This document shows, one piece after another, positions 1 to 64,000 of a stretch of DNA of 64,000 nt (within the stretch, counting starts at the first letter, position 1; each line of letters opens with the position of its first letter). Under the pieces are notes generated by a model. That model was not told where the DNA came from and searched no databases. It was given only the letters and a program-made list of their open reading frames with translations. The translations under genes were made by a program, and so were the position numbers. Location: positions 32,001 to 96,000 of the forward strand of contig CAVPZX010000003.1 in the NCBI GenBank assembly GCA_963710375.1. Direction: 5' to 3'. The stretch comes from Nitrospirota bacterium. Its GTDB lineage: Bacteria > Nitrospirota > Thermodesulfovibrionia > Thermodesulfovibrionales > Dissulfurispiraceae.

Positions 1-1750
1 CAAGGCCGAACCGCTCGGCATGTATTATGACCATGAGTGACGCATTCGGCACATCTACGCCGACCTCGATAACCGTTGTTGATACTAGTATCTGCAGCGC
101 GCCGTTTTTAAACTCCCGCATCACTTCCTCTCTCTCTGCAGGTTTCATTCTGCCGTGGATGAGTCCGACTTTGAACTGGGGAAACTTTACTCTCAACGCC
201 TCCATGCCTGTTATGGCCGCCTTCAGATTAGTTTTATCCGATTCCTCGATAACAGGGTAAACAATATAAACCTGTTTCCCTTTTCTAACCTGTTCCTCTA
301 TGAGTCGATAAATATATTCTTTCTGCTTCTCGGAAAGCTGCCGCGTAATGACAGGGCTCCGGTTCGGCGGGAGCTCGTCTATGATAGAGTAATCAAGGTC
401 TCCGTAGAGGGTGAGGGCGAGCGTCCTGGGGATGGGTGTGGCGGTCATTATCAGAGTGTCGGGGTTTGTTCCTTTTTTCCTGAGTGTAGCCCGTTGCATC
501 ACTCCGAAACGGTGCTGTTCATCTATGACGATAAGCCCCAGATTTTTGAATGAGACCCCTTCCTGTATCAGTGCATGTGTGCCGACCACAATATTGGCAT
601 CGCCCGACGAGATGGTCTCAATGTTTTTATTCTTTTTGCTTCCGGTCAGCAGATGGATTTTCAATCCCAGGCTTTCGACAAGCGTATGGATATTCAGGTA
701 ATGTTGTTCGGCGAGTATTTCGGTCGGCGCCATCAGTGCAGCCTGGTAGCCGGACTCGACAGCGGCGAGCATTGCCAGGAGTGCTACTATGGTCTTACCC
801 GAGCCTACGTCACCCTGAATGAGACGGTTCATAGGGGCCGGTGATTTCATATCACGCAGTATATCAACCAACACACGCTCCTGCGCCCCGGTCAGAGTAA
901 AAGGCAGTACACTGCGCAAACGGTCAGACAGTATTCCGTCCGGACTGAACGCAATGCCCTTTTCGAGTGCATCGCCCTTTTTTATGATTGTAAGGCCGGC
1001 CTGAAAAGTAAATAGTTCATCAAAAGAAAGACGCTGATGATAAGGGCTTGTTCCGCTGTTAAGCATATCCACAGAAACGGGGGGTTCCGGAAAATGAACG
1101 TTCGCCAGGCTTTCGCGCAGGCCGGGCAGACGGTGCCGGGTGATGATTTCCGGCGGAATGGTGTCCTGTACGGACTGGACAGCGCTATTTACTATCGCAT
1201 ACATGATGTTTCTCAGCTGCTTTTGTGAGAGTCCTTCTGTTAAGCGGTAAACAGGCACGATGCGGCCGGTATGTATTTGGTCAGTCAGTGAGTGGGCAGG
1301 GTCGTCATCACCATCATCGATGATTTCATATTCCGGGTTTGTCATCTCGAAACCCGAACCCCAATAATTCAGTTTAACTATGCCGTATAGGACAACTTCC
1401 TGACCAGGTTTGAAAAGTTTTTTCAGGTATACCTGGTTAAACCATTTTGCTTTCAAAGCACCGCTGCTGTCCGCAATTACCAGTTCGAACAACCGCAGAC
1501 GGGGCCTTCTAGGGTTCGGCGTTACTATTTCTGAGCTGACTACCTTTCCTGATATGGTCTTTGACCCGGCATCCAACTGATAGCGGGCAAGTTCTGCGAT
1601 CTTTATTAAGGTACTTCTGTCCTCGTACCGGTAAGGCAGGTGAAAGAGTGCGTCTCTTATGGTGTTAATTCCGAGGCGCGTAAGAAATCGGGCCCTTTGG
1701 GGCCCGACCCCTTTTACGTATTGGACAGGAGAGGCAAGATCACAACCCAT
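1..1750 (-). CDS. recG: ATP-dependent DNA helicase RecG (3' end runs off the window)
   Basis: Manual translation: start MGCDLASPVQYVKGVGPQRARFL...HLPYRYEDR, window edge ...ILVSTTVIEVGVDVPNASLMVIIHAERFGL in the same frame. Absent from the ORF track because there is no stop in the window. Confidence 0.95.
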   Translation of the reverse strand, partial: MGCDLASPVQYVKGVGPQRARFLTRLGINTIRDALFHLPYRYEDRSTLIKIAELARYQLDAGSKTISGKVVSSEIVTPNPRRPRLRLFELVIADSSGALKAKWFNQVYLKKLFKPGQEVVLYGIVKLNYWGSGFEMTNPEYEIIDDGDDDPAHSLTDQIHTGRIVPVYRLTEGLSQKQLRNIMYAIVNSAVQSVQDTIPPEIITRHRLPGLRESLANVHFPEPPVSVDMLNSGTSPYHQRLSFDELFTFQAGLTIIKKGDALEKGIAFSPDGILSDRLRSVLPFTLTGAQERVLVDILRDMKSPAPMNRLIQGDVGSGKTIVALLAMLAAVESGYQAALMAPTEILAEQHYLNIHTLVESLGLKIHLLTGSKKNKNIETISSGDANIVVGTHALIQEGVSFKNLGLIVIDEQHRFGVMQRATLRKKGTNPDTLIMTATPIPRTLALTLYGDLDYSIIDELPPNRSPVITRQLSEKQKEYIYRLIEEQVRKGKQVYIVYPVIEESDKTNLKAAITGMEALRVKFPQFKVGLIHGRMKPAEREEVMREFKNGALQILVSTTVIEVGVDVPNASLMVIIHAERFGL

Positions 1751-2853
1751 TACTCTTTGCTTGCTTTGTCTCTAGCAGAGCTTTATCGAGGGATTTGTCC
1801 GTTTCTTCCAATTTTATTTTGGCATAGTCTGATTCACTTAATATCTCTATCTCCCATCCGGTCAGTTTTGTCGCAAGCTTTATATTTTGCCCGCGTTTTC
1901 CTATGGCCAGAGATAGTTGATGGTCATCAGCTATGACCATGGCAGTTTTTTCATCGTCATTGATGCCTACCCTGTCTACTGTTGCAGGAGTAAGCGCCCT
2001 TGCGATGAATATGCGCGGGTCCTCGCTCCATGGGATTATATCGATCCTCTCCCCCCTCAGTTCCCTCACAATCGACTGTACCCTGGTCCCTTTCATCCCA
2101 ACGCAGGCGCCGACCGCATCTATCGAGCCTGTCTTTCGAAAATACCGCTATTTTTGTCCTGTCTCCGGGTTCCCTGGCTATGCCCTTTATGACAACAACA
2201 CCGTCATTTATTTCAGGCACTTCCATTTTAAAAAGGCCCATGATAAAGTTGGGATCGGTCCTCGAAAGCATAATTGCGGGGCCTTTAGCCGTCTGGCGGA
2301 CTTCCGAGAGGTATGCCTTTACCATGTCTCCTCTCTTTAAAGTCTCGGTGGGCAGGGCCTCGCGCTGGAGCATTACTGCCTCTGTCTTGCCCAGACTAAT
2401 ATAGTAAACGTTTCTCTCTTTTCTCAGTACCGTGCCGCTGATGATTTGGCCGGACTTATCCTTGAATTCGTCGAAGATAATGTCCCGTTCTGCTTCCCTT
2501 ACTCTTTGAAACAGCACCTGCTTTGCTGTTTGGGCTGCTATCCTCCCGAAATCCTGGAGCTGGATAGGCAGTTCAATTTCGTCTCCGATTTTCACATCGG
2601 GAAATGTTTTTGAAGCATCGACCTCGCTTATTTCTTCATCCCTGTTGGTGATTGTGTCGGCTACTTTTTTTGTCTCGTATACCTGAATGTCGCAGGTTTT
2701 ATTATCTATTCTGAGGTTGATATTCGTCCTGCCGCCATATTTCTTTCTGGCAGCCGACAAGAGCGCAGCCTCAAGGACTTTGACGAGTGCCTCACGGGAG
2801 ATACCTTTCTCCCTGCTGATCTGATCTATTACAGAACATAGTTCTTTTGTCAT
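1740..2853 (-). CDS. nusA: Transcription termination/antitermination factor NusA (one +1 frameshift near 2128, probably a sequencing error)
   Basis: N-terminal ORF has FGRIAAQTAKQV and AREPGDRTKIAV; C-terminal ORF has GMKGTRVQ...ERIDII and SLAIGKRGQN. Removing one base joins them (span 1114 = 3n+1). Confidence 0.95.
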
Positions 2854-2878
2854 GGCCTATCCCTCTGATTATATTTAT

Positions 2879-3376
2879 TTAAAAATCCTTTGGATTATTT
2901 TTTTTCATCTCTATTTCCAGCCGCGCCTTTGAGATATTACCGGATGGGATAAAAATGTCCTTTTCTCCGGTTTTAGCCTCAATTTTTATCCTTACCCAGC
3001 CTTCTCCGACATCGACGATTCTTCCTATGAAGAAAGTCTGTCCATCTATTTTTTCGGACGTAACGATCCTCGCCAGCCTGCCGATATTATTCTCAAAATC
3101 CCTTTGTGTTACCAGAGGCCTGTCAATACCGGGAGACGAAACTTCAAGCACATACGGTCCGTTTATCGGGTCCTCAACGTCGAGAAGCGCTTCAAGGCTC
3201 CTGCTCATCCTTTCACAATCCCCGATAGTCACTCCCCCGCTCTTGTCCACGACCACCCTCAGCAAAAGCCGCCTGCCGCTGCCCAGTAAGTGGGTGCTGA
3301 CAACCTCCAACCCTTCGCCTTCAGCAGCATTACAGGCGAGTTGGTGCACCTTTTGTTTTATCCCATTTGTTTCCAT
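2879..3376 (-). CDS. rimP: Ribosome maturation factor RimP
   Basis: YVLEVSSPGIDRPL motif; directly upstream of nusA. Confidence 0.95.
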   Translation of the reverse strand: METNGIKQKVHQLACNAAEGEGLEVVSTHLLGSGRRLLLRVVVDKSGGVTIGDCERMSRSLEALLDVEDPINGPYVLEVSSPGIDRPLVTQRDFENNIGRLARIVTSEKIDGQTFFIGRIVDVGEGWVRIKIEAKTGEKDIFIPSGNISKARLEIEMKKNNPKDF

Positions 3377-3389
3377 AAGTCCCTAAAAC

Positions 3390-3415
3390 AAAAGAGTGGG
3401 GTTCCCCACTCTTTT
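3390..3415 (-). promoter_or_regulatory. rimP leader hairpin (terminator-like attenuator)
   Basis: AAAAGAGTGGGG-tt-CCCCACTCTTTT inverted repeat with a U-rich tail just 5' of rimP; resembles the conserved GAGTGGG...CCCACT rimP leader. Confidence 0.7.
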
Positions 3416-3461
3416 AATGTAATTCATACAAATATATAGAAAATATAACAGTTTTTCGATG

Positions 3462-3506
3462 AAAAAAGCAACACCATGAGGGCTATTTAGCCCTCATGGT
3501 GTTTTT
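3462..3506. terminator. Rho-independent terminator, possibly bidirectional, downstream of the Pro/Ala lipoprotein gene
   Basis: 15-bp stem AACACCATGAGGGCT/AGCCCTCATGGTGTT flanked by A and T runs. Confidence 0.85.
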
Positions 3507-3518
3507 GATATAGATAGA

Positions 3519-3722
3519 CTACTTATTAGGAGCTGGTGCTGGAGCCGGAGCTGGAGCAGGAGCCGGAGCTGGAGCCTCACCCGCCTTTTGCTCAGGAGCT
3601 GGTGCAGGAGCAGGAGCTGGTGCTGGAGCCGGTGCTGGCTCTTCAGCCTTCTTGCAGCTGACTGCAAAGGTAAATGCTACAACAAGCAATAAGGAAAGAA
3701 TTAAAGCTAAAACCTTTTTCAA
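3519..3722 (-). CDS. Small Pro/Ala-repeat lipoprotein
   Basis: SD AGGAGGTG before TTG 3722; signal peptide ending FAVS-C; mature part is almost only (PA)n. Confidence 0.8.
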   Translation of the reverse strand: MKKVLALILSLLLVVAFTFAVSCKKAEEPAPAPAPAPAPAPAPEQKAGEAPAPAPAPAPAPAPAPNK

Positions 3723-3902
3723 ATTTGTCACCTCCTTCCAAAATTCTTAACCACCATAAAATTAGGGGCATAATCTTAACATCATCATTAATAACATATA
3801 TGCACTTTCTTGTCAAGAATAAAAACGATTTTCTATATTTTTCATCAGTCCTTCAAAGAGCACTAAAAGTGGTCCGACGCCAAGAAATTCGTCCGCCGGC
3901 CA

Positions 3903-4673
3903 TTATTTCCGCCTTTCAAAAACATTGCCCGCTATCATGACAAAAACAATTGAGGAAGAGGCAATAACCGCAATATCGAGACCGAGCGGAAAATCGTGCG
4001 CCACAAGTGTGTTCATGGGGAAGACCATGTATTTCAGAGCGTCGATACCGTATGTCAAGGGATTAATTCTCGTAAATATGCCGAGCACGTGAGGGAGCAG
4101 TTTGACCGGATACATTGCCCCGGACAAAAAGAACATGGGCATGACAATGAAATTCATTATGACGCTGAAACTTTCAAAGCTTTCGTAAAAGCTGGCAATG
4201 AGAATGCCCAATGACGAGAGGCAGAACGCCAGCAGCATTGAAACACACAGAGCCAGTAAGACTTGTGAGAGGCCTAGTCTGAGGCCGAGCAGGGGGAAAA
4301 GCAGCACTATGAGAAGTGCCTGGATGGTAGAAACCGCGGTGCCGCTGAGCGCTTTTCCAACCACTATGGAGAACCTGGATACCGGAGCAGCCAGCATCTC
4401 TTTCATGAAGCCGAATTCCTTGTCCCAAATTATGGATATAGAGGAGAAAATGGAGCTGAAGAGGATGGTCATGCCGATAATACCGGGAAATATGAATTGC
4501 ATATAAGGGACGCCCATAGCCGGGGAAACGACCCTCGACATACCGCCGCCGACAAGAAAAAGCCATATTAACGGACGGGCAAGCGTTGAAACGAGCCTTC
4601 CGCGCTCCCTCACAAATTTTATGAGTTCCCTTGCCACAACGACATATACGGCGTTGAAGTCAGACCGTATCAT
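3903..4673 (-). CDS. ABC-2 type exporter permease (DrrB-like)
   Basis: Hydrophobic; DKEFGFMKEMLAAP, FFLSGAMYP and NPLTY motifs. Confidence 0.9.
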   Translation of the reverse strand: MIRSDFNAVYVVVARELIKFVRERGRLVSTLARPLIWLFLVGGGMSRVVSPAMGVPYMQFIFPGIIGMTILFSSIFSSISIIWDKEFGFMKEMLAAPVSRFSIVVGKALSGTAVSTIQALLIVLLFPLLGLRLGLSQVLLALCVSMLLAFCLSSLGILIASFYESFESFSVIMNFIVMPMFFLSGAMYPVKLLPHVLGIFTRINPLTYGIDALKYMVFPMNTLVAHDFPLGLDIAVIASSSIVFVMIAGNVFERRK

Positions 4674-5672
4674 TTGTCAAACTTTCTCCTGTATGACCGT
4701 ATGGAGTCCTTGATTTCATTATTGCCTGAAACCGTTTCAGGCCGAATATCTTTACCGGTGAGTTTTAAAAAAACATCATTCAGCGCGGGCCTCTGGAGAC
4801 GGACAGAAATTACGCTGTCATTGAGCGCGCTGATCAGTTTTGGAATACATGCATCGCCGTTCCCAGAAACCGGAATGTAAACTTCCCCGTTAAGCTCTCC
4901 GCCCGCCTGGGCGGGGAGATGGAGCAGAGTTCGTATATCCTGAAGCGCACGTGCATTGTCATGTGTTTTCAGATAAATGACGTCCCCGCCGGCCATTTTT
5001 TTCAGCTCCTCGGGCGAGCCCTGGGCGATAATTTTACCATTATCGATAATAGCAATCCTGCCGCATATTTCAGCCTCTTCCATGTAGTGTGTAGTCATGA
5101 ATATGGTGACTCCCTGCTCTTCCGGCAGCTTTGATATGAATTCCCACAGATTTGTCCTGCTCTGGGGGTCCAGGCCTAGCGTCGGCTCATCAAGGAACAA
5201 TATTTTAGGCTGATGAACAATGCTCCGGGCAACTTCCAGCCGCCTCTTCATTCCCCCCGAGAACTTTTTAACCGGGTCGTCCTTCCTTCCGATCAGGCCC
5301 ACAAATCTCAGCGCGTCTTCTATCCTCTTTTTGCGCCCGCTTTTCGGCACACTGTATAGATACGAGTGAAAGAGCAGGTTCTCGTAAGCCGTGAGCCTCC
5401 TTGTCCAGAGTATTGTCCTGGAATACGATACCTATCTTTTTTCTCACTTCTGCGGAGTCTTTCACGCAGTCCTGTCCATCTATCATTGCGCTGCCGGAAC
5501 TTGGGTATAGGAGCGTGCATAGTATGCTTATAGTAGTGGTTTTCCCTGCACCGTTGGGACCCAGGAAGCCGAAGATAGACCCCTTTTCCACCTCAAAAGA
5601 TATCCCGTCAACAGCAGTTACTGCGCCGAATTTTTTGGTCAGGTCTTTGACTTCGATCATGGCTGTTTGCAT
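4670..5672 (-). CDS. ABC exporter ATP-binding protein (DrrA-like; +1 frameshift near 5396)
   Basis: Walker A GPNGAGKTT in the upstream ORF; FSGGMKRR and LFLDEPT in the downstream ORF; removing one base restores LDKELTAYENL. Confidence 0.9.
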
Positions 5673-5820
5673 AAGTACTGTCTGTTCAACTCCTTATAGT
5701 GGCCGCAACTATTAAGTATAACCAATCCCACGGCATATTTCTATTTTTGCTTTCAACACGGGCGTCCGGATTTTCAGGGGCAGAATCCTGAGATGTTTTG
5801 AGAAGATTCATGTGGGGACT

Positions 5821-6067
5821 GCAATTCAGACAGTGCAATGAAGGACATGTCTCTTACGCTCAGGCGCTACGTCCTGACAGTTCTAACGGCTTGTTCGCTA
5901 CAGTCGCAAAACTCTTCCGCCACCCCACAAAGTCTTCGACTTTTTGGGGACCCCGGTTCTTCGGGCTCAGACATTGCGCCTGTTAGACGCTTACTTCGCC
6001 GAGAACTGTTACCAGGACTTCGCGATTCGCTTCAGAGACACATCCTTCATTGCACTGTCTGAATTGC
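5821..6067. mobile_element. MITE-like element, family A (247 bp, highly self-complementary)
   Basis: Perfect 25-bp terminal inverted repeat GCAATTCAGACAGTGCAATGAAGGA (34 bp with 2 mismatches), internal nested stems, no transposase. Confidence 0.7.
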
Positions 6068-6086
6068 GGATGCGGGGATTCTTAGC

Positions 6087-6132
6087 TTGACGCGGCTATC
6101 ACCATTGATATAGGATACAGACCGGTTGGTAT
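6087..6132 (+). promoter_or_regulatory. Putative sigma70 promoter and TetR operator
   Basis: TTGACG at 6087, TAGGAT at 6111; imperfect palindrome ATACAGACCGGTTGGTAT at 6115-6132, 21 nt before the tetR start. Confidence 0.55.
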
Positions 6133-6153
6133 ATTATTCATGCTAGAGGAATC

Positions 6154-6777
6154 GTGAAAAACAAGGGTTGTCAAACACGGCAGGTTATCATTGCGAAGGC
6201 CTTGGAGCTTTTTTCGGTCAAAGGATATTTCAATACTTCCATAAATGATATCCTTGAGGCGACTGGGTTGACCAAAGGGGGGCTTTACGGCCATTTTCAA
6301 AGCAAAGAAGCCCTTTGGGATGCTGCTTACGATGAGGCTGTAAAAATATGGAGGGAGATCATCTTCAGGGATATTAAGGAAACTATGAATCCACTCGAAA
6401 GGATAAGGCGCTTGATAAGAAACGATATGTGCAACTATCTTGGGAAAGAGGTTTTCCCGGGAGGGTGCTTTTTCCTGAATATGCTGGTTGAACTCGCCGG
6501 GCAGTCGGAGGAGATGAAAAAACGTATATTGCGGGGTTTTAAGGGGGTTGAACGACTCATAACATCCTGGCTCAAAGAGGCGGAACAGATGGGCATTGTG
6601 GTTCCGGGATTGGATCATGAGGAAATAAGCAACTTTATATTCATCACTTTAAATGGTGCGGCAGCACTTTACGCTGCGACCAGGGATCCTAAGGTCTGGA
6701 GGCGGACCGTCAACCAACTTAGTGTTTATCTCAAGAATTTTGAAACTCAGGAGGTATGCTCTGATGGAAAAGGTTAA
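6154..6777 (+). CDS. TetR/AcrR family transcriptional regulator
   Basis: N-terminal HTH ...GLTKGGLYGHFQSKEAL; GGCF motif. Confidence 0.92.
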   Translation: MKNKGCQTRQVIIAKALELFSVKGYFNTSINDILEATGLTKGGLYGHFQSKEALWDAAYDEAVKIWREIIFRDIKETMNPLERIRRLIRNDMCNYLGKEVFPGGCFFLNMLVELAGQSEEMKKRILRGFKGVERLITSWLKEAEQMGIVVPGLDHEEISNFIFITLNGAAALYAATRDPKVWRRTVNQLSVYLKNFETQEVCSDGKG

Positions 6778-7540
6778 ATATGAGAAGAAGAACCGGATTG
6801 GCTATGTCACTCTAAACCGTCCGGATGTGCTCAACGCACTGGACGACGATCTAAATGATGCTCTATGGCAAGTTTGGTCTGAGTTCAGCGCCGACGATTC
6901 CATTGATGTCGCGATCCTAACAGGGTCTGGCAGATCGTTTTGCGCAGGGGCAGACCTTAAGACCTGGCTGCCAAAGTGGGAGCACGCAAATATGCTCGAC
7001 ATTCGAAAAAATGCGAAAAAAGGCATCGGCGGTGGTATCACAAGAGGACAGCACTGGATTAACAAACCAATCATAGCAGCAATAAATGGCCACGCAATTG
7101 GCGGTGGTTTTGAACTGGCACTGGCTTGCGATATTCGCATAGCCTCCGAGACTGCTCAATTCGGTTCGTTCGAGGTACGTTATGGATTGCATTCAGGAGA
7201 CGGAGGTATCGTACGCCTTGTCGCCATCGCCGGACTTGCCGTCGCTTTGGACTTGGCGCTAACTGGACGCGCAATAACAGCAACTGAGGCGTACCAGTTA
7301 GGGTTAGTAAATAAAGTTGTCCCTCAGGATGAACTAATCCCTACGGCTGAAGTTTACGCCAATATGATATTGGGGAACAGCCAACAGGCTGTCCGGTCAG
7401 CAAAAGAAACCATCCTTGAGATGGTGGGCCGCGCCCTGGACGATGCTTTGAAACTTGAGACAATCAATGCCTATTCGAGCTTGGGCGATTTTAATGAGGT
7501 AAGAGACAGACTGAAAACATTCTACAACAAAGACAAGTGA
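6764..7540 (+). CDS. Enoyl-CoA hydratase/isomerase (crotonase) family protein
   Basis: LNRPDVLNAL, FCAGADL, AINGHAIGGGFELALACDIR; start at ATG 6764 after SD. Confidence 0.92.
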   Translation: MEKVKYEKKNRIGYVTLNRPDVLNALDDDLNDALWQVWSEFSADDSIDVAILTGSGRSFCAGADLKTWLPKWEHANMLDIRKNAKKGIGGGITRGQHWINKPIIAAINGHAIGGGFELALACDIRIASETAQFGSFEVRYGLHSGDGGIVRLVAIAGLAVALDLALTGRAITATEAYQLGLVNKVVPQDELIPTAEVYANMILGNSQQAVRSAKETILEMVGRALDDALKLETINAYSSLGDFNEVRDRLKTFYNKDK

Positions 7541-7573
7541 CATTAGCAATATAAGAGATAGGAAACAAGCAAA

Positions 7574-7993
7574 ATGGAACGTAACATAGAAGTGACGGAG
7601 GAGGAGCTGAAACAAGCTCTATCAGAATCGGCATTTGCCAGAATTTACAATTTCAATCTTCAGTCGTTTGGGAGCGGTGAATGCACACTAATGATACCTT
7701 TTCAGGAGTACCTTGAGCGACTCGGAGGTATCGTTGCCGGTTCGATTTTCATGACAGCAGCAGACGTGACAATGTGGCTGGCGATAATGACGCTACTTGG
7801 AAGAGGAAGGGGCTCTATGACAGTGACTACTGATTTGAAGACGGCCTTTCTCCGCCCGGCAAAACAAGAAGATGTAAAATGCACGGCAAATATTCTCAAG
7901 ATGGGGAAGAGTCTGATTTATGGAGTCGCTGAATGCTGCAATATGGAAGGCAAAATTCTAACGCATCATACGATCACGTACATAAGAAAATGA
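7574..7993 (+). CDS. PaaI family thioesterase (hot-dog fold)
   Basis: GIVAGSIFMTAADVT and TTDLKTAFLRPA motifs. Confidence 0.85.
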   Translation: MERNIEVTEEELKQALSESAFARIYNFNLQSFGSGECTLMIPFQEYLERLGGIVAGSIFMTAADVTMWLAIMTLLGRGRGSMTVTTDLKTAFLRPAKQEDVKCTANILKMGKSLIYGVAECCNMEGKILTHHTITYIRK

Positions 7994-8180
7994 TGAGGGC
8001 ATCGGTATGGCTTGACATGTTAAGACATTAAACTGGACAACCGTCCCATTTAATGTTCCTGAATGATGACAATAACCCAAACCAATCGCTTCATGGGATC
8101 GACGGGAAACTGCCTAGCCTCACCATGACCGCAGACATTGGCCATAGATAATTAAACGATACTACTGATAAAATAACTGC

Positions 8181-8912
8181 ATGAATCAGCATGAAATCCT
8201 GCAACACCTGCCTGCTCTCAGTGCGAAAGCTGTTGCTCATTACTGGCAAACGCGGTCTATACAACGAAAGAAACAGGAACAGGCTGGAAAGGCTGATCAA
8301 GGGTTGAGAAGCGCTGTGACCGGCGGCGCACAGATGAATGGATTTATTGACTTGTTTACGGAGCTTATTACCCAGAGCGGCATACCTGAGCGATATGTAT
8401 TCCGAAAGAAGGCCATTCAACTTCCGGGTTTCTTTCGCCCCACTAAAGAATGGGACCTTCTCATTGTTAGGGAACGGACATTAATTGCTGCCATTGAAGC
8501 CAAATCCCACGTTGGCCCTTCCTTCGGCAACAACTTCAATAATCGGACAGAGGAAGCAATGGGAAGCGCCCTTGACCTGTGGACAGCCTATCGTGAGCGT
8601 GCATATCTTGACAGTCCTCAACCCTTTCTCGGATATTTTTTTATGCTTGAGGATTGTGAGGCATCAAATAGGCCAGTCAGCGTTAAGGAACCCCATTTCG
8701 AGGTATTCCCTGAATTTCATGGAGCTTCATATATGCGCCGCTATGAACTTTTTTGCCGGAAACTTGTTTTAGAGCGCCATTATTCTGCTTCCGCCTTTAT
8801 AACCTCATCCAGTAACGACGGTCTTAATGGGTTATTCAAAATGCCTGCAGATGATCTGTCAATTGAACGTTTTGCAAAGATTCTCGTCGCCCATGTGACG
8901 ACTTTTGTGTAA
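8181..8912 (+). CDS. Type II restriction endonuclease, XhoI/PaeR7I family
   Basis: LPGFFRPTKEWD...IEAKS...SFGNNFNNRTEEA motif; overlaps the methyltransferase gene. Confidence 0.85.
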   Translation: MNQHEILQHLPALSAKAVAHYWQTRSIQRKKQEQAGKADQGLRSAVTGGAQMNGFIDLFTELITQSGIPERYVFRKKAIQLPGFFRPTKEWDLLIVRERTLIAAIEAKSHVGPSFGNNFNNRTEEAMGSALDLWTAYRERAYLDSPQPFLGYFFMLEDCEASNRPVSVKEPHFEVFPEFHGASYMRRYELFCRKLVLERHYSASAFITSSSNDGLNGLFKMPADDLSIERFAKILVAHVTTFV

Positions 8913-9825
8913 ATCGATGCAGTCTACGGCCCACAGATTAATCAATGCTGATTCAAGAGACCTGTCTTTCCTGGCGGACGAGTCAGTGCATCTTGTAGTG
9001 ACGTCGCCTCCATACTGGAATCTCAAGCGTTATAACGAGAACCCGCATCAGCTTGGCCATGTCCAGGACTACGAAGCATTCCTTGCCGAGTTGGAGAAGG
9101 TTTGGAGGCAAATGTTTCGTATTCTTGTGCCTGGAGGGCGCTTAGTTTGTGTTGTTGGAGATGTCTGCGTTGCCCGGCGCACCTTTGGTCGGCATCTCGT
9201 TTTTCCGCTTCATGCAGACATCTGCGTCCTATGCAGGCGCATTGGTTTTGACAACCTTAACCCGATCATCTGGCACAAAATTAGTAATGCATCATATGAG
9301 GTTTCAAATGGATCGAGGTTTCTCGGCAAACCCTACGAACCGAACGCCATTATCAAGAATGATATGGAATTTATTCTTATGCAGAGAAAACCAGGTGGAT
9401 ACAGGAAGCCGACAAACGCACAGCGCGAGGCGAGCAAATTAACGAAAAAGGAGTTTGATCTCTGGTTTCAGCAGATATGGAATATTACAGGAGCTTCAAC
9501 CAAGAACCACCCGGCGCCGTTTCCCATGGAACTTGCCAAACGTTTGGTTCGGATGTTCTCTTTTGTTGGGGATACCGTGCTTGATCCATTTTGCGGATCG
9601 GGTACAACTATGGTTGCAGCACTGCGAACGGGCCGCGACAGTATAGGGGTTGAAATCGATCCTGAATATTGCCGGATGGCGGCCCGTTACCTAAAGGCTG
9701 AAACCGCGGGCCTTTTTTCAAATGCAAAGCTCCTCTTTGAAAGGAGCAGTACGGAGCAAGCGTGCCTTGTCAGGGAAGATCAAGCACTATACGAAGTCAG
9801 ACCAGCAAAAAAGAAATTAGAATAG
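8905..9825 (+). CDS. DNA methyltransferase, beta-class N4/N6 (SPPY, probably m4C)
   Basis: Motif IV TSPPY precedes HPAPFP and motif I DPFCGSG. Confidence 0.92.
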   Translation: MCKSMQSTAHRLINADSRDLSFLADESVHLVVTSPPYWNLKRYNENPHQLGHVQDYEAFLAELEKVWRQMFRILVPGGRLVCVVGDVCVARRTFGRHLVFPLHADICVLCRRIGFDNLNPIIWHKISNASYEVSNGSRFLGKPYEPNAIIKNDMEFILMQRKPGGYRKPTNAQREASKLTKKEFDLWFQQIWNITGASTKNHPAPFPMELAKRLVRMFSFVGDTVLDPFCGSGTTMVAALRTGRDSIGVEIDPEYCRMAARYLKAETAGLFSNAKLLFERSSTEQACLVREDQALYEVRPAKKKLE

Positions 9826-9885
9826 GCCAATAGTTAAGCCTGACCTTATTGCTCTAGACATAACTGGTATATTTATCGTTAAACG

Positions 9886-10257
9886 GTGATAATGCTGAAA
9901 GAAATAATAATAGTAATTGGGCACGCTCTTGTGGGTTGGGGTCTATGTGGAGCAACGATTGGAATAGGCCGTAATGTAACGTCAATGGAAAATACATTGA
10001 TTATTCATGCAGTAGCGGCCCCGGTTATTTTCGCAGTGATTTCTCTTTTGTATTTTAAGAAAGTGAATCATTATTCTCCTCTTTTTATTGCAACATTCTT
10101 TGTGGGCTTTGTAGTATTTATGGACATCGTTGTTGTGGCGACATTAATTGAGAGAGATTTCTCGATGTTTAAGAGCATCATTGGCACATGGATTCCGTTT
10201 CTCACTATATTCCTATCAGCACTTATAACAGGAAAAATGATAAAAAAAGGCGTCTAA
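9886..10257 (+). CDS. Hypothetical membrane protein (about 4 TM)
   Basis: Hydrophobic 123-aa ORF, AT-rich. Confidence 0.7.
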   Translation: MIMLKEIIIVIGHALVGWGLCGATIGIGRNVTSMENTLIIHAVAAPVIFAVISLLYFKKVNHYSPLFIATFFVGFVVFMDIVVVATLIERDFSMFKSIIGTWIPFLTIFLSALITGKMIKKGV

Positions 10258-10285
10258 CAAGATGCCCCAAGATAGAGGAGGACGA

Positions 10286-10834
10286 GTGAAACCTGCGTTG
10301 GTGTTAGTGGATATTCAGCAAGATTATTTCCCGGGCGGAAGGATGGAAGTTGTCAGGGCAACCGAGGCGAGCATTGTCGCAAGAAGGCTTTTAGAACATT
10401 TTAGAGAAAACGAATTGCCGGTTATTTACATACAGCATATTTCGACGCGGGCAGGAGCTGCTTTTTTCCTGCCGGATACGGAAGGAGTAAACATTCATGA
10501 AAGTGTTGCGCCGTTGCCTGATGAAACTATCATCGAGAAGCATTTTCCGAACAGTTTTCGAAATACCAGGCTACATGAATATCTCGCAGCCAGAGGAATC
10601 AAGGAGCTTGTGTTTTGCGGGATGATGTCGCACATGTGTATTGATGCTACAGTAAGGGCAGCCTTTGATAATGGATACTCCTGTATTGTTGCTCACGATG
10701 CTTGTGCAGCAAGGAATTTAGTTTTCAATGGGACCGATATTCCGGCAACGCATGTGCATGGGGCGTATATGGCTGCGCTAGGAGCAGTTTATGCGAAGGT
10801 GTTAAGCGCTGAAGAAATAATCGGGATGCTGTGA
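10286..10834 (+). CDS. Cysteine hydrolase (isochorismatase family)
   Basis: LVLVDIQQDYF and GMMSHMCIDATVR motifs; GTG start after GAGGAGG. Confidence 0.9.
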   Translation: MKPALVLVDIQQDYFPGGRMEVVRATEASIVARRLLEHFRENELPVIYIQHISTRAGAAFFLPDTEGVNIHESVAPLPDETIIEKHFPNSFRNTRLHEYLAARGIKELVFCGMMSHMCIDATVRAAFDNGYSCIVAHDACAARNLVFNGTDIPATHVHGAYMAALGAVYAKVLSAEEIIGML

Positions 10835-10841
10835 AACACCG

Positions 10842-12488
10842 CTACTGATACCACTCAGCCCGGTTCCTGGGCACATACCAGTGAATGAAATCGTAGTCTA
10901 TGCCCAGAGGGGCCTTTACCACGCCTTTAATGCGTTTGTTCAGTACAGGAAGGGCGTCGGGAACATAGAGGAATGCATATGGCTGTTCTTCGGCAAGTAT
11001 CTGGTGGATCCTGTGGTATATCATTTTTCGTTTCTCCAAAGAGAAGGTGCGCCTGCCTTCGAGCAGCAGCCGGTCCACGGTATCGTTTCTGTATGAGATA
11101 AAATTGAATTCACCCTCTTTGGTTTTTGAAGAATGAAAGATATCGTAAATATCAGGGTCGCGTGAGAGCGCCCACCCCAGAATAACAGCCTCGAAACGTT
11201 TTTTATCAATAAAATCGTGCAGCATTGCCTGCCACTCAAGTACTTTAATTTTTATTTCGATGCCGACCAGTTTGAGTTGTTCTTTCAGTATCTCTGCGGT
11301 TTTGATCCTCTCATCGTTCCCCTGGTTGACGAGAACCGTGAAGGAAAATGTTCTGCCGTCTTTTTCAAGCAGCCCTGAAGAATTCATCTTCCATCCAGCT
11401 TCAGCAAGCATGGCAAGCGCCTTTGCCGGGCTGTAGTCGTAATCTTTTATATCTGGACTATAGGCCCATGATTCAGGGGGGAAAGGGCCGGTGCAGGGAG
11501 TGCCGTATCCTAAGAGGACCCCGGCTATAATCTCTTTTTTGTTGATGGCGTGCGCTATTGCCTGCCTCACCCGCACATCGATGAAAAGCGGATTAAGCAG
11601 ATTGTATCCCATGTAGGTGTATCCGAACGATGGGTACCTGAATTTTTGGAAATATTTATTGAAGAAAGCTGAATTTGCCTGGAGCTTGTATTGAGGAGGG
11701 GTCAATCCCATGAAATCGATGCCGCCGAATTTCAGCTCCAGGAACATTGTTGCAGTATCCGGGATTATGCGATATATGACTTTGTCAATATTCGGTTTCC
11801 CCTCGAAATAGTTGTCGAAGGCATCGAGTACGATTTTTTGTCCGGTCACCCATTCGGTAAGCTTGTAAGGGCCATTTCCGACAGGGTGCCGGTTGATTTC
11901 AGGTGATGAAAGGTCCTTACCCTCAAGCAGGTGCTTTGGCACTATACCCATGCCCCATGATTCAAGCGCAGGGGCAAAAGGTTCTTTGTAGGTAACCTGG
12001 ACTGTATATTTATCGATTGCCTTAACGCTCCTGACAGGCCCGTATATGCTGCTGTACGGTGTAGGCACTTTGGGATCGATTACTTTATTGTAGGTGAAAA
12101 TAACGTCATCAGCAGTGAGTTCCACGCCATCCTGCCATCTGACGCCCTTACGAAGGTGAAAGGTGATACGCAGCCCATCGGTGCTCACTTCCCACGACTT
12201 GGCAATATCGCCGGTCAGCCGTATGTTCTTGTCATACTTTACCAGGCCATGATAAATAAACCCGCTTATTTCTCCTGATGAGCTGTCAGAGGCAAGGAAA
12301 GGAAGCAGCCGTTTGGCATCAGCAAGTGATCCCATCGTAATGTCATTTGGGTATTTGATATCAGGCGCACGTGAACAACCGGGTAAAAACGTGAAAAGCA
12401 AAGACAAAAAAAGTGAAACGTGAAACGTGAATAGTGAATAGTTAAAAGAAAGAAAGGCTGTCTTTTCTTTTATCCTTTCACTCTTCAC
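10842..12488 (-). CDS. Peptide/nickel ABC transporter substrate-binding lipoprotein (family 5)
   Basis: Lipobox LPGC; FHLRKGVRWQDGVELTADDV, PVGNGPY and VRQAIAHAIN motifs. Confidence 0.9.
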   Translation of the reverse strand: MKSERIKEKTAFLSFNYSLFTFHVSLFLSLLFTFLPGCSRAPDIKYPNDITMGSLADAKRLLPFLASDSSSGEISGFIYHGLVKYDKNIRLTGDIAKSWEVSTDGLRITFHLRKGVRWQDGVELTADDVIFTYNKVIDPKVPTPYSSIYGPVRSVKAIDKYTVQVTYKEPFAPALESWGMGIVPKHLLEGKDLSSPEINRHPVGNGPYKLTEWVTGQKIVLDAFDNYFEGKPNIDKVIYRIIPDTATMFLELKFGGIDFMGLTPPQYKLQANSAFFNKYFQKFRYPSFGYTYMGYNLLNPLFIDVRVRQAIAHAINKKEIIAGVLLGYGTPCTGPFPPESWAYSPDIKDYDYSPAKALAMLAEAGWKMNSSGLLEKDGRTFSFTVLVNQGNDERIKTAEILKEQLKLVGIEIKIKVLEWQAMLHDFIDKKRFEAVILGWALSRDPDIYDIFHSSKTKEGEFNFISYRNDTVDRLLLEGRRTFSLEKRKMIYHRIHQILAEEQPYAFLYVPDALPVLNKRIKGVVKAPLGIDYDFIHWYVPRNRAEWYQ

Positions 12489-12510
12489 TATTCACTATTC
12501 ACGTTTCACT
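12413..12510. repeat. Heptamer tandem-repeat hairpin (GTGAAAC/GTGAATA units and their inverse)
   Basis: gtgaaac gtgaaac gtgaata gtgaata at 12413-12440, then tcttcac tattcac tattcac gtttcac up to 12509. Confidence 0.85.
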
Positions 12511-12853
12511 TAGCCGGCTGTGGCGGTTGCTGCGGCAATGGCTGCTGCTGCATTGGCTGTTGTGGCAGTTGTTGAGGAACAGCAGTTCTCTGTTGAGCGG
12601 CTGGGACTTCCTTGATGACGGACGCGTGTTTATTGGCCACCATGGACAAAATCAGGGATGTCAGCATAAATACGATCGCAGAACCTGTTGTGAGTTTGCT
12701 GAGAAACGTGGAGGCTCCCCTGCTTCCAAAGATTGTTTGGCTTGAGCCGCCGAATGCCGCGCCCATTTCCGCGCCTTTGCCGCCCTGCAGCAAGACGATC
12801 GAAATCAAGAACAGGCAGCAAACAACGTGTATAACTACTAAAAGTGTGGCCAT
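12506..12853 (-). CDS. secG: Preprotein translocase subunit SecG
   Basis: VLLQGGKGAEMGAAFGGSSQTIFGSRG; downstream of tpiA. Confidence 0.95.
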   Translation of the reverse strand: MATLLVVIHVVCCLFLISIVLLQGGKGAEMGAAFGGSSQTIFGSRGASTFLSKLTTGSAIVFMLTSLILSMVANKHASVIKEVPAAQQRTAVPQQLPQQPMQQQPLPQQPPQPAK

Positions 12854-12885
12854 AAAACAAATCCCTCCGTAAGTTTATAGTTTTT

Positions 12886-13635
12886 TTACAAGATGGTCTT
12901 GAATTTTACAATTCTCGCAAAACTGTCAGCCTTCAGACTGGCGCCGCCTACAAGGGCCCCGTCCACATCGGCACAGTTCATCAGAGCATCTATATTATCG
13001 GGCGTTACGCTGCCGCCGTAAAGAATTCTGATCTCACCTGCGGCTGACCCGTACAGGGCTGCCAGTCTTTCACGTATGTAATGATGGGCATCCTGTGCCT
13101 GTTCCGTTGTTGCGGTCTTGCCGGTGCCGATCGCCCAAATCGGCTCATACGCAACTATTATGCCGTCTGAAGGGACATCTTTCAGCCCTTCCAATATCTC
13201 GCGGTTTAAAACGTCGAATGTCTTTCCAGCCTCACGCTCATCAAGGGACTCTCCTATACAAAAGATGACCTTCAGGTCATGTTTTCTTGCAATCTTTGTC
13301 TTCCGGTTAAGGATTTCATCTGTTTCTTTGAAATACTGGCGTCTTTCCGAATGGCCGATGATAACATGGCTGCACCCGGCATCAGTAAGCATGGATGGAG
13401 CGATCTCTCCGGTATATGCCCCTTTCTCCTCATAGAACATGTTCTGCGCGGCAAGATGTATGGGACTGTTTGCCAGGAGACCCGCAGCAGCGTAAATGGA
13501 GGTGAAGGGAGGAGCGATAACAATGTCGACGTTGTTAGCATGCTCAATTAGCGGAATGAATTCGTTCAGAAACGCCCGGGTTTCCGCGGCGGTCTTGTTC
13601 ATCTTCCAGTTGGCAGCTATACATGGCTTACGCAT
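12886..13635 (-). CDS. tpiA: Triosephosphate isomerase
   Basis: NWKM, IGHSERR, AYEPIWAIGTG and LVGGASL motifs. Confidence 0.98.
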   Translation of the reverse strand: MRKPCIAANWKMNKTAAETRAFLNEFIPLIEHANNVDIVIAPPFTSIYAAAGLLANSPIHLAAQNMFYEEKGAYTGEIAPSMLTDAGCSHVIIGHSERRQYFKETDEILNRKTKIARKHDLKVIFCIGESLDEREAGKTFDVLNREILEGLKDVPSDGIIVAYEPIWAIGTGKTATTEQAQDAHHYIRERLAALYGSAAGEIRILYGGSVTPDNIDALMNCADVDGALVGGASLKADSFARIVKFKTIL

Positions 13636-13641
13636 CTTTAT

Positions 13642-13670
13642 ACTCTAACGAATCGGAAACTACCTGTCAA
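13642..13670 (-). promoter_or_regulatory. sigma70 promoter of tpiA (predicts a leaderless mRNA)
   Basis: TTGACA-N17-TAGAGT-N6-ATG. Confidence 0.7.
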
Positions 13671-13688
13671 GGCCGGCATCAATATTCT

Positions 13689-13860
13689 GGTAGTGGGCCA
13701 GTTTGTTTTTGCTCTGTATCACCTGGGTTATCAGCAGTGGGCGAGTAACGCCGAGCCCAAATATATAGGAAGTGGCGACCACAGATTATGCTCAAAACAG
13801 GCCAATGATTGAATTGAACGGCTAATTGATACAGAGCAAAAACAAACTGGCCCACTACAC
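13689..13860. mobile_element. MITE, family B, with IS1-like ends
   Basis: Perfect 32-bp inverted repeats at 13690-13721 and 13827-13858; left end GGTAGTG; degenerate flanks AATATTCT/AATATGCC. Confidence 0.75.
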
Positions 13861-13875
13861 AATATGCCCGTCGAA

Positions 13876-13905
13876 TTGACTTGTATTAATTCTGATAAGT
13901 ATAAT
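13876..13905 (+). promoter_or_regulatory. sigma70 promoter of lysS
   Basis: TTGACT-N18-TATAAT, 9 nt before the ATG; no SD. Confidence 0.7.
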
Positions 13906-13914
13906 TAAAATCTT

Positions 13915-15396
13915 ATGGATGAAATTAATGATCTTATAGAACAGCGCCTTAAAAAGTTGGGCGAATTGCGCCTGAGCGGTACCGACCCCTATGATGGCAA
14001 ATTCAATCCCGAAGCCCATGCGGAAGATTTGAAATCGGCACACCGTAATGACACAAAAGAGCATTTCGAAACCGAGGCCGTATACACCTCTGTTGCAGGC
14101 AGGTTGGTGGCAATGCGGGACTTTGGAAAGGCCTCGTTCGCCCATATCCAGGACTCTACCGGAAAGATCCAGATATACCTGAAGAAAGACGTGCTCAATG
14201 AACAATATGCTCTCGTGAAAAAGCTGGACATCGGTGATATAGTAGGAATTTCGGGCAGGGTGTTCAGGACTAAAACTGAAGAACTCACGATTCAGGTGGA
14301 AAAGATTGTTTTGCTGAGCAAGTCACTCAGGCCGCTTCCTGAGAAATGGCACGGGTTGAAGGACATAGAAATGCGCTACCGTCAACGCTACGTCGATCTC
14401 ATCGTCAATCCCGAGGTAAAGGACATCTTTGCGGCGAGGAGCGCCATTATAAAGGCGATCAGGGATTTTCTCGAGCAAAAAGGCTTTATTGAGGTTGAAA
14501 CGCCTATGATGCACCAGATACCCGGCGGCGCAGCTGCGCGTCCTTTCAGTACTCACCATAACGCTCTTGATATGGACCTTTATCTCAGGATCGCTCCCGA
14601 GCTATACCTCAAGCGCCTGCTCGTGGGAGGGTATGAGAAAGTTTTTGAGTTGAACAAAAATTTCAGGAATGAAGGCATATCGACAAGGCATAATCCCGAA
14701 TTTACGATGCTGGAATTCTATATGGCATATAAGGACTACACGTATCTGATGTCCTTTACCGAGGAGTTTTTCTCTTTTGTGGCAAATAAGGCAGTGGGAG
14801 TTTTGAAAATCCCATACGGCGATGTGGTGATCGATTTGACGCCTCCGTGGCCTAGGATTCCCATGCTCGATGCGCTTAAACAGAAGGGTGTGCCTGACGA
14901 CGTCATTACAGACGTCAAAAAAGCTGTCGATTGGGCGCGAGCAAAGAAGCTTGATATTCCTGACGGCGCTTCCCACGGCAAGGTAATCGATGAGATTTTC
15001 AAGGAGTTTGTAGAACCTGAATTGATACAACCTACCTTTATCACCGACTACCCTGTTGAAATCTCTCCGTTAGCCAAGAGAAAGGCTGATAATCCCGAAC
15101 TGGTGGAACGGTTTGAGCTTTTCATTGCTGCCAGGGAGATTGCCAACGCCTTTTCAGAGTTGAACGATCCCATTGACCAGAAAGAGAGGCTTTCAAAACA
15201 GGCGCAGGCAAAGCGGGAAGGGGACGAAGAGGCCCACTGGATGGACGAAGACTTTGTACGGGCACTGGAATACGGCATGCCTCCGGCAGCTGGTGAGGGT
15301 ATAGGCATAGACAGGCTTGTAATGCTTTTTACAGGTTCCCAGTCAATAAGGGATGTTATTCTATTCCCGCAGTTGAAGCCGGAACAGCAACAATAA
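13915..15396 (+). CDS. lysS: Lysyl-tRNA synthetase (class II)
   Basis: YRQRYVDL, LRIAPELYLKRL, FRNEG and EYGMPPAAGEGIGIDRL motifs. Confidence 0.98.
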   Translation: MDEINDLIEQRLKKLGELRLSGTDPYDGKFNPEAHAEDLKSAHRNDTKEHFETEAVYTSVAGRLVAMRDFGKASFAHIQDSTGKIQIYLKKDVLNEQYALVKKLDIGDIVGISGRVFRTKTEELTIQVEKIVLLSKSLRPLPEKWHGLKDIEMRYRQRYVDLIVNPEVKDIFAARSAIIKAIRDFLEQKGFIEVETPMMHQIPGGAAARPFSTHHNALDMDLYLRIAPELYLKRLLVGGYEKVFELNKNFRNEGISTRHNPEFTMLEFYMAYKDYTYLMSFTEEFFSFVANKAVGVLKIPYGDVVIDLTPPWPRIPMLDALKQKGVPDDVITDVKKAVDWARAKKLDIPDGASHGKVIDEIFKEFVEPELIQPTFITDYPVEISPLAKRKADNPELVERFELFIAAREIANAFSELNDPIDQKERLSKQAQAKREGDEEAHWMDEDFVRALEYGMPPAAGEGIGIDRLVMLFTGSQSIRDVILFPQLKPEQQQ

Positions 15397-15404
15397 AGAA
15401 CAGG

Positions 15405-16634
15405 ATGAACCTTCCCTATCCGCTCTTTATCGCCTTAAGGTACCTGAGATCCAAGAGACAAAACCGGGGCGTTTCTTTTAATACCATAATCTCCATAAGT
15501 GGGGTCGCCGTGGGTGTCATGGCGCTGCTGGTCGTGCTGTCCGTCATGAGCGGCTTCCGTGAAGACCTCCAGAAAAAAATTCTGGGCGCCAATGCGCATG
15601 CCATTGTCGAGAGTTACCGCGGCCCTATAGATAATTACGCTCCGCTGATCGCAGAACTCAGGCGTGTGCCGCATGTGGTCTCGGTTTCGCCTTTTGTCAT
15701 CGGTCAGGTGATGGTAACGAAGGGCAACAGGGCCCACGGCGTTTTTTTAAGGGGCATAGATCCTGCTACAGAATACGGCACAACAGATATTTTGAAACAT
15801 ATTGTCTCCGGCAGCGCCGGGGATCTCATTGGAAAAGATGGGGTCCCAGGGATCATCATAGGCAGCGAACTATCGTCAATGCTCGGGGTGACTACAGGTG
15901 AGAAGATCAATATTGTTTCACCTGAGGGTCAGATGGGGCCGCTCGGAATGCTGCCTAAAGTAAAGCAGTTCAGGGTTGCAGCTATTTTTGAGATGGGCAT
16001 GTTTGAGTATGATTCGAGCCTTGTACTTACCGGTATGAATGATGCCCGGAATTTCTTCGGCCTCGGAGATTCCATCTCCGGTATAGAACTGCGTCTTGAT
16101 GACATTTACAAGGCCCCGGAAGTCCGGAAATCGGTGGAGGCAATGCTTGGGTTCCCTTACGATGTCAGGGACTGGATGCAGATGAACCGGAACCTGTTTT
16201 CGGCCTTGAATCTCGAGAAATTTGCGATGTTTATCATATTGATACTTATCGTTCTGGTCGCGTCGTTTAATATTGTCAGCACGCTCATGATGAGCGTTAT
16301 GGAAAAGCAGAAGGAGATAGCGATACTAAAGACCATGGGAGCCACTCATCAGGGCGTCATGGCCATATTCATGCTACAGGGACTGCTTATCGGTCTTGTC
16401 GGCACCCTGCTGGGCGTATCCGGCGGTTATATTCTCGGCAGGTTGCTTAACGATTACCAGCTGATAAAACTCCCGGCAGACGTGTACTATCTGAGCAAGC
16501 TGCCGGTAAAGATGAAGCTCATCGATTTTCTGGTTGTTTCCGCGTCAGCCGTCACGATCAGTTTCCTTTCCACGATTTATCCATCGTACTATGCGGCAAA
16601 ATTGGACCCTGCAGAACCTTTGAGGTATGAGTGA
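15405..16634 (+). CDS. lolE: Lipoprotein-releasing ABC transporter permease LolC/E
   Basis: VLSVMSGF, WMQMNRNLFSAL and KEIAILKTMGA motifs. Confidence 0.92.
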   Translation: MNLPYPLFIALRYLRSKRQNRGVSFNTIISISGVAVGVMALLVVLSVMSGFREDLQKKILGANAHAIVESYRGPIDNYAPLIAELRRVPHVVSVSPFVIGQVMVTKGNRAHGVFLRGIDPATEYGTTDILKHIVSGSAGDLIGKDGVPGIIIGSELSSMLGVTTGEKINIVSPEGQMGPLGMLPKVKQFRVAAIFEMGMFEYDSSLVLTGMNDARNFFGLGDSISGIELRLDDIYKAPEVRKSVEAMLGFPYDVRDWMQMNRNLFSALNLEKFAMFIILILIVLVASFNIVSTLMMSVMEKQKEIAILKTMGATHQGVMAIFMLQGLLIGLVGTLLGVSGGYILGRLLNDYQLIKLPADVYYLSKLPVKMKLIDFLVVSASAVTISFLSTIYPSYYAAKLDPAEPLRYE

Positions 16635-17017
16635 TGTTCAAACTTATTAAAAGAACTATATGTCTTTTGGTTATTGCGGTGATTGTTTTTGTTGTGATCG
16701 CCCTGCGGAGCGGCGGCGAGAAATTCAGATGGTTCGGCGAAAAGTCCGGAGGCGTGATAAAGGAAACCGGTGAGAAGCTCGGTCAAAAGGCGGATGAGCT
16801 CAAGGGAAAAAAGGATGAGGCTGTCAGTACCATAGAAAAAATTACTGGTAGAGACAAAAAAGACACACAAGATGCATCATCTGAGACTTCCAAGGAACAA
16901 GAGAGAAAGCCTGAAACCGGCAGCGCGGAAGAGAACGGAAATAAGACCGCTGGAAATTCACAGCATACGCTGTGGGACAGCATCATGGAAAAGATCAGGG
17001 CACTGACTAAGAGGTAG
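16631..17017 (+). CDS. Hypothetical protein with N-terminal TM/signal and charged C-terminus
   Basis: Translationally coupled ORF between lolE and lolD. Confidence 0.7.
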   Translation: MMFKLIKRTICLLVIAVIVFVVIALRSGGEKFRWFGEKSGGVIKETGEKLGQKADELKGKKDEAVSTIEKITGRDKKDTQDASSETSKEQERKPETGSAEENGNKTAGNSQHTLWDSIMEKIRALTKR

Positions 17018-17024
17018 ACGGACG

Positions 17025-17732
17025 ATGCATGAACTGATAACTGTCGCCGGGCTGAAAAAGTCTTTTTATACTCCTGCAGGAGAATTGAGGGTATTAAGAG
17101 GCATAGACACGGTTTTCCATGAGGGGGAAATTGTCAGCATCGTTGGTGTTTCCGGAGTGGGCAAAAGCACTTTTCTCCACATTATGGGCACTCTTGACCG
17201 GCCCACTGAAGGCACCGTTATTTATAATGTTAAAGGAGACGTTGTTGACCCCTTTACACTTGGCAACGGTCAGCTCGCATCATTCCGTAATCGTGTAATA
17301 GGGTTTGTGTTCCAGTTCCACTATCTTTTGCCGGAGTTCAGCGCCCTTGAGAATGTTATGATGCCCGGCTTGCTCATGCAACGCGGGAGTAAACCGACGA
17401 ATGGGACCGGACAGGTGCGGGAACGGGCTGAGAAGTTGTTGGATGATCTCGGTGTTTATGCGCGGCGGGGCCATAAACCCGGGGAATTGTCAGGCGGCGA
17501 GCAGCAGCGAGTGGCAGTTGCAAGGGCACTCTTGCTGGAGCCCAGGGTTGTGCTTGCGGATGAGCCGACCGGCAACCTCGACACCGCTACAGGGGAAGAG
17601 CTTTTCAGGCTTTTAATGGATGTGAACGCGAAAAGCGGTGTCACCTTCATTGTCGTGACTCATAATGAGTCATTGTCGAGAAAGTGTCATAGAACGCTGG
17701 AGATGGTTGACGGCGGGATGACGGTTTCGTAA
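17025..17732 (+). CDS. lolD: Lipoprotein-releasing ABC transporter ATPase LolD
   Basis: GVSGVGKST, GFVFQFHYLL, LSGGEQQRVA and DEPTGNLD motifs. Confidence 0.92.
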   Translation: MHELITVAGLKKSFYTPAGELRVLRGIDTVFHEGEIVSIVGVSGVGKSTFLHIMGTLDRPTEGTVIYNVKGDVVDPFTLGNGQLASFRNRVIGFVFQFHYLLPEFSALENVMMPGLLMQRGSKPTNGTGQVRERAEKLLDDLGVYARRGHKPGELSGGEQQRVAVARALLLEPRVVLADEPTGNLDTATGEELFRLLMDVNAKSGVTFIVVTHNESLSRKCHRTLEMVDGGMTVS

Positions 17733-17885
17733 AAAGTCCATATGCTGAGTTCCACCCCGTCAAGTCTGCGCCTTGCCAGGGACCCCGGGCGTTGCGCTGC
17801 ATCCTGCGTCACTGCGGCGTACCAAAAGTACGCCTCATTCCTTGGGATTTGTGCGCCTTGCCTATGAACTTTTTACGAAACCGTC
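17720..17885 (+). mobile_element. MITE family C, copy 1 (166 bp = 124-bp unit plus 42-bp insert)
   Basis: TIR GACGGTTTCGTAAAAAGT...ACTTTTTACGAAACCGTC; interior similar to the copies at 22287 and 29168. Confidence 0.85.
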
Positions 17886-17975
17886 TATTTGTCACTTGAT
17901 TTGGATTTTTTTGATTGAACATAGTGTTGTAAATCGGTTAAGATATTCAGCCTGTTATTGATCGGAGGAGTCGAA

Positions 17976-19869
17976 ATTAAAATTATATTGCCTGACGGTG
18001 CGGAACAAGTAGTAGAGAAGTCCGAGCTGCAGAAACTCATCGAATCATCTCGCGCTATCGCAATCAGCGTCAACGGAAATTTAGTGGACATGGCGTCACT
18101 GGACGCCCTTGCTCCTGAGTCTGTAATAGAACTGGTTAACGCACAATCAAAAGAGGGGAAAGAGATTTACCGCCACAGCACATCTCACATCATGGCCCAC
18201 GCCGTGAAGGAATTGTTTCCCGATGTTAAATTTGCCATAGGCCCTGCCACAGAAGAAGGCTTTTATTATGACTTTGACAGGGCTGAACACTTTGCCCCTG
18301 AGGACCTTGAAAAAATTGAAAAGAGGATGAAGGAGATTATCAAGCAGAACAAGCCCTTTGTAAGGAAAGAGATTGCAAGAGATGAGGCAATAGCACGTTT
18401 CAGGGAAATGGATGAACCATACAAGGTTGAACTGCTTGAGGATATTTCCGATGCCACAGTCTCGCTGTATGAAGAGGGCGGGTTTGTTGACCTTTGCAGA
18501 GGGCCGCATCTGTCCCGGACCGGAAGAGTTAAGGCATTCAAACTCTTGAGTATTGCGGGGGCCTACTGGCGCGGCAGCGAAAAGAACAAAATGCTCCAGA
18601 GGATATACGGAACTGCCTTTGATACAAAAGAGGAGCTCAAGTCATACCTAGATTATCTTGAAGAGGTCAAAAAACGTGATCATCGCAAGCTTGGCAAAGA
18701 ACTGGATCTTTTCAGCATAAGCGACGAAATCGGACCCGGCCTGATTCTCTGGCACCCGAATGGAGCAATAATCAGAAAGACAATAGAGGACTTCTGGAGG
18801 AACGAGCATCTCAAGGCGGACTATAAAATCCTTTTTTCACCGCATATTGCGAGGCTGCATTTATGGCAGGAGAGCGGGCACTGGGACTTTTACAGGGAAA
18901 ACATGTACTCCCCGATGGAAATAGACGAAATTGCCTACGAGTTGAAGCCGATGAATTGTCCTTTCCATATCAACATATATAAAAGTCAGCTCAGGAGCTA
19001 CCGGCACCTGCCGCTGAGGTATGCTGAACTCGGCACGGTATACAGGTACGAAAGGTCCGGCACGCTGCACGGACTTATGCGGGTGAGGGGTTTTACCCAG
19101 GATGATGCGCATATATTCTGCAGGGAGGACCAGATCGAGGAGGAAATCGTGAATATACTCGATTTCACGCTTTTCATTCTCAGGACCTTCGGATTTGACT
19201 CATACGATATATATCTTTCTACCAGACCTGAGAAATATGTGGGCGCCCTTGACAACTGGGAGCATGCGACAAATGCCTTGAAGCAGGCGCTTGAGAAGAA
19301 GGGATTGCCCTACGTTGTAGACCCCGGAGAAGGCGTTTTTTACGGGCCCAAGATAGATATAAAGATAAAGGACTCTCTGAACAGGGCATGGCAGTGCAGC
19401 ACCATACAGGTTCAACTTCAATCTCCCCGAGAGGTTCGATACGGTATACAGGGGTAGTGACGGCAAAGAGCACAGGCCCATTATGATCCATCGCGCATTA
19501 ATGGGATCGCTGGAACGCTTTTTCGGTGTTCTTATCGAGCATTATGCAGGTGTCTTCCCGCTCTGGCTTGCTCCGGTACAGGTGTCGGTTTTGACAATTG
19601 CGGAAAGGCATGACGTCTATGCCCGGCAGGTATATGAGGCGCTCAAACGCGCCGGTATAAGGTCCGAAACAAATACCGACAACGAGAAGATAGGGTACAA
19701 GATCCGTGAAGCCACGATGAGAAAAGTTCCATATTTGATTATAATAGGGGACAAAGAACTCGAGGATCAGAAAGTTACTGTAAGAAAGCGTGATGGTGAA
19801 AATATCGGGCCATTTACAATAGACGAATTTATGTTGATAATAGTAGAAGAAATAAATTCTCGTAAATGA
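17976..19869 (+). CDS. thrS: Threonyl-tRNA synthetase (+1 frameshift near 19412; probable ATT start)
   Basis: RHSTSH, DLCRGPH, KPMNCPFH, FTQDDAH and MIHRALMGSLERF motifs; removing one base joins the two ORFs. Confidence 0.95.
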
Positions 19870-19959
19870 GCGAATGAGTAAATGGGCATATGAGTATAAT
19901 TAACTCTTGACCCGTACATGCATATACTCATATACTCATTTATCCATTTACCCATTTAT
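19865..19959. repeat. Octamer tandem-repeat hairpin between thrS and infC
   Basis: aatgagcg aatgagta aatgggca tatgagta ... tatactca tatactca tttatcca tttaccca. Confidence 0.8.
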
Positions 19960-19979
19960 AAAAACGTGGAGGTGAGAAC

Positions 19980-20480
19980 ATAAGCAAAGATATTAGAGTT
20001 AACGAAGGTATCAGGACAAGAGAAGTGCGGTTGATCGGGGCATCCGGTGAACAGCTGGGAGTTGTAACGATACAGGAAGCACTGAGGATATCAAGAGAAA
20101 GCGGTTACGATCTTGTTGAGGTCGCCCCCAATGTAAGCCCTCCGGTGTGCAGGGTGATGGACTTCGGCAAGTATAAGTATCAGATGAGCAAAAAGCACAC
20201 TGCGAGAAAGACCGCTGACCTTAAAGAAGTGAAGATCAGGCCGCAAATAACCGACCATGATCTCCAGCTCAAGGTCAAAAATATCATGCGGTTTCTTGAA
20301 GAAGGGGACAAGGCGAAGGTCACCATGTTTTTCAGGGGAAGGGAAATCGTCAGACCTGAGATGGGGATGAAAGTATTTGACAGGATTAATGAGCTGCTTA
20401 CCGGTAAATTTAATATTGAACAGCAGCCCAGGCTGGAAGGCAATCATATAACCATGGTGATCACCCCCAGCAGCAAATAA
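19980..20480 (+). CDS. infC: Translation initiation factor IF-3 (non-canonical ATA start)
   Basis: SD GGAGGTG then in-frame ATA AGC AAA GAT ATT AGA GTT AAC GAA; DLVEVAP...[14 protein letters not shown]. Confidence 0.95.
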
Positions 20481-20499
20481 GATAGAAAGGAGAAATGAA

Positions 20500-20700
20500 A
20501 TGCCTAAGCTTAAAACCCACAGGGGAGCTGCCAAGCGTTTTAAAGTGACCGGCAGCGGGAAGATAAAAAGAAGCAAAGCATTTAAGAGCCATCTGTTGAC
20601 CAGCAAGTCTTCCAAAAGGGGCAGGAGTCTCAGAAAAAGTGCTTTAGTTCCTGATGTGCAATATGACAGCGTGAAGAAGCTTTTGCCGTATGCGTTCTAA
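20500..20700 (+). CDS. rpmI: 50S ribosomal protein L35
   Basis: [21 protein letters not shown]. Confidence 0.98.
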
Positions 20701-20701
20701 G

Positions 20702-20749
20702 ACAGGTAAAGGAATAGGTGTCGCACTCTCTACCTTTACCTGTTTTTTT
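20702..20749 (+). terminator. Terminator-like hairpin between rpmI and rplT
   Basis: ACAGGTAAAGG...CCTTTACCTGT followed by a T run. Confidence 0.6.
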
Positions 20750-20835
20750 GGCTTGACGCTTTAGTGCCTGATTAATTAAAATGTAAGCTATTAATGTGAG
20801 TTAAGAAGTTTTTTCGGACAGAGAAGGAGGATAAG

Positions 20836-21189
20836 ATGCCGAGGGCGAAAGGTGGTTTTAAGTCCAAACGATACCATAAGAAGGTTCTTGAGAGTTCAAA
20901 GGGTCAATATGGGGCGAGGAGTCGTCTTTACCGCATAGCAACACAGGTTGTCGACAAGGCCCTTATTGCTGCATATAAGGACAGAAGGCTTAAGAAACGG
21001 GAATTCAGGGCACTCTGGATAGCGCGGATCAATGCCGCAGTAAGGTCGCTGAACACCTCATACAGTCAATTTATGAACGGATTAAAGAAGGCCAATGTCA
21101 ATTTAAACAGAAAGGCCCTTGCCGATCTGGCGTGCAATGACTTCGAGACTTTTAGCAAACTTGTCGAGCAAGTAGCAAAAAATAAATAA
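20836..21189 (+). CDS. rplT: 50S ribosomal protein L20
   Basis: [23 protein letters not shown]. Confidence 0.98.
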
Positions 21190-21277
21190 CAGACCGGTTC
21201 AAAGCAACCCGATAGCAGCAGGCATTAAGGCGATGATTATTTGCTGCAGTCTACTTCTGTGTTCGCCATGTTAAATA

Positions 21278-22288
21278 ATGATGATCGAAGATCTGAAACA
21301 GAAATTTCTGAATGAATTAAAGTCTGTTATAAGTACTGCTGATCTGTTTCAGCTTAGAATCAATTATCTGGGCAAAAAGGGACATGTCACAGCTGCCCTG
21401 AAAGCGCTTTCTTCAGCAGCGCCGGAAGACCGGCCGCTGCTCGGCAAGAAGATAAACGATGTAAAACAATTTATCGAAGCCGAGTTAGATGCCAAAGAAG
21501 CCTTCCTCAAAAACCAAGCGCTGAAAAAACAGTTGTCGGCCGGGTTCATTGATATAACTCTGCCCGGCAAATACACTGCTATTGGCATCCAGCACCCTAT
21601 CAATAAAGTTCTTTTCGAAATAGTGGATATTTTTGTCAGGATGGGATTCAGTGTTGAAGAAGGCCCGGAAGTAGAACATGATTATTATAACTTCGAGGCG
21701 CTGAATTTCCCAAGGGAGCATCCTGCGCGTGATATGCAGGACACCTTTTTTGTTAGTGACGATATTGTGCTCAGGACCCATACATCTCCGGTGCAGGTGA
21801 GGGGAATGGAAAAGAGAAAGCCCCCTGTGCGGTTCATTGCCCCCGGAAAGGTGTACAGGTGTGATGCCGATATAACTCATACACCCATGTTCCATCAGGT
21901 CGAGGGGCTTATGGTGGATAAAGATATTACGTTCAGCAATCTGAAAGGTGTCCTAGAGGCATTTCTTCATCAGATATTCGGTCCTGATACACCGGTGCGG
22001 TTCAGGCCGAGCTTTTTCCCTTTCACCGAGCCGTCGGCAGAGGTAGATATAGGCTGTATACTTTGCGGCGGTTCCGGCTGCAGGGTTTGCAAAAATTCGG
22101 GCTGGCTCGAAATCCTCGGCGCCGGTATGGTAAACCCGGCAGTTTTTAAATATGTCGGATATGATCCGGAAGTTTATTCAGGGTTCGCCTTCGGAATGGG
22201 GATTGAAAGAATAGCAATGCTCAAATATTCGATTGACGACATCAGGCTGTTTTACGAGAACGATGTCAGATTCCTGAGGCAGTTTTGA
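21278..22288 (+). CDS. pheS: Phenylalanyl-tRNA synthetase alpha subunit
   Basis: [26 protein letters not shown] and [10 protein letters not shown] motifs. Confidence 0.98.
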
Positions 22289-22410
22289 CGGTCTCGTAAA
22301 AATCCCATATGCTGCGTTGCGCTGCATCCTTAGTCACTGCGGCGTACGAAAAGTACGCCTCATTCCTGCGGATTTGCGCGCCTTGCCTATGGACTTTTTA
22401 CGAAACCGTC
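22287..22410 (+). mobile_element. MITE family C, copy 2 (124 bp)
   Basis: Same TIRs and interior as copy 1 but without the insert; overlaps the pheS stop. Confidence 0.85.
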
Positions 22411-22454
22411 GGGTTTAATAGGAAAAATAGGTAAAGGATGGTGTCCCGTTTATC

Positions 22455-24545
22455 ATGAGGGTTTCTCTTGAATGGCTGAGGGAATTTGTTCCGGTCAGCG
22501 AATCTGCCGCAGAAGTGGCACATCGTCTCACTATGCTCGGGCTTGAAGTCGAAGCAATGGAGCAGGTTGACGGGGACACTGTTTTTGAGATCAACGTGAC
22601 CCCTAACAGGCCAGACTGCCTCAGTATGATCGGTGTTGCCCGCGAACTGTCCGCAGCCTACGGTCAGACACTTGGCTTCCCCGAGCATGTGGTCGCGGCA
22701 GAGACAGGAGAACTTGATTTTAATGTAGATATCCATGACCCCGCCCTCTGCCGGCGATACGCAGGGAGGATAGTCAAAGGGCTTAAAATCGGCCCTTCAC
22801 CTGAGTGGCTTAAGCGCAGGCTCGAAAAATGCGGGTTTAGATCAATAAACAATGTGGTCGATGTAACCAATTATGTCCTCATTGAACTGGGACACCCCCT
22901 CCATGCCTTTGACCTGGGCACTATCAAGGGACGCCGCATACAGGTCGGCACATCGAGGAATGTTAAGGGCAAGACCGAAAAGTTGCGTTTCCGTACCCTT
23001 GACGGGAACGAGCAGGAACTGCCCGGGGATGCGCTTCTTATATGGGACGCCGAAGATCCTATAGCGATTGCCGGGATTATGGGCGGACTCGAAACGGAAG
23101 TCAGCGATTCGACTGTCGATATTTTTATTGAGAGCGCCTGGTTCGACCCAGTATCGGTAAGGAAGACCTCAAGGTCAACGTGCCTGAAGACCGAGGCGTC
23201 ATTCAGGTTTGAACGGGGTACGGATATAAAGATGCTTAAGAAGGCCTTGGACAGGGCAGCCTTGCTTATGCACGAGATTGCAGGCGGTACAGTCTACGGA
23301 AAAATAGACATCTACCCTGTAATATACTCACCAAGGGAAATCAGTATCAGCTGCGAAAAGATAAACAGAGTGCTGGGGCTGGATCTGACCGAAGCGAAAA
23401 TTACCCATTACCTGAATGCATTGGGTTTTGGTGTGGATAAGGTAAACAAATATTTTAATATTACACCGCCGGCATATAGGGAGGACGTACAGGGCGGCTT
23501 CGATATTATAGAAGAGGTCGCACGGGCATACGGGTATGAGAGAATCCCGGCGGTCCTGCCGACCGCGGTTGTCGGCATCGAGGCTCAGGACGACGCGCGG
23601 AAATTATTTTCAGGGGCTCTTCTAAAAGAGGTGAAGGAATCTTTTTTAAAGTCGGGATTTACCGAAGTAATCAATTACAGTTTTATGGGAGAACAGGACC
23701 TGGATTTCCTGGGTTTCGATACTGACGATGAACGCAGGAAAATGGTGCGGATAAAGAACCCTCTGCGCACTGAAGATGCCTGCATGCGAACAACACTTGT
23801 TCCTGCCTTGATTAAAAATATCGTGTATAACGTATCACACGATAACAGATCATTCAGGTTTTATGAAATATCCAGGGTCTTTTTAAGCAAGGAGGGGAGC
23901 TCACTCCCTGAAGAAAGAAACCACTTCGCAGCAGCATTATATAAAGAAAAAATACGATCGCTTTACAAGGATGATACCCACGACTTTTTTGTGGTCAAGG
24001 GCGTAATTGAGGCCCTGTTTGATGTTCTCAAAATAAGCAGTTATTCCTTTGCCAGGTCATCGGAACACTTTCTGCACCCCGGGCAATCTGCGGATATATT
24101 GATAGGCGGCGAGAAGATCGGATACGTCGGGGCCTTGTCTCCGGTTATTATCGGTCGTCTTGACATAAAGGCGCATAATCCTTCAATAATCCTTGCAGAG
24201 ATTGATGTTGAACTCATCAGACCTTATTCCATGCAGGCACTCAAATATCATCCATTGCCCAGGTATCCCTATAGTGAAAGGGACACTGCGCTTGTGGTAG
24301 ATGAATCCCTTGAATCAGCGGAGATTGTTGCATTGCTAAAGTCCTATAGTTCTGACCTGATAGAGGACGTTTCGCTATTCGACGTCTATCAGGGGAAGAA
24401 CATCCCTGAAGGAAAAAAGAGCATCGCCTTTTCGATCCGGTACAGGGCGTCAGACCGGACACTGAAAGATGAGGAGGTTGACGTCCTCCACGATCAGATC
24501 ATTGCATTCGTTATCGAAAGAACCAAGGGACAGCTCAGGACTTAG
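22455..24545 (+). CDS. pheT: Phenylalanyl-tRNA synthetase beta subunit (short form)
   Basis: TPNRPDCLS, NNVVDVTNY, RFERG, DIIEEVAR and C-terminal FDVY...KSIAF motifs. Confidence 0.95.
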   Translation: MRVSLEWLREFVPVSESAAEVAHRLTMLGLEVEAMEQVDGDTVFEINVTPNRPDCLSMIGVARELSAAYGQTLGFPEHVVAAETGELDFNVDIHDPALCRRYAGRIVKGLKIGPSPEWLKRRLEKCGFRSINNVVDVTNYVLIELGHPLHAFDLGTIKGRRIQVGTSRNVKGKTEKLRFRTLDGNEQELPGDALLIWDAEDPIAIAGIMGGLETEVSDSTVDIFIESAWFDPVSVRKTSRSTCLKTEASFRFERGTDIKMLKKALDRAALLMHEIAGGTVYGKIDIYPVIYSPREISISCEKINRVLGLDLTEAKITHYLNALGFGVDKVNKYFNITPPAYREDVQGGFDIIEEVARAYGYERIPAVLPTAVVGIEAQDDARKLFSGALLKEVKESFLKSGFTEVINYSFMGEQDLDFLGFDTDDERRKMVRIKNPLRTEDACMRTTLVPALIKNIVYNVSHDNRSFRFYEISRVFLSKEGSSLPEERNHFAAALYKEKIRSLYKDDTHDFFVVKGVIEALFDVLKISSYSFARSSEHFLHPGQSADILIGGEKIGYVGALSPVIIGRLDIKAHNPSIILAEIDVELIRPYSMQALKYHPLPRYPYSERDTALVVDESLESAEIVALLKSYSSDLIEDVSLFDVYQGKNIPEGKKSIAFSIRYRASDRTLKDEEVDVLHDQIIAFVIERTKGQLRT

Positions 24546-24605
24546 GTCTCAGCCTGCAGCATCAACCGTTCCTTTGTGGTATCATTATGTAAGAGAGGAG
24601 GGTTT

Positions 24606-24875
24606 ATGCAGATTAGGACAACTATAGAGCTTTGGCAAAAAGGTAAATGGGTTATCGCTAAAATGCCCGAGCTTGATTTTGTCACACAGGGGCGCACGAT
24701 AGAGGAGGCTAAGTCGAACTTAAAAGAAGTTGTCAGGATACAGTTCGAGGAAATGAAAGAACTCGGGACTCTTGAGGACTACCTTGCTGAGTGCGGTTTC
24801 GAGATCAGAGGAGACAATGTTGAACCGATTAATGAAATGATCGGGTTTGAGAAACAGTTTGTTCAGGTAAATTAA
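24606..24875 (+). CDS. hicB: HicB-like antitoxin (no obvious DNA-binding domain)
   Basis: PELDFVTQGRTIEEAKSNLKE motif; stop overlaps the hicA start. Confidence 0.8.
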   Translation: MQIRTTIELWQKGKWVIAKMPELDFVTQGRTIEEAKSNLKEVVRIQFEEMKELGTLEDYLAECGFEIRGDNVEPINEMIGFEKQFVQVN

Positions 24876-25105
24876 TGCCCAAAATATATCCGACTGACTG
24901 GAAGACTCAGCGCCGGATATTTGAGCTGTTCGGTTGTAAATATAAACGTAAAGAAGGTTCTCACCATATTCTAACCTACCCTGGAGCAAAAAGAGCCGTT
25001 GTTATCCCTGAATACGATGAAATCGACATTGACATCATCAAAAGCAATATGCGTACAGTCGGTATGAGCAGGGAGCAATATTTTGAGTTGTTGAAGATGG
25101 TATGA
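24875..25105 (+). CDS. hicA: HicA family mRNA interferase toxin
   Basis: RKEGSHH...VVIP motif, 76 aa. Confidence 0.85.
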   Translation: MPKIYPTDWKTQRRIFELFGCKYKRKEGSHHILTYPGAKRAVVIPEYDEIDIDIIKSNMRTVGMSREQYFELLKMV

Positions 25106-25224
25106 ATTTACCGTGCAAGTTTCATTCGGGGAAGCGCATAATGGAGATGATTAGAGTGGAGCTTACTTCACCGACAAGTCCTCGCGAATCAACATACCGC
25201 AATAGTGAAGATTTTCGAGAGAAG

Positions 25225-25410
25225 TCAGTGGTAACGATGGTCCACAGCTTCCAAACGGCCTCCACAAGAACAAAATAACTGAATGATGATGACGATATCT
25301 TGCGAAGGGGCTATATTATAGCCGGAAGAAAGCTCAAATGAGGCAGAGGAGACATGGAATATCTCTATTATGGTAGAGACGGGACTACTTCTAACAAATC
25401 TTCCACACAC
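25225..25410 (-). pseudogene. Truncated SOS response-associated peptidase (SRAP/YedK)
   Basis: N-terminal MCGRF and YNIAPSQ motifs, but only 61 aa. Confidence 0.75.
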
Positions 25411-25628
25411 TTAAGAATTAGATGAGTAAAGAAAAAATGCGACAGAGATAACAGCCGCGATAATGGCAACCCCTACAATCTTCCAGTTGACCTTATAACG
25501 CTTTTCCCCAGGAGAAATTAGCCCCCCGCTGTAGTCAATGCAAGCAAAATGTGGCTGAAGGTTTTATTGTTCCGGTGGGAATTGCGCCAAGCCTGTTGTC
25601 AATGAAGATATTTATTGCCTGTTGTTGT

Positions 25629-25982
25629 TCATGCATGGCCCATTGGGCCATCCGGATTGTTTTGGCGGTATATAGCGGCTGCAGTCGTTCCCACATCCTC
25701 AAGCATTTCCCTGATAACTATATCCAATCTTTTTATCGATATCTTCAGAGTGTCCGCTACCTGCGGCAACGGAATACCCTTCCCGAAATGCATCTCGGCA
25801 ATTAGAACCTTTAGAGCATCATCTTCAATAAAGTGTTTTAATTCGGGATCCTGCACATCAACCATGCTGAATGCCTCGCTGAAGCTTAACCCGTTTTCCA
25901 CGCCCTTTCTGATTTTTATAATGGCTTCGCTATAAATCAAGCGCTCTTCCGGCGTATAGTCCTTGTATTTGAAATCAGCCAT
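25629..25982 (-). CDS. Hypothetical protein (possible C-terminal HTH)
   Basis: 117-aa ORF with SD AAAGGAA. Confidence 0.7.
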   Translation of the reverse strand: MADFKYKDYTPEERLIYSEAIIKIRKGVENGLSFSEAFSMVDVQDPELKHFIEDDALKVLIAEMHFGKGIPLPQVADTLKISIKRLDIVIREMLEDVGTTAAAIYRQNNPDGPMGHA

Positions 25983-26116
25983 AAAATTCCTTTCTGTTAA
26001 ATTAGTTGTCTTTCAATTTAGCATAGATACGCTGCTTTTAGCTAATTCTGGGGTAGAGCGCCGGGCAAATGCTCTATCTACTGATATGCACCCTCTTTTC
26101 GTGCTAATCTGCCGTT

Positions 26117-26296
26117 ATGCATAAAAAGCCGTTTCCTTTGAGCTCGTTACCGCTGAAAACCAAAATTACCGGACTGGTGCTGATTCTCTTTTTGTCCAGC
26201 ATCTGGGTCTTAACCAGTGCAATCGATGTGGATCGTAAGTTTGCTGTTTCCTTCGGCGTGAGGGGGGCCTCCTATATAGATTACACCGCAAAGTAG
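26117..26296 (+). pseudogene. Probable N-terminal remnant of a membrane sensor (kinase/diguanylate cyclase)
   Basis: 59-aa ORF with LKTKITGLVLILFLSSIWVLT, resembling the first TM of Cache-type sensors. Confidence 0.35.
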
Positions 26297-26649
26297 CTCG
26301 TGAAATGTCAAGATGTCGGGCGGCTGAGCATAATAAGAAGTGATACCAGAGTAATAAAAAATCGTCATGCGTGGAACCGCTACACTGCTTTAGGGCTACA
26401 ACTTATCATTATATGGAACACCCCCTCAGTACTGAATGTACTTAACGCCTAGTAGACTATATTCCCGATAGTACATCGCCCAATTGTTACAATGGCACCC
26501 ACTGAGTATTTGCAGGAAGGAATAAAAGGTATTTGCACAAGCAAAGGCCATGCAGTGTGCGAGCTGGAACTAACACTCGATCTAACATTGCTGATCGATC
26601 TGGTTTTATATTTTACAATTCATCAGCGCTCGACTCACGACGCTCGACG

Positions 26650-26853
26650 CTATCGCGCTATTTTATATCCGGCCTTCTCGATGGCTGAATAGATATCTTC
26701 CATCTTCACTTTTGATTCGTCATACTTGATGCTTGCACTGCCGACCGTAACATTTGCTTCAGTAATGCCTGCAATACCGTTCAGCGCCCTTTTTACTCTC
26801 ATCACGCAATGCTCACAGCTCATGCCCTCGATTTTTATTCCAGTTTCTGCCAT
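26650..26853 (-). CDS. copZ: Copper chaperone (HMA domain)
   Basis: GMSCEHC motif, 67 aa. Confidence 0.9.
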   Translation of the reverse strand: MAETGIKIEGMSCEHCVMRVKRALNGIAGITEANVTVGSASIKYDESKVKMEDIYSAIEKAGYKIAR

Positions 26854-27011
26854 TTAGATTCCTCCTGCGTTCAATTTGTTAAATATCTCCAATCCAGTCA
26901 TTAAAATTATAATTCAATTAGCCTCACTCTTTCCATTGCCTTTAGTGTAAGAGGGTTTGATGGCCGAGGTTGACATTTATATGCATATTAGGTAAGGTTT
27001 CAGAAATTAAT

Positions 27012-28064
27012 ATGACAATTGATCCCTTAGCTATCACATCGGAAATAATAATCCCTCTTGCTATCGTAGCGGGAGGAATCCTCCTTGGTGTCATCGTCGA
27101 GATGGTGATAGTTGGAAAGCTGAAAAGAATGATCGCGAAAGAGAAAAACGATGCCGCCGAAATTGCGCTTCTGGCGGCTCGATACATGATAGTCCTTTCA
27201 ATTGCCATTCTGAGTGTCTACGGCGCAATACATCTCGTCCCCTTGAACAGGCCTCTTTTTCATGTTCTGAAAAAAATCCTTCACGTACTGATGATACTGA
27301 CTGGAACTATCATTGCGTGCAGGTTCACGGTAGCATTCATAAACATTTACATGAAAAAAACAAAAGCTGACATTGCCGCGTTTACTATCTTTATAAATCT
27401 GATAAAACTGGTGGTTTACCTGATCGGTTTCATGATAATACTCGATTCCATCGGGGTATCCATCACGCCCATACTCACTGCACTGGGCGTGGGCGGATTG
27501 GCGGTGGCCCTGGGGCTCCAGAACACCCTTGCCAACCTGTTTTCGGGACTTAACATCATTGCCTCAGGAAAGTTCAGGGTGGGAGATTATATTAAACTGG
27601 GCAGTGGTGAGGAAGGGTACATATCCGATATGACGTGGCGGGAGACGATTGTCAAAACGCCTTCAGATAATATTATCGTAATCCCGAATTCCAAGCTCGC
27701 ATCGGTGAATGTTACAAACTATTCCCTTCCCGACAGCGAGATGTACATGGTCGCTAAAATCGGCGTGAGTTATAATAGCGATTTGAAAAGAGTGGAAGAA
27801 GTGACAGCAGCTGTGGCAAAAGAAGTTATGCGTGAAGTTGCCGGAGGCGTTCCGGAATTCGAACCTTTTATACAATACACCAGGTTTTCTGATTCATGCA
27901 TAGATTTTTCACTAAATATGCGCGTTAAAGACTTCAATAGTCAGGCTGGTGTTCAGCACGAATTGATCATGCGGCTTCATGAAAGGTACAAGCAGGAAGG
28001 GATAGTTATTCCATACCCCATAAGGACGGTGTTCATGAAGGAGCTCCAAAGTAAGGAGACTTAA
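27012..28064 (+). CDS. Small-conductance mechanosensitive channel, MscS family
   Basis: LGVGGLAVALGLQNTLANLFSG, FRVGDYI and IPNSKL motifs. Confidence 0.93.
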   Translation: MTIDPLAITSEIIIPLAIVAGGILLGVIVEMVIVGKLKRMIAKEKNDAAEIALLAARYMIVLSIAILSVYGAIHLVPLNRPLFHVLKKILHVLMILTGTIIACRFTVAFINIYMKKTKADIAAFTIFINLIKLVVYLIGFMIILDSIGVSITPILTALGVGGLAVALGLQNTLANLFSGLNIIASGKFRVGDYIKLGSGEEGYISDMTWRETIVKTPSDNIIVIPNSKLASVNVTNYSLPDSEMYMVAKIGVSYNSDLKRVEEVTAAVAKEVMREVAGGVPEFEPFIQYTRFSDSCIDFSLNMRVKDFNSQAGVQHELIMRLHERYKQEGIVIPYPIRTVFMKELQSKET

Positions 28065-28158
28065 CAGATAAAACTCATAAGCACTTGACTAATCGAAAAG
28101 ATTGATTTATACATTATCATTGACCAAATAATGCAATATTCATTAAGGAGGATGATTT

Positions 28159-28620
28159 ATGCACGATATCAAACGTATCCTTGTCGTAAGCAGAATGACA
28201 AAACACTGCCGTAAAGCGGTCCATTACGGAATTTCTCTGGCCCGGAGTTACGGGGCTGAACTTTATGTCATTCATGTTGTCTATGATCCTTTGACTTTTG
28301 GGGCATGGAACCTGCCGAAACCATCCCTGGAAGAAGATTACAAAAAAGAGATTAAGCAGTCGAAAGATGACCTCGACGCTATCATACATATTGAGAAGGG
28401 TAAGGGTCTGCATGTAAAAGAAATAATTAAAGAGGGAAATCCTACAGAGGAGATTTTTGCCGCAATCAAAGAAAACAAAATAGATCTCGTGATAATGCTT
28501 GCCCATGAAGAATGGCGGCTGGAACATTTTCTTTTTGGACGGAGCAACGAAGAAATTATTCGGAAGATGCCGTGTTCAGTTCTGCTGCTAAAAGAGGAAC
28601 CCCAGCCCACTGCATTCTGA
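28159..28620 (+). CDS. Universal stress protein
   Basis: IKRILV, GAELYVIHV, IDLVIM and PCSVLL motifs. Confidence 0.88.
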   Translation: MHDIKRILVVSRMTKHCRKAVHYGISLARSYGAELYVIHVVYDPLTFGAWNLPKPSLEEDYKKEIKQSKDDLDAIIHIEKGKGLHVKEIIKEGNPTEEIFAAIKENKIDLVIMLAHEEWRLEHFLFGRSNEEIIRKMPCSVLLLKEEPQPTAF

Positions 28621-28656
28621 GAGGCAAGAGGTGAACTTTTTAATATGATATTAACG

Positions 28657-28692
28657 GTGGACTGGCAACGTCCAGTCCACGTTTCATTTTTT
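28657..28692 (+). terminator. Terminator after the USP gene
   Basis: GTGGACTGG/CCAGTCCAC stem followed by a T-rich tail. Confidence 0.6.
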
Positions 28693-28790
28693 ATGACGGG
28701 TACTTCATTTTTTAAGATAGCGTCTTTCACACGTCTTGTCTAAACTCATATTATCTCAATAATTCAATAGCTTCATTTCAGTATTCCACC

Positions 28791-28806
28791 TGGCACTGAA
28801 AATGCT
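28791..28806 (+). promoter_or_regulatory. sigma54 (-24/-12) promoter of the kdp operon
   Basis: TGGCACTGAAAATGCT, GG-N10-GC. Confidence 0.75.
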
Positions 28807-28938
28807 CATGAAATTCGCGTATGAGTATTAAGAAGGCGAGGTTGTGATTCGTAAAAAACCGGTCTACAATTTGAGGAGATTTATGGATATGAACAATATT
28901 TCAAGACATATAATTTTTTTAAATAAGGAGGACACAAT

Positions 28939-29034
28939 ATGAACCTTGCAGTTTGGCTTCCGGGGATGTTCCTGCTGGGCATAGCGGGGATGGGGTTGTG
29001 TTTACTGTTTTTGAAAGCTTGCGAGAAAATATAA
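28939..29034 (+). CDS. 31-aa membrane peptide upstream of kdpF (KdpZ-like)
   Basis: Strong SD AAGGAGG; MNLAVWLPGMFLLGIAGMGLCLLFLKACEKI. Confidence 0.75.
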   Translation: MNLAVWLPGMFLLGIAGMGLCLLFLKACEKI

Positions 29035-29051
29035 AAGTTGAGGTGGCGCAA

Positions 29052-29132
29052 ATGATTTATTTGACGGCAGTTATAGCAGTCTTTTTATTCATTTACCTGG
29101 TTGTGGCCCTTGTGCGGCCGGAATGGTTCTGA
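29052..29132 (+). CDS. kdpF: Potassium-transporting ATPase subunit F
   Basis: MIYLTAVIAVFLFIYLVVALVRPEWF (YL..AL.RPE.F motif), SD GAGGTG. Confidence 0.9.
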   Translation: MIYLTAVIAVFLFIYLVVALVRPEWF

Positions 29133-29167
29133 AAATACCGGCAATACACTTAAAAAACCTATATTAA

Positions 29168-29291
29168 GACGGTTTCGTAAAAAGTTCATAGGCAAGGCGC
29201 GCAAATGCTGAGGAATGCGGCGTACTCCCTGTACGCCGCAGTGACGAAGGATGCAGCGCAACGCAGCATATGGACTTTTTACGAAACCGTC
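29168..29291 (-). mobile_element. MITE family C, copy 3 (124 bp, inverted)
   Basis: Reverse-complement match to copy 2; same TIRs. Confidence 0.85.
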
Positions 29292-29309
29292 AATTAAAGG
29301 AGTTAAACA

Positions 29310-31139
29310 ATGTTAATGCAAACGTGGTTACTTCCACTTGCGCTTTTGGCAACTGCGACCTTAGTAGCTATCCCTTTAAGTCGCTATGCCGCGTGGATCA
29401 TGGACGGGAAATACCGGCCTTTGCCCGTCTTTGGATGGTTCGAGAATCGCCTGAACAGCGGTCCGCAGAACTGGAAACAGTATGCAGCCTCCCTGCTGAT
29501 TTTTAACACCTTGTTGTTTGTCTTCGGCTACCTTGTTCTGGCGCTGCAGCCCTGGATGCCGCTCAATCCTGATCACAAGACACTCCTGGCCCCTAGCACC
29601 ATCTTTATGCAGGTTGTATCCTTCATGACAAACACGGACCTGCAGCACTATTCCGGGGATCAGCATTTGTCTAATTTCAGCCAGATTTTTTTCGGCATCG
29701 CCAATCTCTTTATATCGGCTGCAATCGGCTTAAGCGCGCTGGTGGCGATTATCAGGGCTTTGCGCAGCGATTCATCGCTAGGCAATTTTTTTGTGGATAT
29801 GTGGCGTGTAATGGTTTACATGTTCGTGCCGGCAGCCTTTGTCTTCGCGCTCTTCTTTCTATCCCAGGGCAGCCCGATGACCCTGAAAAGCTCCTACCAG
29901 GTTTCGACGCTCGAACCAGCAGCTATGGGGACCACTGACAAAGGCGAAGTCAAGCAGCAGAACATTGTTGTCGGTCCGGTGGCTGGTTTTGAGTCAATGA
30001 AAATGCTCGGCACCAACGGCGGCGGATTCTACGGTATGAATTCCGCGCACCCATTTGAGAATCCGACTGCGGCATCGAACTTTTTTAACACTCTTGCCAT
30101 GATGATCTTCCCATTCGCTCTTGTGCTGATGTACGGCCGCATGCTCGGTCGCATACGACATAGCATTGTCATATTTTCTGTAATGATGATTTTAATGGCA
30201 GGCACTATCGCCTGGTCTATTTATTACGACACGCTGAAACCTAATCCAGGCTTGACGGCGCATCCTGTGGCGCGAACTTATGAAGTTCCGAGCGCCAGAG
30301 CGCCAGGCGGGAAACAGGTGGTGACACTGCCTGCTGTTCCTGGCCTGCCGGTAGACCAGCACCTCGGCAATCTTGAGGGCAAAGAGATGCGCTTCGGCAC
30401 CTCGGCAGGCGCTACTTACGCTGCAGTGACGACAGACGTGACCTGCGGGGCGGTGAATGCAGAAGCAGACAGTCTAAATCCGCTTGCCGCGTTGGCACCG
30501 ATGGTGGGGATGTGGCTGAATTGCATTTTCGGAGGTAAAGGCGTAGGCATGATCAACATGCTGCTTTACATAATCATCGGAATCTTTGTGGCCGGCATGA
30601 TGGTCGGAAGGACACCTGAGTATCTGGGCAAGAAAATCGGGGCGCGGGAAGTAAAACTCGCGATGATTGCCCTGCTGATCCACCCTTTCATGATACTGTT
30701 CCCCACCGGCCTCTTCGCTGCAACGAGTTGGGGACTCAAAGCTGTCAGCAATCCCGGCGCGCATGGCCTTTCACAAATGCTTTACCAGTTCTCCTCTGCT
30801 TCCGCCAACAACGGCTCAGCCTTTGACGGACTGGGGGTCACTTACGGTTTTTGGAATAATCCGAATCCGGCTCCGACCGCCGTAGCATGGGATATCGCGA
30901 CGGGTCTGGTAATGATGTTTAGCCGGTTTATTCCAATTATCGCGCCGATTGCGATGGCCTCATATCTCGGGGAAAAGAAATCGAGCCCTTTTGGCCTGGG
31001 TACCCTGCGGGACGACACTCCCACATTCAGCATCCTACTGCTGGGAACGATCCTTATTATCGGGGCACTGCTCTTTCTGCCTGTTGCCGCGCTTGGACCG
31101 ATAGCAGACCACTTTGGTCCCATGCCGTTCGGAGGCTAA
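29310..31139 (+). CDS. kdpA: Potassium-transporting ATPase subunit A
   Basis: SFMTNTDLQHYSG, LGTNGGG, EGKEMRFG, MVGRTPEYLGKK and SANNGS motifs. Confidence 0.97.
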   Translation: MLMQTWLLPLALLATATLVAIPLSRYAAWIMDGKYRPLPVFGWFENRLNSGPQNWKQYAASLLIFNTLLFVFGYLVLALQPWMPLNPDHKTLLAPSTIFMQVVSFMTNTDLQHYSGDQHLSNFSQIFFGIANLFISAAIGLSALVAIIRALRSDSSLGNFFVDMWRVMVYMFVPAAFVFALFFLSQGSPMTLKSSYQVSTLEPAAMGTTDKGEVKQQNIVVGPVAGFESMKMLGTNGGGFYGMNSAHPFENPTAASNFFNTLAMMIFPFALVLMYGRMLGRIRHSIVIFSVMMILMAGTIAWSIYYDTLKPNPGLTAHPVARTYEVPSARAPGGKQVVTLPAVPGLPVDQHLGNLEGKEMRFGTSAGATYAAVTTDVTCGAVNAEADSLNPLAALAPMVGMWLNCIFGGKGVGMINMLLYIIIGIFVAGMMVGRTPEYLGKKIGAREVKLAMIALLIHPFMILFPTGLFAATSWGLKAVSNPGAHGLSQMLYQFSSASANNGSAFDGLGVTYGFWNNPNPAPTAVAWDIATGLVMMFSRFIPIIAPIAMASYLGEKKSSPFGLGTLRDDTPTFSILLLGTILIIGALLFLPVAALGPIADHFGPMPFGG

Positions 31140-31180
31140 AATGAATTTAGAGATTAATAAGGAATTTAAAGGAGTGTTAC

Positions 31181-33352
31181 ATGAATAAAACAGATGTGAA
31201 TAAATCCGTTCCGGAGGCTGGTTTGACCCTGGGTCAGCAGAAGCTCCAGCGCCGTAAAAAAGTCCAACGGCTACTGGAGAAAGAGACAGCATTGGCAGCA
31301 CTGAAGCAGGCAATCTTAATGCTGAGGCCGGACAGGCAGTGGAACAATCCGGTTATGTTCGTAGTCGAGGTGGGAGCTTTTTTGACACTGCTTTATATAG
31401 TGGAAGCAGCGATGGGAAAAGGGGTCAGCCAATCACCCATAAGCTATTTCATATGGCTTGACGCATGGCTTTTCATAACCGTGCTGTTTGCAAACTTTGC
31501 GACAGCCCTTGCCGAGGCCCGCGGCAAGGCGCAGGCTGATTCACTCAGGAGGGCACGTTTCGACACGATTGCTTATCGATTTAATACTGTGGGAAACACG
31601 GAGCAGGTGTCTTCTACGGCTTTGAAACCGGGCGATCTGGTCCTTGTGGAAGCCGGGAAAATGATCCCGAACGACGGAGAAATCATCGAGGGAATCGCCT
31701 CCATCGACGAATCAGCTATTACAGGGGAATCGGCCCCCGTGATCCGCGAAGCCGGCGGCGATAGGTCAGGCGTCACAGGCGGCACCTTTGTGCTTTCCGA
31801 CAGGATCGTTGTCCGCATCACCAGCGGCACAGGAGATTCCTTCCTCGACCGTATGATAGCCCTTGTTGAGGGCGCTATCCGTCAGAGGACTCCAAACGAG
31901 ATTGCTCTTACGCTCGTACTTTCGGCTCTTACGCTGGTCTTTCTGATAGTGGTAATGCCGCTTTGGGCAATGGCATGGAATGCCGAGCAATACATGATGG
32001 GCTATCTCGGTATCCAGACACCCCTTAAAAGTCTCGGGACCGACGTGCCGACACTTATAGCACTTCTGGTCTGCCTCATTCCTACGACCATTGGAGCTTT
32101 GCTGGCTGCAATCGGAATCGCCGGAATGGACCGCGCCCTGCAGGCCAACATAATAGCAAAAAGCGGCAAGGCGGTGGAGCTGGCAGGTGACATCGACGTC
32201 GTAATGCTGGATAAGACAGGCACAATCACCATCGGGAACAGGAACGCCACTAAGTTCCTTCCAGTGGGTAAGTATTCGGAGGCCGAGGTTGGGCAACTTG
32301 CTGCCATGGCGTCTGAAGCGGACCAGACACCGGAAGGGAAGAGCATAGTGAAGTTATTCGAAAAGCAAAGCGGAAAAACAGTAAGCGTGCCGTCTGATAC
32401 CAAGTTCGTGCCTTTTACGGCCCAGACCCGAATGAGCGGGGTAGATCTTCCCGACGGGCAAGTCATCCGAAAAGGGGCGCCGGATGCAGTTATAAAATTC
32501 ATTATGAGCGGCAATGGCAGCGTGCCTGATGAGAGCAAGAGCCAGATCAAAGGACTGGTGGACAGTGTGGCCTCAAAAGGCGCCACCCCGCTGCTGGTCA
32601 CCGATGGCTCCACTATCGCGGGCGTGATCGTTCTTGAAGACATTTTGAAACCGAACATGGCTGAACGGTTCGAGCGGCTCAGGAAGATGGGGCTGAGGAC
32701 CGTTATGATCACCGGGGACAATCCTCTCACAGCTGCGGCCATAGCCAAACAGGCAGGTGTCGATGGCTTTCTGGCAGAGGCCACACCCGAGACCAAACTT
32801 GCTTACCTCAAAAAGGAGCAGACAGAGGGCAAACTGGTGGCCATGATGGGCGACGGCACTAATGATGCACCGGCCCTGGCCCAGGCAGACGTTGGCCTTG
32901 CCATGAACGCGGGAACTCAGGCAGCTAAAGAGGCGGCCAATATGGTTGACCTTGACAGCGACCCAACAAAGTTGATCGAAGTTGTCGAAATAGGGAAACA
33001 ACTGCTGATGACGCGGGGCTCTCTGACGACCTTCTCTATCGCCAATGACGTGGCCAAATTCTTTGCAATAATTCCGGCGCTTTTTGCAGGCACTCTGCCG
33101 TGGTTAAGGGTTATGGACATCATGCACTTGCACTCGCCGGAGTCGGCCATACTGTCAGCGGTCATCTTTAATGCGATCATAATTCCGCTTCTCATCCCCA
33201 TCGCACTCAAGGGTGTCGAATACAGGGCGCTCGGCGCCGAGGCCCTGCTGCGCAGGAACCTTCTTATCTGGGGACTTGGCGGCGTGATCGTGCCGTTTAT
33301 CGGCATCAAGTTGATCGATATGTCAATGGTAGCTCTTCATCTGGTGAGCTGA
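31181..33352 (+). CDS. kdpB: Potassium-transporting ATPase subunit B
   Basis: TGES, CLIPTT, DKTGT, KGA and GDGTND motifs. Confidence 0.97.
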
Positions 33353-33373
33353 CATTTTAAGGAGGAGATTAAA

Positions 33374-34390
33374 ATGATGAAATATATTTCAAAGAGTGTT
33401 TTATTGCTGGCCTTAGCAGTGGTTATCTGCTGCATAATTTATCCGCTGGCGTTATTGGCTGTCGGGCAGGCAGTATTCCCCTTTCAGGCCAACGGCAGCA
33501 TGCTGAAAGGTCCTGACGGCACAGTGGTGGGGTCAAAGCTCATAGCACAGCCCTTTACAAAGGACGAATACTTTCAGCCCCGGCCCTCTGCGGCATCTTA
33601 TGATGCGTCTGCCTCAGCCTCGTCGGCCCTGTCGTCATCAAACTATGGCCTGCGCGACCGGGTTGCCCGCAGCATCGGTCCGATTGTGAACTATAAAAGC
33701 GGTCCCAAGGCCGGAAAGCCTGTGGCGCCGGATGTTGAAAGCTGGTTTCAGAAAGATGTCTACGGTGGCAATCCTCATATAGTTGCCCAGTGGGCGGATG
33801 CACATAATTCGCTAGCCCAGGCCTGGGTCACCGGCGATCCTACGCATGGGCCATATGTAGACGCCTGGTCAAAGGCGCATCCTGCTATAGTTGCGCAGTT
33901 CATAAAGGACAATCCCGGCACCCCTGAGCCAAAGGCTGCGGATCTGGCGGTAGTGTTCTTTAAAGACTTCTCTGCGGCGCACCCAGGGCAATTCCCTTCT
34001 ACCGTGACCAAACCAGGAGCTGACGGCAAGCCTGTAACGACTATTGAGCCGGTCAAGGAAGGTTCTGACATCCAGTCGATCTTCTTCGCCATGTGGCGGG
34101 AAGACCATCCCGATGTTGAACTTCAGGATGTTCCCGGTGACATGGTCACTGCTTCGGGTTCAGGGCTTGACCCTCATATCACGCTTCAGAACGCCGAGTT
34201 TCAGCTTGACCGTGTAGCCTCCAAATGGGCAGCTGACACGAAGCGTGACCCGGCTGCAGTCAGGCAAGAGATACAGCAGATATTGATGAATAACGCATCG
34301 GCGCCGTTTGGCGGGCTTGCTGGTGAGAAGATGGTCAATGTGTTCGAAGTCAACCTTAAACTTCGGACAAAGTATGGGCCGCCATCATAG
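33374..34390 (+). CDS. kdpC: Potassium-transporting ATPase subunit C (long form with internal insertion)
   Basis: FPFQANGS, YFQPRPSA and VTASGSGLDPHI motifs; 338 aa. Confidence 0.92.
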   Translation: MMKYISKSVLLLALAVVICCIIYPLALLAVGQAVFPFQANGSMLKGPDGTVVGSKLIAQPFTKDEYFQPRPSAASYDASASASSALSSSNYGLRDRVARSIGPIVNYKSGPKAGKPVAPDVESWFQKDVYGGNPHIVAQWADAHNSLAQAWVTGDPTHGPYVDAWSKAHPAIVAQFIKDNPGTPEPKAADLAVVFFKDFSAAHPGQFPSTVTKPGADGKPVTTIEPVKEGSDIQSIFFAMWREDHPDVELQDVPGDMVTASGSGLDPHITLQNAEFQLDRVASKWAADTKRDPAAVRQEIQQILMNNASAPFGGLAGEKMVNVFEVNLKLRTKYGPPS

Positions 34391-34413
34391 TTGCGCCGTG
34401 GAGGAAAACGGTA

Positions 34414-34635
34414 ATGACGTTGCTGAAAAACAGTGTAGAACAATTCGAGAGGGATGAGATAACTAATGCCCTTAAAGAGAGTAATTGGGTGATGGCGAGA
34501 GCTGCAAGAAAGCTCGGCATTACCTATAGGATGATCGGGTACAAGATAAAAAAATACGGAATAAAAAGAGGCGAGGACCGACGGGAAATAGGCATCAGCT
34601 CACATATGATGCGATCAACAGAAAAGCAGGCTTGA
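34414..34635 (+). CDS. Stand-alone Fis/NifA-type HTH_8 protein
   Basis: ERDEITNALKESNWVMARAARKLGITYRMIGYKIKKYGI; SD GGAGG. Confidence 0.8.
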   Translation: MTLLKNSVEQFERDEITNALKESNWVMARAARKLGITYRMIGYKIKKYGIKRGEDRREIGISSHMMRSTEKQA

Positions 34636-34664
34636 GCAGTTGATATATTTATAAGGAGGATAGT

Positions 34665-35600
34665 GTGAAAAGAATAAGAAAGTTTGCCAAAATCATCTTT
34701 GCGTGCTTATTGGTTTATTCATTATTTATAGGTGTTGCATATGCTGAAGATCAACCGGCAGCAACTGCAGCCCCTGCAGCAGTTCCTACAGCCCCTGCTG
34801 CGCCGGCAGCTGAGGCAGCACCTGCGGCTCCTGAGGCGGCTCCTGCGGCTCCTGCAGTCACCGGCAGCGCAGCGCTGTCTGTTCTTAATCACTACATATT
34901 CAGAGGATACGAACTCAGCTCGCATAGCGCTGTCTTTCAACCTACACTTACGATTAACTACGCAGGCTTCTCAGCAAACTTATGGAGCAACATCGACACC
35001 AGCGAGCACGCAACTCAAAACTTCGCTCCTGTTACAACTTCCAGAGGGCACAATAACTACGACGAGACTGATTTGACGCTTAGCTATACTTACAACATCG
35101 ACAAGCTTGCCCTCACCGGCGGATTTATTTATTACGGTACACAATATGCGCCTGAAACAGAAGAGGTTTATGTAAGCGGCGCTTACGACATGATCGCACA
35201 CCCTACACTTGCGATCTACCGTGATGTCAATCACTACCCAGGCACATACTTCAATCTCTCTTTCTCCCAGTCCATACCGGTTTACAAAGAGACCACCGTC
35301 AACCTGGGCGCATCGTTTGGATATGAGGCGGGGAGTTCGAATTTCTGGAATACTTATGTTGCAAACAAAGGCTTTGTCGGCAGCCACTACAGTGCATTCC
35401 ATGACGGCATGGTGAAAGTCGGCTATACCATACCGGTGACAAAGCTGTTCTCAGTTCAGCCTGTTGCCCAATACTGGTTCCCGCTTTCGAGCGATGCAAG
35501 CAAAACTGTAACGGACAAGTCAGGAGTCCATGGATTTAACCCTAACGGCCAACTTAAAGATATCTTTGTATATGGCGTTAACCTGACGTTTAGTTTTTAG
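34665..35600 (+). CDS. Outer-membrane beta-barrel protein, putative porin
   Basis: Signal peptide, Ala/Pro linker, YIFRG motif, ETDLTLSYT, C-terminal aromatic FSF. Confidence 0.75.
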   Translation: MKRIRKFAKIIFACLLVYSLFIGVAYAEDQPAATAAPAAVPTAPAAPAAEAAPAAPEAAPAAPAVTGSAALSVLNHYIFRGYELSSHSAVFQPTLTINYAGFSANLWSNIDTSEHATQNFAPVTTSRGHNNYDETDLTLSYTYNIDKLALTGGFIYYGTQYAPETEEVYVSGAYDMIAHPTLAIYRDVNHYPGTYFNLSFSQSIPVYKETTVNLGASFGYEAGSSNFWNTYVANKGFVGSHYSAFHDGMVKVGYTIPVTKLFSVQPVAQYWFPLSSDASKTVTDKSGVHGFNPNGQLKDIFVYGVNLTFSF

Positions 35601-35635
35601 ATTATCGTAACTCATGCCGTTTCGAGGACTCCCGC

Positions 35636-37129
35636 TCAAGGGAAGAGGACTCCCTGGTCAATCTTCAACTGGGCAAGGCTTTTTTTAGACAGATGGAACC
35701 TGTTCGAAAAGACCCTGTTCATTACCGAGAGCAGCTGGCGGAACTTGTAGGCATCATGGTGGGAGTCTCCTTTTTGTTCGGAAGCGCGCCAGCTCTGCTC
35801 GTCCGATATGCGCAGCTCCACCCCCAACGTGTGCTGCTGGGTCTCCTTGCGGACCCGGTTCCGCATTGCGTAGGACGGCGTGCCCGGGATCATGATTTCG
35901 TTCGTATCCGCAGTGTAGTGGATAGGCAGGGTGAAGGCGATCTTGCACTGGAACTTCCGATGTCCAAGCGAAGAATGCAGGTTTCTGGCCGTGTTTACAC
36001 TGAGAGCATCGTAGAACGTCATGGCATTGGCGAGGATATCTTCTTCCCCCGGCGTTTCGTCGCTGCCTCCGCTCTGCGCAAGGCTGACCATCAGGCGCCT
36101 CACAGCTTCCCGCATGCTTTGGGGGCTATCGAAGAGGGTCTGGGTGATCGAATGGGAGGCAGTATATTCCTGAAGTATCACGCCCCTCTTCTGTAATGCA
36201 TGAAATAGCTTTAACGTGTCGTCCATGCTCTTTAGGATAAAGGTGATCGCCAGGATGTCCCGGATGTCATGAGCCTCCCCCTCCACGTCTTTACCGAGTT
36301 TGGTGAACATGCTCTCGGGGCTCTTGAGCCTGGCTTTGACCTCGACTATATCGACGGATACACCGTCTCCGCTGTTGAAGACAAGACACCCCTTGTTTTC
36401 ATCGAACATCAGTGATTCCTTTAACTTGTGGAAAAACGTCGAGACCTTGACAAAGGCCTTCTGAGCAGGCGCATTATCCGGGATATGTTTCGGATTGTCC
36501 CAGCTATAACGGTACAGGTCGTCAAGGCTCTGTCCCTGCGCTTCCAGAAAAAAACCGAGCTGGGCATAATCGTTGATATCCTGGCTGTCCTCTTCGACCG
36601 ACTTGACAAGGTGTCCCATCTTGAGTATGGAACATGCGATCTGCTGCCACCTGGCCGGGACATCAAGACCTCTGCCCTTATACCCCTGGAAAATGTGCGG
36701 ATATCTCTTCGACGAGGCGAGGAGGAAGAGATGCCGTGGGTCTTCGCTAACGATCCTCCGGAACTGCGTATTCATCAAAACCGATTCAATCTTCCCAATG
36801 GCATAAAGACAGTGCCGGTAGAGGTCGGCGTTAGGGGACTGCAGGGCGGATAGGCCTTCCAGTTGCTTTTTCACAAAGGGAAAGAGCCAGTCGAGGCAGT
36901 ACCTGTATACACGCTCGACATACCTGTTTGCCCGTTCCTTCTCACTCTCCTGGAGTTCAGCGTTGCCGAGGATATCGAACCCGCGGTTGCCCAGCATCTT
37001 AGAGGCCCTGGAAAGGGCTGTTCCGTAATCTCTCGCCTGCAGTAGCAGAAAGGGCGTCATCTCGGTCCTGTCTATGATTGAACCGAAAATCTCGTGGTGC
37101 AGTTCCTGGCTCGATTGGGTATGGTCCAT
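35636..37129 (-). CDS. Divergent RelA/SpoT-synthetase-like nucleotidyltransferase
   Basis: ARLKSPESMFTK, DIRDILAITF, ELRISD and GDSHHDAYK fall in the order of the RSH synthetase motifs. Confidence 0.65.
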   Translation of the reverse strand: MDHTQSSQELHHEIFGSIIDRTEMTPFLLLQARDYGTALSRASKMLGNRGFDILGNAELQESEKERANRYVERVYRYCLDWLFPFVKKQLEGLSALQSPNADLYRHCLYAIGKIESVLMNTQFRRIVSEDPRHLFLLASSKRYPHIFQGYKGRGLDVPARWQQIACSILKMGHLVKSVEEDSQDINDYAQLGFFLEAQGQSLDDLYRYSWDNPKHIPDNAPAQKAFVKVSTFFHKLKESLMFDENKGCLVFNSGDGVSVDIVEVKARLKSPESMFTKLGKDVEGEAHDIRDILAITFILKSMDDTLKLFHALQKRGVILQEYTASHSITQTLFDSPQSMREAVRRLMVSLAQSGGSDETPGEEDILANAMTFYDALSVNTARNLHSSLGHRKFQCKIAFTLPIHYTADTNEIMIPGTPSYAMRNRVRKETQQHTLGVELRISDEQSWRASEQKGDSHHDAYKFRQLLSVMNRVFSNRFHLSKKSLAQLKIDQGVLFP

Positions 37130-37212
37130 ATAATATGCTCTGGCAAAGGCAGCTCACCGACGGGTACATTCAGTTGTCAGTCCGCAGAACCTTATACCTA
37201 TTATAGCTAATT

Positions 37213-38511
37213 TTAGATCTTCCAGTTTTCCCGGTTAGTGACCGCCTTTCTCATGTAATCACGGATCCATCCCCTTATTGCAGGTGACAGATAAAAAACC
37301 GGATGTAGCAGATCCTCGCCGTTTTCAATTATACCTTCTTCCCTGGCAATAGCTTCCAATTGAGTTCCCGGATATATGCGTATCCCTGCCTTGAGCGTAA
37401 CGATATCAGGAGAAAGTTTATCCACGAATTCTATGCTCTGCATAACGGTCTCCTGTGTCTCCCCTGGTCCTCCAAAAAGAAGAAAGCATCCGTATTTGAT
37501 GCCGTTTGCTCTTGCAAGTCTTGCAGCTTTTCTTACATTTGCCAGCGTAAAACCTTTCCGGAGATTCCTGAGAATCAATTCGTGGCCTGAATCATTGCCT
37601 AAGCTGATGAACCTGCATCCGGACTTCCCCATGAGTTCAAAAAGTTCTTCATCACCAAATGCAGGGTTAAGTATCGCCTGCCAGTTTACTTTAATGCCTT
37701 GTGCAATAATCTCCCTGCAGAAGTTCTTTGCACCGGATATTGGAAAATTAAAGACATTGTCCACTACATAAAAGCGCCGTATATTCTTTTCCCTGTTTAG
37801 CGATGCCATTTCACTTACACAGCTGAGCATGTCCCGTGAGCGGCAGTGTTTCCCTTCGAGTAGCGGGGTCGAGCAGTAAATGCACTCCATGTGGCAGCCC
37901 CGTTTGGTTTGCACGGTGACAGAACCCGGCAACTCCCCCAAAAATTCGTGATAGGCCGTCACATCGAAGTCGCTGTAAGCCGGAGATGCCCATTGGACCG
38001 GGTCGGAAAGATACCGGAGGCCGTTAATTATGATTTGATCACCTTTCTTCCATACCGCACCAGGGACCTTCTCAAACTTACCATCCTGCATAGCAAGAGC
38101 ATCAAGAAGCAGGGGGAATGCATCTTCTCCCTCCCCGTAGATGCCGAGGTCCGCATCCAGAAAACGAAGACATCCCTCCGGATGAATGTTAAACCCGGAG
38201 CCTCCCAAAATGAGAGGGGCGTTTGTGTGGCTGCGAATTTCTGAAACAACGCCCAGAAGACTGGGGAGAAAAAAGACCGGGCTGCCCATGTCCTGGTTGT
38301 CAATATTCCGGATGGACAGCCCGACGGCATCCGGATGAAAGTCCCTGAACGTAGCTCTCAGCCTTTCTTTCCAGTCTTCAAGAAACATAAAGTCGAGCAC
38401 TACTACCTCATGGCCGCAGCGCCTCAGAGATCCCGCAACAAAGGCTGGTCCGAGCGGAAACGGCGCAACGAGGTTCATATTTCTATTTTCGGATATAAGA
38501 AGGACTCTCAT
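37213..38511 (-). CDS. B12-binding radical SAM protein
   Basis: N-terminal cobalamin-binding domain (GLSIRNIDN, ILGGSGF, GEGE); CHMECIYC motif. Confidence 0.92.
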   Translation of the reverse strand: MRVLLISENRNMNLVAPFPLGPAFVAGSLRRCGHEVVVLDFMFLEDWKERLRATFRDFHPDAVGLSIRNIDNQDMGSPVFFLPSLLGVVSEIRSHTNAPLILGGSGFNIHPEGCLRFLDADLGIYGEGEDAFPLLLDALAMQDGKFEKVPGAVWKKGDQIIINGLRYLSDPVQWASPAYSDFDVTAYHEFLGELPGSVTVQTKRGCHMECIYCSTPLLEGKHCRSRDMLSCVSEMASLNREKNIRRFYVVDNVFNFPISGAKNFCREIIAQGIKVNWQAILNPAFGDEELFELMGKSGCRFISLGNDSGHELILRNLRKGFTLANVRKAARLARANGIKYGCFLLFGGPGETQETVMQSIEFVDKLSPDIVTLKAGIRIYPGTQLEAIAREEGIIENGEDLLHPVFYLSPAIRGWIRDYMRKAVTNRENWKI

Positions 38512-38534
38512 CTCTTATATCTTATAACAAATTT

Positions 38535-38657
38535 TTAATTCTGCGTCGCTATATGTTCGTGCAGGCTTTCAACGATGTTTGCTAGGTCTAACTCGTCCAT
38601 CCAGCAATATAGTGGACTCTCACGCAGGATTTCGAGCAGTTCTGTTTTTGTAATCAT
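38535..38657 (-). CDS. Unannotated 40-aa small protein (ILRESPLY family)
   Basis: MITKTELLEILRESPLYCWMDELDLANIVESLHEHIATQN; SD-like AGGATGGTG; shares ILRESPLY with 62960..63154. Confidence 0.7.
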   Translation of the reverse strand: MITKTELLEILRESPLYCWMDELDLANIVESLHEHIATQN

Positions 38658-38681
38658 AATTCACCATCCTTGGTAATATCT

Positions 38682-38708
38682 TTATCGGGGAACTTTGTAA
38701 AAGGTTTA
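38682..38708 (-). promoter_or_regulatory. sigma28 (FliA-type) promoter
   Basis: TAAA-N15-CCCGATAA on the minus strand, 24 nt upstream of the sORF. Confidence 0.7.
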
Positions 38709-38803
38709 GGGCCGGCGAATAAATAACTCTTGCATTGAGGCGCTCAGATTTGGTTGATACGAAGGCGGGATACCTGAAAAATTTGGATTCTCTATGATAG
38801 ACT

Positions 38804-41590
38804 GTGATAATGTTGGCGCAAATTCTTAATCCGGCGAATTATTCCTTCAAGGGAATCACTCTGATCTTTCCTATGATATCGGTCGCGCTAGTGCTGCATA
38901 ACGCATGGTTATTGTATAGGGAAAGACTGAAAGCGGTGTACGTGACCTGGGCAGTGATGGTATTCACGGTTGTAGTTTGGGTGACGCCCGACTTTTTCTT
39001 CTTCAATGCTGTGCCTGAGGATCTGGCCCTGTGGTGGACTAAGGCCTCCTTTCTTGGCATTCCCTTTCTATCGTCTGCCCTGTACCATTTCGCCGTGACG
39101 CTCTGCAAGAGGTATAGCGAGAACAAAACGCGTGTATGGATCGGGTGGGCCGGTTCGGCCTTCTTTTCGGTGCTGTTCACCCAAACCAATCTTTTGATCA
39201 GTGGTTTGCATCATTATTCGTGGGGGTTTTTTACCGCATTTTCCCGACTGGCCATCCCCTTTATCCTGTTTTCCTGGCTTTATATGGGTCTCAGTCTGTT
39301 CGAGTTCGTGCAAGAGTTGAAGAGGACCGACCCCACCACTACGCAGCATCGGCGTATCAGGGCTATTGTATTCGCGCTTGGGTTAGCCTCTTTGGGAAAT
39401 ATGGATTACCTCACGACGTTTGGCGTCCCTGTCTATCCCTGCGGCGCCCTTTTGGTCTACATGGCATTACTGATCACCACATGGACTATCACGAAATACC
39501 AGCTTATAGATATCACTCCCGGGTTTGCGGCCAAGAGCATTATAGATACGATGAACGACTCGCTGATCGTCTTCGAAGAAGACGGCGTTATCCGTTTGGT
39601 GAATAACGCTGCCATTGACCTTCTTGGTCATGAGGCCAAGGAACTCCTGGGTCATAACGTTTTCGAGTTTTTTCCGGGGGAGAGGTCCCGGGAGGTATTC
39701 GATCCCAAAAGCGCGTCTGGTACGGTGCGGCATGTCGAGCTTCCGTACCGCAGGGACGACGGTCAGGAGTTGACGCTCGACATTTCGGTATCATTCATGT
39801 GGGAACGGGACCGTTTGATAGCCTGTATCTGCATACTCCGGGACGTCACACAGGAGAGGCTGGCGGCGAGGGCATTACAGCGCGCATACGAAGAGACGGA
39901 ACTCCGGGTTGTGCAGCGGACGACCGAACTGCGTCAGAGCAATGAGCAGTTAAAGGAAGAGATAGCGGAGCGCAAGCTTGTGGAAGAGGCGCTCAAGAAG
40001 GCGAAGACTGCAGCAGAAGCGGCAAATGTGGCAAAGGGAGAGTTTCTGGCTAACATGAGTCATGAAATCCGCACCCCGATGAACGGCATAATGGGGATGA
40101 CCGGCTTGCTTCTAGACACAGGGCTTTCTGAGGAGCAGAGGAACTATGCCGAGATGCTGCGCTCAAGCGGCGAGTTGTTGCTGGGCCTGATCAACGACAT
40201 CCTTGACTTCTCCAAGATAGAGGCAGGCAAACTGGAGATAGAGACAATAGAGTTTGATCTGAGAAACACGCTTGAAGAGACTGCTGAGTTTATGGCCTTG
40301 AGGGCCTATGAAAAGGGTCTTGAGTTAGTATGCCGGATAGACCCTGGTGTCCACACATTCCTTATAGGCGACCCTGGCCGGCTTCGCCAGATATTAGTGA
40401 ACCTGATAGGGAATGCCATCAAGTTCACCTCAGTGGGCGAGGTGGTTATCGAAGCAGTGACGGAATATGAGAGAGACGGTCAGGTAGCGGTGCGCTTCAA
40501 TATAAGGGATACCGGCATTGGGATACCACAGGACAAAGTACCTTTATTGTTTGACAGTTTTCAGCAGGTTGATGCCTCGACATCGAGGAAGTTTGGAGGC
40601 AGCGGCCTAGGGTTGGCAATATCGAAACGTCTGGTTGAGCTAATGAACGGCGGGATAGGAGTTGAAAGCATAGAAGGGAAGGGTTCCAACTTCTGGTTTA
40701 CAGCAGTGTTCGATAAGGGGAGTCAGCCGGACAGTAGTAAAGTGCCTCCATTGGCCGATATCAGCGGGGTGAGGATACTGTCAGTAGACGACAATGCGGT
40801 GAACCGCATTGTAATTGCAGAGCAGATGAAGTCGTGGGGAGTGCGCAATGCCGAGGCCGGGGGAGCTTTAAAGGCGATGGAGATGCTCCATGCTGCTCAA
40901 GCTGAAGGGGACCCTTTTCGGGTTGTAGTTACTGATATGCAAATGCCTGGGATGGATGGCGAAGCCCTTGCCAGGGCCATCAAGGCAGACCCAGTTTTGA
41001 GGGATACTTTGCTGATTATGCTGACATCCAGTGGAGTGAGGGGAGATTCAAAGAGGTTTGCGAGCCTTGGATTTTCTGGATATCTAACCAAACCTGTAAG
41101 GATGTTCCAGCTGCACGACTGCATAGCCGCAGTCCTTGGTGGGAGCAGTCTGCATGAAAAGGAGGAAGCCGCTATTATTACCGGACACCGTCTTCGCGAG
41201 GCATCCAGGCAGAATGCGCGCATTCTACTGGTGGAGGATAACAGAGTGAATAGACTGGTGGCAGAGGGCATTCTGGGCAAATTGGGGTTTATTGCTGACA
41301 CCGCTGACAATGGCCAGCAGGCGATCAATATGCTGGAAGCCGCTTCTTACGACATAGTCTTTATGGATGTGCAGATGCCTGTTATGGATGGGTATCAGGC
41401 TACCATGGCTATCCGGGGCGGCAAGACAAAGGCAGCGAATCCTAATGTACCTATTATTGCAATGACAGCCCATGCCATGATGGGTGACAGGGAGAAATGC
41501 CTGCAAAGCGGGATGGACGATTATATCTCAAAGCCGATCTCGCCGAGGAAATTGTCCAAGGTGCTCGAAAAATGGCTGCCACAGGCGTAG
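38804..41590 (+). CDS. Hybrid sensor histidine kinase (7TM, PAS, HisKA, HATPase, two REC domains)
   Basis: [31 protein letters not shown] and GSGLGL motifs; two D-x-QMP receiver domains. Confidence 0.95.
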
Positions 41591-41687
41591 ACCCTTGAGG
41601 CCTGATAAACGCAGTTGAGAGCGTCCCAATACGGTATTATTAATAATCCTTTTCATGATATAATTTTCTTATCAAAGGAGGACATTC

Positions 41688-42068
41688 TTGGAAGAACTAA
41701 GAATATTGGTAGTAGACGATGAATATATAACGCGCATTTTTATTAAGAGTTGCCTGCAAATGTCTTTCCCGGGCTGCATAATTATTGAGGCGGCTTCCGG
41801 ACAAGCTGCATTAGAAAAGATTAAGAGCGAGCCATTCCATATTGTGCTGTGCGACTGGCAATTGCCGGATATAAGTGGGGTCGAAATACTCGAATGGGTC
41901 AGGGTCGCATCGGATACAAAAAATATGCCCTTCATGATGATAACTGGCGATAGCAACAGGGAACACATTACCCAAGCGATATCGCTTGGGGTCTCGGGTT
42001 ATGTCATCAAGCCATTGGACTGCGTCAGCCTGTCACAGCGTGTCATAGCAGCATTGAGCCCAAAGTAG
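41688..42068 (+). CDS. Single-domain CheY-like response regulator
   Basis: ILVVDD, CDWQLP and YVIKP motifs. Confidence 0.9.
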   Translation: MEELRILVVDDEYITRIFIKSCLQMSFPGCIIIEAASGQAALEKIKSEPFHIVLCDWQLPDISGVEILEWVRVASDTKNMPFMMITGDSNREHITQAISLGVSGYVIKPLDCVSLSQRVIAALSPK

Positions 42069-42112
42069 CTCTGCTATTCCAAGAGAAGCGCATCAACTCT
42101 TACCCTTAGGCA

Positions 42113-44548
42113 TCATTCGATGCTTACCGGAGAAATATGCCATATCTTTTCAGCATACTCACCGATAGCCCTGTCGCTCGAAAATTTGCCTGAACGCGCG
42201 ACATTGAGGATGGCCATTCTTGTCCACCTGTCTTTGTCCTTGTAGACATTGGCTACGTTCTCCTGACAACTGATATATGAGGCATAATCAGCCAGGACAT
42301 AAAACCTGTCCCCTTCCAAAAGGGTTCTGATAATCGGATGAAAGAGACCCTGGTTTTCAGGAGAAAAGTGGCCTTCGAGTATTTGATTGATGGCTTGGCG
42401 AAGCTCCCCGTCAGTCTCATAATATTCCTGAGGGTTGTATCCTGAACTCATAGCCATGATTTCTTCAGCTTTAAGCCCGAAGAGAAAGAAGTTCTCAGCA
42501 CCCACCTGTTCCCTTATTTCGACGTTCGCCCCATCAAGTGTCCCGATGGTTAAGGCTCCATTCAGGGTGAATTTCATATTGCCGGTCCCTGAAGCCTCAA
42601 GTCCGGCAGTCGAAATCTGTTCGGACAGATCTGCTGCAGGGATAATACGCGCGGCCAGGGAAACGTTGTAGTTGGGGACAAATATTACCTGCAATTTCTC
42701 CCTTACAATGGGATTGGCTGCTATCATTTCTCCAACAGCGTTTATCAGTTTGATAATCAGTTTGCAGAGGTAGTATCCGGGCGCTGCCTTTCCTCCAAAC
42801 AGGATTGTTCTTGGGGTGAATGTCTCGTCCACTCTTCCTTCTCTGATCCTGTTGTAAAGGGTTATAGCATGTAAAACGTTCAGCATCTGCCGCTTGTATT
42901 CGTGCAGCCTTTTCACCTGACAATCCAGGAGATGCTGGTGACGAAATGACAATTTAGCGTTCAATGCAAGATAGTTGGACAAGCCGACCTTATTCAGTTC
43001 CTTGACCTCACGGAAACGCTTAATGAATTCACTATCATCGGCAAGAGGTTCGAGCTTACTCAGTTCATCAAGATCTTTTGTCCACAAACGTCCTATGGCT
43101 TCAGTTATCAATCCGGCAAGTGGGCGGTTTGCATCCAACAGCCATCGTCTCGGCGTTATGCCGTTGGTCACATTTTGGAATTTTTCAGGAGTCATAATGT
43201 AAAAAGGATTGAACACTTTTTCCTTTAAAATACGGGAATGAAGCTCTGAAACACCATTTACGGTATGGCTTCCCACTATTGCCAGACGGGCCATGTTCAC
43301 CCACCGCTCACCCTCCCCGGTTATGAGGGCCATTTTCGTCTTGAGATCGTGGTCGCCAGGGAATTCTGCGTCAACCTGTATCAAAAATCTTCTGTCAATT
43401 TCCTGAATGATCTGTAGGTGGCGCGGTAAAAGATGTCCCATAAGACCTTCTGACCATACTTCGAGGGCTTCCGGCAAGACCGTATGATTGGTATAGGCAA
43501 AGGTTTTAGTTGTTATGTCCCAGGAATCTTCCCATCCAATACTTTCCTCATCGACAAGTATCCTCATCAGCTCTGCAATAGCTATGGAAGGGTGTGTATC
43601 GTTGAGCTGAACGGCAACATTATCAGGGAACTCTTTATAGGTTTTATGGAATTTCCTGTATCTTCTGATGATATCTTTTAATGTGGCCGCTACAAAGAAA
43701 TACTGCTGCTTGAGACGCAGTTCCTTTCCGGCAACCGATTGGTCGTCGGGGTAAAGCACTTTGGAGATGTTTTCGCTGTTGTTTTTGTTCTCCACTGCCT
43801 TGATATAATCGCCGCTGTTGAAATACTCAAGATCAAATTCACGGCTTGACTTCGCAGACCATAGACGTAGAGTATTGACAGTATCGTTGTGATACCCGGG
43901 CACCGGATAGTCGTAAGCCATGGCCATGACCTCCTCGGTGTCTGTCCATACCATGCGTAACCGGCCGCTTCCGTAATTAATCGAATTTACCTTGCCGCAG
44001 AACTGGACAGGGTACAATACTTCCGGCCTTGGAAATTCCCACTGGCTCCCGTATCTAAGCCAGTTATCCGGGATTTCAATCTGATAACCATTTTTGATCT
44101 TTTGTAAAAAAATGCCATACTCATACCTTATGCCATACCCATAAGCCGGATATTCAAGTGTGGCCAGTGAGTCAAGAAAACATGCGGCAAGCCTGCCAAG
44201 GCCGCCGTTACCTAGGCCCGCGTCCCATTCAAGCTCTAAAATATCATCATATGACAGCCCGAAGGCGTTAAATGTCTTCTCATGTTCTTCAAATATGCCG
44301 ATATTACTGATATAGCTTCCCAAAAGCCTGCCCATCAGAAATTCCAGCGAGAGATAATATAGCCTTTTTGCTTCAACGTCGTAATAACGCTGCTGGGTTT
44401 TGATCCACTGCTCAACAATGCAATCCCTTACGGACAAAATAGTCGCTTCAAACTTGTCTCTCTGAGTAGCAGAGTATGTATCTTTGGCAAGAGAGTAGGT
44501 AAGGTGGTCCATGAGGGATTCTTGAAACGGTTTCTGACACTGTGCCAT
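42113..44548 (-). CDS. glgP: Glycogen/starch phosphorylase
   Basis: GLGNGGLGRLAAC, LNDTHP, YTNHT and EASGTGNMKF (PLP lysine) motifs. Confidence 0.97.
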   Translation of the reverse strand: MAQCQKPFQESLMDHLTYSLAKDTYSATQRDKFEATILSVRDCIVEQWIKTQQRYYDVEAKRLYYLSLEFLMGRLLGSYISNIGIFEEHEKTFNAFGLSYDDILELEWDAGLGNGGLGRLAACFLDSLATLEYPAYGYGIRYEYGIFLQKIKNGYQIEIPDNWLRYGSQWEFPRPEVLYPVQFCGKVNSINYGSGRLRMVWTDTEEVMAMAYDYPVPGYHNDTVNTLRLWSAKSSREFDLEYFNSGDYIKAVENKNNSENISKVLYPDDQSVAGKELRLKQQYFFVAATLKDIIRRYRKFHKTYKEFPDNVAVQLNDTHPSIAIAELMRILVDEESIGWEDSWDITTKTFAYTNHTVLPEALEVWSEGLMGHLLPRHLQIIQEIDRRFLIQVDAEFPGDHDLKTKMALITGEGERWVNMARLAIVGSHTVNGVSELHSRILKEKVFNPFYIMTPEKFQNVTNGITPRRWLLDANRPLAGLITEAIGRLWTKDLDELSKLEPLADDSEFIKRFREVKELNKVGLSNYLALNAKLSFRHQHLLDCQVKRLHEYKRQMLNVLHAITLYNRIREGRVDETFTPRTILFGGKAAPGYYLCKLIIKLINAVGEMIAANPIVREKLQVIFVPNYNVSLAARIIPAADLSEQISTAGLEASGTGNMKFTLNGALTIGTLDGANVEIREQVGAENFFLFGLKAEEIMAMSSGYNPQEYYETDGELRQAINQILEGHFSPENQGLFHPIIRTLLEGDRFYVLADYASYISCQENVANVYKDKDRWTRMAILNVARSGKFSSDRAIGEYAEKIWHISPVSIE

Positions 44549-44581
44549 ATCTAGGACCGGTCCCTGCAGCGTTTCATATAA

Positions 44582-45439
44582 TCACCTCACCACAAGTATT
44601 GGAGTATCTGCATGTATTATTAGCCGCTCAGTGGTGCTCCCTATATATGCTTTATTTACGCCGCCCCACCCATGACTCCCCATGATGACCAGATCACTCT
44701 TTTCCCTGATGGCAGTTTCAGATATCTTGCTGCTGACATCGCCGTTTCCGATCAGTACTTTTACCTTGACGCCCTTTTCCGTAGCAAGCTCGACAGCCGA
44801 TGCGGTAATCTTTTGCGCTTCCTTCATAAGGCTGTCTTGTATGGCACTGCTTCTGAAAAACTCAATCATCTCTTCATAACGGGGTACTACATAGAGCACA
44901 CTTACGGCACTGCTGTCCATAACGGATATCCGGCAGGCCTGTTCGAGCGCCTTCATACTGGGTCCTGACCCGTCAAACGGGAGAAGAATGGAGGCGTACC
45001 GCCCGGACCAATCCTTGTCTGCTTTTTTTACGACCAGCACATCGCATGTGGCCTTGCCTATGACACCGGACGTCACGCTTCCCATGATAAGTTTTTTTAT
45101 GCTGCTCCTACCGTGAGTTCCCAGGGCTATCAGGTCAGCTTTCTTTGCATGAGCAATCTCCACCAGGGTATCAGCGGGGTCTCCTTCGCATATGATCGAC
45201 TCAATGTTGACGCCAAAAGCGGAAGAGATATCTTTTTTTGCCTGATCGCAAAGCTTTTTTCCAAAATTCATTCTTTGTTCCAGCTGTTCAGGAATAATGC
45301 CGAATTCCTCTTCGTCAAAATATACAGCGTGGACAAGCACGGCACTTCCGCCGTGCCGCTTTATCCAGTTAGCAGTCTCCATAAGAGCTGCTTTGCTATG
45401 CTTAGAGCCGTCGAAAGCCACAACTATGTTGTCATACAT
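44582..45439 (-). CDS. Tandem-domain universal stress protein
   Basis: Two USP repeats (VAFDGS...GTHG...MGSVT; LPFDGS...GSHG...IGSTT). Confidence 0.92.
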   Translation of the reverse strand: MYDNIVVAFDGSKHSKAALMETANWIKRHGGSAVLVHAVYFDEEEFGIIPEQLEQRMNFGKKLCDQAKKDISSAFGVNIESIICEGDPADTLVEIAHAKKADLIALGTHGRSSIKKLIMGSVTSGVIGKATCDVLVVKKADKDWSGRYASILLPFDGSGPSMKALEQACRISVMDSSAVSVLYVVPRYEEMIEFFRSSAIQDSLMKEAQKITASAVELATEKGVKVKVLIGNGDVSSKISETAIREKSDLVIMGSHGWGGVNKAYIGSTTERLIIHADTPILVVR

Positions 45440-46356
45440 CAGTGACCTCCTGGACGCACCAGGAGCAATGAAGGGGTGAGAGTCAGTTCAAAAACCATTT
45501 TCACTGTGACCGCAAGAACTATTACTGCCAGAATCACCTTAAGCTGTTCTCCCCTGATCTTTCTGCCGAAGATAGCCCCTATCTGTGCGCCAACTGTAGA
45601 ACCGATCAGCAGAAGCACGGCAAGAATAAAGTCAACGGTGTGATTTGTATAAGCCTGCAAAAAGGTAACTTCCATGCAATTAAAAAGTATCTGGAAAAGA
45701 CTTGTTCCGACAACTACGTGCATCGGCATCCTCAGAATGTATACCATAACCGGCACCATGAGAAACCCTCCTCCTACACCCATAACAGCAGCCAGTATGC
45801 CGACAAAGCCCCCGAAAATGATCGGCAGCAGCGCAGAGTGGGTAACCCCCGACTTTTCGAAACGAGTTTGGAAAGGCAGCGACTTGAGAAACCTGCCCAT
45901 TGCCGATTCCCGCTCCTCTTTGGCTTCATGGTGCGTGGTTTTTCTCAAACTTGAGATGCTTTCAAAAAACATATATGTGCCGACTATGCCGAGCATAAGC
46001 ACGTAAGTCATCTTTATGACAAAATCCGCATTGCCCATGGCCCTCAGGATCTTTATTCCCTGAACTCCCAAAAGCCCGCCGATAAAGCCTCCGGCCAGGA
46101 GGTAGAGCCCCATTTTAAAGTTGACATTGCCGACCCTCCAGTGAGCATAAGTACCTGAGGCCGACGCTGCAACTATCTGATTGGAATCCGTTGCCGCTGC
46201 AACGGTCGAGGGAATGCCGAACATTATCAGAAGCGGCGTCATGAGAAAGCCGCCGCCAACGCCAAAAAGCCCTGACAGCACTCCCACCAAAAATCCAAGC
46301 CCCACAGGGACCAGGACATTAATACTAGTTGAAGCGACCGGTAAGTAAAAATACAT
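45439..46356 (-). CDS. Sulfite exporter TauE/SafE family protein
   Basis: Two GVGGGF repeats and VVGTSLFQ; start MYFYLP after AGGAGGAGG. Confidence 0.9.
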   Translation of the reverse strand: MYFYLPVASTSINVLVPVGLGFLVGVLSGLFGVGGGFLMTPLLIMFGIPSTVAAATDSNQIVAASASGTYAHWRVGNVNFKMGLYLLAGGFIGGLLGVQGIKILRAMGNADFVIKMTYVLMLGIVGTYMFFESISSLRKTTHHEAKEERESAMGRFLKSLPFQTRFEKSGVTHSALLPIIFGGFVGILAAVMGVGGGFLMVPVMVYILRMPMHVVVGTSLFQILFNCMEVTFLQAYTNHTVDFILAVLLLIGSTVGAQIGAIFGRKIRGEQLKVILAVIVLAVTVKMVFELTLTPSLLLVRPGGH

Positions 46357-46652
46357 AAATGAACCCTCCTCCTTTATGCTGCGTATCCGTTTTTGGCCAT
46401 GGTAACTACTCCTCGACGGCACTGACCCGAAATCTGCTTCAGCCACTCCTCACAGCTTTCGTTTTTCCTCTTATAATACTCTTCAATCAGATTTCTCTTA
46501 TTATGACGCGATTATTATACTCCAACAAAGTAACTGTTGTCATCAGGTACCCTGCTTTCTACATCACTTTTATATTATTAATCATCAGCAAAGAAATACA
46601 GTTATGCGTTATCCTTGCACAAAAGGAAGAGGAGGCGAAACTCCTGTTTTGG

Positions 46653-47177
46653 CTACCTGTAAGTCAGGATATTGTTTATTATCTGCAGCTGTGAATCAGC
46701 ATTTGTCCAGATCATCTGAAGTGACGACTCGGGAATGCTCTTCCACGACTGCCGAGTTGGCTCATACACGTGTAACTGGACAGGTATCTTGTACTTTTCA
46801 ATAATGGGCTCTATATCCTGTCCCACGTAAATCAACTCCCTGGGAACAAAACCATAGCGGGTAAATTCAATTTTATATTTCCACAGTGTATAGCCGTCAT
46901 GGTATGTGGAATAGAGGTCCGAATAATCCTTGAGCAAGTCTTTTTCCTTATCAGTCAGTGCCTTGCTTTTCAAGGCGGTTATTTCCGCAGACAAATTTTG
47001 CAGGGCTCTATAGAATGCCTGATAGCCGGCGCCGGATTCGAGCGTACTCCGGACATTTTGAGCAGCACTGGTCACACCATTGAACTTTGTTGTGTCCAGT
47101 TCAGGCGTGGAGTGAGAGCATGCTGCACATATCATGGAAAGGGCAAACAGAAAACTAATTATAGTAAATCGCTTCAT
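46653..47177 (-). CDS. Hypothetical lipoprotein
   Basis: MKRF + hydrophobic stretch + CAAC lipobox. Confidence 0.7.
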   Translation of the reverse strand: MKRFTIISFLFALSMICAACSHSTPELDTTKFNGVTSAAQNVRSTLESGAGYQAFYRALQNLSAEITALKSKALTDKEKDLLKDYSDLYSTYHDGYTLWKYKIEFTRYGFVPRELIYVGQDIEPIIEKYKIPVQLHVYEPTRQSWKSIPESSLQMIWTNADSQLQIINNILTYR

Positions 47178-47331
47178 TAGCCGTGTTGACATAATAAGTA
47201 AACTGCAACTTTTTTGCAATACATGGATCATCTGACTCGCTGCCGTGGCGGCCTTTTTATTGCATTCTTTCGAGGAATTTTCTATTATTTAACATTAGGT
47301 GTTTCACTGAGTTTATAAATTGGGGAGGACT

Positions 47332-48768
47332 ATGGGAAGAAATTTCTGGGCCAGAATAATTGCTGCGAGCATGCTGTTGATCGCTGTCGGAATGCTTATC
47401 GGCTCGCGAATGGGACACATGGGACCGCTAAGTGCACCAAGCAGTGTTATAGGGTTTCCGCAATCCTTCGCCGATGTTGCGGCAAGAGTCACTCCCGCAG
47501 TGGTAAATATCAGCACTACTTCAATAGTAAGAGTACCTGGCAACCCATTCAGGCATTTTTTCGGTCCGGATGACGAGGGACCTTTTGGTGATTTTTTTAA
47601 AAGATTTTATGGCGATGTCCCTGACAGGGAGATGAAACAGCAGAGTCTGGGTTCAGGCTTCATTGTCGACAAGGAAGGGTATATTCTAACAAACAATCAC
47701 GTTGTTGAAGGGGCCGAAGAGATAAAAGTAAAATGTTCCGACGGCAGGGAATTTAAGGCCAAAGTCATCGGCAGAGACAAAAAGACCGATCTGGCGCTAA
47801 TCAAGATAGCCTCTCTTTTCAGGGATCTGCCGACGCTAACGTTGGGGGATTCCGAGACTATGAGAGTCGGCGACTGGGTACTCGCCATCGGCAACCCCTT
47901 CGGTCTCGAACATACGGTCACTCAGGGCATTATCAGTGCTACGGGGCGGGTTATCGGCGCCGGACCTTACGATAATTTCCTGCAAACTGATGCGCCGATA
48001 AATCCTGGCAACAGCGGCGGTCCATTGGTGAATTTGCGAGGGGAGGTCATCGGCATCAATACCGCTATTGTCTCCTCAGGGCAGGGGATAGGTTTTGCCA
48101 TTCCCAGCAGCATGGCCAAAACAATCATTTCTCAACTGAAAAATAAGGGGAAGGTAGTCCGGGGATGGATAGGCGTTTCCATTCAAAACATAACTCCTGA
48201 TATGGTCAAGTCCTTTGGCTTAAAAGGGACCGATGGGGCGCTCGTAGGTGATGTCGTGCCGAAAGGACCTGCTGACGTTGCAGGCATAAAAAGGGGTGAT
48301 GTGATTACCTCTTTCAACGGTAAAAGCATAAAAAACATGTCCGATCTTTCGAGGGAGGTTGCCAATACGCCTGTCGGCAGGACTGTTGATGCGATTATTC
48401 TCAGGGACGGCAAGGCAATGGATGTCAAAATTAGTGTTACTGAAATGAATGAAGAGAGACTGGCTTTGGGCAGGGGTGCCCCGGGAGGCGAACTTGGGAT
48501 CAGGGTGGATGATATTACCCCGCGTTGGAAGGCTGAATTGGGCATAAGGGAGAAAACAGGAGCGCTCGTTACGAATGTCTCTCCCGGAAGTCTTGCTGAC
48601 GAGGCCGGCTTGCAGGCAGGTGATATTATAAAAGAACTGAATCACCGGCCTGTCAATAGTGCCCGCGATTTTTATGACGATCTGAGCAAGACAGAACATG
48701 AAACGTCATTGGTCCTTCTGATCAAGAGGTCGGGACAGACATTTTATGTTTCCATCAGGATGCCATAG
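47332..48768 (+). CDS. DegP/DegQ (HtrA) serine protease with two PDZ domains
   Basis: LTNNHVV, TDLAL and QTDAPINPGNSGGPL motifs. Confidence 0.96.
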   Translation: MGRNFWARIIAASMLLIAVGMLIGSRMGHMGPLSAPSSVIGFPQSFADVAARVTPAVVNISTTSIVRVPGNPFRHFFGPDDEGPFGDFFKRFYGDVPDREMKQQSLGSGFIVDKEGYILTNNHVVEGAEEIKVKCSDGREFKAKVIGRDKKTDLALIKIASLFRDLPTLTLGDSETMRVGDWVLAIGNPFGLEHTVTQGIISATGRVIGAGPYDNFLQTDAPINPGNSGGPLVNLRGEVIGINTAIVSSGQGIGFAIPSSMAKTIISQLKNKGKVVRGWIGVSIQNITPDMVKSFGLKGTDGALVGDVVPKGPADVAGIKRGDVITSFNGKSIKNMSDLSREVANTPVGRTVDAIILRDGKAMDVKISVTEMNEERLALGRGAPGGELGIRVDDITPRWKAELGIREKTGALVTNVSPGSLADEAGLQAGDIIKELNHRPVNSARDFYDDLSKTEHETSLVLLIKRSGQTFYVSIRMP

Positions 48769-48879
48769 AGCGCTACGTATATTACCCGCCATCAAATGTT
48801 GCACAGGTAATTGTTTTGTGATATAAATTGTCTATAACAGTATCTCTTTGATGCTGCATCCTATCCGGAGGTGACAGGC

Positions 48880-50070
48880 ATGGAGGGTAAAAGTTTTTCA
48901 AGGAGAGATTTCTTAAAGACCGCCGGTGCGGCTGCTGCTATGGCTGCTATCGGCGACATCCCTGCGGATCTTTTTGCATCGGATATCAGGATGGTGAAGT
49001 TTCCTGAGAAGACCGATATGATCCTGCGTACTTCCCGTCCCCCTCAGTTGGAAACTCCACTGCATTACTTCAAGCAGTTTATCACTCCTAATGATGCTGT
49101 CTTTGTACGCTGGCACATTGCCAATATTCCTACTACTGTAGATCTTATGCAGTGGCGTCTGAATGTCGGCGGCAATACCGGCAAGGAAATGCACCTTTCT
49201 ATGGACGATTTGAAGAAGTTTGAGAGGGTGACCTATACGGCGGTTATCCAATGTGCCGGGAACGGCCGTAGTTTTTTCGAGCCGAGGGTTGCAGGCGGTC
49301 AGTGGGGAAACGGTGCAATGGGAAATGTGACCTGGACCGGCGCCCGGTTGAAGGACATTCTCGCCATGGCTGATGTCAAGGCTGGATCTGTGGATGTTTC
49401 CTTTAACGGACTTGATACTCCTCCCCTTCCCAAAGTTCCGGATCTTGTGAAGAGCCTCCCTGTGGAGAAGGCGATGGAAGATGATATCATAGTTGCGTAC
49501 GAGATGAACGGCAAGCCGCTCACCATGCTCAACGGATTCCCTGCCAGGCTTATAGTCCCCGGCTGGTATGCTACTTATTGGGTCAAGTGCCTAAGTGACA
49601 TAATGGTACTTCAAAAGCCCTTCGAGGGATTCTGGGTGAAGACAGCTTACAGGATCCCTGACAATCCCTGCGGCTGTGTGCCTCCAGGTACCGCGCCGAC
49701 TAAAAGCATTCCTATAAACAGGATGACAACAAGGTCATTGATTATTGATCCGGCTGACAAGACGAAAATAAAGGCAGACAGACCTGTTGATATAATGGGG
49801 ATAGCGTTTTCAGGCGGCTATGGAATCAGGGATGTTACCGTATCAGTTGATGGCGGGAAGACCTGGGGCGAGGCCAGATTGGGTGAGGATAAAGGCAAAT
49901 ACTCCTGGGTCCAGTGGTTCTATAAATGGAAACCGACCAAACCGGGGAAGTATATGCTCATGGCGCGGGCGACTAACAGTATTGGCGAGTCGCAGCCTTT
50001 TGACGGTCTTTGGAATCCTGCCGGATATCTGTGGAACAAGATTGAAAAAACCGAAGTTGTGATCAAGTAG
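48880..50070 (+). CDS. sorA: Sulfite oxidase-family molybdoenzyme, SorA-type sulfite dehydrogenase (Tat-exported)
   Basis: SRRDFLK Tat motif; FVRWH, QCAGN (Mo ligand Cys) and GWYATYWVK motifs. Confidence 0.85.
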   Translation: MEGKSFSRRDFLKTAGAAAAMAAIGDIPADLFASDIRMVKFPEKTDMILRTSRPPQLETPLHYFKQFITPNDAVFVRWHIANIPTTVDLMQWRLNVGGNTGKEMHLSMDDLKKFERVTYTAVIQCAGNGRSFFEPRVAGGQWGNGAMGNVTWTGARLKDILAMADVKAGSVDVSFNGLDTPPLPKVPDLVKSLPVEKAMEDDIIVAYEMNGKPLTMLNGFPARLIVPGWYATYWVKCLSDIMVLQKPFEGFWVKTAYRIPDNPCGCVPPGTAPTKSIPINRMTTRSLIIDPADKTKIKADRPVDIMGIAFSGGYGIRDVTVSVDGGKTWGEARLGEDKGKYSWVQWFYKWKPTKPGKYMLMARATNSIGESQPFDGLWNPAGYLWNKIEKTEVVIK

Positions 50071-50079
50071 GAGGCTGTC

Positions 50080-50403
50080 ATGAAAAAGATCGTGATCTTG
50101 ATAATGCTGGTCCTAGCGGTCACAGCAGGTTTTGTCTACGCAGGCAACAGCGACAATGTACACTCCATTAAATTGCCGAATATTACTACAGACCTGAAGC
50201 CGGGTGAAGGCAAGGAGACGATGGATATCTACTGTATCATGTGCCACAGCCTCGATTATATTACTATGCAGCCTAACTTCTCACGGGCACAGTGGACGGT
50301 TACTGTAAACAAGATGATAAAGACTTTTGGAGCGCCTATTAATGATAAAGATGCAATAATTATTATTAACTATTTGGCGACGCAGTACGGAACAGGAAAA
50401 TAA
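50080..50403 (+). CDS. sorB: SorB-type monoheme cytochrome c
   Basis: CIMCHSLDYITMQP...W...VNKM...FGAPI. Confidence 0.85.
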   Translation: MKKIVILIMLVLAVTAGFVYAGNSDNVHSIKLPNITTDLKPGEGKETMDIYCIMCHSLDYITMQPNFSRAQWTVTVNKMIKTFGAPINDKDAIIIINYLATQYGTGK

Positions 50404-50427
50404 AACGGTTATCAGGAGGTAATCAAA

Positions 50428-50757
50428 ATGAGATTTGTATTTGCACTAATTGCGGCCGCATCAATGGTTTTTCTGTATGGCTTGCATAATCCTGCTGGAG
50501 CAGCTGGAAAAGACAAATCAGGACAGGCTGAGTTCAACGAGCACTGTGCCGTCTGCCATCCTGACGGCGGCAATATTGTTAATCCCGAGAAAACACTGCG
50601 CAAGGCCGACCGCGAGAAATATAATGTAAAGACCGCTGCTGACATCATGGGCAAAATGCGGAACCCCGGACCCGGCATGACAAAGTTTGACAAGAAAACG
50701 ATTCCTGACGCCGAGGCAAAGAAGATTGCGGAATTTATATTGAAGACTTTTAAATAG
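50428..50757 (+). CDS. Class I (c6-like) periplasmic cytochrome c
   Basis: Signal peptide, CAVCH, GGNIVNPEKTL and PGPGM. Confidence 0.9.
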   Translation: MRFVFALIAAASMVFLYGLHNPAGAAGKDKSGQAEFNEHCAVCHPDGGNIVNPEKTLRKADREKYNVKTAADIMGKMRNPGPGMTKFDKKTIPDAEAKKIAEFILKTFK

Positions 50758-50764
50758 TCACTGC

Positions 50765-51610
50765 ATGAAACGCCTTGTCTTAATGTTCGTCGCAGTCTGT
50801 TTTTCTTTTCCGCTGTTGCTTCTGCCGGAAGCGCAGGGCCGCGAGGAATTGCCTTCAGGACGTTCCGTCTCTTCAGGTGACATCGGGGTGAACGAGCGGC
50901 TCGGACAGAACATTCCGCTCGACGCAGTTTTTTATGATGAGCAGGGCAACATGACAACACTTAGACAACTGGTCAACAGGCCGGTTGTCCTGAGTCTTGT
51001 CTATTACAGTTGCGACCGCATCTGCCCGCAGTTGCTTGGAGCGATAGCAGCTATAACCGGAGCATTGAAATATGTTCCGGGCAAAGACTATTCCTTGATT
51101 ACCATCAGTTTTGATCCGGAAGATACTCCCAAAACTGCCCGTGATGCGAAAAGGAATTACATCAATTTCATCGGACCGTCGTTCCCCGAAGACGCGTGGA
51201 GGTTTTTGACCGGAACGAGTGACAACATCAAACTGGTCCTCGATGCCGCAGGGTTTGCGATAAGAAAGGATGATATCCACGGTTTTTCGCATCCGGCAGC
51301 CCTTGTTGTGGTATCTCCCAAAGGGAAAATCGTCCGCTACGTTTATCCTGTGAGCGATATCAACTTCTCTTTGCCTCACCCGCTTGCGTTTCAACCCTTC
51401 GACCTGACCCTTGCTATTGCGGATGCGGCAAAAGAGAAGACCGGATTCAGTGTTCAGAGGGCGGTGGCATATTGCTTCCCACATGAACCCAAAGGGCAGG
51501 AGACCTTTTTTAACATATTGAAAATATCCGGCGCTGTCATTGCATTTTGTGTCCTGTCTTTCTTTATTTACCTGGTGTCTGCCGGAAATGCTCTGAAGAG
51601 GGACAAATAA
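50765..51610 (+). CDS. SCO family copper chaperone
   Basis: YYSCDRICP, ISFDPEDT and conserved His. Confidence 0.9.
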   Translation: MKRLVLMFVAVCFSFPLLLLPEAQGREELPSGRSVSSGDIGVNERLGQNIPLDAVFYDEQGNMTTLRQLVNRPVVLSLVYYSCDRICPQLLGAIAAITGALKYVPGKDYSLITISFDPEDTPKTARDAKRNYINFIGPSFPEDAWRFLTGTSDNIKLVLDAAGFAIRKDDIHGFSHPAALVVVSPKGKIVRYVYPVSDINFSLPHPLAFQPFDLTLAIADAAKEKTGFSVQRAVAYCFPHEPKGQETFFNILKISGAVIAFCVLSFFIYLVSAGNALKRDK

Positions 51611-53191
51611 TGGATACATTCTACGCTGATCTCGGGCAGAGGCGCGGTCTTGCGGCATGGATGATGTCCACCGATCATAAAAGGCTCGGTATCATGTATC
51701 TGACAGCGCTGCTTGTGTTTTTTTCTATCGGCGTGTCGCTGGGCGTGCTGATTAGGCTTAATCTCATCTCGCCCGGCACGTTTGTCCAGGCCCACAACTA
51801 TAACAGACTGTTTACCATACACGGCATAATAATGATTTTTCTTTTTATCATACCGGGGATACCGGCGTCGTTCGGGAATTTCTTCCTTCCGCTCCTCATC
51901 GGCGCCCGTGACGTGGCATTCCCTAGGATAAACCGTTTGTCATGGTGGCTTTACGTTACCGGAGCGGTTGTTGTTATCGCGTCGCTTTTTTTCGGCGGCG
52001 GGCCGCTCGATACAGGATGGACGTTCTACGCGCCTTACAGCATCCAGACAAGAACAAATGTATCTATGGCCGTGCTCGGAGTTTTTATACTCGGGTTTTC
52101 ATCTATTTTGACCGGCCTGAACTTTATCACCACCATTCATCGCCTAAGGGCACCGGGCATGACCTGGCACAGGATGCCCCTCTTTGTTTGGACGCTCTAT
52201 GCTACGGGCTGGGTCCAGTTATTGGCCACTCCCACAATAGCCATTGCTCTCCTTCTCATTATTCTTGAGCGGTTCTTCGGAATCGGGTTCTTCGATCCTG
52301 CCAAGGGAGGGGACCCAGTGCTTTTCGAGCACATGTTTTGGATATATTCCCACCCTGCAGTTTATATCATGGTGCTGCCGGCCATGGGAGTTATTTCAGA
52401 GATAGTCCCGGTATTTTCCCGGAAGGTCATTTTCGGTTACAGGGCAGTTGCGTACTCGGCCATTGCTATTGCTGCCGTGGGTTATCTTGTCTGGGGGCAT
52501 CATATGTTTACGAGCGGCATGAGCGATACGGCGAGGGTTGTTTTCTCATTCTTCACATTTCTTGTTGCCGTGCCGAGCGGAATGAAGGTATTTAATTGGG
52601 TCGGCACGCTGTATAAGGGGTCCATCAGGCTCGACACCCCCATGCTGTATGCACTGTCTTTCATCTTCCTGTTTTCCATCGGAGGTCTCACAGGCCTCAT
52701 ACAGAGCGCGGTTTCGACAAACCTGCACCTGCACAGCACCTATTGGATTGTGGCCCATTTCCACTATGTAATGTTCGGAGGCATGGGGTTTTCTTTTTTG
52801 GGTGCGCTGCATTACTGGTTTCCGAAGATGTTTGGCAGGATGTACCGGGAGCGTCCTGCAAAGATAGGCTGTCTGGTGTTCTTCATAGGATTCAACATCC
52901 TCTATCTCAGCATGTTTATTCTCGGCTACAACGGGATGCCGCGCCGCTATTTCGATTATCCTCCGCAATTTTTTCCCGGGCAGACTGGCTGCGACAATCG
53001 GATCATGGATATTGGCGGCCGGACTCATAATCATTTTCAGAAACCTGATAGTCGCCTTTTACAAGGGGCCTAAGGCCCCTGACAACCCGTGGGGAGGTTC
53101 GACGCTGGAATGGCAGGTGCCTTCTCCTCCTCCCCACGAAAACTTCGGGAAGATGCCTGTGATAACGCGTGGACCATATTCATTTGAATAA
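51610..53191 (+). CDS. ctaD: Heme-copper oxidase subunit I, A2 type (+1 frameshift near 52984)
   Basis: TDHKRLG, WIYSHPAVY, WGHHM, AHFHY and GMPRRY; the C-terminus NPWGGSTLEW...PPPHENF is in the shifted frame. Confidence 0.95.
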
Positions 53192-53193
53192 TT

Positions 53194-53823
53194 ATGACTG
53201 ATAAAGTAACGATAGAGAGCAGCACCGAAGAGAAGCACACCGGGTATACGGGTGCAAAGTTCGGCATGTGGTTTTTTCTTATGACCGAACTGATTTTTTT
53301 TGGAGGGTTGTTCCTGTTGTATTCTGTTTACCGTTTTAAATATCCCGCTGACTTTCATATTGCTGCGCTCGATGAAAATATTGTAATCGGTTCGTTGAAC
53401 ACGATCATTCTTATTACCAGCAGCTTTACTATGGCACTTTCTATCAGCGCAGTCAGAAAAGGAAACAATTTGCTGTCTTCATGGCTCCAGGCAGGCACCA
53501 TTGCGATGGGATGTATTTTTCTGGTTAACAAATATATTGAATGGAGCGACAAGATAGTACGGGGCATTTATCCCGGCTCATCTTTGATGATGCAGAAGAA
53601 AAAGGGCGAGATACTCTTCTACGGCCTTTATTACGTTATGACCGGCATACATGCATTTCATGTCATTGTCGGCATAGGTATTATAAGTGTGATGTTTTTT
53701 TTGACCCGGAGCGGGGCAATCAACAGCGGGTCATTCATAAAGCTTGAAAATACCGGGCTATACTGGCATTTTGTGGACATAGTCTGGATTTACCTTTTTC
53801 CGCTCTTTTATCTGGTCACTTAA
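53194..53823 (+). CDS. ctaE: Cytochrome c oxidase subunit III
   Basis: GMWFFLMTE, TGIHAFHV and LYWHFVDIVW motifs. Confidence 0.95.
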   Translation: MTDKVTIESSTEEKHTGYTGAKFGMWFFLMTELIFFGGLFLLYSVYRFKYPADFHIAALDENIVIGSLNTIILITSSFTMALSISAVRKGNNLLSSWLQAGTIAMGCIFLVNKYIEWSDKIVRGIYPGSSLMMQKKKGEILFYGLYYVMTGIHAFHVIVGIGIISVMFFLTRSGAINSGSFIKLENTGLYWHFVDIVWIYLFPLFYLVT

Positions 53824-53831
53824 AAAAATAC

Positions 53832-53950
53832 AGGTTAAGGCTAAGGTTAAGGCAAAGGCAAAGGCAAAGGACATTGTAATTATGTATAAAAGGATAAATA
53901 TGTTTTTTTCGCTGTTCGTTTGCTTAACCTTAACCTTGACCTCAACCTTG
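53832..53950. repeat. Hexamer tandem-repeat hairpin (AGGTTA/AGGCAA ... CTTAAC)
   Basis: aggtta aggcta aggtta aggcaa x3 ... cttaac cttaac cttgac ctcaac. Confidence 0.8.
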
Positions 53951-53960
53951 GATTTTTGAC

Positions 53961-54248
53961 ATGGAAGATGCACGCACTCATATAACGAGTTACAAAACAT
54001 ATGCATTCATATGGGCGGGTCTTTTGTTTCTGACCGGCCTTACCATCGCGGTTGGAAGAATGAATTTCACGAGTTTCAGCGTGCTGATCTGTCTTGCTAT
54101 CGCGTCCATAAAGGCCCTGCTCGTCCTCATGTTTTTCATGCATGTCCGTTATGAAGGGGCTTTTCTCAGGGCTGTAATTTTGCTCACGGTTTTTACTTTG
54201 ACGTTCATGATAGGGCTTACGTTTGTGGATGTATGGTACAGATACTGA
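53961..54248 (+). CDS. ctaF: Cytochrome c oxidase subunit IV family protein
   Basis: IASIKALLVLMFFMHVRYE. Confidence 0.9.
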   Translation: MEDARTHITSYKTYAFIWAGLLFLTGLTIAVGRMNFTSFSVLICLAIASIKALLVLMFFMHVRYEGAFLRAVILLTVFTLTFMIGLTFVDVWYRY

Positions 54249-54303
54249 TGATGAAAAATAATTTTATTGCGTTCAGCGCTCAGCGATGCAGCGCGCCTAA
54301 GAG

Positions 54304-55212
54304 TTGACTATGCTATCGGAAATTTCAAATACCGCTGGAGAGATAGATCTTGCTTTCCTATACATAACGGGGATGTCTGTGGTCCTTCTTGTGCTGATCA
54401 CTTCCTTCATGCTGTATTCCCTTATCAGGTATAATGCGAAAAGACATCCCCACGCTGAACAGCTCGAAGGAAATGTCGCCACAGAGATAATCCTGACGAT
54501 TATCCCGGTAATTCTGGTGCTCGTCATGTTTTATATTGGATGGACTAATTTTTCCTATTTGCGCAATGCGCCGAAAGACGCCATGCCCGTTAAAGTCACC
54601 GGCATGCAGTGGTCCTGGCGGTTTGAATACAAGAACGGAAAACAGAATGATGTGCTCAATGTGCCTGTCGGTAAACCGGTTGAGTTGATTCTGACCTCTG
54701 CTGACGTGATCCACAGTCTTTATATCCCGGCTTTCAAAATAAAAGAGGATGCGGTGCCTGGTATGAAGACGCACTTATGGTTTAAAGCAAATCAACTTGG
54801 ATCATATGATATTTATTGCACCGAATATTGCGGGACCGGACATTCTCATATGCTGTCAAAGGTGGTCGTTATGGCTCAGGATGCGTTTGACAAATGGTAT
54901 GCCAGCGCCGCGCCCGCCGGGAAAGAGAACAAGGGCTTGCACTTGTTGCAGGACAAGGGATGCTTGGGCTGCCATACTACCGACGGCACGAAGAAAATAG
55001 GTCCGACATTTAAGGGGATATTCGGCAGGAAGGAAACAGTCATCACCGACGGCAGGGAGCATGAACTTACTGTTGACGAAGCCTTTCTAAGAAAGGCTGT
55101 CCTTCAACCCGGCGCTGATCTGGTGAAAGGGTATCCCAATATAATGCCTAAGCTGCCGGTGACACCGGAGGAACTCGACTCAATCATTGTGGCTCTGAAG
55201 GAATTGAAGTGA
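54304..55212 (+). CDS. ctaC: Cytochrome c oxidase subunit II with C-terminal cytochrome c
   Basis: DVIHS, CuA motif CTEYCGTGHSHM, heme c motif CLGCH. Confidence 0.95.
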   Translation: MTMLSEISNTAGEIDLAFLYITGMSVVLLVLITSFMLYSLIRYNAKRHPHAEQLEGNVATEIILTIIPVILVLVMFYIGWTNFSYLRNAPKDAMPVKVTGMQWSWRFEYKNGKQNDVLNVPVGKPVELILTSADVIHSLYIPAFKIKEDAVPGMKTHLWFKANQLGSYDIYCTEYCGTGHSHMLSKVVVMAQDAFDKWYASAAPAGKENKGLHLLQDKGCLGCHTTDGTKKIGPTFKGIFGRKETVITDGREHELTVDEAFLRKAVLQPGADLVKGYPNIMPKLPVTPEELDSIIVALKELK

Positions 55213-56084
55213 GTACCACTTTGGCGAAGCTCCATTCTTACTCGGAACTTTCCAAGATACGGATTTCTTTTTTTTCTGCTCTGTCTGCTTCTGCCTGCTT
55301 TGTGCTTGCATCCGGCGGCTTTACAATGCAGTGCGCACTTGTAACTGCCGGTGTTTTTTTCCTGGCCTCCGGTTCCTGCGCCATGAACCATTATCAGGAA
55401 AGGGACACGGACCGGCTCATGCCGAGGACCTGGGACCGGCCTATCCCTTCGGGCAGGATAAGACCCGGGCATGCATTGGTCTTTTCTCTTTTATTAATGT
55501 GCACTGGAAGCGCCGTACTCCTTGCATTCAGCGGCATAGAAGTCTTGCTCCTTGGGCTTTTTGCTGCTATCTGGTATAACGGAGTTTACGTGTACCTCAA
55601 GAAGATAAGCGCTTTTTCGATAATTCCGGGCGCGCTAACCGGGGCGGTGCCTCCTGCTATAGGATGGATAAGCGGCGGAGGAATGTTTTTTTCACCGGCA
55701 CTTGGCGCGCTTTGTCTCTGTTTTTTTATCTGGCAGGTCCCTCACTCCTGGTTATTGTATCTCGAATACGGCGGGGAATATGAAAAAGCCGGTTTGCCGT
55801 CGCTGACACGCATATGGAGCAGGCGGCAGATCATAAGGGCTACTTTTGTCTGGACACTCTGCACTGCTGTAATCTGCCTGATATTCTCTCTTTATTTGGC
55901 GGTCATTGCGCCTCTCATTCGCATTGCGCTGCTTGTCTCGGCGTTATGGATGTCCGGCAGCGCCGTAATGCTTTTAAATGGGGAAAGGAGCAGGAATGCC
56001 CGCGCCTTCCTCTTTGGAAAACTGAACGCCTATCTTTTTGTCATCATGACACTGCTCGTCTGCAGCAGGCTGTTCGATCTATAG
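55209..56084 (+). CDS. ctaB: Protoheme IX farnesyltransferase (heme O synthase)
   Basis: N...ERDTDRLMPRT..RPIPSGRI, GAVPPAIGW and WQVPH motifs. Confidence 0.92.
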   Translation: MSTTLAKLHSYSELSKIRISFFSALSASACFVLASGGFTMQCALVTAGVFFLASGSCAMNHYQERDTDRLMPRTWDRPIPSGRIRPGHALVFSLLLMCTGSAVLLAFSGIEVLLLGLFAAIWYNGVYVYLKKISAFSIIPGALTGAVPPAIGWISGGGMFFSPALGALCLCFFIWQVPHSWLLYLEYGGEYEKAGLPSLTRIWSRRQIIRATFVWTLCTAVICLIFSLYLAVIAPLIRIALLVSALWMSGSAVMLLNGERSRNARAFLFGKLNAYLFVIMTLLVCSRLFDL

Positions 56085-56408
56085 CCTGAAACCGTTCTCG
56101 CTTAAAAAAGAAATGTTATTAGGAAAGACGCGCTCTCAACACCGGGCCTTTCTTTTATCTAATTACTCTTAATGAAATTTCTGGAAGTGATCTTTCCTGG
56201 CTTCACCGACTTATCAATCCTAATAGGAAACCAAAACGTCATCAACAGTGCAACCAGAATAAAACACCTTCGGAAAAACTTGAGGACGAGAAGTACAGCC
56301 CCGCTAACAAACACTTTAGCGATGAGGACTTCGGGCAACAACTGCTTCCTGCAAATCGAGACCTGTGCTGTACTTCTCGTCCATGGAGATTTCAATAGGA
56401 AATTGATA

Positions 56409-56963
56409 CTAAGGAATTTGGATAAGCTTTAATGCTACGCCGATAAGTGCGGCCTGTTCTTTGCTCATTTCGCCCAAACTGTCACGTCGTTCTGTCATGC
56501 GCCGAAAACGAGTGAAGTCTGTCGGTAACCCTTCGGTATCCACAAGATAAGCAATTTTCTGGATAATCCCCCTGATGTCTTCCGGATGTTTTATCCGACC
56601 TTTTACCTTGGGAAAATATTTCATCTTCAGCCGGCCTCTGGCACTGTCAAACTCGATATCCGTAACTCGGTGCAAAGCGAGGATGACATAATCACCGAGC
56701 GCTTGCCAAAAGATCGCATCGTGATCTTTCCAGGACGGAAGATAAAAGCGCAATAAGGCAGGCTGCTTTTTTCCGTTTGACAGAATGCTCTTATAAAGAA
56801 TAACAGGGTAATTATATACCTCATGATTATCGATCGCTTCTAATTTTTCAAACAAATTGATTCTTTGCTGCTTGCGAAATATCTTATCGATCTGGTCTAA
56901 TACGCCGCCCTGTCCATGACCTTCTTGAACTTTTTCGAGTGCCGTTTCTAAAGTGTTTGTCAT
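56409..56963 (-). CDS. Hypothetical protein
   Basis: 184-aa ORF with SD AAGGAG; no family recognised. Confidence 0.7.
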   Translation of the reverse strand: MTNTLETALEKVQEGHGQGGVLDQIDKIFRKQQRINLFEKLEAIDNHEVYNYPVILYKSILSNGKKQPALLRFYLPSWKDHDAIFWQALGDYVILALHRVTDIEFDSARGRLKMKYFPKVKGRIKHPEDIRGIIQKIAYLVDTEGLPTDFTRFRRMTERRDSLGEMSKEQAALIGVALKLIQIP

Positions 56964-57054
56964 TGTTCGACTCCTTGCAGTATTCTAGGCTGTGAAGTAA
57001 GCTGCATAGCCGCCAGATGAAGCACATGGCTAATCTGGCTTGAGTCTGCCCCAA

Positions 57055-57070
57055 TGCAGTCTTTATGCCA
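57055..57070 (-). promoter_or_regulatory. sigma54 promoter
   Basis: TGGCATAAAGACTGCA on the minus strand, GG-N10-GC, about 90 nt upstream of 56963. Confidence 0.7.
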
Positions 57071-57401
57071 CAAACAATCCATTTAACAGCAAGTCTTGAT
57101 TTTCCTTGAAGCTATATCAATTGCTCATTCCAGATTTCAAGAATCCATCGAGAGGCCTGTTTAACATATTACCATAAGCGACTGTAATGGGAAACTCCTT
57201 CCTGCAAATCAACAGTAGTTTCCAGTTTTAATAACTATTTTATTCCATTCGTAACCAACGTCTTTGAGGCATCGATAAGTTTCTCTTTACCCACATATTA
57301 CATGGGCTTCAGATGAATAGAAAAGGCAAATCATTAGAGGCGTGTAATTATATTGTTCATGAACTGGATTTTTTTTCTTTTTGAAGGTAAAATGAAAAGT
57401 T

Positions 57402-58034
57402 ATGGATATTGTACCAATCAAGATTGATGTTGGTGAGGGGAAGGCGTGGGACGAGGTCTGCGGGCTTTCCCGCGAAGATGTGAGCGGGCGGACAGCCGCG
57501 GTCTATGATGAAAAGGCAGGGGCCTATATACTGCGCTGCTTCGGCATAGATTTCCATGTCGACCCCTGCGAGATGAGAATTGCTTGTCCGTCAGATAAGG
57601 GAGCGATTTTTATGGACAAGCTGAAAACATTTTTCCGGCTTACGGTGCTGTGCTATATGGCTAGCGCCAAAGATATCCCTGCGACCGGGAGGCTCATCAG
57701 GCCGGTTGATGTCAAGGGAGGCCACCGTTTTTCAGCCGGCACCCATGTGCTTCCGCTTGATGCCATCGCAGCCAGATATGGTAAAGATAAAGAGGGATTC
57801 TTAGAGCGGGGCAAGGCCATGGGCGCGGAGGTTGTCACCGGCTATGGGGATGCCTGCCTCAGGCTCTACCCGCTGCCGCGGGTACCGATAACACTGGTGT
57901 TGTGGCTCGAAGATGAGGAGTTCCCTGCAAAGGTGGACCTGTTTTTCGATTCGACCTGCGAATATCAGCTTTCTCGTTCAGATACCATCTGGGCGTCGGC
58001 CCTGATGTGCACCGTAATCATGGCCGAAGCATGA
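57402..58034 (+). CDS. DUF3786 domain protein
   Basis: YGDA...LPRVPITLVLW..DEEFPA....FD signature. Confidence 0.8.
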   Translation: MDIVPIKIDVGEGKAWDEVCGLSREDVSGRTAAVYDEKAGAYILRCFGIDFHVDPCEMRIACPSDKGAIFMDKLKTFFRLTVLCYMASAKDIPATGRLIRPVDVKGGHRFSAGTHVLPLDAIAARYGKDKEGFLERGKAMGAEVVTGYGDACLRLYPLPRVPITLVLWLEDEEFPAKVDLFFDSTCEYQLSRSDTIWASALMCTVIMAEA

Positions 58035-58092
58035 CACATCTTCATTTCAGGGTGAGAGAGTTTAACAAGTATGAAAATGTTAATATATAAGG

Positions 58093-58749
58093 GTGTCCGA
58101 AATTAATAGTGATTCCCTTATTGCCGAGATAGAACTGCATCAACTGATGTCACCTATACGGACCGACACGCCTGAGAAGGCCCTGAGAGTTGCAGAGGCG
58201 TGCATTAACGGAGGGTTTCGTTTTGTAGAAATCACCTTTTCCGTACCTGACGCTGAAGGTGTAATAGCGGAACTCAGTCGAAGAAAAGATGCGGTGATAG
58301 GCGCAGGCACTGTACTAAGCATCAGCGAAGCTAAACGTGCGCTGAAGGCAGGTGCGGCATACATTGTCAGCCCGAATGCGGATGAAAGCGTGATAAAGTT
58401 TACAAAGAAGGAGGGGGTTGTTTCAATTCCAGGTGCATGTACCCCCACCGAGATTTACAGTGCGTATAAGGCGGGTGGCGATATAATCAAGCTGTTCCCT
58501 TTTGTGGAGATCGGCGGCCTGGATTTCCTTAAAACTATAAGGGGTCCGTTGCCCTTTATAAAATATATGCTGTGCGGGGGCGTCAACTTCGAAAATTTCG
58601 AGAAGTATCTCGAAGCGAGAGCCTCCTGCATCCTTGTCGGGTCCTCAGTACTGCGACGCGAATTTGTGGCAGCGGAGGACTGGGCTTCTATAGCCGGGCT
58701 TGCGAGGGAATTTGTCCTCAGGAGGGACAAATGGCGGGCGACACAATAA
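58093..58749 (+). CDS. eda: KDPG/KHG aldolase (Eda family)
   Basis: VEITF, IGAGTV, IVSP, TPTE, KLFP and GGV motifs. Confidence 0.85.
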   Translation: MSEINSDSLIAEIELHQLMSPIRTDTPEKALRVAEACINGGFRFVEITFSVPDAEGVIAELSRRKDAVIGAGTVLSISEAKRALKAGAAYIVSPNADESVIKFTKKEGVVSIPGACTPTEIYSAYKAGGDIIKLFPFVEIGGLDFLKTIRGPLPFIKYMLCGGVNFENFEKYLEARASCILVGSSVLRREFVAAEDWASIAGLAREFVLRRDKWRATQ

Positions 58750-58825
58750 ATGTTGAATGTTGAATTCTGAATGTTGAATTAATCAAACAGCTATAATTTA
58801 TCATTCAAAATTCAACATCCAAAAT
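58749..58825. repeat. Heptamer tandem-repeat hairpin (AATGTTG units)
   Basis: aatgttg aatgttg aattctg aatgttg ... attcaaa attcaac atccaaa. Confidence 0.8.
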
Positions 58826-58849
58826 CTTATTTTACAGGGAGGCTTCATT

Positions 58850-59800
58850 ATGTATCGTCCACAGATAAAGGTCCTGGACTGCACCATCCGCGATGGCGGA
58901 TTGATCAATAAATGGCAGTTCGGTGATGACTTTGTGAAAAAGGTCTTTCAGGCCCTTTCACGGGCAGGTGTCGATTACATGGAAATAGGCTATAAATCAT
59001 CTGAGAAATATTTCTCCCGGGCTGAAAACGGGGCATGGAAATTCTGCACCGATGATGACATAAGGCGGGCGATAGGGGAAAAGAACGGCAGCATGAAGCT
59101 TTCAGCGATGGCTGACATCGGCAGGATAGATGCCGCCGACATCCCGCCCAAAAGCGATAGCGTACTGGACATGATCAGAGTTGCCTGCTACGCCCACGAG
59201 ACAGACAAGGGGATCAGTCTTGCCCATCATTGCCAGGACAAGGGCTACGAAGTGACAATTAACCTTATGGCCGTCTCAAAGGTTATCGAACGTGACCTGG
59301 ATGAGGCCCTAGACGACCTCTCGAAGAGCAGCGTGCCTGTTATTTATCTTGTAGACAGTTTTGGCGCCATGTATTCAGAGCAGATCCATTTTTTCGCCAA
59401 GAAATACTTTGAAGCCATGCCGGGGAAGGAACTCGGCATTCATACCCACAACAACCAGCAGCTAGGCTTTGCCAATACCATAGAGGCGATTATTGCGGGA
59501 ATCAACCGGATTGATGCTACGATCTACGGCATGGGAAGGGGCGCCGGTAACTGCCCTCTCGAACTCCTGCTCAGTTTCCTCAAGAACCCGAAATTCGACT
59601 TAGGACCTGTCCTGGAGGTTATCCAGGAATTATTCATCCCGTTGAAGGCTGAGGTTGAATGGGGATACCACATACCCTATATGATTACCGGTATACTTAA
59701 CGAACATCCAAGAAGCGGGATGAAGGCCATGGCAGCGAAGGAATTGCCCAACCTCATGCAGTTATATGAAGACTTGAGAGATGGCACCCCCCTAGATTAG
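58850..59800 (+). CDS. DRE-TIM metallolyase, 4-hydroxy-2-oxovalerate-aldolase-like (HMGL-like)
   Basis: DCTIRDGG, VDSFG, HTHNNQQL and GMGRGAGN motifs. Confidence 0.88.
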   Translation: MYRPQIKVLDCTIRDGGLINKWQFGDDFVKKVFQALSRAGVDYMEIGYKSSEKYFSRAENGAWKFCTDDDIRRAIGEKNGSMKLSAMADIGRIDAADIPPKSDSVLDMIRVACYAHETDKGISLAHHCQDKGYEVTINLMAVSKVIERDLDEALDDLSKSSVPVIYLVDSFGAMYSEQIHFFAKKYFEAMPGKELGIHTHNNQQLGFANTIEAIIAGINRIDATIYGMGRGAGNCPLELLLSFLKNPKFDLGPVLEVIQELFIPLKAEVEWGYHIPYMITGILNEHPRSGMKAMAAKELPNLMQLYEDLRDGTPLD

Positions 59801-59804
59801 CACC

Positions 59805-61382
59805 TTGGAACAGAGCCATTTAAAGTTAATGACCAAATATGTCCTGCTGCTGGTGATCGTAGCGCTTTCCCTGTCTTTTTTCAGACTCGGGTTTGTTAAA
59901 CTCTTTGACGTCGATGAGGCGGTCTTCTCAGCCGCGACCAAAGAAATGGTACAGAGCGGCGACTTTATAACTCCGACCTACAATGGAGAAAACCGCTATG
60001 ATAAGCCGATTCTTTTTTACTGGCTTATGGCTGCATCATACATGGCTTTCGGGATCAACAACTTTGCTGCGCGCTTCCCTTCCGCTCTTGCCGCCGTATG
60101 TCTCGCATTGGCGCTTTTTTTATTTGTAAGGCACTCACATGGGGAGAAGAGGGCTTTTTATGCGGCACTCTCATTCGTGCTGTCGATCTACTTCTTTATT
60201 TATTCGCGCGCTGCCGTGACTGATATGTCTTTGACTCTGTTCATCTGCGCCTCGCTGTTTTCGTTCTACCTGTCCACTACATACCGTAGTATTGCTCCGG
60301 TAAAGGCTTCCAGGTATCTCTGCGGGTTTTACGCTTTTTCAGCGCTAGCCTTTCTTACCAAGGGATTAATAGGAATAGTCTTCCCTTTTAGTATAGCCCT
60401 TATTTATCTTTATGCCGTTGAAGGAAAGGGCGGTCTCAGAAATATAGTCACCGTCAAAGGTATTCTTATCTTCCTCATTCTGTCGGCCCCCTGGTATTTT
60501 GCTCAGGTCTCCATTAACGGGAAGGAATTTATCGATCAATTTTTCATAAAACACCATTTTAAACGATACGTCGGGGTTGTATCAGGCCACAGCGGGCCGC
60601 TCTACTATTACATCCCTGTTTTGCTGATCGGGCTTTTCCCCTGGGCGGCTTTCCTTCCAGCTGGAATCCGGGCTGTTTTCAGAGAGAAGGACAGGCTCAA
60701 TCTGTTTGCCTTTATCTGGGCGGCATTTGTTGTAGTCTTTTTTTCATTATCCACAACGAAGCTGCCTAATTATATTCTCCCCGCCGTTCCTGCTGCAGTT
60801 ATACTGATTGCTTCCGGGATGACTGAAGGGGAAAAGAACTGGCACCGCTTCGCCTATCTGCTCATGGCGCTCCTCGCAGCAGCGCTGGGCTGCGGCCTGG
60901 TGGTTTCAAGGTCATACCTGATCAGATACGGAATCGCGGGAGACGGATGGCTCATTATCTCCGTCGGGGTTATGGCTGCTTTTATACTGGCTGATTTATA
61001 CGCAGTCATCCGCAATAAAAGACCGTATCCAGTCCTGTTCTGCCTTACGGGACTCCTCATAGTGGTACTGTTAGTGAAAGCGCTGCCGGCTACGGGCGAT
61101 TATCTTCAGGGGACATTGTACAGGTATAGCTTATATGCTAAAGAAAAACTACCTCCTTATGAGCCCGTTATTACATACGCCATAAACAAGCCGAGCGTTG
61201 TTTTTTATTCTGGGCATAAGATTATTCATGCCGGCAGTGAAAACGAGCTGAAAGCGCTTATGGATGCAGCACCGCATCATGCGCTTGTTATTGCAAAGAC
61301 AAAGGACAGAGGGAAAATGGAATCCCTCGGTTTCAATGTTTTGGAGATGGACTCCCAATATGGACTTTTTGAAAAAAAATAA
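59805..61382 (+). CDS. ArnT-like GT-C glycosyltransferase (GT83/PMT_2)
   Basis: DVDE, YDKPILFYW, ARFPSAL, LTKG and KLPNYILP motifs. Confidence 0.9.
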   Translation: MEQSHLKLMTKYVLLLVIVALSLSFFRLGFVKLFDVDEAVFSAATKEMVQSGDFITPTYNGENRYDKPILFYWLMAASYMAFGINNFAARFPSALAAVCLALALFLFVRHSHGEKRAFYAALSFVLSIYFFIYSRAAVTDMSLTLFICASLFSFYLSTTYRSIAPVKASRYLCGFYAFSALAFLTKGLIGIVFPFSIALIYLYAVEGKGGLRNIVTVKGILIFLILSAPWYFAQVSINGKEFIDQFFIKHHFKRYVGVVSGHSGPLYYYIPVLLIGLFPWAAFLPAGIRAVFREKDRLNLFAFIWAAFVVVFFSLSTTKLPNYILPAVPAAVILIASGMTEGEKNWHRFAYLLMALLAAALGCGLVVSRSYLIRYGIAGDGWLIISVGVMAAFILADLYAVIRNKRPYPVLFCLTGLLIVVLLVKALPATGDYLQGTLYRYSLYAKEKLPPYEPVITYAINKPSVVFYSGHKIIHAGSENELKALMDAAPHHALVIAKTKDRGKMESLGFNVLEMDSQYGLFEKK

Positions 61383-61974
61383 GGAATTATTGTTGGCAGG
61401 TCTGTTTTTCATCTTGTTCTTTGCCTTCCAGGACAAGGCGGTCATGGTATGGATGAAGCACCTCGATCAGAGTCGGTCTGCTTTATACATGCTGGCCAGG
61501 AAGCTTGATCCTTTCATAAATTTTATAGGCCATGGCACAACATTGCTCGTTGCAGCAGGTCTTATTTTTGTTATTGGAAAAAAGTTCAGCCCCGGCCTGT
61601 GCTATACAGGTAAAGCGCTGATGCTGAGTTTTTTTGCTGCAGGACTTTCCGTACAGCTCCTCAAGCACCTGATCGGACGGGCACGGCCCCGCATTACGGA
61701 AAGCCTTATTATAATAGGTCCATCACTTAAGGGAGGCTATGATTCCTTCCCATCCGGACATTCGGCGGTTGTCTTCTGTTTTGCATTTATTCTGGCGCAG
61801 CAATTCCCGCGATATAAGGCTATTTTCTATTGTATTGCTGCTATAATAAGCATGATGAGAGTTGTAGACCTTTCTCATTTCCCATCCGATATTGCCGCAG
61901 GAGCGGTCTTAGGCGTGATTGTGGGAAAGGTGCTTTCGGCAAAAGTATTTGACCTGGGAACTCCGGTATCGTAG
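61360..61974 (+). CDS. PAP2 family phosphatase
   Basis: KHLIGRARP, SFPSGHS and RV...HFPSD motifs. Confidence 0.92.
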   Translation: MDFLKKNKELLLAGLFFILFFAFQDKAVMVWMKHLDQSRSALYMLARKLDPFINFIGHGTTLLVAAGLIFVIGKKFSPGLCYTGKALMLSFFAAGLSVQLLKHLIGRARPRITESLIIIGPSLKGGYDSFPSGHSAVVFCFAFILAQQFPRYKAIFYCIAAIISMMRVVDLSHFPSDIAAGAVLGVIVGKVLSAKVFDLGTPVS

Positions 61975-61976
61975 AG

Positions 61977-62369
61977 ATGAGCGCAGAGGACAAACAGACA
62001 TCCAAGGTCCGTAATCGCCGCGTGCATATGGCTAATGAGCGCACCTTCCTGGCTTGGGTAAGGACCAGTATAGGGATAATGGCGTTCGGTTTTGTTGTGG
62101 AGAAGTTTGCTCTTTTTTTAAGGCAGTTATACTTCATACTCGGAAAGCAGCCGCTTGCAATGGCACCGGGATATTCTTCCTTATTCGGGGGCACTCTCGT
62201 TGGGTTTGGGGCATTGATGGGGGTGCTTGCCTTTGTGAGGTACCTAAAAGTGCAAAAACAGATTGATACAGATACTTACCAGCCTTCTTCGCTGCTTGAT
62301 ATAATGGTAACACTCACTCTCCTAGCCATCGCAGTATTTCTTATCATCTATTTACTTCATACCGCATAA
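61977..62369 (+). CDS. DUF202/YidH family membrane protein
   Basis: ANERTFLAWVRT. Confidence 0.92.
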   Translation: MSAEDKQTSKVRNRRVHMANERTFLAWVRTSIGIMAFGFVVEKFALFLRQLYFILGKQPLAMAPGYSSLFGGTLVGFGALMGVLAFVRYLKVQKQIDTDTYQPSSLLDIMVTLTLLAIAVFLIIYLLHTA

Positions 62370-62437
62370 TTTATGAATTATGTCGGTTAGACCGTAACGT
62401 GTTATAATATCGCAGAAGCTCGATAAATGGGGGTGCT

Positions 62438-62890
62438 GTGATGGATAAACGGGGTGTAATATTTGCTGCTTTGATTTGTCTGCTTCTTATTGCTGCGCCG
62501 GCTGTTGCTGAAATACACTGGTATACGTTGGATGAGGGCCTGAAGATGGGTGCGAGTCAGCATAAGCCTGTCATAGTAGACTTTTTCTACGGCAAGGGAT
62601 GCTCTCGCTGCGAGTTTCTGCAGAAGCACGTGTATGATAATCCTTCCATAGCTAAGAAAATATCTGATGATTTTGTCCCTGTGCGCGTTGATCTCACCAA
62701 AAAGCTTTCAGCTGAGGAAACGGCCTTTGGCAACCAGTATGATTTCAAGAATGACTGTCTCCTCATATTTCTTGACCAGAACGGTAAACTTTTTAAAGGT
62801 CCGGGCGGGAAAAAGCTTTGCTTCGCTGATTCTATAGAGCCTGAACAGTTTATTCAATACCTTGATATGGTCAAAGAGGGATATAAGTAG
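62438..62890 (+). CDS. Exported thioredoxin-fold protein
   Basis: Signal peptide and KPVIVDF...CSRC. Confidence 0.8.
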   Translation: MMDKRGVIFAALICLLLIAAPAVAEIHWYTLDEGLKMGASQHKPVIVDFFYGKGCSRCEFLQKHVYDNPSIAKKISDDFVPVRVDLTKKLSAEETAFGNQYDFKNDCLLIFLDQNGKLFKGPGGKKLCFADSIEPEQFIQYLDMVKEGYK

Positions 62891-62959
62891 GACTAAAGTT
62901 CAGGATTCTCGATCCTCTGGCATCTAAATTGCAGGTTCAAAAGCAAGGAGGTGTCAGAT

Positions 62960-63154
62960 ATGAGTCGGCAACTGTTAAAAGCAATCGTCTCTATCCTGAG
63001 GGAATCCCCCCTTTACAAAACGTTTTCACCCGAGGAGAAACGCACCATAATAAAAGGGCTGGCTGAGAGTTACTCGTTTCTCGATGATGGTAAAGGCGGA
63101 GACATAGTAGGATATGAGTCGAGTTGGGCTGGAATTATTCAGACCAATAAGTAA
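62960..63154 (+). CDS. Small protein (ILRESPLY family)
   Basis: SD AAGGAGGTG before ATG 62960; SILRESPLYKT. Confidence 0.75.
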   Translation: MSRQLLKAIVSILRESPLYKTFSPEEKRTIIKGLAESYSFLDDGKGGDIVGYESSWAGIIQTNK

Positions 63155-63286
63155 AATGGCGCACTAAAGAAGTGATCCAGTGGTCTTTTGCTGCAGTTAG
63201 CAACTGGCCTTTCTTTCCTTTATCATTCCTTTTTTAAGATACTTTTTTCCCATTTGAGGAAATAATTCCAATAATTATTCTGTTGA

Positions 63287-64000
63287 TTATCTTTTACTGT
63301 CAACATAAATATCGATGAATCTTCGCATGTGCACTATAGACTTTATATGAGCCAGAATGAGGTCTATATAGCCCTTTTCCTGTAAGCTGTCATGGACATC
63401 CCTTGGCAGGGCAAGTACTTTTTGAGCATCTATAAGGTGCATGTAAACCTTTTGCCCCCGGTGTTCGCAGCAGCCCGCGGCAATCAAATCATGCTTTAGC
63501 AGCGTTTGTACAAATTCCTGAGTTTCTTCAGCCATCTCCGCTACGCTTATAGCAGGGACGACACAGTCACTAAAAATATGGGAGTTTATGGTACCGTCCG
63601 GCATTAGAATGGTATGTCCGGATTCCCCGGAAAATCCAGGGCAGGAAGGTTTTACCGCCACTTTATACCCGCCCTCAAGGTCCTTTACCATGCAAAAGGG
63701 GCGTTGCTTGCACACTAAAGGTCTTTCTTCGCCGAGAATGCATCCTTCCCCTTCGCGCAAGTAGACGCAGTGAGATATCTCCAACGGCGTTTTCAGGAAG
63801 ATGCTGAGGGAACTCTCAGTTTTTCCGTCAGGCAGATTCAATATGTTAAAAGAAAGAGGGAAATACTGCGAAAGGCGAGGTATCTCTTTTATAAAAATTA
63901 CGGCTTCCAGGAACATAAAGCAACAAGAGTCTGTACAATCAGCTCCCAGGCAGCGCCATTTTCTGTTCCTCTCTTTTAGGGAATCGAGCAGCTCAACCTC
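63287..64000 (-). CDS. YkgJ/FliB-like cysteine-cluster protein (5' end outside the window)
   Basis: Frame is open to the window edge with WRCLGADCTDSCCF; then CVYL...C.....RPLVC..RPF and CPG. Confidence 0.8.
   Translation of the reverse strand, partial: EVELLDSLKERNRKWRCLGADCTDSCCFMFLEAVIFIKEIPRLSQYFPLSFNILNLPDGKTESSLSIFLKTPLEISHCVYLREGEGCILGEERPLVCKQRPFCMVKDLEGGYKVAVKPSCPGFSGESGHTILMPDGTINSHIFSDCVVPAISVAEMAEETQEFVQTLLKHDLIAAGCCEHRGQKVYMHLIDAQKVLALPRDVHDSLQEKGYIDLILAHIKSIVHMRRFIDIYVDSKR

Follow-up and report, generated by a model that had tools for sequence, protein, structure and literature searches.

A divergent RelA/SpoT-fold protein with altered acceptor-site residues and variable gene neighbours in a Nitrospirota genome

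Organization of the locus

The window, i.e. the whole 64,000-nt stretch of DNA that was analysed, contains four consecutive features on the minus strand: a sigma28-type promoter box, a small open reading frame (sORF), the gene of a B12-binding radical SAM enzyme (rSAM) and the gene of a divergent RelA/SpoT-fold synthetase (NT) (Table 1). The box is followed after 24 nt by sORF, sORF after 23 nt by rSAM and rSAM after 83 nt by NT. The initial annotation had listed the box, a 40-aa ORF, a radical SAM gene, the gaps of 23 and 83 nt and a 497-aa ORF, and each was recovered at its minus-strand position. Contigs from four of the 16 listed sequencing runs were checked across the locus junctions. One contig of X3, a possible source run, covers positions 35738-38847 with zero differences. 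The NT-rSAM and the rSAM-sORF-box junctions are also spanned by contigs of X4 and X5, runs from the study that includes two possible source runs. An assembly artefact is thus unlikely.

Table 1. Features of the NT locus and its surroundings in the window
Feature	Position	Strand	Remarks
NT, 497-aa divergent RelA/SpoT-fold synthetase	35636..37129	-	N-terminal helical domain (about aa 25-240) and C-terminal SAS-like domain with two insertions
SAS-like catalytic domain of NT, aa 215-497	35639..36487	-	R267, K269, K277, D291, H390-x-K392-x-Q394, E438, R440, H458, Y461; from AlphaFold2, fold matches and alignment column counts
TATAAT, likely NT's own sigma70-type -10 element	37200..37205	-	-76 from NT start
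rSAM, 432-aa B12-binding radical SAM enzyme, nearest TIGR04072	37213..38511	-	PF02310 and PF04055 over cut-off
sORF, small protein (40 aa), narrow family	38535..38657	-	paralogue at G000:C2:617628
sigma28-type box, TAAA-N15-CCCGATAA	38682..38708	-	intergenic, upstream of sORF
Inverted-repeat element remnant, one end	38709..38753		abuts TAAA of the sigma28 box
Hybrid histidine kinase and receiver protein	38804..42068	+	between glgP and the sigma28 box
glgP, glycogen phosphorylase	42113..44548	-	next gene upstream of NT in both closest syntenic relatives

The promoter box and the small protein

The consensus of sigma28 (FliA) promoters is TAAA-N15-(G/C)CCGATA. The box is the sole match in the window, and on its own it is weak, because its chance value is 0.22 and 20 of 100 shuffled sequences contain a match. 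The site proposed earlier is nevertheless plausible, being an intergenic consensus match in a genome that encodes FliA and contains 13 copies of the pattern TAAA-N16-CCGATAA, one of them upstream of flagellin, compared with 3 of the reversed control. The 27-mer of the box recurs identically in front of a histidine kinase gene at G000:C6:43560.

The sORF is real, as dN/dS values of 0.31 and 0.08 against two homologues indicate purifying selection. Eleven further homologues share 75-90% identity with it. It was not found in 150 other genomes of the class; a metagenome scan, in which its range is under-sampled, confirmed at least one locus. A RiPP reading with the sORF as substrate of rSAM was considered and rejected: the two genes adjoin only in the window, and the sORFs at L074, L128, L170 and G000:C2 have no flanking rSAM orthologue.

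The radical SAM enzyme

rSAM shares the B12-binding and radical SAM domains and the CxxxCxxC motif with TIGR04072 (rSAM_ladder_B12, lipid biosynthesis) and TsrM (PDB 6wte, E 3.8e-34). It scores 307.7 bits over positions 1-411 of the 443 of TIGR04072, but this is under the cut-off of 360 and the gene in the window does not lie in a lipid cluster. Relatives at 38-41% identity adjoin acyltransferase and ketoreductase genes, and paralogues at 35-37% adjoin a type III PKS. The initial annotation had suggested that rSAM methylates a nucleotide; no pointer to this was found, and the genes beside its relatives belong to lipid and polyketide pathways. rSAM is probably a class B enzyme that methylates a lipid or small metabolite and has no relation to NT.

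Conserved linkage of the three genes, on which the module proposed earlier depended, was looked for and not found: an rSAM orthologue adjoins NT in none of 29 and none of 80 other loci, two sets that overlap. With five candidates scored per genome, a close rSAM match (E<=1e-90) is present in only two of 37 NT genomes, including that of the window. Both genes were found in two further genomes, G369 and G288, where the rSAM orthologue and NT are on different contigs. The G369 orthologue (82-83% identity) directly precedes a DAHP synthase gene, at a site occupied by other genes in the genome of the window.

Fold and family of NT

When the C-terminal domain of NT was modelled alone by AlphaFold2 (pLDDT 85.3), the top Foldseek matches were RelQ and RelP (E 7.6e-5 to 8e-4, probability 1.0), and the top nine rows of VIA-align were all RSH proteins (6fgk Z 9.4, rmsd 4.0, 163 aligned residues; 5dec Z 9.1; 6ewz Z 9.0). 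Judged by these comparisons of the model, NT is a genuine RelA/SpoT-fold protein, and the RSH/Pol-beta fold assigned to it from its motifs is borne out. The likeness to RelQ/SAS1 (5dec, 5ded) and RelP/SAS2 (6fgk, 6ewz) extends over 163-166 residues (Z 9.0-9.4, rmsd 3.8-4.2), although the identity is only 15-16% and NT adds a helical N-terminal domain of about 240 aa and two insertions, one of about 55 aa and one of about 32 aa. The C-terminal half of the full-length AlphaFold2 model (48 rows) had a pLDDT <50 and the model gave no Foldseek match, PDB sequence searches with NT or its alignment returned no RSH protein, and hhalign of the NT profile with 31 Rel domains gave no significant match (E 0.14). 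PF04607 scores 19.7 bits, below its gathering score of 27 (25.9 for the distant homologue P0126), and its matches are weak in 82 of 88 family members.

The absence of an HD domain was correctly noted in the initial annotation. Pfam gives only RelA_SpoT, which places NT within the SAS class as described in PMC3153485, a synthetase domain without HD, TGS or ACT. The helical domain at the N-terminus probably has a regulatory role. The PTS Enzyme I / EI-Ntr helical subdomain was rejected as its counterpart (Z 5.1-5.8, only helical-bundle background), and the Atlas contains nothing at >=0.9 for this domain.

The likeness to TIGR04552/TIGR04562 suggested earlier stands as a distant match (E ~1e-20; best among 48 members ~4e-21) with scores under both cut-offs (72.5 and 73.8 bits against 125 and 140). 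These are the best family matches of NT, and in 48 of 48 members profile positions 130-355 align with the region of NT aa 230-474. Profile positions 1-129 are unmatched by NT, which has 497 aa against about 355 positions and occurs in other taxa. Atlas look-alikes of NT at 0.92 lie in Myxococcota and Bdellovibrionota. No TIGR04552 member above cut-off was found in 101 genomes of the phylum of G367, and a homology search from P0126 returned P0126 itself as the sole match. Literature searches found no functional work on the TIGR04552/TIGR04562 enzyme and, by title or abstract start, no match for the NT family.

Active site of NT

In RSH enzymes, the arginine and two lysines of Syn1 bind ATP, and the Syn2 aspartate and Syn4 glutamate hold Mg. 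Against the 31 Rel domains, NT has the Syn1 R-x-K...K, the Syn2 D, the Syn4 E and the distal H..YK, and the motif order described earlier, ARLKSPESMFTK, D288-x-x-D291, ELRISD and H458-x-x-YK, was confirmed. The spacing is close to that of the genome's own Rel (R-D 24 against 23 aa, E-H 20 against 19 aa). Two large insertions lie by the active site, where D-to-G-loop measures 99 against 44 aa and G-loop-to-E 48 against 16 aa. R267, K269, S273, K277, D291, N383, H390, K392, Q394, E438, R440, H457, H458 and Y461 are identical in 200 of 200 aligned rows and K462 in 195, counts that overstate independence because the homologue set is close (62-96%). The ATP-binding R/K/K and the putative metal ligands D and E are retained even in P0126, a 36% homologue. 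The dN/dS of NT, 0.12-0.15, reflects purifying selection.

The residues that are changed in NT and invariant in the canonical Rel domains are the Syn2 R, the Syn3 S and H and the Syn4 Q and R. The guanine-reading SxH of Syn3 is replaced by KxQ, H390-x-K-x-Q standing for Y-x-S-x-H in a register assigned from spacing and strand position (DSSP) rather than from residue-level superposition. The Syn2 R is T296 (T/S in the family), and the Syn4 Q and R are R440 and S442 (R-I-S/T in the family), so that ELRIS takes the place of ExQIRT. By the motif definitions given in PMC12226406, NT thus lacks the (p)ppGpp synthetase signature (Syn3 SxH, Syn2 R, Syn4 Q-I-R) and also that of (p)ppApp synthetases (syn2 RYT, syn3 GxN, syn4 YH), having AIT, KxQ and IS. 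These altered acceptor-site residues support the suggestion that the product may be non-canonical.

Promoter, distribution and neighbours of NT

Of 79 orthologue loci, 41 have a TA(T/C)AAT element within 100 nt of the NT start, compared with 40 of 368 control ORFs, and several of these boxes are at -72 to -82; that of the window lies inside the rSAM-NT spacer. A sigma54 box was found upstream of NT in 0 of 79 loci. NT is likely to be transcribed from its own TATAAT promoter. No terminator was found between sORF, rSAM and NT, so sigma28 read-through into NT is possible in this strain, and NT may receive such additional transcription in this lineage only. A general link of NT to motility, as implied by the initial annotation, did not hold: besides the conserved TATAAT of NT, FliA is present in 23 of 37 NT genomes and 183 of 301 genomes overall, and was not found in 14 of the 37.

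NT is a single-copy gene among housekeeping genes. Its distribution is patchy: Nitrospirota, Methylococcales and other groups carry close copies. No conserved partner gene adjoins it across 80 loci. Nitrogen genes are beside NT in 17 of the 80 loci (seven of them one Methylococcales-type arrangement), compared with 126 of 3074 windows of the genome studied here. nifH occurs in 26 of 37 NT genomes and in 76 of 264 genomes without NT. The link is modest within NT-bearing families, whose members are not independent (25/36 against 33/69), and in the largest such family it is 16/25 against 17/39 (p 0.13). Alongside the long Rel of the genome, NT probably has a role in signalling nitrogen or carbon starvation.

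Probable rearrangements at the locus

The locus of the closest NT orthologue (L044, 90% identity) has the order glgP-(28 nt)-NT, with neither sigma28 box nor sORF, and L074 has glgP-box-sORF-NT. The order in the window is glgP-[RR,HK]-repeat end-box-sORF-rSAM-NT, the hybrid histidine kinase and receiver genes being missing from the corresponding place in both relatives. Homology of the window with L074 and with the second copy of the box begins exactly at 38708. The inverted-repeat element is 171-206 bp long with 24 full copies counted in the genome, and its remnant at the locus marks a rearrangement junction. In run X6, a contig with a depth of 2.5 connects 38500 directly with 37207, omitting 1292 nt of rSAM; the 39 letters of this joint fit rSAM gain or loss alike.

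Discussion

We propose, with a probability of about 0.6, that NT is a SAS-fold stand-alone Mg-ATP pyrophosphokinase and that the box, sORF and rSAM are variable neighbours, which would have reached it by recent rearrangements. Its retained residues make NT likely to be catalytically active. By analogy with RSH chemistry, ATP would be bound by R267, K269 and K277 and Mg by D291 and E438; transfer of the β-γ pyrophosphate to the 3'-OH of an acceptor nucleotide would release AMP. Given the rebuilt acceptor site, NT may form either (p)ppGpp or some other pyrophosphorylated nucleotide.

As a speculative extension, the NT family might form a third RSH specificity class, in which the invariant H-x-K-x-Q would select an acceptor other than G or A nucleotides and yield a new nucleotide signal of nitrogen starvation in Thermodesulfovibrionia and methanotrophs; a mobile sigma28-sORF cassette would have wired it to late flagellar expression in this lineage.

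It is unlikely that the box-sORF cassette brought NT alone into the sigma28 regulon of a single narrow lineage, which would couple late flagellar expression to an alarmone-like signal and make rSAM a passenger. The window and L074 have the order box, sORF, NT in common (174 nt, 88.5% identical, 25 of 27 positions in the box) at a synonymous distance of about 0.45, and L074 lacks the TATAAT. The distant TIGR04552 gene MXAN_4858 of M. xanthus is described as lying near a gliding cluster, with insertions that resemble gliding mutants (bioRxiv 10.64898/2026.08.28.747804). However, box and sORF precede NT in only one of 80 other loci (L074), the closest orthologue has neither, and the sORF copies at L128, L170 and G000:C2 are distant from NT and without the box. 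In the genome of L074 (G368, completeness not given) no FliA was found, though the flagellin of this genome has a sigma28 box, and the window retains NT's own TATAAT.

NT could also be a nucleotide-binding pseudo-enzyme, since three canonical Rel invariants are changed and two large insertions lie by the active site. We regard such a dead protein, which would bind ATP or (p)ppGpp as sensor or scaffold, as rather improbable, because the metal ligands and ATP-binding residues are kept as far as P0126 and active (p)ppApp synthetases, as described in PMC12226406, likewise deviate at syn2-4.

A toxic SAS, i.e. a tRNA pyrophosphokinase or (p)ppApp synthetase in a toxin-antitoxin or defence module, restrained by the N-terminal domain or the sORF, would fit the patchy distribution, the small ORF upstream of NT in two genomes and the T at the Syn2 position, as in the Apk RYT (PMC12226406). 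NT shares the RSH fold and non-canonical syn2-4 with Tas1/Apk2 and CapRel/FaRel2, but it has no RYT, GxN or YH, no immunity gene or mobile context, and Z scores of 3.8-4.9 to CapRel, Tas1 and FaRel2, far under those to RelP/RelQ. No adjacent antitoxin gene is conserved in 80 loci, a count that a fused antitoxin would escape, and no match was obtained with PADLOC or in 50,697 phage and 72,556 plasmid records; together with the single copy among housekeeping genes, this makes a toxin very unlikely.

The sigma28-controlled pathway of the initial annotation, with rSAM methylating a non-canonical nucleotide made by NT, has the common strand, short gaps without terminators at the gene ends, the credible box in a FliA-positive genome and contigs of three runs on its side, but is highly improbable given that rSAM orthologues are unlinked to NT elsewhere, rare among NT genomes and akin to enzymes of lipid- and PKS-type loci. 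As an rSAM orthologue adjoins NT in no other locus checked, the arrangement is most likely a recent reshuffle.

The three-gene module was not upheld and is therefore of little importance. The locus clearly illustrates how an operon can be mimicked by a promoter cassette and an unrelated enzyme. The family of NT is an RSH variant, compact and strongly conserved, that scores below all curated cut-offs and has an acceptor site unlike both the ppGpp and the ppApp signatures. Through this family, the uncharacterised TIGR04552/TIGR04562 proteins are tied to the alarmone-synthetase fold.

Gene order and linkage

The sigma28-type promoter (box), the 40-aa ORF (sORF), the gene of the B12-binding radical SAM enzyme (rSAM) and that of the 497-aa divergent RelA/SpoT-fold protein (NT) are all present in the order described in the initial annotation, with gaps of 24, 23 and 83 nt. 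Conservation of the sORF–rSAM–NT linkage was not observed. No rSAM orthologue was found next to NT when 1.5-kb flanks of 29 further loci, or flanks of up to 6 kb around 80 further loci, were searched (the two sets overlap, and contig ends cut some loci). The sole rSAM match near NT, at locus L048, is partial (28%) and lies on the opposite strand. Among the two closest syntenic relatives of the window, L044 carries glgP 28 nt ahead of NT, and L074 shows the order glgP–box–sORF–NT; compared with this series, the window contains an additional receiver, kinase, repeat end and rSAM. L044 belongs to genome G369, whose rSAM orthologue (82–83%) is located on a separate contig immediately upstream of a DAHP synthase gene, and the equivalent site of the window's own genome (G000), outside the window, is occupied by other genes. 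NT and rSAM are also on separate contigs in genome G288, where rSAM follows plsY and queC. One contig (depth 2.5) of sequencing run X6 skips 1292 nt of rSAM, and its junction resembles that of L074.

The initial annotation had proposed that the product of NT is possibly methylated by rSAM within a sigma28-controlled pathway. The RSH fold of NT and a credible sigma28 box stand, the conserved rSAM linkage does not, and with no adjoining orthologue at any of the 80 other loci this model is highly improbable. The apparent sigma28–rSAM–NT pathway most likely came together by chance. Distant rSAM relatives adjoin acyltransferase, ketoreductase or type III PKS genes, which agrees with TIGR04072 as the best family match of rSAM. 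A B12 radical SAM paralogue (35–37%) is found directly ahead of a type III PKS gene in G000, L125 and L126; the pair is retained in G000, G368 (the genome of L074) and G369 and possibly belongs to a methylated alkylresorcinol-type lipid pathway.

Locations of the features discussed (C, contig of the genome G000 unless another genome is named)
Feature	Location	Strand
Window	C3:32001-96000	
NT	window 35636..37129	-
rSAM, 432 aa	window 37213..38511	-
sORF	window 38535..38657	-
box	window 38682..38708	-
Inverted-repeat remnant	window 38709-38753	
7TM hybrid kinase gene, 5′ end	window 38785-38900	
Copies of this 5′ end	C3:348037-348152; C1:3251-3375	
Copy of box region	C6:43560-43602	
Different radical SAM gene, 371-aa ORF, 127-aa membrane-protein-like ORF, 268-aa flagellin-like gene	C3:21227-25604	
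Equivalent of the G369 rSAM site	C3:21230-25639	
Second sORF subfamily	C2:617527-617628; L170:1501-1630	
Radical SAM paralogue and type III PKS	C4:280551-283042	
Frameshifted NT pieces	G197:C47:50588-52081; G215:C20:39079-40558	

Promoters and mobile sequences

The sigma28 pattern occurs 13 times versus 3 for the control in both G000 and G369, with weaker enrichment in G368 (7 versus 4), and it lies ahead of flagellin in G000 and G368. Because of this enrichment and this position, the proposed box is credible. It belongs to a movable piece. A further copy of its region covers 43 nt (27 identical, 16 similar) and lies, with no sORF beside it, 187 nt ahead of a histidine kinase gene. In the window, the first base of the box is directly touched by one end of an inverted-repeat element. 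The box was detected at 1 of 79 NT loci and a sigma54 box at none of the 79. TA(T/C)AAT is present within 100 nt of the NT start at 41 of 79 loci versus 40 of 368 control ORFs (41/78 without L099, whose 5′ end is missing and for which the wrong stretch was scored; L083 was excluded as too short). The window NT has TATAAT at -76, and several orthologues have one at -72 to -82.

The sORF family is narrow (12 database entries, itself counted), with paralogues in G000 and G368; with a dN/dS below 1, the sORF is a real small gene. Of five copies compared together with their flanks, two (window, L074) precede NT and carry the box, and three do neither. The simplest reading is a putative short helical accessory protein moving along with its own promoter. 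The second sORF subfamily shares the upstream element TGGTATAAACT, a sigma70-like extended -10 and not a sigma28 box. The inverted-repeat element that touches the box is a MITE-like non-coding sequence of 171–206 bp with terminal inverted repeats, found throughout G000 (24 full copies counted, mostly with TA-rich flanks); its ends may resemble IS5-type repeats. The copies of the 7TM hybrid kinase 5′ end are 85–89% identical, which suggests recent expansion of this family.

Genomic context and distribution of NT

P-II, AmtB, nif or nitrate/nitrite-reductase-type genes are found in 17 of 80 NT loci versus 4.1% of same-size G000 windows (20/80 before removal of three unverified molybdopterin matches, L080, L098 and L100). 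nifH is present in 26 of 37 NT genomes versus 76 of 264 others, and inside NT-bearing families in 25/36 versus 33/69. As far as it was examined, the association of NT with nitrogen genes is modest. FliA is not enriched with NT (23/37 versus 160/264); the nifH and FliA counts were cross-tabulated by hand with equal handles taken as equal genomes, and kinship inflates the tests. G000 encodes FliA, flagellin, nifH and a single long Rel (703 aa). The nifH matches in G048, G098 and G290, all of genus g17, contain one internal in-frame stop each (TAA, TAA and TAG). Glycogen-breakdown genes lie near NT in 8 of 80 loci from two unrelated lineages, namely glgP (L044, L045, L074, L078) and isoamylase-type genes (L083, L105, L116, L117).

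Scoring of 7992 candidates gave 677 NT homologues, the best 120 of which show 71–96% identity over almost the full length; close homologues that carry names belong to Thermodesulfovibrionales or Nitrospirota. Clustering at the 50% level yields one main full-length cluster and two outliers (36% and 31%). NT is found in 37 of 301 genomes of the phylum and, outside it, in Methylococcales, one Syntrophobacterales bin and one deltaproteobacterial bin. Its dN/dS of 0.12–0.15 is in the purifying range. In G197 and G215 the gene is broken into frameshifted pieces (pseudogene or assembly error). NT scores 19.7 bits against PF04607 (cut-off 27) and 72.5 and 73.8 bits against TIGR04552 and TIGR04562 (cut-offs 125 and 140), thus below all three cut-offs. 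In the literature, TIGR04552 was found mentioned only for MXAN_4858, whose gene lies close to the gliding G1 cluster (bioRxiv 10.64898/2026.08.28.747804), and in a mutation-table row for Bdellovibrio (PMC9888234).

Fold and active site of NT

The RSH/Pol-beta fold proposed for NT is supported by the structural model. Residues 215–497, modelled from 88 rows (pLDDT 85.3), match RelQ and RelP first with both Foldseek (E 7.6e-5) and VIA-align (Z 9.0–9.4 over 163–166 residues), followed by long Rel/RelA/SpoT and then by other Pol-beta proteins (Z ≤5.4). CapRel, Tas1 and FaRel2 reach only 4.9, 4.8 and 3.8. The N-terminal half is helical, and fold comparison gave no accepted match for it.

R267, K269, S273, K277, D291, N383, H390, K392, Q394, E438, R440, H457, H458 and Y461 are invariant in 200 of 200 aligned NT rows, which are overlapping and closely related and exclude the two outliers. 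The 31 canonical Rel domains of the same phylum show R-x-K...K, D-x-x-x-x-R, N-x-Y-Q-S-L-H, E-x-Q-I-R and H-W-x-Y-K. Compared with these motifs, the positions that we take, from RSH enzymology, to bind ATP and metal are retained in NT, whereas the Syn2 R, Syn3 SxH and Syn4 Q/R are all replaced. The Syn3 register is predicted from spacing and from F393-Q394, which starts a strand past a low-confidence loop in the model. With KxQ/AIT/IS, NT resembles neither the guanosine enzymes (SxH/AVR/IR) nor the adenosine enzymes (GxN/RYT/YH) in the motif sets given in PMC12226406. The passages of PMC3153485 and PMC10434055 that define the SAS class and the Syn motifs do not describe the NT family. NT is a variant of the SAS kind, and it is likely to be catalytically active.
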